The notes below the pieces were generated by a model. It made no database searches and was not told the DNA's origin. It worked only from the letters and a program-made list of their open reading frames with translations. The position numbers and the translations under genes were made by a program. Shown here piece after piece: positions 1-37,962 of a stretch of DNA of 37,962 nt. Within the stretch, counting starts at the first letter, position 1. Each line of letters starts with the position of its first letter. The stretch is taken from contig JANOTC010000277.1 of assembly GCA_031416175.1 (NCBI GenBank), forward strand, positions 1 to 37,962, read 5' to 3'. Source of the stretch: Gammaproteobacteria bacterium (lineage in GTDB: Bacteria; Pseudomonadota; Gammaproteobacteria; S012-40).

Positions 1-1032
1 GGCACTTGCCCGATCTGCGGGATGGAATTGGTGCCGATTGAGTCCAATGGCGATTCCGAAATTGTACAACTGGCGCCGACAGTCATCAACGCCTTGGGTG
101 TTCGCGTCGAGAAAGTTAAACGACGCACTTTGTTCCGTCGCATTGAAAGCGTGGGCTATATCTCAATTGATGAAAAATCGATCCGTAACGTCGGTTTGCG
201 CAGCGAAGGCTGGATCGAAAAGCTAGCCGTAAAGTCTGTAGGTGAACGGGTAAAGAAAGGCGATTTGTTATTTCAAGTTTATTCACCCCAGCTAGTCAAC
301 GCGCAAGAAGAGTATGTGCATGCCTTGAAAATGGATAAGGGCGACGGCAATACCATCGCCGCCGCGTGGGACAGAGTGCTTTCTATGGGCATGTCGGAAC
401 AGCAATTAGGCACGCTTCATGAAACGCAGTCGGTTGAACAGCTCGTGGACGTTTACGCACCACAAGATGGCGTGGTGACGGAGCTTAATCTACGCGAAGG
501 GGCCTTTTTGCCGCCTTCGACGTCGGTGATCGGGCTGGCCGACCTCTCGTCTGTTTGGCTAATCGCCGATGTGTTCGAAAATCAGGCGAGTAGGCTCAAG
601 CAAGGGATGTCGGCGGAGGCAAGGCTTTCGTTTATGCCCAACAAGGTTTGGGAAGGCTTGGTGGAATACGTCTATCCCACGATTGACCCGAATACGCGCA
701 GTTTAAAAGTGCGCTTGCGTTTCGATAACCCAGACGATGTGTTCAAGCCGAATATGTACGCCAACGTCACCATTTTCGCTAGCCCAAAACAGGCGGCCTT
801 AAGCGTGCCGCGCGAGGCCGTTATTCGTTCGAGCGGCAATGAACGCGTAATCTTGGCGATGGGCGAGGGGCGCTTTAAGCCAGTGGTGGTGCACACCGGA
901 TCGGAAACCGGCGACCGAATTGAAATAACGGGCGGTCTTGAAGAGGGGCAAGACGTGGTCATTTCGAGTCAGTTCCTCATTGATTCTGAGAGTAATATGC
1001 GGGCCGCCTTATTTCGAATGACGGGAGGTTAG
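1..1032 (+). CDS. cusB: Heavy-metal (Cu/Ag) efflux RND periplasmic adaptor, CusB-like; 5'-truncated by the window edge
   Basis: Frame 1 is open from nt 1 (GTCPICGMELVP...), so the listed ORF 22..1032 is the tail of a longer CDS. The CPxCGM motif is typical of the N-terminal metal-binding module of CusB-type adaptors. The rest looks like a membrane-fusion (HlyD-like) protein. It lies directly upstream of cusA. Confidence 0.8.
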   Translation, partial: GTCPICGMELVPIESNGDSEIVQLAPTVINALGVRVEKVKRRTLFRRIESVGYISIDEKSIRNVGLRSEGWIEKLAVKSVGERVKKGDLLFQVYSPQLVNAQEEYVHALKMDKGDGNTIAAAWDRVLSMGMSEQQLGTLHETQSVEQLVDVYAPQDGVVTELNLREGAFLPPSTSVIGLADLSSVWLIADVFENQASRLKQGMSAEARLSFMPNKVWEGLVEYVYPTIDPNTRSLKVRLRFDNPDDVFKPNMYANVTIFASPKQAALSVPREAVIRSSGNERVILAMGEGRFKPVVVHTGSETGDRIEITGGLEEGQDVVISSQFLIDSESNMRAALFRMTGG

Positions 1033-1181
1033 CAAGCGCGTCGGCAAGTCTAAGGGTTCGGGGTCGCACGTCGCCTTGAGCTTTTTGCTCCAAAAATGGA
1101 CCAGCAAGCGGTGCCTGGTTCCTAATGAAAACAAAAAACGAACCGATTTAGTGCGTCGGGGTCGGGGTTGGAGCAGTGGGT

Positions 1182-4100
1182 ATGATACAAAAAGTCATCA
1201 TTTGGTCCTTACATAATAGGCCATTAGTATTGTTATTGACCTTGGTTTTCGCCGGGTGGGGCGTTTTCGCCGTCAAGAACACGCCTTTGGACGCCATTCC
1301 CGATCTCACCGATGTGCAAGTCATCATCAAAACCAGCTATCCGGGCCAAGCGCCTGAAGTAGTTGAAGATCAAGTCACCTATCCCATCACCACCGCCATG
1401 CTTTCCGTACCCGGTTCCACCGTGGTGCGCGGTTACTCGTTTTTTGGCGATTCCTATGTTTACGTTATTTTTCGGGATGGCGTTGATATTTATTGGGCGC
1501 GCTCGCGGGTGTTGGAATACCTGAACCAGGTCACCAGCCGTCTACCCGCGGGTGCGCGTCCGCAGTTAGGCCCAGATGCGACGGGCGTGGGTTGGATTTA
1601 TGAGTACGCTTTAGTGGATCGCACCGGTCAGCACGATTTGGCGCAGTTGACCAGTATCCAGAATTGGTTCTTGAAATTCGAACTGCAAACCCTTGATGGC
1701 GTTTCCGAAGTCGCGACCGTCGGCGGCATGGTCAAGCAATACCAAGTCGTGGTGGACCCAGACCGGTTGCGTGCCTATAACCTTTCCATCGACGCGGTCA
1801 GCCGGGCTATAAAAGGCGCCAATCAAGAAGTCGGTGGCTCAGCAATCGAAATGGCCGAAGCGGAGTACATGGTTCGCGCCAAAGGTTATATTCAGAGCAT
1901 TGATGACATTAAACAAATCCCACTCGGCATCAACAAGGCCGGTACGCCGGTGTTATTGGGCGACGTCGCCATGATTCGCCTGGGGCCGCAAATGCGGCGT
2001 GGCGTTGCGGAGCTAGACGGCCAAGGCGAAGTGGTGGGCGGAATTGTTGTTATGCGTTTTGGTGAAAATGCCTTGCGCACCATTGAGTCGGTTAAAGAGA
2101 AATTAGCGGAATTGAAAAAGAGCTTGCCCGAGGGCGTAGAAATTGTCGAAACCTATGATCGTTCTGGTCTGATTACGCGCGCAGTCGCCACGCTCAAGGA
2201 TAAATTGCTGGAAGAATTTATCGTAGTGGCGATTGTGTGTGGCTTGTTTTTGTTTCATTTTCGCTCGGCACTCGTCGCCATCGTAGTTTTGCCGCTAGGA
2301 ATTTTGGTTGCCTATGTGGTGATGTATTACCAGGGTATCAACGCCAATATCATGTCTTTAGGCGGAATTGCCATCGCCATCGGTGCGATGGTGGATGCCG
2401 CGATTGTGATGGTGGAAAACACGCATAAGCATCTGGAAAAATTGGGCGATCAGGTCATCGACTATTGGGCCGTGGTGCAGAAATCAGCGTTAGAGGTCGG
2501 CCCCGCTCTATTTTTCTCATTGCTGATTATCACCTTGAGTTTCTTACCTGTGTTTACGCTACAAGCGCAAGAAGGAAAGTTGTTCGCACCGTTGGTCTAC
2601 ACCAAAACCTACGCGATGGCGGCGGCGGCAGGACTGTCTGTAACGCTCATGCCGGTGTTAATGGGCTATTTAATTCGAGGAAAAATTCCAGCCGAGCATA
2701 AAAACCCGATTAATCGGGTGTTGGTGGCCATTTATTTGCCTATTATTCGCTGGGTGCTGCAATACCCAAAAATGGTGATCGTGTTGTCGTTGCTCTGTGT
2801 TCTGAGCATTGCTTTTCCACTGACACAACTCGGCTCGGAATTTATGCCCGAGCTCGACGAAGGTGATTTGTTGTATATGCCAACGACGTTTGAAGGCATT
2901 TCAATTGGCAAGGCCAGCGAATTGCTGCAAATTACGGATCGCCTCATAAAGACGGTTCCTGAAGTCCGTACAGTTTTCGGCAAGGTGGGTCGCGCGGAAA
3001 GCGCAACGGACCCCGCGCCATTGAGCATGATAGAAACGACCATTCAACTAAAGCCAAAGTCTGAGTGGCGTGAAGGGGTGACCATCGACTCGCTACGCAA
3101 GGAGCTTGACGACTTGGTCAAATTTCCGGGGGTGACCAACGCGTGGGTCATGCCGATTAAAACCCGTATTGACATGATTTCGACCGGGATCAAAACGCCG
3201 TTAGGAATTAAAATCGCTGGTGCAGATTTAGCGACCATTCAGAAAATTGGCGAAGACGTGGAGCAAATTGTTAAGAAAATTCCGGGTGCCGCCTCCGTTT
3301 TTTCAGAGCGCGTTGCCGGCGGACGCTACATCAATATCAAGATCGACCGTCGCTCAGCGGCGCGCTACGGCTTAAACATCGTTGATGTACAAGAAGTGAT
3401 CGGAAAAGCCGTGGGTGGCGAAAATGTGTCGGAGACGGTGGAAGGGTTGGAACGCTATCCCATCAATATCCGTTACCCGGCGGATTCACGTGATTCCGTG
3501 GAAAAACTTTTGGCGCTGCCCATCGTTTCGCCGACGGGCGTGCAGGTTCCGTTGGGCGAGTTAGCGGAAGTTGAAATAGCGGACGGCCCTGGCATGGTGC
3601 GGAGTGAAAACGCGCGCCGTAACGCGTGGGTGTACGTCGACATTCGTGGGCGCGATCTGGGTGGTTTTGTCGCCGAGGCGCAGCGGTTAGTTGGCGAAAA
3701 AGTACATTTGCCGGTCGGTTACTCCATCGGCTGGTCGGGGCAATTCGAATACTTGTTGCGTGCTAAAGATCGCTTATCGTTGGTCATTCCGATTACATTG
3801 GTTGCGATTTTGTTGCTGCTATATTTAAATTTTAGAAGCTTTGTAGAGTCACTTATTGTTATGGGGGCGGTACCCTTGGCGTTGGTGGGTGCACTTTGGT
3901 TCATTTATATTCTCGGTTATCATCTTTCCGTTGCTGTCGGCGTCGGTATGATCGCCTTGGCGGGCGTGGCGGCGGAGTTTGGTGTAGTCATGTTGGTTTA
4001 CTTAAAGCATGCGGTCGATGAATACCAGCCGAAGGATATGGCGACATTGCATCGTGCGATTATCTATGGCGCCGTTATGCGGGTGCGCCCCAAAGCGATG

Positions 4101-4376
4101 ACGGCGGCGGTGGTGCTAGCCGGTTTGTTGCCTATCATGCTGATTGAGGGTACCGGCTCGGAAGTCATGCGCAGAATTGCTGCACCGATGTTAGGCGGCA
4201 TGATAACGGCGCCGTTGGTGTCGATGGTGCTTATCCCGGCGCTGTTTGTCTTGTGGAAAGGCAAGTCCTTTGGCTCTGATGGATCAGCGCCTTCCTCAAA
4301 GGGTGGCGTTTGGCAGGTCTTGGGAAAGCTCGATCCGAGGCAAAATAGTTCTTGGGCCGACATAAGTAAGAAATAG
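1182..4376 (+). CDS. cusA: Cu(I)/Ag(I) efflux RND inner-membrane pump CusA (1064 aa)
   Basis: ATG 1182 is preceded by GGAG (1170-1173) with an 8-nt spacer; the ORF-track GTG 1176 is 2 codons upstream. It is near-colinear by eye with E. coli CusA (DAIPDLTDVQVIIKTSYPGQAPEVVEDQVTYP, GPDATGVGWIYEYALVD, SLGGIAIAIGAMVDAAIVMVEN). The three Met of the CusA metal site sit in conserved contexts: EGDLLYMPTT, APLSMIETT, RIDMISTG. It has a ~35-aa C-terminal extension relative to E. coli. Confidence 0.93.
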   Translation: MIQKVIIWSLHNRPLVLLLTLVFAGWGVFAVKNTPLDAIPDLTDVQVIIKTSYPGQAPEVVEDQVTYPITTAMLSVPGSTVVRGYSFFGDSYVYVIFRDGVDIYWARSRVLEYLNQVTSRLPAGARPQLGPDATGVGWIYEYALVDRTGQHDLAQLTSIQNWFLKFELQTLDGVSEVATVGGMVKQYQVVVDPDRLRAYNLSIDAVSRAIKGANQEVGGSAIEMAEAEYMVRAKGYIQSIDDIKQIPLGINKAGTPVLLGDVAMIRLGPQMRRGVAELDGQGEVVGGIVVMRFGENALRTIESVKEKLAELKKSLPEGVEIVETYDRSGLITRAVATLKDKLLEEFIVVAIVCGLFLFHFRSALVAIVVLPLGILVAYVVMYYQGINANIMSLGGIAIAIGAMVDAAIVMVENTHKHLEKLGDQVIDYWAVVQKSALEVGPALFFSLLIITLSFLPVFTLQAQEGKLFAPLVYTKTYAMAAAAGLSVTLMPVLMGYLIRGKIPAEHKNPINRVLVAIYLPIIRWVLQYPKMVIVLSLLCVLSIAFPLTQLGSEFMPELDEGDLLYMPTTFEGISIGKASELLQITDRLIKTVPEVRTVFGKVGRAESATDPAPLSMIETTIQLKPKSEWREGVTIDSLRKELDDLVKFPGVTNAWVMPIKTRIDMISTGIKTPLGIKIAGADLATIQKIGEDVEQIVKKIPGAASVFSERVAGGRYINIKIDRRSAARYGLNIVDVQEVIGKAVGGENVSETVEGLERYPINIRYPADSRDSVEKLLALPIVSPTGVQVPLGELAEVEIADGPGMVRSENARRNAWVYVDIRGRDLGGFVAEAQRLVGEKVHLPVGYSIGWSGQFEYLLRAKDRLSLVIPITLVAILLLLYLNFRSFVESLIVMGAVPLALVGALWFIYILGYHLSVAVGVGMIALAGVAAEFGVVMLVYLKHAVDEYQPKDMATLHRAIIYGAVMRVRPKAMTAAVVLAGLLPIMLIEGTGSEVMRRIAAPMLGGMITAPLVSMVLIPALFVLWKGKSFGSDGSAPSSKGGVWQVLGKLDPRQNSSWADISKK

Positions 4377-4553
4377 CCTCACGTTTTAACGTCACGCACA
4401 CGTTTTTATTGGTTGTAAGGGCAATATAGGAGTGGGTTATTTCGCACGTATACAACATTTTCTTGTCTGAATGATTAGTTCGTTCAATCAATCGTCGCCG
4501 AGCAGTCGGCTCAGTCGAACTCTACCTTTACGGATATTGTTTTCCCACGTGTT

Positions 4554-4597
4554 GCCGAGTATTGAAACAAGGAGTTTCGTGCTCGGCTTTTTTATTT
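4554..4597 (+). terminator. Rho-independent terminator candidate, ~180 nt downstream of the cusA stop
   Basis: Stem gccgag (4554-4559) pairs with ctcggc (4582-4587). An inner helix gaaac (4564-4568) pairs with gtttc (4574-4578) around a 5-nt loop. It is followed by TTTTTTATTT (4588-4597). Confidence 0.55.
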
Positions 4598-4648
4598 GGG
4601 TAAAATGGCAGGGAAGGAGAGCGGTTATTCTGCGGAGCAAAGAAACAC

Positions 4649-5278
4649 ATGTTTGAGATAATTCCAAACTGGCATCCGGTGTTTGTCCACTATGCGCTGG
4701 CCCTGCCGACCGTTTCTGCTGTGGCCTACGTGGTAGGCATGCGCGCAAAAACCTATTCGATCAAATACCACGCCGGATGGTTAGCCCGTTGGTCGCTCTG
4801 GGTGGGCGCTGGTTTTGTCGGCCTGGCTGTCCTGGCGGGGCTGTACGCTTATTTTACAGTCAATCACGACGGTCCATCGCATATCGCCATGAATGAACAT
4901 CGTAATTGGGCTTTGTTCACCGCGCCTTGGGTGATGGGCCTGGCCGGATGGGCCTATTGGATGTTTCGTAATGACAAAGAGGAGCCGCGCCATTTTGTTC
5001 TAGCCGTTGTGGCGGGGGCTTTGCTCCTAACCATTACGGCGTGGCATGGTGCGGAGCTGGTTTATCGATACGGATTGGGCGTGATTTCTTTGCCTGTACC
5101 GGAAGAGGTAGGCCATGATCATGGCGATGCTGCGCCGCACGAGCATAGTAGCAATGTGGTCGCGCCGACCTTGCCTGCGGCGCCGCCATCGCGCGGTGAC
5201 GCGGGCGCTGCGCCTGCTGATCCGGCTTCTAACGATGCGCATAGTCATGCGGAGCCGCATGAGCATCCGACACCTTAA
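4649..5278 (+). CDS. DUF2231-like integral membrane protein with His-rich C-terminal tail (209 aa)
   Basis: The N-terminal WHPVFVHYALALP resembles the HPxxVHFPIA signature of DUF2231 proteins, and there are ~4 hydrophobic helices. The tail (aa 151-209) carries four HxH dyads (HDH, HEH, HSH, HEH) in Pro/Ala-rich sequence. GGAG lies 11 nt upstream of the ATG. Confidence 0.7.
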   Translation: MFEIIPNWHPVFVHYALALPTVSAVAYVVGMRAKTYSIKYHAGWLARWSLWVGAGFVGLAVLAGLYAYFTVNHDGPSHIAMNEHRNWALFTAPWVMGLAGWAYWMFRNDKEEPRHFVLAVVAGALLLTITAWHGAELVYRYGLGVISLPVPEEVGHDHGDAAPHEHSSNVVAPTLPAAPPSRGDAGAAPADPASNDAHSHAEPHEHPTP

Positions 5279-5324
5279 TGGGTTGGCGCCCTATTTAAGG
5301 TGCAATAGATGTTGCCGTTCAACG

Positions 5325-8237
5325 TCATAATTGAAACGTCAGCCGCCCGTACGATTGCGTTTCTCCATACGTGTCCAAGCCCTTAGCGATGCCAAGGGTC
5401 GCTTCAATTTGAAACCGATATCCTAACGTAAATTCTGCCGCTACTTCGGCACCGACGGATCGGTACCAAGTATCTTTCCCACCCGGATTTTGCGAAGACC
5501 AAATGCGCGCGGCTTCCGTGAATACATTGCCCTTAGCACGTGTGACGCCAAGCGGTGGCGACATGGTGCCAGTTTCAAACCACCCCAGCGGGAAATGCCA
5601 ATCCGCGCTGCCGAACTGAAGTGTGTTTCCCCTTAAAGCCGCCAGTCCCGATGGATAACCATGTAAGTCAAAACTGCGCTTGTTCGCCAAGGTTGCGCTA
5701 CCGTTGCCTATCGGGTCAAATATTTGCCCGCTATCAAAGCCAAGGCGATACGGCTTCGCAGTTTCGCTTTCTATCGCGCCCAATCCACGTAATTCAACGA
5801 CGCTTCGCCAAAAGAGGGGTGTGAAATAGCCGATGGTTGCGGCGAGCGCATTTCCGGGATTTTCGCTTTCTCCGATGTTTGAGTCGAAACTTCCCTGAGC
5901 TTGAAATCCGGCTTGTCGATAAACAGCTTTGGGTAATTTACGCGCTGAATTGTATTTGGCGCCGACAAACCATTGCCCGTCGCGACCGTCCGCTGCTGCG
6001 GGACCCAAAGAATCGCGATATGATTGATGATAATAGTTATACGATGCGCCAAAATAAATTTCCTTTTGCTGTGTAACCGACACGAAAGGCAATTGAACGA
6101 CCGCTGTCAAACTGTCGTGCGTCTCGATTTCTGCAGTGATATTCGAATCTTTAAAAAGTCCAATACTGTTGCTGCGGTTTAGAAAAAGGGAAAGTGTCGG
6201 AAACCAACGATCGTAACTGTAATTGATGTCCCATGTTGTATTGCCATGCTCGGACTCGACGCTGAGCGCAACGGCATAGGTATGCCAGCTGAGCGGGTCG
6301 TGGCCGGAGGTTATTAGCGCTAGAGTCGTGCTATCGGGGCCGAAACCGATTCCTGGCAGCCACCACGTGGGTCGTAATCGCGATAGTCCGCTATAAGGTC
6401 GCGCGGAGGATACATCATTGCGCGTTGGATAGGCGGGCGCGGTAATGGCCGAGGACGCTTGCGCCGCGTCAACTGTGAGGTCGGGCTTCACTGCGACGCT
6501 TTCCGGCGCGCGCATCGTTAAGCGATATAAATCGAAACCTTTCGCATTGAGACTCGAGTAGAATAATGTACGTTTATCCGCTGAAAGGCTAGGATAGAAC
6601 GCGCCGCCTATTTCATGGGTAATTTGCTGTGTGGACCCGCTGGCCAAGTCAAATTGGTAGGCATTGTAGGTGCCATTTTCATCGTCGATGTAAATAATCG
6701 ACGTGCCATCGGCCGAAAACTGTGGCTGCGCTTTGATGCTTGAACCGTGAGTCAACGCGTGCCATTGTTTTTTCTTCAAATCGAACAGTTCGAGATTCCA
6801 TTGATCAAGGCGACGTACCGACGCAACGAATGTTAGTCCATCAGGCGCCCAATCAATGCTGCTAATTAAAACGTTTTCATCTTGCCACACTACCTCTTTG
6901 ATCTGTCCATTGGCATCTAATAGCTCTAATTGATGCTTTCCTGCGCTCAATTTAATTGCTGCAATTTGGCTCCCATCTGGACTCCATGCCGCGTAACTGT
7001 ATCTCCCCGCCGTGGTTAGGCGGCGTGATGTGCCAGTCGCTGGATCAATCTGAAACAAGTCGAAATAAAAATTGGTATTGGAACTGACTTCCCCTTGCAC
7101 AACTAAAAGACCCGCGCTAGGGTGCCAGTCAAACTGCCCGGCTGCACTCACATTGCTCACAACGTCGTGACGATTGTGTTGACTGTCAAAACGCATCAGC
7201 GCACTGAGTTGTTCACCGTCAGCACGAAGATAGTAAATACTGCCGTCTGCCGCGACACGGGAACGCCCCGTGTGGAGGCCAAGGTCGGTCAGTGCTGTGC
7301 CGGTAGCGTGTGTCGTCTGCTTCGCACGTTCTATCTCCGCGTCAAATTGTTGGTGCAAATAGGTTTCAAATTCGCGCCATAAGGTATAAAAGTCGCGTTG
7401 GCCGAAGGTGCGCATGGCGGTGGAATTCAGCATGAACGGCATGAGATTACTACTGTAATTCTCGACAAAATTTTGGATATAGGCATCGCCATAGCGGTCA
7501 TGCAAGAAGTTGAAAAAATAAACGCCATATACGTAGCGTGCTGTTCCACCCGGCCAAGTTACTAATGGCTGATTTAAAGCGTCTAGTGATTTAAAGCCGT
7601 TAATCAATTCATTGCGCATTAGCATGCGAAAGTAGGTGGATTGACCGCGGCCAACTCCGCGTTCTTGATCGGTCTCCATATAGGTTGCTAGACCTTCGAC
7701 AATCCAGGTCGGTTCGAAATGATTGGGAAAAAGAAGGGGTAAAAAAGGGAAAAATCTGCCAACAAAATGCCGTAGGCGTTCTGGCGGGCCAACTGCTTTG
7801 TCTAAATGCAATATATGCACATATTCGTGTTGAAACACGCGGGCTAAGGAATCGTCGTTGTCTTCGAGTCCATCAACATCGGACGATGGTGCAACGTGAA
7901 CCAAAATTTGATTAAAGGGCAAAGACGACGCGGAGCCGTTTACATAGTCCCACTGGTCGGCGACGATGACTTGAGTTTTTTCGCGCGGCACCCATTTGAA
8001 ATACAAGCTGAGCCGATCATGGATTGGCTCAGCTTGTTGCGCGAGTTTGTTAGCCACGGCTTCCAAACCCACCGAATAGTGAAATTCAAAGTGAGGGGTT
8101 TCAATGGTTTGCCAGCTGGCGGCGGAATCAAACTCGCGTGCTGCTTGGGCTGGCCAAGGTGCTGTTCCAAACAGAAAAAACCCGAGCGCCATAACGACGC
8201 GGGGCGCACTCTGGCGTCGCTTGAACATATTAAACAT
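5325..8237 (-). CDS. Secreted multidomain protein: peptidase-MA/gluzincin-like domain + PD40 (TolB-like) beta-propeller repeats + Omp85-like C-terminal beta-barrel (970 aa)
   Basis: The start is taken at ATG 8237 (MFNMFKRRQSAPRVVMALGFFLFGTAPWPAQA|A is a signal peptide), not at the ORF-track 8363, which overlaps argA. HEYVH is at 7815-7829 and WIVEGLATY lies ~40 aa later (gluzincin third ligand). PD40-like repeats are AAWSPDGSQIAA (6957-6992), IDWAPDGLTFVA (6822-6857), PQFSADGTSIIY (6690-6725) and YPSLSADKRTLFY (6558-6596). The C-terminal ~350 aa has alternating beta-strand character and an ALRGNTLQFGSADWHFPL motif (5586-5639) reminiscent of the Omp85 RG[YF] loop. Confidence 0.8.
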   Translation of the reverse strand: MFNMFKRRQSAPRVVMALGFFLFGTAPWPAQAAREFDSAASWQTIETPHFEFHYSVGLEAVANKLAQQAEPIHDRLSLYFKWVPREKTQVIVADQWDYVNGSASSLPFNQILVHVAPSSDVDGLEDNDDSLARVFQHEYVHILHLDKAVGPPERLRHFVGRFFPFLPLLFPNHFEPTWIVEGLATYMETDQERGVGRGQSTYFRMLMRNELINGFKSLDALNQPLVTWPGGTARYVYGVYFFNFLHDRYGDAYIQNFVENYSSNLMPFMLNSTAMRTFGQRDFYTLWREFETYLHQQFDAEIERAKQTTHATGTALTDLGLHTGRSRVAADGSIYYLRADGEQLSALMRFDSQHNRHDVVSNVSAAGQFDWHPSAGLLVVQGEVSSNTNFYFDLFQIDPATGTSRRLTTAGRYSYAAWSPDGSQIAAIKLSAGKHQLELLDANGQIKEVVWQDENVLISSIDWAPDGLTFVASVRRLDQWNLELFDLKKKQWHALTHGSSIKAQPQFSADGTSIIYIDDENGTYNAYQFDLASGSTQQITHEIGGAFYPSLSADKRTLFYSSLNAKGFDLYRLTMRAPESVAVKPDLTVDAAQASSAITAPAYPTRNDVSSARPYSGLSRLRPTWWLPGIGFGPDSTTLALITSGHDPLSWHTYAVALSVESEHGNTTWDINYSYDRWFPTLSLFLNRSNSIGLFKDSNITAEIETHDSLTAVVQLPFVSVTQQKEIYFGASYNYYHQSYRDSLGPAAADGRDGQWFVGAKYNSARKLPKAVYRQAGFQAQGSFDSNIGESENPGNALAATIGYFTPLFWRSVVELRGLGAIESETAKPYRLGFDSGQIFDPIGNGSATLANKRSFDLHGYPSGLAALRGNTLQFGSADWHFPLGWFETGTMSPPLGVTRAKGNVFTEAARIWSSQNPGGKDTWYRSVGAEVAAEFTLGYRFQIEATLGIAKGLDTYGETQSYGRLTFQL

Positions 8238-9571
8238 TAGCGCCCCGTGCTGGTGAGTTTTTTTATAAATACTTTGGAACGGCGTTGATAGTTGTACATG
8301 GCCTGCCTTTCGACGGGCAAGTCGGTCAACGTCGCTTCTTCGAACCCGTGTTCCAAAAACCAATGCGCCGTCCTGGCGGTTAAAACGAATAAGCGTTGAA
8401 CGCCCTTTTTCACTGCGAATTGCTCAGCCATATTCAGTAGAGTTTGTGCCCGCCCTTCGCGACGATAGTCAGGATGCACGGCTAGGCAGGCCAATTCTGC
8501 GACAAAATCTTGCGGAAATGGATAAATTGCGCTGCACGCGATAATCATTCCGTCGCGTTCCATCACCGCAAAATGATCGATTTCCATTTCGAGACGTTCG
8601 CGCGAGCGCCGCACCAAGATCCCGTCGCGTTCTAAAGGCTCGATCAGCTCCAATATCCCCCCGACATCGTCAATGGTGGCACGCCGTAGCGCATCATAAC
8701 GGTCTGCGGTAATTAAGGTGCCAATGCCATTGCGCGTGAACAGTTCAAGCAAAAGTGCGCCGTCACGGTTGCCATCAAAGATATGCGTACGCCGCACGCC
8801 ACCGGCACAGGCTTTCGCTGCGTTGAGCAAATAATGGCGTTGCGTGTCTGATGCCAGCTCGTTAGACACGAGTAATTGTTGCGCTGCACTTAATGTTAGG
8901 TGTGGAAGTAATTCTTGATTTTTAGTCACGCCCGGTTCATTGGTCAGCAATAGCAGTTTATCCGCCTTGAGTTCCGTGGCGATGGCCGTGGCCACATCTT
9001 CAGCCGTTAGATTAAATATTTCTCCGGTCGGCGAATAACCAATCGACGATAACAATACGATTTCGTCGCGATGCAAATGATGGCGAATCGCTTCGGCATC
9101 GACGCGGCGCACTTCGCCCGTGTGGCAATAGTCAATGCCGTTGCGCACACCATACGGCCTGGCCGTTACGAAATTACCACTCGCCGCTCGCAAACGCGCG
9201 CCGGCCATGGGTGAATTAGCCAAGCCCATCGACAACATCGCTTCCACTTCCATGTGAACGCGGCCGATGGCTTCTTTGACTAAGGGGAGCGTTGCGCCAT
9301 CGGTAATACGAATGCCGTTAACGAGGCGACTTGCTATGCCTGCATCGTTAATCCGCGCTTCGATTTGTGGGCGGGCGCCCAATACGAGGCAAAGCTTGAC
9401 CCCGAGGCTGTCCAGAAGCGCGATGTCGTGCACGATGTCGGGAAATTGCGCGCTGGCGATGGTATCGCCTTCGAGCAAAATAACGAACGTGCGTCCCCGG
9501 TGGGCGTTGATATACGGCGACGCATGTCGAAACCAATGGACGAATTGCTCGCCGTCGAACGTCTCCCGCAC
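8237..9571 (-). CDS. argA: Amino-acid N-acetyltransferase (N-acetylglutamate synthase)
   Basis: 444 aa. The N-terminus FVHWFRHASPYINAHRGRTFVILLEG matches the ArgA kinase-like fold start, and the C-terminus looks like a GNAT domain. It has a GTG start with AGGGAGG 7 nt upstream. Confidence 0.9.
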   Translation of the reverse strand: MRETFDGEQFVHWFRHASPYINAHRGRTFVILLEGDTIASAQFPDIVHDIALLDSLGVKLCLVLGARPQIEARINDAGIASRLVNGIRITDGATLPLVKEAIGRVHMEVEAMLSMGLANSPMAGARLRAASGNFVTARPYGVRNGIDYCHTGEVRRVDAEAIRHHLHRDEIVLLSSIGYSPTGEIFNLTAEDVATAIATELKADKLLLLTNEPGVTKNQELLPHLTLSAAQQLLVSNELASDTQRHYLLNAAKACAGGVRRTHIFDGNRDGALLLELFTRNGIGTLITADRYDALRRATIDDVGGILELIEPLERDGILVRRSRERLEMEIDHFAVMERDGMIIACSAIYPFPQDFVAELACLAVHPDYRREGRAQTLLNMAEQFAVKKGVQRLFVLTARTAHWFLEHGFEEATLTDLPVERQAMYNYQRRSKVFIKKLTSTGR

Positions 9572-9634
9572 CTACACGCCTCCCTAAATTCCGAAAAATG
9601 GCCTGATAAAAACCGTCATCCGTCTACATTCCGT

Positions 9635-10540
9635 TTATGGTAGCAAGCTACGCGTCGTTGCGCCTACAATTTTGCCTTGCTCGACAAGCAATGCCAGCAT
9701 GGCCAAAGCGGCGTTGGAAGGCGTTCGGCGGCGATGTTGAATGGCGCCGAGTCGGCGATCCAATTCAAACGAAAGGCCATCGAGGGCGACCACCTGCGTA
9801 TCTAACAGGGTTTCGGGCAACACACTCCAGCCCAGCCCCACGGATACCATCATCTTAATGGTTTCGAGAAAATTCGTAGACATTTTTTCCGATACGCTGA
9901 GCTTCATTTCCTGGAATTTGGCATCAATCAATTCACGCGTGTAACTACCGGCGGGCGGCAAAATCGCCGGGAAGCGTGCTAGATCCGCGATATTGGAAAG
10001 CGTCGATGTTCCAAGGGCGTAATCCACCGCCACAGCAATGCGCAAACGGTCACGCCAGATCGGCGTTGCCACTAATTCGGCGGACGTGTCGTTGGGAAGT
10101 GTCACCAAAGCGAGTTCCAATTCACCGCGCGCTACTTTCGCGCACGCCTGCTCGGAATCGAGGAAACGCAGATCCAAATCCACGCGCGGATAGCGAGCGG
10201 TAAAAATCCGTAGCACAGGCGGAAGCCGATGCAGGCCAATATGGTGGCTCGTCGCCAAGGTCAAACGGCCACCTACGTCGCCACGAAGATTGTCCAAGGC
10301 ACGCAATGCGTCACTGGCTTCCGACAAGATGTGTTGTGCACGCGGCAACAGCGTGTGCCCTGCCTGCGTCAAAATGACTTGCCTCCCAATGCGATCAAAC
10401 AGCCGCTCCCCCAGCTCAGTTTCAAGCTGAGCAACCCGTTTGCTGACCGCCGGTTGGGTGATATGCAATTGTTGGCTGGCGTCCGAAAACGAGCCGTTTC
10501 GAGCGACGGAGACAAACGCTTCAAGTGTCGGAAAATCCAT
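9635..10540 (-). CDS. LysR-family transcriptional regulator (301 aa)
   Basis: MDFPTLEAFVSVARNGSFSDASQQLHITQPAVSKRVAQLE is a canonical LTTR wHTH. The start is taken at ATG 10540 rather than the ORF-track 10594. It is divergent from leuC and co-oriented with argA. Confidence 0.85.
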   Translation of the reverse strand: MDFPTLEAFVSVARNGSFSDASQQLHITQPAVSKRVAQLETELGERLFDRIGRQVILTQAGHTLLPRAQHILSEASDALRALDNLRGDVGGRLTLATSHHIGLHRLPPVLRIFTARYPRVDLDLRFLDSEQACAKVARGELELALVTLPNDTSAELVATPIWRDRLRIAVAVDYALGTSTLSNIADLARFPAILPPAGSYTRELIDAKFQEMKLSVSEKMSTNFLETIKMMVSVGLGWSVLPETLLDTQVVALDGLSFELDRRLGAIQHRRRTPSNAALAMLALLVEQGKIVGATTRSLLP

Positions 10541-10544
10541 AGGT

Positions 10545-10559
10545 ATTCCAAAAAGGAAT
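10545..10559. promoter_or_regulatory. Candidate LTTR binding box (T-N11-A inside the perfect palindrome ATTCC-N5-GGAAT)
   Basis: attccaaaaaggaat lies in the lysR/leuC divergent spacer. It is centred ~64 nt upstream of the TSS predicted from the candidate leuC promoter. Confidence 0.35.
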
Positions 10560-10580
10560 GATGATAATGAAAAATATGAA

Positions 10581-10609
10581 TTTGAGTAATGCATGTCAAG
10601 TGGCTAGAC
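10581..10609 (+). promoter_or_regulatory. Candidate sigma70 promoter for leuCDB
   Basis: TTGAGT (10581-10586), a 17-nt spacer, then TAGACT (10604-10609). This leaves a ~40-nt leader before the leuC ATG. Confidence 0.35.
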
Positions 10610-10652
10610 TCAAATCGTAGTCTTACCCAAACACCTAATTCGGGGATAAATC

Positions 10653-12059
10653 ATGGCTGGAATGACGCTTTACGACAAACTTTGGAACGCCCACGTCGTG
10701 CGCAGCGAAGCCGACGGCACGGCATTGCTTTATATCGACCGTCACTTGGTCCACGAAGTGACTTCGCCACAGGCTTTCGAAGGGATGCGCTTGGCTGGGC
10801 GCAAAGCATTTCGCATCGACACCAATCTTGCCACGCCCGATCATAACGTGCCGACAACAGACCGTAGCGGCGGCGTGACCGATCCCATCGCGCGCCTGCA
10901 AGTGGAGACCTTGGATCAAAACTGCAAAGACTTTGGTATCACTGAATTCAAAATGGACGATGTGCGCCAAGGTATTGTTCATGTGGTTGGCCCTGAACAA
11001 GGTGCCACGCTGCCGGGCATGACGGTCGTCTGCGGAGATTCGCACACAGCGACACACGGTGCATTTGGCGCGCTCGCTTTCGGGATTGGTACGTCAGAAG
11101 TGGAGCACGTTCTGGCGACGCAATGCCTTATTCAGAAAAAAGCCAAGAATTTGTTAGTGAGTGTTGATGGCCAAGTGGGCGCGGGCATCACGGCAAAAGA
11201 CATTGTTTTGGCGATTATCGGTCGAATTGGTACCGCCGGTGGGACAGGTTACACCATCGAATTTGGCGGCGAAGCGATTCAAGCGTTGTCGATAGAAGGT
11301 CGAATGACCGTGTGCAATATGGCCATTGAAGCCGGTGCACGGGCGGGTTTGGTCGGCGTTGACGAAAAGACCATCGCCTATGTACGTGGTCGACCTTTCG
11401 CGCCACGTCAAGATTTGTGGGAACAAGCGGTCACTGCGTGGCGCGTTTATCGCAGCGACGCAGACGCCAATTTTGACCAAGTCGTGCGACTCAATGCCGC
11501 CGACATTCTGCCGCAGGTAACGTGGGGTACCTCACCTGAAATGGTCGTCAGTGTTGACCAGTGTGTGCCGGACCCCGATGCCATTGCTGATGCCGTCAAG
11601 CGTGACGGGATGAAAGCGGCGCTGAAATATATGGGTTTACAGGCCAATACGCCTATGTCGTCCATTGCCGTAGACAAAGTGTTTATCGGTTCCTGTACCA
11701 ATTCGCGCATCGAAGATTTACGTGCGGCCTCGGTGGTCGCAAAGGGGCGCAAAGTAGCGGCCAACGTAAAATTAGCGATGGTGGTACCCGGTTCGGGTTT
11801 GGTGAAGTTGCAGGCGGAAAAGGAAGGCTTGGACAAGATATTTCTTGAGGCGGGTTTCGAATGGCGCGATCCCGGTTGTTCAATGTGCTTGGCGATGAAC
11901 GCTGATCGACTGGAGCCGGGCGAGCGGTGCGCCTCCACCTCAAATCGCAATTTTGAAGGCCGACAAGGGCCGGGTGGGCGCACCCATTTGGTTAGCCCGG
12001 CGATGGCAGCCGCAGCGGCCGTATTCGGCCATTTTGTTGATGTACGTACTCTGAGTTAG
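10653..12059 (+). CDS. leuC: 3-isopropylmalate dehydratase large subunit
   Basis: [16 protein letters not shown] is a LeuC-type N-terminus. Fe-S cysteine contexts [11 protein letters not shown] and GCSMCLAMN are present. Confidence 0.95.
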
Positions 12060-12069
12060 GAGAGAAACA

Positions 12070-12711
12070 ATGGATGCTTTCACCACGTTAACCGGCCTTG
12101 TTGCGCCGCTAGATCGCGCTAATGTCGATACAGACGCGATCATTCCAAAGCAATTTTTGAAGTCAATAAAACGGAGCGGATTTGGCCCGAATCTGTTCGA
12201 CGAATGGCGCTATTTGGATCGCGGTGAACCTGGGCGCGACAATAGCCAGCGACCCCTAAATCCTGAGTTCGTTTTAAACCAAACGCGCTATCGGGGTGCA
12301 AGCATATTGTTAGCGCGCGCCAATTTTGGTTGCGGGTCTAGCCGCGAACATGCGCCGTGGGCGTTGGCGGATTTTGGTTTTCGCGCAATTATTGCGCCTA
12401 GTTTTGCCGACATTTTCTATAATAACTGTTTCAAAAATGCTATTCTCCCGATCGTTTTAGATGGAGCAATCATTGAACGTTTGTTTCGCGAAGCAGAGGT
12501 TACGGTAGGGTATTCCCTGGCAGTCAATTTGGACGCGCAATCCGTCACGACGCCGGGTGGCGAGGTGTTTGGCTTCCAGGTCGATTCCTTCCGTAAGCAC
12601 TGTTTAATGAAAGGCCTGGACGATATCGGACTAACGCTCCAGCATACCGATGAAATTAGGGCCTACGAGAAACGTCGACGCAGTGAAGCTCCTTGGTTGT
12701 TCGTGAATTAG
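12070..12711 (+). CDS. leuD: 3-isopropylmalate dehydratase small subunit
   Basis: 213 aa following leu[16 protein letters not shown] is the aconitase swivel-domain signature. Confidence 0.95.
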
Positions 12712-12737
12712 CGCGGCGGAAATTTAAGGTGGGGTAG

Positions 12738-13841
12738 ATGACGAGGAAGATCGCAGTATTACCTGGCGACGGCATCGGGCCGGAGATCGTAGCGGAAGCG
12801 GTAAAAGTTTTAGCGTGTTTGCGCCGTGATTTCGACTTTAAGGTCGAAACCGAGGAAGCGCTCATCGGTGGCGCTGCCATAGACGCCCATGGCGTGCCCT
12901 TGCCAGAATCCACACTGGCACTGGCAAAGCAAGCGGATGCCATCTTGTTAGGTGCAGTGGGCGGTCCAAAATGGGATAAAGTCGCGACAGCCAATCGGCC
13001 TGAACGCGGCTTACTGGGTCTGCGCGCAAATCTAGATTTATTCGCTAATTTGCGGCCAGCGATTATGTATCCGCAGCTTGTGAATGCGTCAGCCTTAAAG
13101 CCAGAAGTGGTAGCCGGTCTCGACATCATGATCGTGCGCGAGCTTACGGGTGGAATGTATTTCGGTACGCCACGCGGCATCAGAATCTTAGAAAACGGCG
13201 AACGACAGGGTTACAACACCTTGGTGTACACCGAGTCGGAAATTCGTCGAATTGGTCGCGTCGGTTTTGAAACCGCCCGAGCGCGCAACAAGCGTTTGTG
13301 TTCAGTGGATAAAGCCAATGTTCTGGAATGTACCGAACTGTGGCGCCAAGTCATGCAAGACGTATCCGCCGAGTATCCTGACGTTCAGCTCAGTCACATG
13401 TACGTAGATAATGCGGCGATGCAATTGGTGCGTTGGCCGAAGCAATTTGACGTAATCGTCACTGAGAATATGTTTGGCGATATCCTTTCCGATTGTGCCG
13501 CCGCCTTAACGGGCTCGATTGGCATGCTGCCGTCTGCGTCGCTGGATAGCAATCGAAAAGGCATGTACGAACCGATTCACGGATCGGCGCCGGATATCGC
13601 GGGCAAGAGTATCGCCAACCCCATCGCCACCGTATTGTCCGTGGCAATGATGTTGCGTTACACCTTGGGCGAACCCGCGTTGGCAGATCGAATTGAAAGC
13701 GGCATCAATCAAGTTCTTGAGGATGGCTTGCGGACTGCCGACATATATACCGATGGCACCCGCAAAGTTGGCACAGCGGAAATGGGCGACGCGATTGTGG
13801 CGGCCATAAAACGTGGGGTTAAGCCGGGCGGGCTATCATAA
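12738..13841 (+). CDS. leuB: 3-isopropylmalate dehydrogenase
   Basis: [13 protein letters not shown] and NMFGDILSD motifs are present, and it sits in leuCDB order. Confidence 0.95.
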
Positions 13842-13932
13842 ATTTGTGCGTTGGCGATATCGCACGCGTTGAATTGAGATTTGTCGGCGTAATTTGCCGG
13901 TAAACACTGCATGAATTAGGAAAGAGCAAAGA

Positions 13933-14955
13933 ATGGAAAAGTTGTTTGATGTGTGTGTTTTGGGTGCTACCGGTGTAGTCGGTGACACAATGCTTTCCAT
14001 ATTGGAAGAGCGTAATTTCCCTGTCGGAAATGTGTATCCTCTCGCGAGCAGTCGCTCGGCGGGCACCAAAATTAAGTTCCGTGGCAAATATATCTCGGTA
14101 TTGGATGTTGCCACGTTTGATTTCTCGAAAGCGCAAATTGGCCTTTTTTCAGCCGGTGCGTCTGTCTCGAAGGAATATGCGCCGAAAGCGGCCGCCGCAG
14201 GCTGCGTGGTGATCGACAACACGTCTGAGTTTCGTTATGACGACGATATCCCGCTCGTAGTGCCTGAAGTGAATCCGCATGCGATTGCGCGCTATAAAAC
14301 GCGCGGCATTATCGCTAACCCGAATTGCTCGACCATCCAAATGTTGGTGGCGCTCAAGCCTATTTATGATGCCGTGGGTATCACGCGTATCAACGTCGCG
14401 ACCTACCAATCGGTGTCCGGAACGGGCAAGGAAGCGGTCGAAGAATTAGCCAAACAAGCGGCTGCGTTATTGAATTTAAAGGATATAACGCCCGAGGTTT
14501 ATCCTAAGCAAATCGCCTTTAACGTATTGCCACAAATCGACGTTTTCATGGATAACGGCTATACCAAAGAAGAAATGAAAATGGCGTGGGAAACACGCAA
14601 GATTTTTGAAGATGACGTCATTACCGTGAACGCCACCGCTGTTCGCGTCCCCGTTTTCTTTGGTCACTCCGAAGCCGTTCACATTGAGACCCGAGACAAG
14701 ATTACAACTTTAATGGCGCGCGAATTATTGGAAAACGCACCGGGTGTTGTCCTCATGGACACGCATGAAGCGGGTGGTTACCCCACAGCAGTTACGGAAG
14801 CGGCCGGCCGAGATCCGGTGTTTGTCGGGCGTATCCGCGAGGACATCTCCCACCCAAGAGGTTTAAATCTTTGGGTTGTAGCCGATAACGTTCGCAAAGG
14901 GGCAGCGCTGAATAGTGTTCAGATTGCAGAAATATTGATTGATAAGTATTTGTAG
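13933..14955 (+). CDS. asd: Aspartate-semialdehyde dehydrogenase (short ~340-aa form)
   Basis: VLGATGVVG is the Rossmann motif. The active-site Cys context ANPNCSTIQ and His context FFGHSEAV are present. These distinguish it from USG-1 paralogues, which lack the NCST cysteine. Confidence 0.9.
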   Translation: MEKLFDVCVLGATGVVGDTMLSILEERNFPVGNVYPLASSRSAGTKIKFRGKYISVLDVATFDFSKAQIGLFSAGASVSKEYAPKAAAAGCVVIDNTSEFRYDDDIPLVVPEVNPHAIARYKTRGIIANPNCSTIQMLVALKPIYDAVGITRINVATYQSVSGTGKEAVEELAKQAAALLNLKDITPEVYPKQIAFNVLPQIDVFMDNGYTKEEMKMAWETRKIFEDDVITVNATAVRVPVFFGHSEAVHIETRDKITTLMARELLENAPGVVLMDTHEAGGYPTAVTEAAGRDPVFVGRIREDISHPRGLNLWVVADNVRKGAALNSVQIAEILIDKYL

Positions 14956-15010
14956 CGGCAGTCTACGGAAGTAGTTTCGAAATTCGGCCAATTGACGGCG
15001 AAGGGTGACA

Positions 15011-17656
15011 ATGCAGAGGTCGGTGCCTAAATTGAAGACCAAAGGATGGTTGGCAGCAACAGTAACGGGTTTAGCCCTGTTCTGTAGCGCGGTGCCTGGC
15101 GTATCGTTTGCGCTGGGAATAGGTACGATTAACGTCAAATCGGCACTCAACCAGCCGTTAGACGCCGAAATCGATTTGCTCGGCGTTGCCCCAGAGGATC
15201 TGGAAGGATTGGTCGTCGCCTCGGCTTCTCAGGGTGTATACGAGCGCATGGGTATGGAGCTGACGCCGCTGATTCAGCGGCTTCAGTTTCAAGTCGTTGA
15301 ACGTAATGGCTCACACTTTGTTATCCAAGTTAACTCCCCTGAACCTATTCGTGACCCGTTTCTAAGTTTCTTGATTGAGGTTAATTGGCGCAATGGCCGC
15401 GTGTTGCGTGAATTCACGTTGTTGCTCGATCCGCCTAGTCTAACTGACGAAAGATCTGCCCCTGTTGAAATGGCAGGTACTGCGCCACCGCCTGAATTTA
15501 CGGTGGGTGCGGCGCCATCTGAGGGTGCCCCATCGGTTGCTCAACTGGAAACACCGGCCGATTTAAACGCCTTAGTGCCATTGCCGGAAACGCAGCCAGA
15601 AGTCGCACTTGAACCGCCCGTTCCTCTTGCCGAAACGCCGCTGTTGGCCGCTGAAGAGTCGCTAGCGGAACTAACCGCTGAGCCAGTGCGGGAAGTGGTA
15701 AGTGATTCAGGTGAGAACGGGCGTTCAGGGTCAACTGCCCCCGGCCAATATCAGATCGGCCCAGTAAAGGGTGGAGCGCGTCTTTGGAATTTGGCCGACA
15801 AAGCCAAGCCTAGCGGCGTTACGGTCGAGCAAATGATGCTCGCCTACTTGCGCGATAACCCGCAAGCGTTTTTTGGCAATAATGTCAGCATGCTGAAGGA
15901 AGGCGCCGTTCTTCGAATTGAAGACAGTGATCGTATTACCGATGTTGATACGTCGGCTGCCATCGCAGAAATTGCAAAGCAGCACAGTGGTTGGCTCGAT
16001 TTCGTCCGTAAACGCCAAGGGCAAACCAGCCCCGTTGCGGCGGCTTCGTTGAAACCGCTTGTAGGTAAGAGCAAGCGTTCGGCTAAGAATGCGGAGGGTT
16101 CAAGTTCTGAGGCTGTGTTGGCTAAAGAAAAGGCGCTTTTGGAATTGCTCACGCCGTCGGATTCTGCAAGCAGCAAGCCCAAAGCAGGGGTGGCCGGAAA
16201 CACGAAGCGTGAACTGGATCGGGCTAAGGACGAGCTAGCGCTGTCGACGGAGGCGGTCGAAGCGGCACGTAAGGAAAACACAGAACTTAAAGGACGTATT
16301 GGATCTCTGGAAGATCAAATGTCGTCTATGCAAAACTTGCTGGTTCTCAAAGATCAGGAAATGCAGTCGGTTCAGGGCGGTATACCAGGAGACTCTGACG
16401 CTGCCGGGAAACTTGAGCAGATTCCGGGTGCGGAACTGGATATTTCGTCTTCTTCGGTGGTTCCCTCAGCGTCGACGGCTGACGAAAAAGTGTCTGTCGT
16501 GGCTAAGCCCGCCCCTGGATTTTTCGGCGACCGGCTGACTATCGCGACCGTCATAGGCGCGGTAATTCTGGTGTTCCTGGTCATATTCCTTGTGATGCGT
16601 TCGCGCCGCAAGGCGTCCAAAGCGGCGGTGACTGAAGCGTTTGACAGTCCAAATTTTGAAGATGAATACGGCGATCGCATTGAAGACGGTGTAGAAATTG
16701 TTGAACCTAACGGCAGCAAGTTTACCCTCCGCTCGCGCTCGCGTGGTCCGGACTTGGCGCCCTTGACCAATTTAAGCCAACCCAGCACAAACAATATACT
16801 AGCGATGGAACCGGGTGAAATTGATCCGGTATCGGAAGCGGAAGTCTACTTGGCCTATGGTAAGCATGACAAAGCGGAAGAAGTGGTGCGATCGTCGATC
16901 AAGAGAGAGCCTGAAAGTGCGCAACTCCGCTTAAAATTGTTGGAAATATTGTATCAACGGCGTGACCAAAAGCGCTTTCTTGATTCCGCAGAAGAAGTTT
17001 ACGCAGCGTTGGGCGATGTGGATGAGGTGTGGAGCAAAGTCGCGAATTGGGGCCAAGAACTCTGCCCTGGCAATCCGCTCTTTAGCCAACCTACAAGTAG
17101 ACCGTCTCGACCAGATAACGCCTCCCGTTTGAATATCGACTCTGAATCTCCGTTTCCCATGGATGAAGATACTCGGCCAGCCGTAGACGATGCGCGCATT
17201 TGGTCCGCTGAGCGGGTCAATAAGCCTATATCGGCGCCCGTGTCCGCCGTAGAGTGGTCGTCTCCAAGTTCGGAGGCGCGCTCTGATATTAAGTTGAAAT
17301 ACGCCGAATCATTGGCCGCTACCACCGAAAACGAGTTGAAGCGTGCGCAAGAAGAAGCGTTGGAAGAGCTAGCGGCTTCTTTCGTCGAAGAACGCCAGAA
17401 AGTACGCAATATTGACCAAGTTGCACAAGTTAGCGTGTCAGTCCCTGTTGGGGCAGTGAAGGCGGTTGGGTCGGGCGGTGGTCGCGGCGACTATTTTTTG
17501 TTGGCAAATCAAGTGGATACTAAGCTTGATTTAGCGCGAGCTTACTTGGATATGGGCGATAAAGACGGTAGTCGCGAACTGCTGATGGAAGTTGTCGCTG
17601 AGGGCGATAGTCGTCAGAAGGACGAAGCGCGTCGATTAATGGACGCCGTGGCCTAG
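15011..17656 (+). CDS. fimV: FimV/HubP-family peptidoglycan-binding (LysM) scaffold protein
   Basis: It has a signal/anchor and then ALGIGTINVKSALNQPLDAEIDLL (FimV N-terminal signature). A LysM-like segment (YQIGPVKGGARLWNLA...) and a single TM (LTIATVIGAVILVFLVIFLVM) follow. The C-terminal motif is DTKLDLARAYLDMGDKDGSRELLMEV. The start is either ATG 15011 or GTG 15005. Confidence 0.85.
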   Translation: MQRSVPKLKTKGWLAATVTGLALFCSAVPGVSFALGIGTINVKSALNQPLDAEIDLLGVAPEDLEGLVVASASQGVYERMGMELTPLIQRLQFQVVERNGSHFVIQVNSPEPIRDPFLSFLIEVNWRNGRVLREFTLLLDPPSLTDERSAPVEMAGTAPPPEFTVGAAPSEGAPSVAQLETPADLNALVPLPETQPEVALEPPVPLAETPLLAAEESLAELTAEPVREVVSDSGENGRSGSTAPGQYQIGPVKGGARLWNLADKAKPSGVTVEQMMLAYLRDNPQAFFGNNVSMLKEGAVLRIEDSDRITDVDTSAAIAEIAKQHSGWLDFVRKRQGQTSPVAAASLKPLVGKSKRSAKNAEGSSSEAVLAKEKALLELLTPSDSASSKPKAGVAGNTKRELDRAKDELALSTEAVEAARKENTELKGRIGSLEDQMSSMQNLLVLKDQEMQSVQGGIPGDSDAAGKLEQIPGAELDISSSSVVPSASTADEKVSVVAKPAPGFFGDRLTIATVIGAVILVFLVIFLVMRSRRKASKAAVTEAFDSPNFEDEYGDRIEDGVEIVEPNGSKFTLRSRSRGPDLAPLTNLSQPSTNNILAMEPGEIDPVSEAEVYLAYGKHDKAEEVVRSSIKREPESAQLRLKLLEILYQRRDQKRFLDSAEEVYAALGDVDEVWSKVANWGQELCPGNPLFSQPTSRPSRPDNASRLNIDSESPFPMDEDTRPAVDDARIWSAERVNKPISAPVSAVEWSSPSSEARSDIKLKYAESLAATTENELKRAQEEALEELAASFVEERQKVRNIDQVAQVSVSVPVGAVKAVGSGGGRGDYFLLANQVDTKLDLARAYLDMGDKDGSRELLMEVVAEGDSRQKDEARRLMDAVA

Positions 17657-17699
17657 TTTTTTTCGAACAGCACTTTTAAGGCACTGTGCTTCCGCCGCC

Positions 17700-18404
17700 T
17701 TGGTCAGCATAGTGCCTAGTGTCGATCCACTGATTCGTATTGTCTGCTTAATTGCGTTTAGCGTTTGCGTAACCGTTTTTGCGGGTTACGCCGACCTAGG
17801 TCTAGCACTCTTCCTAATTATTTCCGCGTGGGTTGTTCGCCAAAGGGGGCCAAGTTCTGCGGCTTGGCACCTGCTGCGGCGAGCGAAATGGCTTTTCATT
17901 TCCTTGGCCGTTGTCTATCTTGCGTTTGTTCCTGGCACCCCGGTTTTCTTTGGCGACACGCTGGGAACGCCGAGCGTCGAGGGTGCGCAGCAGGCGCTGT
18001 TGCGCATGGGTATGTTGGTAGCGCTCATTTTCGCCGTCGATATTGCCCTGTTGGGCTTGCCTCCTGAGCAGGTGCTCGCCGCGTTCTATCGCTTGCTGAA
18101 GCCACTAGGTGCAATCGGGTTTTCGCCCGAGAAAGTGGCCGTGCGCGGTTGGCTTACCTTGCATTACGCAACGACATCGGTAACGCAAGTAGTTGAATCC
18201 AAACCGCCTGCACAGGTAAACTCCCCGCGCGTTCATCTTAGTCAGGGTGTTAATAGGGCGGCTGAATTGGTAAACCTGGCGCTAACAACGAAACCCGATC
18301 ATTTGTCCCCAATACGTATTGAGCTGGGTGCGCCTACACCCTGGTGGCAATGGGCGCTTCCGATTGGGGTGATTATTCTCTTTGGCTGGATTAGCAGGAT
18401 ATGA
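17700..18404 (+). CDS. Polytopic membrane protein, EcfT/CbiQ-like (family assignment tentative)
   Basis: There are ~5 hydrophobic helices. The segment TPSVEGAQQALLRMGMLVALIF...LLKPLGAIGFSPEKVAVRG resembles the conserved core of ECF-transporter T components. There is no in-frame ATG near the start (TTG 17700 or GTG 17712). The stop overlaps the truA ATG (ATGA at 18401-18404). Confidence 0.6.
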   Translation: MVSIVPSVDPLIRIVCLIAFSVCVTVFAGYADLGLALFLIISAWVVRQRGPSSAAWHLLRRAKWLFISLAVVYLAFVPGTPVFFGDTLGTPSVEGAQQALLRMGMLVALIFAVDIALLGLPPEQVLAAFYRLLKPLGAIGFSPEKVAVRGWLTLHYATTSVTQVVESKPPAQVNSPRVHLSQGVNRAAELVNLALTTKPDHLSPIRIELGAPTPWWQWALPIGVIILFGWISRI

Positions 18405-19198
18405 CAGGGCCGATGAAGCGAGTTGCGCTTGGAATTGAATACGACGGCTCGGCGTTTTCGGGATGGCAATTACAGTCTTCTGCATACTCAGTGCAGGAGG
18501 AATTGGAAGGCGCCCTGAGTAAGGTCGCGGATCATCCAGTCAGGGTCACCTGCGCTGGCCGAACGGACGCGGGTGTGCATGCGACGGGTCAAGTTGTTCA
18601 TTTTGATTCGGCAGCCGTTCGTGCGCCGCGTGCCTGGGTCCATGGCGTGAACGCTAATCTCTCCAAGCACGTGGCGGTGCAATGGGCTGTCGACGTGGCC
18701 CCTGAGTTTCACGCGCGCTTTTCTGCGGTGCGTAGGCGCTATCGCTATATCATCGGCAATCGACCAATTCGCCCCACGTTCCTGGATGCGCGAATTACCT
18801 GGGAACATCGCGCGCTAGATGTCGAGCGCATGCAAGAAGCGGCTCGTTTCCTCGTTGGGATGCATGACTTTTCCTCTTTTCGCGCTGTCGCGTGCCAAGC
18901 CAAATCGCCGGTACGAGAAGTTTTTTCGCTGAATGTGACGCGATATGGCGAATACATTGTTCTTGAAGCCGAGGCGAATGCGTTTTTGCATCACATGGTG
19001 CGAAACATCGCCGGTGTGTTGATGGACATTGGCGCAGTCAAGCAGGCACCGCAGTGGGCCAATGAAGTGCTCATGGCGAAGGATCGAACGCTGGGGGGTG
19101 TTACGGCGCCGCCGCATGGGCTATACCTGATGAAAGTCTATTATCCCGCGCCTTTTGCGTTTCCCGAGCGGCCACCGGCGAACGATGTATTTCCGTGA
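18401..19198 (+). CDS. truA: tRNA pseudouridine(38-40) synthase
   Basis: RVALGIEYDGSAFSGWQ and the catalytic-Asp context CAGRTDAGVHATGQVVHFD are present. An alternative start is ATG 18413. Confidence 0.92.
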   Translation: MTGPMKRVALGIEYDGSAFSGWQLQSSAYSVQEELEGALSKVADHPVRVTCAGRTDAGVHATGQVVHFDSAAVRAPRAWVHGVNANLSKHVAVQWAVDVAPEFHARFSAVRRRYRYIIGNRPIRPTFLDARITWEHRALDVERMQEAARFLVGMHDFSSFRAVACQAKSPVREVFSLNVTRYGEYIVLEAEANAFLHHMVRNIAGVLMDIGAVKQAPQWANEVLMAKDRTLGGVTAPPHGLYLMKVYYPAPFAFPERPPANDVFP

Positions 19199-19314
19199 AC
19201 TTCACTATGTCGCCATGGGCCAAATGAAATCTCTCGCCCACTCTGGTAACCTACCGCTATGCAGCCCGTTGCGCAGGGTCTGCGCTGAGGCATAAGGTGC
19301 ACAATTAGGGTCGC

Positions 19315-19950
19315 ATGTCTTTACGAACTCGAATTAAAATTTGCGGCATAACGCGCATTGAAGACGGTATTCAAGCCGCCGCCTTGGGCGTTGATGCGAT
19401 TGGTCTGGTATTCGTCGCACGGAGTCCGCGTTTTATTGCGGTGGAACAGGCGCGCGCCGTCATTGCTCAACTGCCGCCGTTGGTGACCGCCGTTGGCTTG
19501 TTTATGGATATGCCGGTGCAGGACGTTGCACGAATTCTGGAGCGCGTGCCTTTAGGACTATTGCAATTCCATGGCGACGAATCGCCAGAGGAATGTGATG
19601 CCCATAATAAGCCTTATATAAAGGCAGTGCCAATGCAGTCGCCAGAACAGGCATTGGAGTATGCAGGGCGTTATCCGAATGCGCAAGGATATCTGTTAGA
19701 TAGCCATGGTCTGGGAAAGATCGGCGGAAGCGGCGAGTGTTTTGATTGGAGCGCGATTCCACTGGGTTTTTCAAAACCGCTCATTTTGGCGGGTGGGTTG
19801 ACGACAGGAAACGTGTGTGATGCGGTGCGTCGTGTTAGGCCCTATGCGGTAGACGTCAGCAGTGGTGTGGAAGAATCTAAAGGTATAAAAGACGCGAGTC
19901 TCATGGCTGCGTTCGTGAAAGGTGTGCGAGAAGGTGACAGTGAACGCTAA
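19315..19950 (+). CDS. trpF: Phosphoribosylanthranilate isomerase
   Basis: [28 protein letters not shown] is a TrpF N-terminus. The protein is 211 aa. Confidence 0.9.
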
Positions 19951-21148
19951 TATTTGGCAAGAAATGCCTGATGCGACCGGACATTTTGGTGTTTACGGTG
20001 GTCGCTTTGTGGCTGAAACGTTGATGGGGCCGTTGGAAGAATTGCGTTTGGCCTATGAACAATATCGATACGATCCTGAATTTATTCGCGAGTTAGATTA
20101 CGACCTGGCGCATTTTGTCGGTCGCCCGTCGCCCGTGTATTTTGCGCCGGGACTCACCGCCAAAGTCGGCGGGGCGAATATATTCCTAAAGCGCGAAGAC
20201 TTGAATCACACCGGTGCGCATAAAGTTAACAATACGGTGGGTCAAGCTTTATTGGCCAAACGTATGGGTAAAACGCGCATCATCGCGGAAACGGGCGCGG
20301 GCCAGCATGGTGTTGCGTCTGCAACGGTCGCTGCACGCCTGGGCATGGAATGCGTGGTTTACATGGGCTCGGAAGACATCAAGCGCCAAGCGCTCAATGT
20401 ATACCGAATGCGCTTACTCGGTGCGACGGTTGTGCCGGTAACGTCAGGTTCCAAAACGCTCAAGGACGCGCTCAATGAAGCGATGCGCGATTGGGTCACT
20501 AACGTTGATAATACCTTCTACATTATCGGCACGGTGGCCGGTCCGCATCCGTATCCAGCGATGGTTCGTGATTTCCAGGCTGTAATCGGGCGTGAGGCGC
20601 GGCAACAAATGGCGGACATGACAGGGCGCTTGCCTGACGCGTTAGTGGCCTGCGTGGGGGGTGGCTCGAACGCAATTGGTTTGTTCTATCCATTCTTGGC
20701 CGATGAAAGTGTTGCTATGGTTGGCGTGGAAGCCGGTGGTGATGGTCTGGATTCAGGCCGTCATGCGGCGCCGTTATCAGCCGGACGCCCAGGTGTATTG
20801 CACGGCAATCGCACCTATTTGATGGAAGACGCCAACGGCCAAATTATTGAAACCCATTCGGTATCGGCCGGCCTGGATTATCCGGGTGTCGGTCCTGAGC
20901 ACGCGTGGCTTAAAGACGTCGGGCGGGTTAACTACGTGGCGATTAACGATGACGAAGCCTTGGCGGCTTTTCATTCGCTAACGCGTATTGAAGGCATTAT
21001 CCCCGCCTTGGAATCGAGTCATGCCGTGGCTTACGCGGAGAAACTGGCGCGTGAACTGGGCAAGGGCAAGAATATTTTGGTCAATCTATCGGGGCGAGGC
21101 GACAAGGATATTCACACTGTCGCGGAGCGTGAGGGCATCAAGTTATGA
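19922..21148 (+). CDS. trpB: Tryptophan synthase beta chain
   Basis: [16 protein letters not shown] and the PLP-lysine context HTGAHKVNN are present. The start is ambiguous (GTG 19922/19934/19940 or ATG 19964), and the CDS overlaps the end of trpF. Confidence 0.93.
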
Positions 21149-21951
21149 GTCGAATTCAGACTCGATTTGCACAGTTAAAGCAATCTGGCCGTAAAGCGCT
21201 CATTCCGTTTGTGACGGCGGGCGACCCTGTTCCGTCGGTGACAGTGCCTTTGTTACATGCGATGGTGAAAGCGGGTGCCGATATTCTCGAAATTGGTGTT
21301 CCGTTTTCTGACCCAATGGCGGAAGGCCCAGTCATTCAACGCGCATGCGAACGTGCACTGCTCCACAATGTCTCATTGACTAGCATTTTTTCGATGGTGG
21401 CGGAATTCCGCGAAAGTGATCAATCCACACCCATCGTGCTCATGGGATATCTAAACCCTATCGAAGTGATGGGCTATTCGGTATTCGCCGAAAAGGCAAA
21501 AGCTGCGGGCGTTGATGGTCTGTTGACGGTAGATCTACCGCCCGAGGAAGCCGGTGAACTCACACAGTTGTTGGCGGACGCTGGCATTGATCCTATTTAT
21601 TTATTGGCGCCAACCAGCTCCGAGCAGCGCATCGCGCTCATTGCCAAGGCCAGCAGAGGCTTTGTCTACTACGTGTCACTCAAGGGTGTTACGGGTGTTG
21701 CAGCCATTGATGTGGACGCCGTTTCGACTAAGCTGGCACAGGTTCGGCGTTTGACAGATTTACCGGTCGGAGTGGGCTTTGGCATCCGAGATGGCGCGTC
21801 CGCCGCCGCGGTGGCAAAAATTGCTGATGCGGTGGTGGTGGGTAGCGCGATCGTGCGTTTGGTCGAGGACTCTCAGGAATCGCCCGCGAAAGTCATCGAA
21901 AACGTATCCGCATTTGTTGCGGAATTACGAAAAGCCATTGACCAGGCCTAA
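21145..21951 (+). CDS. trpA: Tryptophan synthase alpha chain
   Basis: [11 protein letters not shown] and [15 protein letters not shown] are present. There is an ATGA overlap with the trpB stop. Confidence 0.93.
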
Positions 21952-21980
21952 CATCGGCCAAAATCATACGGACACATATT

Positions 21981-22841
21981 ATGAGTTGGTTTCAAAAATT
22001 AGTACCTAAACGCATTCGAACTGACAGCGCCAGCAAACGCACCGTTCCCGAAGGATTGTGGACCAAGTGCGACGGTTGTAGCGCGGTGTTGTTTCGCGCT
22101 GAGCTGGAGCGCAATCAATTAGTCTGTCCAAAATGTTCTCACCATATGCGTATCGGTGGACGCGAACGGCTAGGCCACTTTTTAGATGAAGAAGGTCGCG
22201 AAGAAATCGGCGCGAAATTATCGCCGGTCGACGTGCTCAAGTTTAAGGACAGCAAAAAATACCAGGATCGCTTAGTGCTGGCGCAAAAAAGCACTGGTGA
22301 GAAAGATGCGTTGATCGCTTTCAAAGGCACCGTTCGCGCTGTGCCGGTAGTGGCTGCTGCGTTTGAGTTCGAATTCATGGGTGGCTCGATGGGCTCTGTG
22401 GTCGGCGAGCGTTTCGTCCGGTGCGTGGACGCGGCCATTGCCGAGCGTCGTCCGTTTGTGTGTTTTTCCGCCAGCGGTGGCGCACGTATGCAAGAGGCCT
22501 TGTTTTCACTCATGCAAATGTCAAAAACCAGCGCGGCCTTAGCCAAATTGAGTCGTGAAGGTGTCCCGTACATCTCGGTGTTGACCGATCCGACGATGGG
22601 CGGCGTGTCGGCGAGTTTTGCCATGTTAGGCGATATCAATATTGGCGAACCCAAGGCGCTGATTGGTTTCGCCGGTCCGCGTGTTATTCAGCAAACGGTT
22701 CGGGAAACGCTGCCAGAAGGTTTCCAGCGAAGCGAGTTTTTACTCGATCATGGCGCAATCGACATGATTGTTGATCGGCGTGAATTGCCCGAACGCATCG
22801 CAACATTGCTGGCCATGCTAACGGATAGGCCGGCGGCATAG
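21981..22841 (+). CDS. accD: Acetyl-CoA carboxylase carboxyltransferase beta subunit
   Basis: An N-terminal Zn ribbon (CDGCSAVLF...[10 protein letters not shown]) is followed by a carboxyltransferase fold. Confidence 0.93.
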
Positions 22842-22845
22842 CCGC

Positions 22846-24117
22846 GTGCGTTTCGAAACACTGGCGCAATGGTTAGAATGGCAGACGACGTTTCATAGTC
22901 GCGCCATTGATCTAGGTCTTGAGCGGGTGCACCAGGTTTGGAATGCGCTGGCCGCACCACGCTTGGCGCCTATTGTGATCACCGTAGCGGGTACCAATGG
23001 TAAAGGGTCGACCGTCGCGATGCTGGAAGCGATTCTACTGGCTGCCGGTTACCGCGTAGGCGCATTCACCTCTCCGCACTTACTTCATTACAACGAACGC
23101 ATTCGAGTTCAAGGTGCGCCCGTCACCGATGCTCAGATTTGCGCGGCCTTTGAGCGTATTGATACTGCCCGTGGTGAAACATCACTCACCTATTTTGAAT
23201 TCGGAACGCTTGCCGCGTTCGAAATTTTTCAGCAATCCCCTCTCGACGTGGCCATTCTTGAGGTAGGTCTCGGCGGGCGCCTCGATGCCGTCAATATAAT
23301 TGACTCAGACGTGGCGGTGGTGACGACAATTGCGCTAGACCACACGGATTGGTTAGGCTCGACGCGCGATGCGATTGCGACTGAAAAGTTGGCTATCGGT
23401 CGCGCGGGGCGGCCCCTCGTGTTAGGTGATGCGCAGCCTCCGGCCAATGTCGACGCCGTGGCAGCGCGTCATGGCGCTCACTTGCGTCGTATTGGTCGAG
23501 ATTTCAGTTATAAACGTGATGGCGATAGTTGGGTGTGGGCAAACGAACAGTCGACTCGACATGCCTTGCCGTATCCGAGTTTGCGCGGAATTTTTCAGTT
23601 GGCCAATGCCGCGTGTGCCATCGAGGCGCTCAGCCAACTCGCCCAACAATTACCCGTGTCTCAAAACGATTTACGCCGAGGTTTACTGGACGCGAGTGTG
23701 ACAGGGCGTTTTCAAGTCATACCCGGCAAGCCTATTCGCGTGCTGGACGTGGCTCACAATCCAGAGTCAGCGCAGAGTTTGGCAGGCAATCTAGAACGCT
23801 TCGAGCCTATGATGACGAAGATTGCAGTGCTTGGAATGCTTAAGGATAAAGACATGTTAGGTGTTATAACGCCTTTGAAGGGTAGCTTTGACCGCTGGTT
23901 CGTGGGCGGGATTTCGGCAGAACGTGGGGCATCGGCGGCGACCCTGCACGCAGTATTAATCGCGGCCAATGTCAGCGCCGACCGGATTGACATGAGTGAG
24001 ACGATTGATGAGGCGTATCAAAAGGCATGTGAATTTTTGCACGAGGGTGTGATCGTTGTTTTTGGCTCGTTTTACACAGTGGCACAGGCCCTAACGCGAA
24101 TTCAAGGAGGCACGTGA
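22846..24117 (+). CDS. folC: Bifunctional folylpolyglutamate synthase / dihydrofolate synthase
   Basis: The GTG start is 4 nt after the accD stop. It has the VAGTNGKGST P-loop and the Mur-ligase layout. Confidence 0.9.
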   Translation: MRFETLAQWLEWQTTFHSRAIDLGLERVHQVWNALAAPRLAPIVITVAGTNGKGSTVAMLEAILLAAGYRVGAFTSPHLLHYNERIRVQGAPVTDAQICAAFERIDTARGETSLTYFEFGTLAAFEIFQQSPLDVAILEVGLGGRLDAVNIIDSDVAVVTTIALDHTDWLGSTRDAIATEKLAIGRAGRPLVLGDAQPPANVDAVAARHGAHLRRIGRDFSYKRDGDSWVWANEQSTRHALPYPSLRGIFQLANAACAIEALSQLAQQLPVSQNDLRRGLLDASVTGRFQVIPGKPIRVLDVAHNPESAQSLAGNLERFEPMMTKIAVLGMLKDKDMLGVITPLKGSFDRWFVGGISAERGASAATLHAVLIAANVSADRIDMSETIDEAYQKACEFLHEGVIVVFGSFYTVAQALTRIQGGT

Positions 24118-24659
24118 TGGCGATGGATCGTTCCGCCTTAATGCAAAGAGTGGTGGGCGCTGTTGTGTTAGTCTCCCTTGCGGTGATTTTTTTGCCCATG
24201 CTGCTGAGGCCAGTCGATGACAAATTGGCGTCAGCAGGCTCGTCTATTCCTCCAGTGCCGGAAAATGTGTCGACCTTAGTGTTTAAACGCGATGAGCAAG
24301 GCGTTTTTCAGTCGACTGGCCCGGCGTCGATTGCGCCATCGCAGAACGCGAATACAATGGCGACAACCACAACCACAACCACAACCACACCCGTTGGCAG
24401 CAGTGGCTCATCGCTTGGTGATGCGTGGATGGTGCAACTGGGAAGTTATTCCAATGAGGCAGCCGCGACGGCGTTACGGGAAAAATTGCGCGCGAAACAT
24501 CATCCGACCTATGTTGAACGGGTGGATGCAGGCGCAGGCCCGGAGAGCTGGCGAGTGAAAGTGGGTCCCGAATTGTCGCAGGCGACGGCGCAGGCCTTAA
24601 AGAAGCGCCTGGAAAAGGAAACGGGTTTAAAGGCAGTGTTAGTTAAACACGGCGGATAG
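24117..24659 (+). CDS. dedD: SPOR-domain cell-division protein (DedD position)
   Basis: ATG 24117 is 6 nt after AAGGAGG and overlaps the folC TGA. It has an N-terminal TM anchor, a poly-Thr linker and a C-terminal SPOR domain (AWMVQLGSYSNEAAATALREKL...). The synteny is folC-dedD. Confidence 0.75.
   Translation: MAMDRSALMQRVVGAVVLVSLAVIFLPMLLRPVDDKLASAGSSIPPVPENVSTLVFKRDEQGVFQSTGPASIAPSQNANTMATTTTTTTTTPVGSSGSSLGDAWMVQLGSYSNEAAATALREKLRAKHHPTYVERVDAGAGPESWRVKVGPELSQATAQALKKRLEKETGLKAVLVKHGG
24363..24389 (+). repeat. (ACAACC)4-ACA hexanucleotide microsatellite encoding Thr9 in the dedD linker
   Basis: The direct read is acaacc acaacc acaacc acaacc aca. It is in frame (ATTTTTTTTTP). Confidence 0.9.
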
Positions 24660-24672
24660 TATCAGTTTTCCC

Positions 24673-24784
24673 GAAAGCTCTCGCAGTTCGAGGATGACAA
24701 CTCGCTATGAATACGTCCTTGTGCGCTCGACGGCGGCCATTCCTGGCCACCGACGGTTGTCATCCTCAAACTGCGAGAACTTTT
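24673..24784. repeat. 112-nt compound inverted repeat (long stem with a nested hairpin) downstream of dedD
   Basis: Outer arms 24673-24701 (gaaagctctcgcagttcgaggatgacaac) and 24756-24784 (gttgtcatcctcaaactgcgagaactttt) match at 26/29 positions. An inner hairpin joins 24728-24739 to 24744-24755 (10/12) around a ttcc loop. Confidence 0.6.
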
Positions 24785-24859
24785 GCAACTATTAGTAACT
24801 CACCCATTCTGATTTAAACCGAGCGGAAGCAAATGCCCCCGCTCGCGTTTTAGGGCGAT

Positions 24860-25537
24860 TTAAAAGGCGAAGTTGACGCGCACGCTAGCCGGTGTGGCTA
24901 AAAATGCGTCAACGGCTTTCGTTTCTGGATCTTGCAGCAACAAAACGTCCACCGTTACGGTATCGCGCGGTGCCCAACGGCCACCAAAGGCGAATCCTAC
25001 GTTGCTGTTCTTACGATTGCCCACATACAATTCACCGCCAAGTTGGAAATGGCTCAAGCTGCCCGTGACTTCGAGGGGGATGTATACGCCCGCGCCCACG
25101 GCAAATACGGTGTCATCATTTTCCGCGCCCAGTGAGGCATTCGCGTTGATCAACAATTGGTCGGCTTTGCCGCTAAACGCGCCGCCAATGAGAAATTCGT
25201 TCTTGGCGCCGTCCTGGGTGTTGAGGCCTAACATTCCAAATGCAGCGAACATATCGTTGATGGTGCGCTTGTAGCCAAACGACGGGTTCCTGCCGGCATT
25301 CGTGCCGCCGAACAAAAAGCCCGCGCCGACACCAGTTGGGTTGACAATGACTTCGCCGGCAAACGCGCCAACGCGAATTTGGTTAATGCCATTCATCGTA
25401 TTCACGAGATCGATGCTAAAACTCTTGTCCTGCGCCGTTTTCGCGCTTTCTAACGTGAAGCCACGGGTAGGCTCAGCGAACGCTTGGCCGGTGACTAGGG
25501 CGGCGGCGACAGCGATAACGGCTGCGACTTTTTTCAT
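24860..25537 (-). CDS. Small outer-membrane beta-barrel protein, family unknown (225 aa)
   Basis: The signal peptide is MKKVAAVIAVAAALVTGQAFA|EP. The sequence is Gly-rich with an alternating strand pattern and ends in a terminal aromatic ...VRVNFAF. Confidence 0.65.
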   Translation of the reverse strand: MKKVAAVIAVAAALVTGQAFAEPTRGFTLESAKTAQDKSFSIDLVNTMNGINQIRVGAFAGEVIVNPTGVGAGFLFGGTNAGRNPSFGYKRTINDMFAAFGMLGLNTQDGAKNEFLIGGAFSGKADQLLINANASLGAENDDTVFAVGAGVYIPLEVTGSLSHFQLGGELYVGNRKNSNVGFAFGGRWAPRDTVTVDVLLLQDPETKAVDAFLATPASVRVNFAF

Positions 25538-25691
25538 CTTTGCTCTCCATCAATACGTGTGGTTTGTAAGGCGTGACTAAAGATCAAAATAATCTGTTCC
25601 CGACGAGCGGGTACGACGGAGCAGGATAATAGCCGATTTTGTGAGGATTGCGCCAATTCAGTGGGCGTTGATTTAGAAGATTGACGTTTTC

Positions 25692-26546
25692 TTACTTATT
25701 TTCGCGACGGGAGAAATACAAAAGTACCCTATCCATTACGTTGCCGCTGACAATGCGTTTTAGTGTCCACAATAGTTTAGTGGGCACCGTAACAGGATAC
25801 CGTTGTCGCGGGCGAGAACTTTCCAGCGCATGAATAAGCTTATCTAAAACAGCCTCCGGGCCGAGCGTAAAAGGTTGTGCAGGTCCTGGCTTAGTCAGCC
25901 GTCGCTCCATGCCTTCATAAATGGTGAGAAAGGCACTTTTTTCCTTGTTAATGTGCTCGCGATATTTTAGAAAAGCATTGGCGCGGAATTGACTACGAAT
26001 AGGCCCCGGTTCAATTAAGCTGACGTGGATTCCCGTCCCTTTAAGTTCCAATCTCAGCGTATCGCTGAGTCCTTCAATAGCAAACTTGGTGGCGTTGTAA
26101 GCGCCACGATAGGGCATCGCAACTAGGCCTAACACCGAACTGTTTTGAACGATGCGGCCATACCCTTGTTTACGCATGATCGGAATAATTCGACGCGTTA
26201 ATTCATGCGGTCCGAATACATTGGTTTGGAAGTTGGCCCGTAATGCCTCGGTCGGCACATCTTCCACCGCGCCCGGTTGGGCAAAAGCCCCGTTATTGAA
26301 CAGCCCGTAAAGCGTCCCACCCGTTTTGTCTAGAACATGGTCGACGGCGGCTGCGATAGATGCGGTGTCGTCGAGGTCGAGCAGAAGCGCTTCTAACCCG
26401 AGTGCGCGTAAACGTTCCACATCCGCCGCTTTACGCGCGCTCGCGAAAACACGATAGCCTCGTTGATGAAGACCTTGTGCGCAGGTGAACCCGATGCCCG
26501 ACGAGCAGCCTGTAATTAAAATGCTGCGCTGCAGCGGTGATGTCAT
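25692..26546 (-). CDS. Short-chain dehydrogenase/reductase (SDR) family oxidoreductase
   Basis: ILITGCSSGIGFTCA is the TGxxxGxG motif. An NNGA motif and the catalytic Ser...YNATK (YxxxK) are present. Confidence 0.85.
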   Translation of the reverse strand: MTSPLQRSILITGCSSGIGFTCAQGLHQRGYRVFASARKAADVERLRALGLEALLLDLDDTASIAAAVDHVLDKTGGTLYGLFNNGAFAQPGAVEDVPTEALRANFQTNVFGPHELTRRIIPIMRKQGYGRIVQNSSVLGLVAMPYRGAYNATKFAIEGLSDTLRLELKGTGIHVSLIEPGPIRSQFRANAFLKYREHINKEKSAFLTIYEGMERRLTKPGPAQPFTLGPEAVLDKLIHALESSRPRQRYPVTVPTKLLWTLKRIVSGNVMDRVLLYFSRRENK

Positions 26547-26568
26547 TTGCTATCCAATGTTAGGCTTA

Positions 26569-26609
26569 CAGCCTAGGCAATCTCCCGAGTGCGGAGATTG
26601 CCTAGGCTG
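26569..26609 (-). terminator. Perfect 17-bp stem / 7-nt loop hairpin downstream of the cytochrome gene (terminator or REP-like; no U-tract)
   Basis: cagcctaggcaatctcc (26569-26585), cgagtgc, ggagattgcctaggctg (26593-26609). It lies between the cytochrome stop (26669) and the SDR start (26546). No T-run follows on either strand. Confidence 0.45.
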
Positions 26610-26668
26610 AATTCAATTCGGCGTTAAGGCCGACAGGATAGCAGATCAACGTACGTTGTGGGCGACTC

Positions 26669-29600
26669 CTAACAACCCGCCGGTTTGGGGACGCGCTGGC
26701 AGAAAAGATCTTGCGTATAGGCGAGGACATCGCGCGCCTCTTTATTGGCAGTCACAAAGTCAGGAATGCCTTGCACGTCAAGCATCGGCGGCATATTTGT
26801 ACCGGGTTGACCAAATCGCGCCTTATGGAAAAACTCCGTGGCCTCGTTTTTAGCTACGTCGAGAATATCTAGTTTCGCTGTAGTGCCAGGTGGACTCGTT
26901 ACGCCGTCGGCACCGTGACAGGATGCGCAATTGACGGAGGTGTGTTTGGCGCCACTGTATATGGCTCCACCGTTTAGGATAGACGCGGGCATGTCAGCCG
27001 TGACGATGCCGCCAAGATTGGAAATGTAAGTGGTGGTGTCGATGATGCCGTAGGTTAAGAAATAGGCTAAGTCCCAAACGTCAGCGTCGACTAAGGGTTT
27101 GACTATGCCAGCTTGCGCCACGCCAAAACTATGTTGACCTCCGCGTCCCAATTTAATCCACGTAAAGAGATATACCGCTAGCTCGTCGTCATTGGCGAAA
27201 AAACCCGTGTCTAGGTAGCGAGCGCGTAAACTTACTAAGTTATCTTTAGAAATTACGCTCCCGGCGGCGCGAAGAAAGCCGACACCCCGATAATTCCAAT
27301 CATGGCAAGTCACGCAGCGCCAAGTCGTTGAAATCGGACTGCCCGCCGGGACGTTGGGCACGCTCGTGTCCCGCGTCGCCCACATTGGATTGGCCGCAGT
27401 AGGCTCTTTGACGGCCGGGTCATCTTTACCCGCTTGTTCCCACCAATTATCAAAAAGGCGGCCACCTCGGGTCAGACTGACCGATGTCGTCAAGGCTGGC
27501 AAAGTCGCGGCATACGCGCGGGTATTGCCTGCTTCAAGCAGCGAAAGTCCGGCGAATTTACCTGCCGCTGGAATCATTGTCGACCCGGGGTCACCGAAAC
27601 GCGCTTTGTGGATAAACTCGGGCGGATTAACTGTTGCGAGCAATGCGATATTGGCGGCGTTTTGCTTGCCGTTGGCGCCGTGGCATTCTTTGCAGTTTCC
27701 AGGTGTTAATTCTGTGTAAAGAGTTTGGCCTGCGGTTGTGTTAGTGGCGGCAAGGCCATTCGTAACATCAATTACGCCGTCGACGTTATCCACTACGAAG
27801 GCGGCGAGGTCTTTGACATCGCGTTCTGTGAGTAGGTTGGTACCTGCGAATGCGTGGTTGGTGCCGGATCGAATAAAGTCCTCGACCAAGATTTTAGTGG
27901 TGCGTGTTCGAGTCAATATGCCGGGAAAGCCTGTCTTATGGTCGCCCAATCCATAGGCGCCATCTTTACCCTTGTAGTCCCAGCCATGGCATTCCTTACA
28001 GCGCCAACTGTCTGCACCACTTCGCGCGTTGTCAAACACGGTGCCTGTCTTAGAGCGTGTCGCCCAGCGTACTTGATCTGTAGTAGGGGGTGGCGCGTTA
28101 GCCTCTTTCCACCACTTGTCATAAAGGCGCCCGCCACGCTTAATGTTAGGCACTAGCCCTACTTGCGCATGCGCTAAGATATCGGCAGCTTTGGCCACCG
28201 TTGTACCTAGATCTGCAACACTAGTGATAAGGGTTGGCATGGATGGACTACTGCCCGGTTGACCATACAACACTTTGTGCATAAATTCCCAGGGATTGAC
28301 ATTTGCGACGGTATCAACGAACTCGTCTTCGCCTGTTCCCTTGGCGCCATCCGCAAAATCAATTCCTTTTCCGTCCAGATTGTGGCAGCCAGACCCCGTC
28401 CCGCATGTCGGGCCAAACAGAGTGCTACCATTCGTTATCGAAGTACCAATCGTTGTGCCGCTTATGTCGTCGATGAAGTGGAAGGGCGCCTTATCGGCTC
28501 TATGCAGATCGCGCTGCGACATAACAAAGCGGGTGAGACCGTAAATATCGATGTCGCTAAGGAGCTTGCCGAATGCGTGGTTAGACCCTGTTTTTATGTA
28601 GTTGAAAACATCCGCCGCCGTGGTGAATTTAACGGCCGTCGAGTTGGTCGGAATAATCCCGCGGATACCGGAGAAATTGCTGCCGTCTTTGAACACACCA
28701 TCGGCGCCCCGATAGTCCCAGCCATGACACTTGCTGCATCGCCAGGTTGAGGGGAGTGTCACTTCGCTATTCGCGTTAACGGGCCACAGCGGGTGCCTTG
28801 ACGCCGGTGCCGCTTTCGGTGGTGACGTAGCTTCCCACCATTTGTCATAAAGAAGGCCACCACGAACGAGATCGCCTACGATTTTGGTCGCGTCATTGTA
28901 AAGCGCCTCGCTAAATGTGCCTGTTGTTATCCCAGGATCGGTAACCGTTCCCGCCTTAAGTGTCTTGGCGTAGGCAAGAATGTTTTTCGCGTCAATGAGC
29001 GTCGGGCCACCTGGCATGCTAGTGTGTGCGTTGCCGAAACGGACTTTATGTATAAATTTGGCTGGCTGCTCGGCTGCGACTAGGAGTAGCGCATTACGGT
29101 TAGCTACAATTCTATGACAGGCAGAAGCCTCACAACCCTTATGCCCGTCTGCTACATAATTGAATGTCGTGTATTTTATTCTGCCAAGCTCCTTGTCACC
29201 ATTGCCAAGATTGTCAACTCTAAGCTCTTCTTTGGTTAGGAACGCGGTTAATTCGTAGACCTGTTGGACCTCTAACAACTTGTAAAACTGATGCTGCTTA
29301 TTTTGGCCATCAATGACTGCAGTACCGTTCAAGATAAATTCAAAGACTTGTTTAGGTGTTTTATCCGCCAACATGCTAGCCATGGAGCCCGTTCTAATGG
29401 GAGCTATTTCGCTGTCCGCATAATTCCAGCCGTGGCAGGAGGAACATCGCCAGTCGTCACCGTTCCTCACATTGGTGCTCCCGGACGCCTTAATCATGGG
29501 ATTGCTGAAACCGGGTGGCGCGGCTCCTTTGGCCCACCATTTGTCGTAAATGTTCCCGCCTAAGACGGGATCCGCCGCCTCGTAGAGGGCCTCAACAAAT

Positions 29601-29740
29601 TTAGGCAATTTGACGGTGGTGGTGCCGCCACCCCCGGGCTGACCTGAACACCCGCCGAGTAATATCGTAGTAGTGAATACGGCCCCAGCGAGCGCCAAGA
29701 ATCGCACAAATGCTTTAATCCACATTAGACCGACATCCAC
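26669..29740 (-). CDS. Lipoprotein multihaem c-type cytochrome with four tandem di-haem modules (1023 aa)
   Basis: The lipobox is ILLGG-C31-S. Haem motifs on the minus strand are CSSCH 29432-29446, CEASACH 29114-29134, CSKCH 28724-28738, CGTGSGCH 28382-28405, CKECH 27986-28000, CKECH 27680-27694, CVTCH 27302-27316 and CASCH 26915-26929. The motifs GGxLYDKWW, WRCxxCHGW[DN]Y and F[IMF]HK[AV]xFG...MP each recur four times. The start is GTG 29740 (GGAG 11 nt upstream) or ATG 29725. Confidence 0.85.
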   Translation of the reverse strand: MDVGLMWIKAFVRFLALAGAVFTTTILLGGCSGQPGGGGTTTVKLPKFVEALYEAADPVLGGNIYDKWWAKGAAPPGFSNPMIKASGSTNVRNGDDWRCSSCHGWNYADSEIAPIRTGSMASMLADKTPKQVFEFILNGTAVIDGQNKQHQFYKLLEVQQVYELTAFLTKEELRVDNLGNGDKELGRIKYTTFNYVADGHKGCEASACHRIVANRNALLLVAAEQPAKFIHKVRFGNAHTSMPGGPTLIDAKNILAYAKTLKAGTVTDPGITTGTFSEALYNDATKIVGDLVRGGLLYDKWWEATSPPKAAPASRHPLWPVNANSEVTLPSTWRCSKCHGWDYRGADGVFKDGSNFSGIRGIIPTNSTAVKFTTAADVFNYIKTGSNHAFGKLLSDIDIYGLTRFVMSQRDLHRADKAPFHFIDDISGTTIGTSITNGSTLFGPTCGTGSGCHNLDGKGIDFADGAKGTGEDEFVDTVANVNPWEFMHKVLYGQPGSSPSMPTLITSVADLGTTVAKAADILAHAQVGLVPNIKRGGRLYDKWWKEANAPPPTTDQVRWATRSKTGTVFDNARSGADSWRCKECHGWDYKGKDGAYGLGDHKTGFPGILTRTRTTKILVEDFIRSGTNHAFAGTNLLTERDVKDLAAFVVDNVDGVIDVTNGLAATNTTAGQTLYTELTPGNCKECHGANGKQNAANIALLATVNPPEFIHKARFGDPGSTMIPAAGKFAGLSLLEAGNTRAYAATLPALTTSVSLTRGGRLFDNWWEQAGKDDPAVKEPTAANPMWATRDTSVPNVPAGSPISTTWRCVTCHDWNYRGVGFLRAAGSVISKDNLVSLRARYLDTGFFANDDELAVYLFTWIKLGRGGQHSFGVAQAGIVKPLVDADVWDLAYFLTYGIIDTTTYISNLGGIVTADMPASILNGGAIYSGAKHTSVNCASCHGADGVTSPPGTTAKLDILDVAKNEATEFFHKARFGQPGTNMPPMLDVQGIPDFVTANKEARDVLAYTQDLFCQRVPKPAGC

Positions 29741-30094
29741 ATTAATATAGACTCCGCAGCGCTACACTGACCACATGATGTAAAAACATATTATAAAAAA
29801 GGGTGTATGGCTGATTTTGGTTAATAGGGCATTTTGGCTGCTACTCTCCGAGTTAGAGTGCAGACGCTCCTATTTGTTTTATACGGCGTTGGCCGAAAAA
29901 TCTTGAATAACAGGTGACGATTATATATGATTACGCCGCTTTCATCTGAGAGTGAAGGTCGTGTTGGCTGTCCCGAGGGTCTATGCATGTTAGCGGTGGA
30001 TAGGGTTTTTACATGAAGTCCGCATGACGTTTGGAGCGCCCCTGCTCTGGACTGTGTAGCCGCAGACCTATCGGGAATGTGCAAAATAAAGAAT

Positions 30095-30128
30095 GAAAAA
30101 AGTGGGCCCATGGCCCATTTTTGTTTTT
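30095..30128 (+). terminator. Canonical (bidirectional-looking) intrinsic terminator 15 nt upstream of the rimP start
   Basis: An A-tract (30095-30101) precedes the stem tgggcc (30103-30108) / ggccca (30112-30117) with a 3-nt loop. It is followed by TTTTTGTTTTT (30118-30128). Confidence 0.65.
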
Positions 30129-30143
30129 ACGGATTTGGAGTGA

Positions 30144-30605
30144 ATGAGTAAACAGGACACGTTGCGTACTTTGCTTGAACCAGCAGTGGTGGGGCTGGGC
30201 TATGAGTTGGTGGGCATCGAATTCCTATCCCGCGGTAAGTTTTCTTCGCTATTGCGGATTTACATTGATCACCCCGACGGTGTCGGCGTAGACGATTGTG
30301 AAGCCGTTAGTCGCCAAGTTAGTGCGATTCTGGACGTAGAAGACACAGTCCAGGGTCGGTATTCCCTTGAGATTTCGTCGCCAGGGTTGGATCGACCCTT
30401 GTTTTCCCTGGCTCATTTTGAGCGGTTTGTGGGGCGCGACATCGCTTTGCGTATGCAATCACCCATCAACGGTCGGCGCAATTTCACAGGTACGTTGCGC
30501 GGCGTAGAAAATGGAAATATTTTGCTGGAGGTGAGTGGCGAGGTATTGGTTTTGTCTTGGGATTTGATTGAAAAAGCGAACTTGGTTCCGGATATTCAAT
30601 TTTAG
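30144..30605 (+). CDS. rimP: Ribosome maturation factor RimP
   Basis: 153 aa. [18 protein letters not shown]... is present, GGAG lies upstream, and it sits immediately before nusA. Confidence 0.9.
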
Positions 30606-30624
30606 CCCGTCGGAGGCAGTGGGA

Positions 30625-32121
30625 ATGAGTAAGGAAGTTCTGCTAGTTGTCGATGCCGTTTCTAACGAAAAGGGTGTTGCCAAAGACGTTATATTTGAAG
30701 CGTTGGAAATCGCTTTGGCAACCGCCACCCGCAAGAAGCATGGTGGCGATATTGATGTGCGTGTAGCAATTGACCGCGCAAGTGGCAACTACGAAAGCTT
30801 TCGCCGCTGGCTGGTAGTGGACGACGAAGACCCAACCTTTGAGTCATCTGATCGCCAAATGTTGTTGATGCGTGCGCAGTCGTTGAAACCGGAAATTAAG
30901 CCGGGCGAGTTTATTGAGGAATCAATTGAGTCCGCCGACTTTGGCCGTATTGCTGCGCAAACCGCCAAACAAGTTATCGTGCAGAAAGTGCGCGAGGCGG
31001 AACGCGCGCAAATTGTCGATGCATTTAAGAATAAGCAAGGTCAGTTAGTGACCGGCGTCGTCAAGCGTGTTGAGAAAGGTAATATTTTCATCGACTTAGG
31101 CGGAAATGCTGAAGCGGTGATCATGCGCGAAGATCTAATTCCGCGCGAATCCATGCGACCGGGCGACCGTGTGCGCGGATATCTGAGCGAAGTGCGCAGT
31201 GAACCGCGTGGACCCCAGTTGTTTATAAGCCGTGTAGCGCCGGAATTGCTCATTGAGTTATTCCGTTTAGAAGTACCGGAAGTCGGTGAAGGCTTAATTC
31301 AGATTTACGGTGCGGCGCGTGATCCTGGCTTGCGGGCGAAAATCGCGGTGCGAGCGATGGATGCGCGTATTGATCCTATCGGCGCCTGTGTTGGGATGCG
31401 CGGTTCGCGGGTTCAAGCGGTATCAAATGAATTGGGCGGCGAGCGTGTAGATATTGTGCCGTGGGATGAAAACCCTGCACAATTTGTTATTAACGCAATG
31501 CAGCCAGCCGTTGTGCTCTCGATTGTGGTCAATGAAGACACCAAGAGTATGGAAGTGGCGGTAGCGGAAGACCAACTATCCCAAGCAATTGGGCGTGGTG
31601 GTCAGAACGTTCGTCTCGCTTCCGAACTGACGGGTTGGGAATTGAATGTAATGTCTGAGCAGCAAGCAGCGGCGAAGAGTCAAGTTGAGTCCAACTCAAT
31701 CAAGCATATGTTTATGCAAGATTTGGATGTGGACGAAGATGTGGCAGGCATTCTGGTTGAAGAAGGTTTCTCAAGCATTGAGGAAGTGGCCTATGTGCCG
31801 GTTCAAGAAATGTTGGAAATCGAATCCTTTGACGAGGGCATTGTCGAGGAGCTAAGAAGGCGTGCGCGCGATTTTCTGCTTACCAAGGCTATCGCGCATG
31901 AAGAGCACGATTCGACTCCAGCAGGAGACGATTTAATCCATATGGAAGGAATGACACCCGAATTGGCTAAGCAAATGGCCGAACACGGTGTCACGACGAT
32001 GGAAGAGCTGGCGGAACAGTCGGTCGACGAACTGGTCGAGCAACTTTCCATTGACGAAAAACTTGCAGCTACCTTGATCATGACGGCCCGAAAGCCGTGG
32101 TTCGAAAGCGCAGGGCAATAA
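30625..32121 (+). CDS. nusA: Transcription termination/antitermination factor NusA
   Basis: The start is at ATG 30625 ([18 protein letters not shown]...), not the ORF-track 30568. It has the S1 and KH layout and acidic C-terminal HhH repeats. Confidence 0.95.
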
Positions 32122-32142
32122 GGGCAATCAGGCGAGGGCGTT

Positions 32143-34731
32143 ATGTCTGAGGTGACAGTAAAACAATTTGCAGAAGTCGTAGGTATTCCTGTCGACCGTC
32201 TGTTGGCGCAGCTCGGCGAAGCGGGGCTGGCCGTTAAGAAAGCGGACGAGACGATATCGGACGACGAGAAAATGCAATTGCTAGGATATCTGCGAGGTCG
32301 TCGCGGTGAAGCCGATGCGCCTTCGTCAGAGCCGCGCCGGATTACGCTCACGCGAAAGTCCGTTAGCGAAATTAAACTTCCGCCGGTGCAAACGCGGCCA
32401 GGGCAATTGAAGGCTCCGGTGCGAACGGTGAGCGTGGAAGTGCGTAAAAGCCGTACTTACGTAAAGCGAGAAGAGCCGAACGTGGGCGCGCCTGAAGCGG
32501 AAGTGGATCGCTCGCAAGTGGAAGCGGAACGTATCGCCGAAGAGTTGCGTCGTCAAGCTGAAGTGGAAGCGCTGCGACTGGCGGAGGAAGAAGCCCGTAA
32601 ACGCGAGGAAGAAGCGCGTAAAGCCGCGGAAACCTTGAAGACGGAAACCGAAGCGCGGCAACGTGAAGAAGAAACGCGTCGGCGACCACCCAGTGTCGTT
32701 GTATCGAAAGCCCCTGAAGTCGCGGTCGTGCCTGAGCCAGCGGTGGTCGGTGCTAATCGAGATGAGAAAGCGGGCAAGAAGAGCAAGAAACGTAAGGAGC
32801 GTGGCGGCACGCCGACGAACGAACCCGAGGCAGAGCGTGATCGCGCTGCGCGGTACGGTCGAGCTGAATTGCACATATCTAAAGACAGCGCGTCGCGGCG
32901 ACCTCACAAAAAGAGTCGAGGCGTACCACAACAAGCAATTAAGCAGCATGGCTTCGCACGCCCTGTGGGGCCGGTAGTGAAAGAAGTCAGCATTCCCGAA
33001 ACCATCACCGTCGCTGAATTGGCGTCACGTATGTCAGTGAAGGCGGCTGAGGTCATCAAAACGATGATGAAGATGGGGACCTTGGTGACCATCAATCAGG
33101 TGATCGACCAAGAAACAGCCAGCATTGTTGTGGCCGAAATGGGTCATACACCTAAGCTAACGCGTGAAGATGCGTTGGAAGATGAGCTGACCAAGGCCGG
33201 TGCACATGAAGGCGAGAAAATGTCTCGCTCGCCTGTGGTGACTGTCATGGGTCACGTCGACCACGGTAAGACATCGTTGCTTGACTACATTCGTCGCGCC
33301 AAAGTGGCGGTGGGTGAAGCCGGTGGTATTACGCAGCATATTGGTGCCTATCACGTCGAAACCGAGAAGGGTTCTATTACATTCTTGGATACGCCGGGCC
33401 ACGAAGCGTTTACAGCGATGCGTGCGCGTGGAGCCAAGGCGACCGACTTGGTCGTGCTGGTGGTCGCTGCCGATGACGGCGTCATGCCACAGACCAAGGA
33501 AGCTATCGTTCATGCGCGAGCCGGTAATGTGCCGATCATTGTCGCCTTGAATAAGATTGATAAGCCTGAAGCAGATCCAGAGCGTGTTAAAAACGAATTG
33601 GTGACGCACGGCGTGGTGCCTGAAGAGTGGGGCGGCGATTGTATGTTCGTGCCGGTATCCGCTAAAACGGGTAAAGGCGTAGACGATTTGCTTGATGCCA
33701 TTCTGTTGCTGTCCGAAGTGTTAGAGCTTAAGGCAGTACGCGAAGCGCCTGCGCGTGGTGTTGTTATCGAATCTCGCTTAGATAAAGGGCGTGGTCCAAT
33801 CGCTACCGTGTTGGTTCAGCATGGCACCTTGCGTCGTGGTGACATCATTTTGGCGGGTCAAGAATTCGGTCGCGTTCGCGCCATGCTTAATGAGGCAGGA
33901 AAGCCTGTTAATGAAGCAGGGCCGTCTACGCCAGTTGAAATTCTAGGTCTGTCTGCCGCGCCTAAGGCCGGTGAAGAGGCTGTTGTGGTGCCGGATGAAC
34001 GTAAAGCGCGTGAAATTGCATTGTTCCGACAAGGCAAATTCCGTGATGTCAAGTTGGCTCGGCAGCAGTCGGCGAAGCTCGAAAACATCTTCTTGCAAAT
34101 GGAAGACGGCAAGGTGGCGACCGTCAATATCGTGCTCAAAGCCGATGTGCAGGGTTCTTTGGAAGCCTTGTCTGACTCGCTCACCAAGTTGTCGACACCT
34201 GAAGTACGCGTCAAAATTATTGCGGGCGGCGTTGGGGGTATTACCGAATCCGACGCGAACTTGGCCGTTGCGTCAAGTGCGATCGTCATTGGATTTAACG
34301 TGCGGGCGGATTCCGCTGCGCGTCGATTGATCGAGGAAGAAGGCATTGATCTGCATTATTACAGCGTAATTTACGATGTGATTGATGAGGTTAAGTCCGC
34401 GATGACGGGCATGCTGAAGCCGGAATTCAAAGAAATCATTGTCGGATTGGCGCAAGTGCGCGACGTGTTCCGTTCGCCGAAATTTGGTGCTGTGGCGGGT
34501 TGTATGGTCATCGAAGGTACGGTCAAACGTAATAACTCAATTCGCGTTCTGCGCGATAACGTTGTGATTTATGTGGGCGAACTCGAATCCTTGCGTCGCT
34601 TCAAAGACGACGTTTCCGAAGTTAAGAATGGCGTGGAATGCGGTATCGCCGTGAAGAACTACAATGATGTTCAAGTCGGCGACCAAATTGAAGTGTACGA
34701 GCGGCAACAGGTTAAGCGGCAGATTCAATGA
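32143..34731 (+). CDS. infB: Translation initiation factor IF-2
   Basis: G-domain motifs [22 protein letters not shown] and NKIDK are present. The N-terminal region is charged and low-complexity. Confidence 0.95.
32584..32625 (+). repeat. 21-bp tandem duplication (19/21 identical) in the infB N-terminal linker
   Basis: gaggaagaagcccgtaaacgc is followed directly by gaggaagaagcgcgtaaagcc, encoding [12 protein letters not shown]. Confidence 0.8.
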
Positions 34732-35129
34732 CAGAAGCGGGTGGTCGCGCTCGCCGAGTTGGTGAGCAGCTCCAACGAGAGCTGGCGGGTTTGATTCAGC
34801 GGGAACTTAATGACCCGCGCGTGCAGTGGGTGACCGTTTCGGCAGTTAAGGTTGCGCGAGATTTCGCGCATGCCAAGGTCTATGTGACGGTGCTTAATGA
34901 GAGCGAGCGTTTAGCGCCCGCACTGGCAGCACTTGAACATGCGGCGGGTTTCTTGCGGCACGAACTTGGACGGCGCATGCGAATGCGGGTGATTCCGCAA
35001 TTGCATTTCGTTTACGACGAATCGGTCGAACGCGGTACGCGCTTGTCGAAATTGATCGACGATGCAGTCGCGCTGGGTCCAAATCGTGGCGCGAAGTCGG
35101 CTGACGGCGACAATGAGGTTGAGGGGTAG
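34728..35129 (+). CDS. rbfA: Ribosome-binding factor A
   Basis: [23 protein letters not shown] is present. There is an ATGA overlap with the infB stop. Confidence 0.9.
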
Positions 35130-35135
35130 TCTTAG

Positions 35136-36056
35136 GTGTCACGTCGACAACGGCTTCGAGGGCGGGATGTCAATGGCATCCTGTTGTTAGATAAGCCTAT
35201 TGGAATCAGTTCGAACGGCGCATTACAGGTGGTCAAACACCTATTGGATGCCCAAAAAGCGGGTCATACTGGCAGTTTGGACCCATTGGCGAGTGGCCTT
35301 TTGCCAATTTGCTTAGGTGAGGCGACGAAAATGTCGGCTTATTTGCTTAATGCCGATAAGCACTATTGGACTGAGTGTAAACTTGGACAAGTTACAAATA
35401 CGGGTGACGCTGAAGGCGAAATGATTGCCACGCAGCCGGTGCCAGTTTTTACGGAAGAAGCGGTGAATGCCGTGTTGGCGAGCTTCGTAGGCGAAATTGA
35501 TCAAATTCCGCCTATGCATTCTGCCATTAAGCAAAATGGCCAGCCTTTATACAAACTCGCTCACCAGGGCATTGTGGTTGAACGGGCAGCCCGTCGAGTG
35601 GAGATTTTTTCGATTCACTTGGTCGAGCTTTCCGGTGATCGTTTAGCGTTTGAAGTGCATTGTTCGAAAGGAACCTATGTTCGAACCTTGGCCGAAGACA
35701 TAGGTGCTAAGCTAGGCTGTGGTGCGCATGTGAGTGGGCTGCGCCGTTTGCAAGTGGCCACCTTTGACATTGACGATGCAGTCGGGCTGGATGAATTGCG
35801 AGATTTGGTTGATCAGCAAGGACCGCAAGTAGCCGATACTATGCTGCTGCCAGCCGACTACGCGCTAAATAGTTGGCCGCAGATGAATTTGTCGGAAGAT
35901 GTCGCCTTTTATCTTAAACAGGGTCAACCCGTGCTAGTTCCAAAGTCGCCCACGGCGGGATTGGTGCGTTTGTATCATCATGGCCAGTTTATTGGTGTAG
36001 GCGAAATTCTCGACGACGGGCGTGTTGCGCCAAGGCGGCTGGTACGAGAGAACTGA
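35136..36056 (+). CDS. truB: tRNA pseudouridine(55) synthase
   Basis: It has a GTG start. GILLLDKPIGISSN and the catalytic-Asp context GHTGSLDPLASGLLPICLGEATK are present. Confidence 0.92.
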   Translation: MSRRQRLRGRDVNGILLLDKPIGISSNGALQVVKHLLDAQKAGHTGSLDPLASGLLPICLGEATKMSAYLLNADKHYWTECKLGQVTNTGDAEGEMIATQPVPVFTEEAVNAVLASFVGEIDQIPPMHSAIKQNGQPLYKLAHQGIVVERAARRVEIFSIHLVELSGDRLAFEVHCSKGTYVRTLAEDIGAKLGCGAHVSGLRRLQVATFDIDDAVGLDELRDLVDQQGPQVADTMLLPADYALNSWPQMNLSEDVAFYLKQGQPVLVPKSPTAGLVRLYHHGQFIGVGEILDDGRVAPRRLVREN

Positions 36057-36126
36057 TTTTCGACTGATTGACGTAAATATAAGTGGTCTATTCACGACGT
36101 AAGTCCGTGTTTCGGCCACTCGCTAC

Positions 36127-36155
36127 TTGTTCCTTGTGGTCTGTCCGTTTAATAT
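36127..36155 (+). promoter_or_regulatory. Candidate sigma70 promoter for rpsO
   Basis: TTGTTC (36127-36132), a 17-nt spacer, then TAATAT (36150-36155), ~40 nt before the rpsO ATG. Confidence 0.35.
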
Positions 36156-36196
36156 ACGCGCAGAAATTTTCTTGGGTGTTGGACTAGGAGTTATAG

Positions 36197-36466
36197 ATGG
36201 CAATTGATACCGCCACGAAGCAAAAAATGATCACAGATTTCGGCCGTGGCCAGGCCGATACCGGTTCCGCTGAAGTGCAAGTCGCGCTTTTGTCGGCCCG
36301 TATTGACGGACTTTCGGAGCACTTTAAGGCGCATTCCAAAGACCATCACTCGCGCCAGGGCTTGCTGAAAATGGTGAGCAATCGCCGCAACTTACTGGAA
36401 TACCTGAAGAATACTGACGGTGAACGGTATCGGACACTGATTGGTCGATTGGGCTTACGTAAGTAA
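36197..36466 (+). CDS. rpsO: 30S ribosomal protein S15
   Basis: 89 aa. [42 protein letters not shown] is present. Confidence 0.95.
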
Positions 36467-36496
36467 AGACTGCTCATTTTTCAAGGACAAAGACAA

Positions 36497-37962
36497 GTGC
36501 CCGTAATCAGTAAGAGTTTCCAATTCGGACCCCACCTGGTCAAACTAGAAACAGGTGAGGTTGCCCGTCAGTCCAGCGGCGCAGTTATAGCGAGCATGGG
36601 CGACACGGTTGTGCTTGTCACAGCTGTTGGCGTGAAAAAAGCTGTCGAAGGGCGGGATTTCTTCCCCCTCACAGTCAATTACCAAGAACGCGCCTACGCA
36701 GCGGGCAAAATCCCGGGCGGCTTTTTCCGACGCGAAGGTCGGCCGACCGAAAAGGAAACCCTCACTTCACGACTAATTGATCGGCCTTTGCGACCTTTAT
36801 TCCCTGAAGGTTTCAAAAACGAGGTCCAAATCGTCGCGACGGTTGTTTCGATCGACCCGAATATTGATCCTGACATCCCGTCTTTGTTGGGCGCGTCTGC
36901 CGCACTCATGATTTCTGGTTTGCCTTTCAAGGGACCCGTGGCGGCTGCTCGCGTGGGTTATCGCGACGGACAGTATTTGCTGAATCCCACTAACGCCGAT
37001 GTGAAGACGTCGGAATTAGATTTGGTGGTGGCGGGTACAGAGTCTGCCGTCTTGATGGTGGAGTCGGAAGCGAAAGAACTTTCTGAATCCGTCATGTTGG
37101 AAGCTGTCATGTTCGGCCATAGCCAGATGCAAGTGGCGATCGAAGCCATTCGTGCGTTTGCGGCTGAAGTAGGCGTCACCGCCTGGACCTGGGCAGCCCC
37201 TGTAACGGATAAAGCACTCACAGAGGCTGTTCGCGGCAAGTCCGAGTCGGCTATTCGTGAAGCGTATCAGTTGCGTGTTAAACAAGATCGCCAGCAGCGT
37301 TTGGCTCAGATCCGTGATGCGGTACGTGCAGAATTGACGGCGGCCGAAGGTAAGGAAGGTTGGGGTGCAGAAGCCGTTAAACAAGCGGTTGAAGATCTCG
37401 AATACAGTACCGTTCGTGGCGAGATTTTAGCGGGTCAGCCGCGCATTGATGGCCGTGATACTGACACCGTTCGCGCCATTTCGATTCGCACAGGTGTGCT
37501 GCCGCGTACACACGGTTCCGCTTTGTTTACGCGCGGTGAAACGCAGGCGTTGGTTATCGCGACCTTGGGCACGGACAAAGATGCGCAGGTTATCGACGCC
37601 ATTGAAGGCGAGTACAAAGAATCGTTCATGTTCCATTACAACTTCCCTCCGTATTCGGTAGGGGAAACCGGCATGGTTGGCTCGCCAAAGCGCCGCGAAA
37701 TCGGTCACGGTCGTTTGGCTAAGCGTGGTGTGATGGCGGCGATGCCGGATCTTAAGGTTTATCCTTACTCCATTCGTGTTGTTTCCGAAATTACCGAGTC
37801 GAACGGCTCTAGCTCAATGGCGAGCGTTTGCGGTAGCAGCTTGGCTTTGATGGATGCAGGCGTACCAGTTAAATGCGCGGTTGCGGGCATTGCGATGGGT
37901 TTAATTAAGGAAGGCGACAAGTTCGCGGTTCTTACCGACATTCTTGGCGACGAAGATCATCT
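36497..37962 (+). CDS. pnp: Polyribonucleotide nucleotidyltransferase (PNPase), 3'-truncated by the window edge
   Basis: It is not in the ORF track because there is no stop in the window. GTG 36497 is preceded by AAGGA (36483-36487). My own translation [25 protein letters not shown]...[29 protein letters not shown]...[33 protein letters not shown]...ILGDEDHL is colinear with E. coli PNPase. Confidence 0.95.

Follow-up and report, generated by a model that had tools for sequence, protein, structure and literature searches.

The gene at positions 5325-8237 of the window (the whole 37,962-nucleotide stretch that was analysed) is an ordinary member of a known, widespread and uncharacterised group, the WD40-like Omp85 subfamily, in which we place it by its domain design. 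Its product is probably a Sec-exported protein anchored in the outer membrane, carrying a zinc protease that faces the periplasm and acts in the turnover or processing of envelope proteins. The gene itself adds little past one further member of the subfamily. The family is large, occurs in many phyla and has kept what appears from its sequences to be an active protease, and its function is a gap in outer-membrane biology.

The subfamily was catalogued, with 62 proteins, by Heinz and Lithgow (2014; Front Microbiol 5:370, PMC4104836). Their Table S3 gives its members a BamA/TamA barrel, TolB and a "best aminopeptidase hit", with 1z5h, 4kxd and 4fgm among the aminopeptidase-like Phyre2 templates; the text of that study accepts Omp85 subfamilies that lack POTRA domains and leaves the peptidase undiscussed. 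A decade later the subfamily was still listed as uncharacterised (Hanson et al., 2024; PMC11116518), and literature searches for the architecture yielded the 2014 catalogue and passing mentions. An earlier reading of the DNA, made from sequence only, had stated that no characterised member with this domain order was known. This holds as regards characterisation (PMC11116518), but the order itself has been on record since 2014 (PMC4104836).

The gene and its predicted product

The reading frame is open throughout, as expected for the single intact 970-residue protein that had been proposed, from the ATG start (8237-8235) to the TGA stop (5327-5325). The stop codon of argA (TAA, 8239-8237) shares one base with this start codon, and in the window the gene is flanked by argA and by a convergent DUF2231 gene. 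A scan for promoters and terminators performed no better than on shuffled sequence. The features of the gene and its product are collected in Table 1.

Table 1. Positions of the features in the window, with the corresponding residues of the product and the basis of each assignment.
Feature	Residues	Position	Strand	Basis
Whole gene, 970 codons and TGA stop	1-970	5325..8237	-	Open frame and translation; ends checked on sequence
TAATG overlap of argA stop and gene start		8235..8239	-	Read on sequence
Putative signal peptide (MFNMFKRRQSAPRVVMALGFFLFGTAPWPAQA/A)	1-32	8142..8237	-	By eye: basic n-region, hydrophobic core, AxA
Gluzincin-fold zinc-peptidase domain	34-310	7308..8138	-	Domain model, Foldseek, Pfam matches of homologues
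HEYVH, presumed two zinc-ligand His and catalytic Glu	137-141	7815..7829	-	Motif, conservation
WIVEGLATY, with E181 as presumed third zinc ligand	178-186	7680..7706	-	Motif, conservation
Six-bladed TolB-like PD40 beta-propeller	313-575	6513..7301	-	Pfam PD40, NCBIfam, PDB TolB chains, fold
Linker, partly disordered	576-624	6366..6512	-	pLDDT below 50 over 579-597
16-stranded Omp85-type barrel, no POTRA domain before it	625-970	5328..6365	-	Model, Foldseek, homologues, hhalign
LHGYPSG, loop-6 (V/I)RG(Y/F) motif, His replacing Arg	858-864	5646..5666	-	Alignment
FTEAARIW, strand-13 (F/G)xDxG motif, D to E and G to A	906-913	5499..5522	-	Alignment

The product is made of four parts, in the order signal peptide, gluzincin-fold domain, six-bladed TolB-like PD40 propeller and 16-stranded Omp85 barrel. 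AlphaFold2 modelled the full-length protein with a pLDDT of 88.8 and a pTM of 0.90. Searched with Foldseek, this model retrieved TolB and BamA, and its N-terminal domain M9 and M1 gluzincins. Together with the Pfam matches of homologues, these results bear out the proposal that a peptidase, a PD40 propeller and an Omp85-like barrel are fused in one polypeptide. The Pfam search that had been suggested as a check gave a divided answer: the query matched PD40 and missed Omp85 and Peptidase_MA_2, though homologues pass both. Nothing significant was found in the PDB with profiles of the barrel (alignment A3) or of the peptidase (alignment A4), and the whole-protein profile yielded, beyond TolB, only marginal matches to TamA and POTRA proteins (E about 0.03). 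Because the query fails the two Pfam models and the domain-only profiles have no PDB match, these domains are assigned from the predicted structure and from homologues. Residues 1-32 fit the pattern of a signal peptide, as had been suggested, with KRR followed by a hydrophobic stretch and AQA/A; this is a reading of the letters, and AlphaFold2 gives residues 1-33 a pLDDT below 50.

A predicted gluzincin peptidase with conserved catalytic residues

Modelled separately, the peptidase domain reached a pLDDT of 92.3. Among the Foldseek matches listed for it almost all were gluzincins, namely M9 collagenases, M1 aminopeptidases and M61 (E-values 1e-4 to 5e-3, TMq 0.45-0.59). HEYVH and, some 40 residues downstream, WIVEGLATY lie where the sequence-only reading had placed them, and the motifs and the predicted fold have the features that define the gluzincins of clan MA(E): HExxH with a downstream Glu, and a thermolysin-like fold. 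The query did not match Pfam Peptidase_MA_2 (PF13485), while three distant homologues exceeded its gathering threshold of 32.4 bits (P0062, 39.6; P0068, 37.7; P0077, 32.7).

The presumed active site is strictly conserved. H137, E138, H141 and E181 are invariant in alignments A2 (60 sequences) and A4 (61 sequences); in alignment A1 (52 sequences) E138 and E181 are invariant and the two histidines at least 90% conserved. G182 is as invariant as E181, and so are E188 and Y235 near the motif. HExxH is found in 189 of 191 full-length relatives and is followed by EG in 186 of the 191, the EG[LI]A motif standing 33-48 residues past HExxH (186/191). On these grounds we regard the domain as an apparently active enzyme.

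The description of the domain as M1-like was an overstatement: its fold is that of a gluzincin, and its matches include M9 collagenases beside M1. In M1 peptidases the spacing is HExxH-x18-E, i.e. 18 residues. Membership of family M1 was rejected, because GAMEN is absent and the spacing from His to Glu is 39 residues in the query (33-48 in the family, with a mode of 35) against 18 in M1. Where M1 would have GxMEN, the conserved edge-strand motif is NGxATP.

A TolB-like propeller and a linker

At least four PD40 repeats had been claimed, and four motifs were found, WSPDG (418), WAPDG (463), FSADG (507) and LSADK (551), within nucleotides 6573-6986. The strand pattern of the AlphaFold2 model extends the propeller to six blades over residues 313-575; since the motifs number four, the two N-terminal blades are without one. 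The match of the query to Pfam PD40 was 28.8 bits (cut-off 20.9). PDB TolB chains were matched by sequence over residues 416-557 (E 2.5e-11) and TolB was matched by fold with Foldseek (E 2.7e-11). The protein is not a true TolB: the TIGR02800 score was 88.2 bits, over residues 417-576 only, against an equivalog cut-off of 343. A separate TolB-like locus (C564) is present elsewhere in the same genome. The linker of about 49 residues that follows the propeller terminates in a conserved Y..P..W.P segment preceding strand 1, in which Y615, P623, W626 and P628 are nearly invariant in the alignment.

A predicted Omp85 barrel with variant lock motifs

The C-terminal beta-barrel that had been proposed is borne out by prediction. 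Counting strands in the AlphaFold2 model, as had been recommended, gave 16 over residues 625-969, with a 48-residue loop between strands 11 and 12; Foldseek retrieved many BamA structures (E 2e-8 to 1e-7), and 18 of 52 full-length homologues matched Pfam Omp85 (PF01103) at E<=0.01, the best at 9.6e-12. The query itself had no match to PF01103 at E<=1; a second copy of the gene in the same genome scored 32.6 bits (cut-off 24). When the barrel profile was compared by hhalign with the genome's own TamA-like Omp85 protein, the probability was 92% (E 6e-7) and the loop-6 and strand-13 motifs aligned. No POTRA domain was matched in the query by Pfam, and in the model the linker alone lies between propeller and strand 1, in agreement with the view that peptidase and propeller stand where POTRA domains would be. 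Besides the second copy, the genome holds at least four other Omp85 loci above the Pfam cut-off, among them one that is BamA-like and one that is TamA-like.

The conserved Omp85 RG[YF] loop had been sought in the segment ALRGNTLQ... (867-884), which is off by eight residues. The true motif, just before it, is LHGYP (858-862), which aligns with LRGYP of the family and with VRGY of the TamA-like paralogue. Likewise, FTEAARIW on strand 13 aligns with FxDxGxAW of the family and with FTDSG of the same paralogue. At the loop-6 Arg position, R is present in 168 of the 191 relatives and H in 6; at the acidic position of strand 13, D is present in 102 and E in 62. RG[YF] is found in about 88% of members and the acidic residue in 86%. 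RGY and the acidic residue occur jointly in 156/191 and tend to be lost jointly, and the C-terminal residue is Phe in 151/191; these frequencies argue, at the level of sequence, for a working barrel in the family. The query has both lock motifs in place, both in variant form (LHGY, FTEAA), and ends in Leu. With its loop-6 His and strand-13 Glu-x-Ala, the barrel of the query may, judging from these residues, depart from the family norm in behaviour.

A widespread family without conserved neighbours

The family comprises 1219 cluster representatives (50% identity) at E<=1e-30, and relatives were found in at least 578 species genomes. The gene argA lies directly upstream in four of five genomes of the same family, yet in just 2 of the 80 loci of a wider set, and its linkage is thus confined to close relatives. 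When the flanking ORFs of the 80 loci were clustered, each family was present in 8 of them at most, and the genomic contexts of distant homologues were varied. An RND pump adjoins the homologue in one locus (L015) and lies near the query gene; it was rejected as a functional partner, since cusA-like matches were present in just 2 of the 80 loci. The 938-residue protein encoded upstream in L015, considered as a tandem paralogue, is an RND transporter.

In the 95%-complete source genome, a search for PorV gave no match. A search of the same genome for type IX sorting domains gave none either, a weak negative because the control genomes did not yield any. Together with the lack of recurrent neighbours and the varied distant contexts, these results suggest a stand-alone gene. 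The query belongs to a clade of proteins of about 950 residues, for which there are cultured carriers, Alcanivorax limicola JB21 and Pleionea mediterranea DSM 25350. Since this clade occurs without operon partners and in genomes in which type IX genes were not found, the core function must be independent of type IX secretion.

Proposed function and alternative explanations

In the reading that we favour, the predicted 16-stranded barrel serves as the outer-membrane anchor. It is joined by the linker to the six-bladed propeller, with the gluzincin-fold peptidase N-terminal of the latter. Both modules would be kept in the periplasm, where PlpD has its enzyme domain and where the POTRA domains that they replace would lie. 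In the model, with loop 6 placed between strands 11 and 12, strand 1 begins on the periplasmic face. The peptidase would be active as an endo- or oligopeptidase rather than as an M1-type aminopeptidase, the propeller may bind or filter extended polypeptides, and the barrel would tether the proteolysis to the outer membrane, on its inner face. The likely task of the protein would be to turn over or process proteins of the envelope, for example misassembled outer-membrane proteins or lipoproteins. In the proteobacterial clade of the query the protein would act alone, with neither an operon partner nor a type IX secretion system.

What if the enzyme were on the other side of the membrane? Peptidase and propeller could be passed outward during assembly by the barrel itself or by a hybrid of it with BamA, to be displayed or released as in type V secretion, but we consider such a self-exported surface protease unlikely. 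The order passenger, linker, barrel resembles that of autotransporters, the 49-residue linker can span the membrane, and the strand parity is compatible with an autotransporter-like layout with the linker threaded through the pore. However, the conservation of the loop-6/strand-13 lock in the family implies that the lumen is filled by loop 6 and not by the linker, and the passenger would be a folded one of about 540 residues that contains a closed propeller. Propellers of the TolB type, moreover, are periplasmic modules. Distant relatives are found beside PorU and PorV, which both act at the cell surface, and the possibility of translocation has been raised for enzyme-bearing Omp85 proteins (Heinz and Lithgow, 2014; PMC4104836). 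By contrast, in PlpD, the model case and nearest studied analogue among Omp85 proteins, the N-terminal enzyme domain has been shown to be periplasmic (Hanson et al., 2024; PMC11116518). The earlier suggestion of a protease displayed on, or exported through, its own barrel is unsupported, and analogy with PlpD and the predicted structure make a membrane-anchored protease that faces the periplasm more likely than surface display.

The barrel might instead be the working part. As an insertase or translocase resembling BamA and TamA it would assemble or move proteins, with the propeller as a BamB-like scaffold and a peptidase that only trims or checks clients. All Omp85 proteins studied to date assemble or translocate proteins (PMC11116518), the signature motifs of the superfamily are retained across most of the family, and a fusion resembling BamA and BamB is the interpretation put forward in the 2014 catalogue (PMC4104836). 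Nevertheless, this explanation is just as doubtful as surface display: the POTRA domains on which BamA, TamA and TpsB rely for client handling are missing, the genome already has the other Omp85 loci described above, the lock residues of the query are variant, and catalytic residues so strictly conserved suggest that proteolysis is the core activity.

It is tempting to combine the two activities. Outer-membrane proteins that had stalled or misfolded would then be recognised by their C-terminal beta-signal at the lateral seam of the barrel, as happens in BamA, and be handed on via the propeller to the periplasmic zinc protease. We rate this specific mechanism as slightly less probable again than either of the two preceding alternatives. 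If true, it would describe a self-contained machine for the removal of outer-membrane proteins and the first Omp85 protein devoted to degradation instead of assembly or transport. On this reading the His/Glu variant of the loop-6 lock could mark the copy in the window as a sub-functionalised paralogue.

Finally, an inactive HExxH domain that binds a partner in a purely structural protein is very improbable: loss of the motif does occur, as homologue P0044 carries a degenerate REYAK...DG, but HExxH and EG are kept in the query and in 186 of the 191 relatives, and E188 and Y235, close to the motif, are invariant too.

Comparison with known systems

The peptidase shares the thermolysin-like fold and HExxH with a downstream Glu with the gluzincins of M9, M1 and Peptidase_MA_2, but the domains that flank it in M1 and M9 are absent. 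TolB, the best match of the propeller by sequence and fold, has a six-bladed propeller of the same PD40 type, and its N-terminal domain is missing from the query. With BamA and TamA the barrel has in common the 16 strands and the positions of the RGY-type motif in loop 6 and the FxDxG-type motif on strand 13. Unlike them it has no POTRA domain, carries HGY and FxExA variants, ends in Leu instead of Phe and fails to match the Pfam Omp85 model.

All three domains recur in relatives of about 1000-1100 residues from other phyla that are linked to type IX secretion (23-26% identity). Their genes come after porU, porV and a cargo-like gene, whereas the query gene lies outside any porU/porV cassette.

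The enzyme-carrying subfamilies are an open frontier of the Omp85 superfamily, and for one of them PlpD recently overturned the secretion model. PlpD and the patatin-like Omp85 proteins, formerly "type Vd secretion", have an enzyme N-terminal to a 16-stranded Omp85 barrel, as in the query; in PlpD, which is dimeric, the enzyme is a patatin lipase and a single POTRA domain is present, whereas the query has a zinc peptidase and a propeller and no POTRA domain. The complete design, a barrel with a TolB-like PD40 propeller and an aminopeptidase-like domain, is that of the WD40-like Omp85 subfamily, to which the query was matched by description.

Domain architecture of the 970-aa protein

The 970-aa protein is encoded by a single frame on the minus strand of the window, and its features are collected in the table below. 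A longer, TTG-started frame extends back into argA and is not needed. The N-terminal signal peptide proposed in the sequence-only reading can be read as a putative Sec signal; AlphaFold2 models this stretch with low confidence.

Features of the gene and its product (nucleotide positions in the window unless residues are stated)
Feature	Position	Strand	Remark
Open reading frame	5325-8237	minus	single open frame, 970 codons
Start codon ATG	8237-8235	minus	one base in common with TAA (8239-8237) of argA, the upstream gene
Stop codon TGA	5327-5325	minus	read on the sequence
argA stop / start overlap TAATG	8235-8239	minus	read on the sequence
Putative Sec signal peptide	residues 1-32		KRR, hydrophobic core, AQA/A; read from the sequence
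[WF]SPDG-type motifs, four	residues 418, 463, 507, 551		
Loop-6 motif variant	5646-5666	minus	His where the motif has Arg
Strand-13 motif variant	5499-5522	minus	Glu-x-Ala where Asp-x-Gly is expected

Direct database matches were few. A single PD40 repeat exceeded the Pfam threshold, while neither the Omp85 model nor any Pfam peptidase model matched; an NCBIfam TolB-propeller match was sub-threshold (residues 417-576), and a PDB sequence search returned TolB alone (residues 416-557). For the propeller (residues 313-575), TolB was the best match both by sequence profile (E ~1e-30) and by fold (Foldseek, E 2.7e-11). At least four PD40 repeats had been claimed, and this holds: the strand pattern of the model fits six four-stranded blades, of which two further N-terminal ones lack the [WF]SPDG-type motif. 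The protein is not TolB itself: its 88 bits fall short of the TolB cut-off of 343, and the genome carries a separate TolB-like locus.

The first domain (residues 34-310) is predicted to be a zinc peptidase of clan MA(E) whose catalytic residues are intact, based on conserved motifs, on the folds that it resembles and on distant full-length relatives, which pass the Pfam Peptidase_MA_2 threshold. Across an alignment of 52 homologues, E138, E181, G182, E188 and Y235 do not vary, and H137, H141, R197 and R208 are nearly invariant; the motif residues among them are also fixed once remoter relatives are included, as they are in a separate set drawn from genome loci. HExxH is present in 189 of 191 full-length relatives; in 186 of them an EG pair, usually within EG[LI]A, comes after a gap of 33-48 residues (mode 35). 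With a domain-only AlphaFold2 model (pLDDT 92.3), the Foldseek matches listed were gluzincins almost throughout (E 1e-4 to 5e-3, TMq <=0.59): Vibrio and clostridial M9 collagenases, one M61 enzyme, and the M1 aminopeptidases Deinococcus M1, ERAP2, IRAP, APN and LTA4H. M1 enzymes have a His-to-Glu spacing of 18 and the motif GxMEN, which anchors the free N-terminus of the substrate. Here the spacing is 39, GxMEN is absent and the conserved strand at its place reads NGxATP. The earlier assignment as an M1-like gluzincin thus stands for the gluzincin fold and the HExxH...EG pattern, but M1 identity is ruled out. The domain may act as an endo- or oligopeptidase.

The C-terminal region (residues 625-970), previously read as a beta-barrel of about 350 residues, is also predicted as such. 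The full-length AlphaFold2 model (pLDDT 88.8, pTM 0.90) has 16 barrel strands; strands 11 and 12 are joined by a 48-residue loop, where Omp85 proteins have their loop 6. Foldseek matched dozens of BamA structures (E 2e-8 to 1e-7). Pfam Omp85 is matched by 18 of the 52 full-length homologues (best E 9.6e-12). A barrel profile of the family aligned with the genome's own 622-aa TamA-like protein (probability 92%, E 6e-7), pairing LHGYPSG with VRGYRYN, LRGNTLQFGSADWHFPL with VGGRHLTLASIEYEQPIS, and FTEAARIW with FTDSGNAF. The segment earlier likened to RG[YF] therefore follows the true motif, which is HGY in this protein. The protein contains no POTRA domain. Its last residue is Leu, and Phe stands at position -3; 151 of 191 members have a terminal Phe.

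In FhaC and BamA, contact between the loop-6 Arg and the strand-13 Asp locks the loop within the barrel. Of 191 relatives, 168 carry Arg at the loop-6 site and 164 carry Asp or Glu at the strand-13 site; 156 have both Arg and an acid. Relatives with Pro or Lys in place of Arg have mostly lost the acid as well, and five of the six with His have Glu in strand 13. This co-variation suggests that the Omp85 barrel is functional in most members and that the window's copy has a rare His/Glu variant.

Distribution and genomic context

More than 50 full-length relatives (940-1000 aa, 22-63% identity) came from a word-indexed search; they are unnamed or called "TolB family", "PD40 domain-containing" or "hypothetical". 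An exhaustive search gave 1219 cluster representatives at E<=1e-30, with end-to-end alignment in nearly all of the best 150, and relatives turned up in at least 578 stretches when species genomes were scanned. Gammaproteobacteria are well represented (Acidiferrobacterales, Ectothiorhodospiraceae, Tenderia, Pleionea, Alcanivorax, and relatives of Oceanospirillum); other carriers include Gallionellaceae and further Betaproteobacteria, Nitrospirota, Desulfuromonadales, Myxococcales and Acidobacteriota. Of 15 genomes sampled from the family to which the window belongs, 11 had a match at E<=1e-70, eight covering the whole protein and three cut at contig ends. In other families of the class a full-length match was found in only 1 of 25 genomes, the remainder matching through TolB alone.

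Upstream, the same strand carries argA and a LysR regulator; downstream are a convergent DUF2231 gene and, beyond it, convergent cusB-cusA. argA sits immediately ahead of the orthologue in four of five genomes of the same family, against only 2 of the 80 loci of a wider set, so the overlap is a lineage-specific synteny. When all flanking ORFs were clustered, no family occurred in more than 8 of the 80 loci, and three distant homologues lie in unrelated housekeeping contexts; the gene is thus a stand-alone one. In the contig of one homologue, an RND efflux pump gene (L015:3-2819) comes immediately before the homologue's gene, in the same orientation. With a cusA-like neighbour in only 2 of 80 loci, such vicinity is probably due to chance.

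The window's genome contains a second copy of the architecture, split at two contig ends (C284:~3050-4123 and C450:3-1883; loci L097 and L005). The halves overlap in DGQGE and share their best match, P0141, at 74% and 69% identity. With canonical HEYAH and LRGYPEG motifs and Phe as its last residue, this copy exceeds the Pfam Omp85 threshold; it is 33-41% identical to the window's copy. BamA-like and TamA-like loci are also present. At L002:490-3800 (contig C91), the gene for the 622-aa TamA-like Omp85 protein overlaps by four bases with the long open frame that follows it, which runs past the locus end and is probably tamB.

Membrane side and function

The domain order, the conservation of the catalytic residues, the Omp85 signatures and the absence of partner genes are observed, and the membrane side and the substrate are inferred. 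Placing loop 6 between strands 11 and 12 puts the start of strand 1 at the periplasmic face, so that the periplasm would be the default side for the N-terminal domains. The most likely reading, which we consider probable, is that the barrel tethers a zinc peptidase facing the periplasm, with the propeller as its substrate-binding or filtering module. The sequence-only reading, confirmed in its observations and supported in part in its interpretation, had proposed display on, or export through, the protein's own barrel. Strand parity is compatible with an autotransporter-like path through the pore, but surface display is unlikely given the conserved loop-6 lock, how large the passenger would be and how it folds, and the precedent of PlpD, whose N-terminal enzyme domain is periplasmic and not secreted (Hanson et al., 2024, PMC11116518). 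A role of the protein in assembly or translocation is similarly improbable, and a non-catalytic module in place of a tethered periplasmic peptidase is very improbable.

Comparison with known systems

Among the ten subfamilies of the Omp85 superfamily, one is "WD40-like", with a TolB-like propeller ahead of the barrel, and was proposed to resemble a BamA-BamB fusion (Heinz and Lithgow, 2014, PMC4104836). Table S2 of that study has 62 such proteins, and its Table S3 gives, as templates for these members, BamA or TamA for the barrel and also TolB, along with a "best aminopeptidase hit" (1z5h, 4kxd, 4fgm), so the three-part design was already on record; the main text does not discuss the peptidase. 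The subfamily was still uncharacterised as of 2024 (Hanson et al., 2024), and our literature searches on the architecture returned nothing beyond these studies. The sequence-only reading knew of no characterised member with this domain order; this is correct as to characterisation, but the order itself was catalogued in 2014. The window's protein is a further member of a known but unstudied kind; by itself it adds moderate to low interest, while the family as a whole is worth an experiment.

Two distant relatives, P0077 and P0062, are each encoded downstream of porV and an FG-GAP cargo-like gene; for P0077, a gene encoding a C25 peptidase of the PorU type precedes porV, and sprA is nearby. Locus L098:2488-9991 and the contig of P0077 carry a type IX cassette, with homologues of ~1000-1085 aa right behind porV and the cargo-like gene. 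In the window's 95%-complete genome PorV had no match, while the control did match; the sorting domain had none either, a weak negative because no control genome gave a match. A link to type IX secretion is not applicable to the window's copy, and its clade is without such a cassette.

Follow-up and report, generated by a model that had tools for sequence, protein, structure and literature searches.

Known chains of class-I cytochrome c domains carry up to three or four haems, as in cytochrome c4, TsdBA, and certain dehydrogenase subunits. Cytochrome c4 (PDB 6q2u, 8uf3, 1h1o), a periplasmic electron carrier that is often membrane-associated, consists of two tandem class-I domains (~200 aa) with one covalent haem each, while TsdBA (PDB 5lo9, 4v2k, and 4wq7 for TsdBA/TsdA) carries four class-I domains and four haems on a single chain. 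In membrane-bound dehydrogenases for glucose, fructose, and alcohol, the three-haem cytochrome subunits (PDB 8hdd_B, 7w2j_C, 9x0q_B) string several class-I domains together and deliver electrons to the membrane, as the quinone-reducing parts of flavo- and quinoprotein dehydrogenases. QcrC of the actinobacterial bcc complex and CcoP of the cbb3 oxidase are two-haem class-I cytochromes that are anchored in the membrane and connected to quinol-oxidising or oxidase complexes. In the Kuenenia HAO-like complex, the class-I cytochrome Kustc0457 (PDB 6h5l_B), also with two haems, acts as an electron-transfer partner.

In the window analysed here, i.e. a whole stretch of 37,962 nucleotides, one complete ORF encodes a real, conserved lipoprotein cytochrome in which a two-haem unit occurs four times (Table 1). 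The four homologous modules, each about 230 aa of the 1023-aa protein, match one another by BLASTP with E 4e-14 to 3e-33 and 26–33% identity, and share 30–37% identity in a MAFFT alignment; this four-fold repeat is well beyond chance. The four diverged two-haem modules described in the initial annotation are thus borne out, and a regular-expression scan recovered all of its motifs at the residues it had given, namely GGx[LI][YF]D[KN]WW at aa 61, 294, 536, and 759, WRCxxCH[GD]W[DN]Y at aa 97, 333, 579, and 807, [NQ]HxF at aa 149, 387, 628, and 869, and F[IMF]HK..[FY]G at aa 229, 486, 709, and 970. The four methionines listed in Table 1 were also correctly located, but the Met-Pro context ascribed to them does not extend to module 3, which reads M722-I-P. 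The C-terminal end of module 4 contains C1014...C1023.

Table 1. Features of the cytochrome gene and its flanking regions, in window coordinates
Feature	Positions	Strand	Details
Cytochrome ORF, complete	26669..29740	(-)	1023 aa from GTG start
Alternative start			ATG at codon 6 (M6), giving 1018 aa, the public gene call
Lipoprotein signal peptide	29648..29740	(-)	Lipobox L-L-G-G-C31 at its end; from translation and lipobox rule
Gly/Thr-rich tether	29600..29647	(-)	SGQPGGGGTTTVKLPK, after the lipidated Cys
Module 1	28901..29599	(-)	aa 48-280; N-domain CSSCH and H150; C-domain CEASACH (CX4CH), H231, M242
Module 2	28175..28900	(-)	aa 281-522; N-domain CSKCH and H388; C-domain CGTGSGCH (CX5CH), H488, M501
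Module 3	27506..28174	(-)	aa 523-745; N-domain CKECH and H629; C-domain CKECH, H711, M722
Module 4	26672..27505	(-)	aa 746-1023; N-domain CVTCH and H870; C-domain CASCH, H972, M983
Haem motif 1	29432..29446	(-)	CSSCH
Haem motif 2	29114..29134	(-)	Non-canonical CX4CH, C203-EASA-C208-H; module 1 second site
Haem motif 3	28724..28738	(-)	CSKCH
Haem motif 4	28382..28405	(-)	Non-canonical CX5CH, C446-GTGSG-C452-H; module 2 second site
Haem motif 5	27986..28000	(-)	CKECH
Haem motif 6	27680..27694	(-)	CKECH
Haem motif 7	27302..27316	(-)	CVTCH
Haem motif 8	26915..26929	(-)	CASCH
Divergent intergenic region	29741..30143	(.)	403 bp, common to cytochrome and rimP
Stem-loop	26569..26609	(-)	Perfect 17-bp stem, no U-tract; 60 nt past stop codon

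Of the eight predicted haem sites, only six have the canonical CxxCH. The second haem motif noted earlier for every module does begin at Cys 203, 446, 683, and 938, but in modules 1 and 2 it is not CxxCH. CX4CH is typical of the haem motif 2 position among four-module relatives; the CX5CH of haem motif 4, a one-residue insertion compared to the closest orthologues, is unique to the query among 40 four-module proteins, and a literature search on non-standard haem motifs turned up no paper using the term CX5CH. The presence of CX4CH and CX5CH at two of the eight sites counts against an eight-haem reading, and haem attachment at these two motifs is putative. The frequent CX4CH, and here also CX5CH, within a class-I fold provide a test case for the tolerance of haem-attachment systems.

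As regards the fold, the whole protein scored 89.6 bits against Pfam PF00034 (Cytochrom_C; cutoff 21.3, six stretches) and 85.1 bits against PF13442 (Cytochrome_CBB3; cutoff 27, five stretches), while isolated half-modules reached only 18–26 bits against class-I cytochrome c models and the CX4CH and CX5CH half-modules alone had no match in the Pfam search. DUF1924 (PF09086) summed to 37 bits (cutoff 22.5), with a best stretch spanning only profile positions 6–46 of 96 around one CxxCH (aa 919–955), and precomputed matches of homologues to this model are flagged as “faint”. The N- and C-halves of the module align with each other as class-I domains in hhalign (E 2e-5), such that helix 1, CxxCH, ligand loop, and C-terminal helix correspond and GGRLYDKWW takes the position of the N-terminal helix. 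Taking the class-I layout as an N-terminal helix, CxxCH, a sixth ligand in a loop about 35–45 residues further on, and a C-terminal helix, the module displays all of these elements, and the secondary structure of its model agrees. Two class-I cytochrome c domains in tandem make up each module. Hence, although the initial annotation was right that no specific family applies, the fold itself is recognised, through PF00034, PF13442, and the tandem class-I domains.

The two domains of a module differ in their candidate ligands. In the N-domain, an invariant His sits in the sixth-ligand loop, three residues from the Met-ligand position in the hhalign alignment, from which His/His ligation is predicted; in the C-domain, the canonical Met predicts His/Met ligation. 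The N-domain further carries a 33–45-aa insertion and a shell rich in Trp, Tyr, Arg, and Asp (GGxLYDKWW, WRCxxCHGWDY). The AlphaFold model of module 3 is confident (pLDDT 91.1, pTM 0.89), whereas the full-length model reached a pTM of only 0.48, with no confident prediction of the inter-module arrangement.

The whole module matches no specific curated family in Pfam or NCBIfam (generic Pfam models only) and no solved structure, and no NCBIfam model scored above its cutoff for the cytochrome. When the PDB was searched by sequence, both the protein and the module profile returned weak class-I matches only, a Foldseek search of the PDB with the full-length model returned nothing at E<1e-3, and the best Foldseek TM of the module was 0.30. 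The best PDB neighbours of the module model were all two-haem electron-transfer cytochromes or subunits (Kustc0457, TsdA/TsdBA, QcrC, c4, and CcoP), and single domains matched c6, c553, and Kustc0563 with target-normalised TM 0.5–0.6 (Foldseek). The HMM and Foldseek checks suggested at the outset therefore gave no confident full-module match to a characterised family. Literature searches on the motifs, on Mo-NrfD cytochromes of Anaerolineae/Chloroflexi, and on Sedimenticola NapC loci found no description of a GGxLYDxWW/WRCxxCHGWDY family.

This two-haem family is nonetheless widespread, as well as uncharacterised. A search of 1.84 billion representatives yielded 406 clusters at E<=1e-30, and the family is estimated at about 400–1000 clusters at 50% identity, with 1–5 modules per protein, across at least five phyla, with members in Chloroflexota, Acidimicrobiia, Planctomycetota, and Proteobacteria. 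Among 361 distinct modules from several phyla, CxxCH is conserved in 100%, the His equivalent to H629 in 99%, and the Met equivalent to M722 in 98%. Family-defining residues (D541, W587, Y589, G591, H629, F648, the second haem motif, H711, and M722) are 92–100% conserved in these modules and are present in all four modules of the query. Within the N-domain, around 12 residues beyond the haem motif are near-invariant, including D541, W543, W579, R580, W587, D588, Y589, G591, H629, and F648. The loss of the motifs in orthologues, raised earlier as a possible refutation, was not seen: they are kept both in orthologues and in the 361 modules. Some relatives carry FN3, cadherin, or PKD domains between lipobox and modules, and fusions to NHL/multihaem or other large extracytoplasmic proteins also occur among them.

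The N-terminal sequence had been read as a lipoprotein signal, and this is upheld by a PROSITE-type rule (lipobox [LVI][ASTVIG][GAS]C, basic N-region, and Cys within residues 15–35), to which LLGG-C31 conforms from the M6 start, with the Cys then at position 26. Residues 27–42, past the signal, have a pLDDT <50 in the AlphaFold full-length model, consistent with a flexible tether. A lipobox is found in about 100 of 148 homologues and, with a low-complexity linker, throughout the family. In Escherichia coli, the +2 rule links Ser (rather than Asp) at this position to outer-membrane sorting of lipoproteins, and under this rule the Ser of the cytochrome only suggests such a location. Because monoderm-type Chloroflexota relatives carry the same lipobox and linker, the trait common to the family is membrane tethering and not outer-membrane location.

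The gene lies among an SDR gene, rimP-nusA-infB, trpFBA, accD, folC, and a SPOR-domain gene; ccm, porin, and redox-enzyme genes are absent from adjacent positions, in line with the lack of ccm, porin-cytochrome, and redox partner genes remarked upon previously. In seven of seven loci, the four-module gammaproteobacterial form stands alone and divergent from rimP-nusA-infB. The qualifier “stand-alone” thus suits this clade, but not the shorter relatives, which have conserved redox partners. The spacer towards rimP should hold the cytochrome promoter; it contains only a weak sigma-70-like match (29773-29744), no FNR-type box, tRNA, or Rfam match was found in it, and its cytochrome-proximal part is alignable only with the closest orthologue. 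The hairpin reported downstream of the gene is real (17-bp stem, dG -34.5 kcal/mol, z -6.7), and could possibly represent a terminator or an mRNA-stabilising hairpin. Because its GC content (0.53) equals that of the window and synteny is strict, the cytochrome gene is a vertically inherited core gene, and recent horizontal transfer was rejected on the same grounds. NusA of the window is about 70% identical to that of Thioalkalivibrio, Thiohalobacter, Ectothiorhodospira, and Sedimenticola.

Gene neighbourhoods of relatives with 30–38% identity provide a functional context. In three loci, the relative is in one operon with b6f-like Rieske/cytochrome b genes (gaps of 14–79 bp), and in the cultured Sedimenticola hydrogenitrophicus a NapC/NirT gene is sandwiched between one- and two-module genes. 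At around 30 loci, a relative is accompanied by FeS and NrfD subunits and a TAT-exported Arr/Psr-like Mo subunit; one such Arr/Psr-like locus includes a four-module form. These redox neighbourhoods agree with the electron-transfer role that the initial annotation had proposed; its more specific ideas of a wire or a multi-site oxidoreductase are conjectural. We consider it reasonably probable that the protein, with its eight predicted haem sites, is a cytochrome that transfers electrons in the periplasm while tethered to a membrane. Following Sec export, Cys31 would be lipidated, and the Gly/Thr linker would tether four two-haem modules to the membrane, at the inner face of the outer membrane if the +2 Ser rule applies. 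The N-domain His/His haem would have the lower and the C-domain His/Met haem the higher potential, and electrons may be transferred in the periplasm between quinol-oxidising or quinone-reducing complexes (of bc, NapC/NirT, or NrfD type) and periplasmic or outer redox partners. We infer covalent haem at all eight sites, as well as the axial ligands, location, partners, and electron direction, and the redox partners are suggested by analogy with one- to three-module paralogues from other lineages.

The ~12 near-invariant N-domain residues exceed what a simple carrier of electrons normally requires, and no redox partner gene is adjacent in the four-module gammaproteobacterial clade; both points count against a carrier. 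It is conceivable, if unlikely, that the cytochrome is instead a catalytic terminal oxidoreductase, in which the N-domain haem would lose its distal His and react with a small substrate (peroxide, NO or nitrite, sulfur species, or a metal or metalloid) while the C-domain haem feeds in electrons. The N-domain pocket is unusually conserved across phyla at ~30% overall identity, but its invariant His occupies the normal sixth-ligand loop, and no Cys, Lys, or Tyr is conserved as a distal ligand as in the catalytic class-I haems of TsdA and SoxA; these two are also the exceptions among nearest structural and sequence neighbours that are mostly electron carriers or subunits. Operons of the Sedimenticola and Rhodocyclales type consist of a one-module gene, NapC/NirT, and a two-module gene with no other terminal enzyme, whereas Chloroflexota loci already hold a bona fide Mo enzyme as the likely catalyst. 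A cytochrome that stays constant while its quinone-interacting partner varies (bc, NapC, NrfD-type) would fit a functional end-point, yet four repeats of a catalytic unit on one chain would be unusual.

We find it improbable that the protein serves extracellular electron transfer (e.g. mineral, electrode, or Fe(II) redox chemistry) as a wire exposed at the surface or spanning the periplasm, in which class-I domains would take the place of the tightly packed multihaem fold that is usual. Such a wire would fit the +2 residue (not Asp), the long flexible linker behind the lipidated Cys, a module number that varies from 1 to 5 as in a length-adjustable chain, and the relatives with inserted or fused extracytoplasmic domains described above. 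It is opposed by the lack of adjacent MtrAB-type or porin-cytochrome partners and secretion genes, by sub-cutoff scores against MtrC/OmcA models, and by the Chloroflexota relatives whose genes, with the same lipobox, lie inside inner-membrane respiratory-complex operons. Furthermore, haems in class-I domains are normally too far apart for conduction as in a wire unless the domains pack specifically, and the inter-module arrangement is of low confidence here (pTM 0.48). That this is a decaying, non-functional repeat protein or an annotation artefact, as the query-specific CX5CH site might hint, is barely credible given an intact 3-kb frame, syntenic orthologues at 55–60% and further relatives at 32–41% identity with haem Cys/His and ligand residues all invariant, and a position conserved in 7/7 loci.

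We also advance, as a tentative and rather unlikely idea, that the module goes beyond passive carriage of electrons and is a novel functional unit, whose invariant Trp/Tyr/Arg/Asp-lined His/His N-domain haem may perform chemistry or long-range hole/electron hopping. If so, a constant lipid-tethered end-unit, in one to five copies, would be plugged into interchangeable quinol dehydrogenases (bc, NapC/NirT, or an NrfD-type Mo complex), and would represent either a respiratory end-module not recognised before or a wire of class-I domains across the periplasm. Because its members come from at least five phyla and are repeatedly encoded next to quinone-interacting membrane complexes, of three different kinds, the family is probably an overlooked respiratory-chain component in uncultured sediment and groundwater bacteria; uncultured carriers include Anaerolineales, Acidimicrobiia, and sulfur-oxidiser-related Gammaproteobacteria. 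Once defined, this family would allow several hundred to about a thousand protein clusters to be better annotated, and would offer a handle on the uncharacterised Arr/Psr-like molybdoenzyme operon.

Compared to known systems, MtrC and OmcA are similarly multihaem lipoprotein cytochromes of Gram-negative bacteria, but these ten-haem proteins have an unrelated fold and haem packing, and were rejected based on scores (PF22113, 20.5 bits vs cutoff 30; TIGR03507, 4.8 vs 209) and the lack of a porin or MtrA gene nearby. SoxX (TIGR04485, 28.5 vs cutoff 61) was likewise rejected. The three-haem dehydrogenase subunits gave the best profile-to-PDB matches (E 4e-7 to 5e-5), yet have three domains, all His/Met, without the GGxLYDKWW/CHGWDY motifs. 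QcrC and CcoP resemble the family in that two-module relatives of the query are encoded in Rieske/cytochrome b operons, but sequence matches are weak (QcrC, ~4e-6; CcoP 8snh_G, 4e-4), the query anchor is a lipid and not a transmembrane helix, its gene is not beside bc or oxidase genes, and both were rejected on their models (CcoP TIGR00782, 47.6 vs cutoff 179.95; QcrC NF050122, 37.4 vs cutoff 200). Kustc0457 was the best structural match to the module (E 5e-5, probability 0.96), but single domains match while the module as a whole does not (TM 0.30, rmsd 13 A over 213 columns, 20% identity), and the genomic context differs. TsdBA led the Foldseek matches of the full-length model (E 6e-3) and ranked near the top for the module (E 6e-4), but aligns with a TM of only 0.21; TsdA catalysis requires a His/Cys-ligated haem, and three alignments revealed no invariant Cys outside the haem motifs, so that a TsdA-type thiosulfate dehydrogenase was rejected. 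Cytochrome c4 matches the module by profile (E 3e-6 to 3e-5), but its domain orientation differs (Foldseek TM 0.21–0.27, rmsd ~13 A), and membership was rejected on this TM and on the N-domain, where an invariant His replaces the conserved Met. Unlike c4, the module adds to its N-domain the 33–45-aa insertion and Trp-rich shell, some C-domains of the family are CX3-5CH, and the unit is lipid-anchored and repeated one to five times. What is new relative to the curated models, solved structures, and literature searched is a lipid-tethered chain of eight class-I domains, from a family whose haem-1 pocket is its own and strongly conserved.

The cytochrome is built as a chain of class-I two-haem modules, each with a distinctive first domain, and is predicted to be lipid-anchored. 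Its reading frame is intact (the public gene call starts at an ATG at codon 6 and yields 1,018 aa), its GC content of 0.53 equals the window mean, and a regular-expression scan of the translation recovered all motif positions given in the initial annotation. The four-module repeat proposed there also stands: module-against-module BLASTP returned E-values of 4e-14 to 3e-33 at 26-33% identity (30-37% in MAFFT alignments), and, judged from the aligned sequences, the shared ancestry of the modules is beyond doubt. Eight haem motifs had likewise been counted, and CxxCH is present at six of these sites but not at the second sites of modules 1 and 2; the Met-Pro context described for module 3 proved to be Met-Ile-Pro. 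A C-terminal Cys pair, which may form a terminal disulfide, recurs in one of the closest orthologues (LYCKRVPKPTGC) among the module sequences compared and lies outside the invariant and near-invariant columns of the four-module alignments.

Positions of the cytochrome gene, its motifs and other features, in the window unless a handle (L0xx, locus of a relative in another genome) is given
Feature	Position	Strand	Remarks
Cytochrome ORF	26669..29740	minus	intact, 1023 aa, GTG start
Modules 1-4	aa 48-280, 281-522, 523-745, 746-1023		homologous
GGx[LI][YF]D[KN]WW	aa 61, 294, 536, 759		regex scan
WRCxxCH[GD]W[DN]Y	aa 97, 333, 579, 807		regex scan
[NQ]HxF	aa 149, 387, 628, 869		regex scan
F[IMF]HK..[FY]G	aa 229, 486, 709, 970		regex scan
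Module 1 second haem site			CEASACH; CX4CH, non-canonical
Module 2 second haem site	aa 446-453, 28382-28405	minus	CGTGSGCH; CX5CH, non-canonical
C-terminal Cys pair	aa 1014-1023, 26672-26701	minus	LFCQRVPKPAGC
Downstream hairpin	26569-26609		perfect 17-bp stem, dG -34.5 kcal/mol, z -6.7
rimP leader hairpin	30098-30122	plus	GC-rich, then T-run; 22 nt upstream of rimP start; AAAAGTGGGCCCATGGCCCATTTTTGTTTTT
1012-aa ORF	5325-8363	minus	weak PD40/WD40-like beta-propeller repeat match only, otherwise unannotated
Molybdoenzyme operon (example)	L022 9804-15695		Arr/Psr-like
~190-aa two-haem cytochrome gene	L022 9081-9803; L046 2705-3397; L018, L025, L034, L039, L051, L009
Sedimenticola gene series	L071 9890-12740		one-module gene, NapC/NirT, two-module gene
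Chromatiales MAG paralogue	L005 8456-12973		FN3 domains + four modules, 1505 aa
Multicopper-oxidase/NirK-like gene	L005 6796-8022		two-domain, 408 aa; 434 bp upstream of the paralogue

The fold class of the module is ordinary, and the module as a whole is without a characterised or solved relative. Generic class-I cytochrome c models were passed by the whole protein (PF00034, 89.6 bits; PF13442, 85.1 bits), half-modules in isolation managed no more than 18-26 bits, and those with CX4CH or CX5CH gave no score at all. An NCBIfam scan of the cytochrome gave zero models at cutoff, and ccoP (47.6 against a cutoff of 180), QcrC (37.4 against 200) and SoxX (28.5 against 61) were rejected. Profile-profile comparison identified the N- and C-terminal halves of the module as homologous class-I domains (E 2e-5); in the first of these, GGRLYDKWW makes up the N-terminal helix, with 33 inserted residues between it and CxxCH. 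In this alignment the loop that supplies the Met ligand in the second domain holds, in the first, the invariant His (H150, H388, H629, H870), offset upstream from the Met by three residues; on this basis haem 1 is predicted to be His/His-ligated and haem 2 His/Met-ligated. For module 3, AlphaFold gave a confident model from 41 module sequences (pLDDT 91.1, pTM 0.89), and in the full-length model the domains were good and the module arrangement uncertain (pLDDT 80.4, pTM 0.48). Foldseek found no whole-module relative in the PDB: the best match was the two-haem Kustc0457 (6h5l_B; E 5e-5, TM 0.30, rmsd 13 A), followed by TsdA, QcrC and c4 (TM 0.21-0.28), and single domains matched c6, c553 and Kustc0563-type cytochromes at target-normalised TM 0.5-0.6. 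Profile searches of PDB sequences yielded only weak matches (4e-7 to 1e-5) to three-haem dehydrogenase subunits, CcoP, c4, QcrC, TsdBA and SoxA.

The family is genuine, occurs widely, is uncharacterised and lends itself to experiment. A word-indexed protein search returned 49 relatives, comprising three orthologues at 55-60% identity and others at 28-41%, all named in their sources only as 'c-type cytochrome' or 'mono/diheme cytochrome c family protein'. The module profile matched 406 proteins at E<=1e-30 and 983 at E<=1e-10 in a HMMER scan of 1.84 billion cluster representatives, and scanning GTDB species representatives for the sequence pattern located at least 586 family loci, chiefly in Anaerolineales and other Chloroflexota and also in Acidimicrobiia, Planctomycetota, Verrucomicrobiota and Alpha-, Beta- and Gammaproteobacteria, with one cultured carrier, Sedimenticola hydrogenitrophicus SB48. 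Among 143 proteins examined, 6, 75, 20, 40 and 2 contained one to five modules, respectively. Two-module proteins nearly all have a canonical haem-2 site, and most three- and four-module proteins carry CX4CH or CX3CH at the second haem site of modules 1 and 2. Among 40 four-module proteins only the query has CX5CH, which exceeds by one inserted residue the CX4CH found in its nearest orthologues; either haem attachment tolerates the insertion or the haem site is on its way to loss. Over 361 distinct modules, haem-1 CxxCH was conserved in 100%, the equivalents (module 3 numbering) of H629 in 99%, M722 in 98% and H711 in 92%, along with D541 (98%), W587 (99%), Y589 (98%), G591 (100%) and F648 (98%). 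So strongly conserved a haem-1 pocket could point to a catalytic role, an explanation that we consider unlikely.

The cytochrome lies divergently upstream of rimP-nusA-infB-rbfA-truB, with an SDR gene downstream and trpFBA, accD, folC, a SPOR-domain gene, leuCDB, asd and an RND efflux pump farther off, its neighbours being housekeeping genes. The placement divergent to rimP-nusA-infB holds in all seven loci of the gammaproteobacterial four-module clade (the window, the loci of relatives P0002, P0009, P0012, P0028 and P0007, and the Chromatiales MAG locus L006), the other flank being variable, and the gene is therefore vertically inherited and stand-alone in this clade. The window NusA is about 70% identical to that of Thioalkalivibrio, Thiohalobacter, Ectothiorhodospira and Sedimenticola, which suggests as host an uncultured gammaproteobacterium near sulfur-oxidising Chromatiales and Ectothiorhodospirales. 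The downstream hairpin noted in the initial annotation was found, with no U-tract. A second hairpin, in the rimP leader, recurs at equivalent positions in L001, L003, L085, L086 and L087, its core invariant in 6/6 syntenic loci whose spacers cannot otherwise be aligned; it has no Rfam match and probably serves the rimP-nusA-infB operon as a terminator or attenuator, and, in contrast to E. coli, no metY tRNA precedes rimP. The FNR-type palindrome TTGATNNNNATCAA (<=2 mismatches) matched 32 times across the window against 17 +/- 4 expected from shuffles, and none of the 32 falls in the cytochrome-rimP spacer.

Unlike the gammaproteobacterial four-module clade, shorter relatives have partner genes, as seen across 80 loci. 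About 30 of these (within L009-L068), chiefly from Chloroflexota, share a gene order comprising the two-module cytochrome, a small membrane-anchored two-haem cytochrome, a TAT-exported Mo-bisPGD subunit, a QcrC/DsrO-like 4Fe-4S subunit, an NrfD/DsrP-like membrane subunit and a TorD-like chaperone that also carries a ferredoxin domain; in L009 (an Anaerolineaceae genome) the operon includes a four-module form. The Mo-bisPGD subunit has ArrA 6cz7 (1e-72) and PsrA 2vpw (1e-67) as nearest solved relatives and is under every NCBIfam cutoff. This Arr/Psr-like molybdoenzyme operon, found mainly in Anaerolineales and usually preceded by a two-component regulator, is itself uncharacterised, with none of four subunits scanned reaching an NCBIfam cutoff. 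The conserved ~190-aa gene between the two-module cytochrome and Mo-subunit genes encodes a second uncharacterised two-haem cytochrome. This protein has a TM helix at its N-terminus, CGGN at its C-terminus and, in between, the motif LPE[YF]AxRTGExCxxCHVxPGGGGPRTLRG and a class-I domain (GAELYDIACxxCHG...SGMPxF); L021 has a five-haem ActA/NrfH-like gene in its stead. Elsewhere, the family gene adjoins Rieske/cytochrome b genes (~12 loci), with gaps of 14-79 bp in three (L023, L028, L042), a spacing to be expected if the product were the cytochrome c subunit of a bc-type complex or its acceptor, or stands beside NapC/NirT (eight proteobacterial loci), as in Sedimenticola. Common to all three partner types is electron exchange with the quinone pool. 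The uncultured Chromatiales MAG holds three family paralogues (L005, L006, L013), the first downstream of a multicopper-oxidase/NirK-like gene.

The lipoprotein signal proposed in the initial annotation agrees with a PROSITE-type rule (lipobox LLGG-C), and disorder is predicted for the Gly/Thr stretch behind the lipobox Cys. The mature polypeptide is calculated at about 106.5 kDa, and eight haems of 0.62 kDa each would bring it to about 111.5 kDa plus lipid. In ~100 of 148 homologues, Chloroflexota two-module forms among them, a low-complexity linker comes after a lipobox, and some family members have FN3, cadherin or PKD domains inserted behind the lipobox. A surface or periplasm-spanning conduit, for which such an anchor and a chain of haem modules might be invoked, appears improbable. 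The best-supported reading, which we hold to be probable, is an electron-transfer cytochrome held outside the cytoplasm by a lipid tether, its haem sites predicted to number eight; it would serve as a relay between membrane complexes linked to quinones and partners that are periplasmic or outer. Overall, the findings to date demand no new mechanism. The cytochrome is unrelated to MtrC/OmcA, and each membership test places it outside the c4, QcrC, CcoP and TsdB-type groups; in its manner of working it would be like these multi-domain class-I cytochromes.
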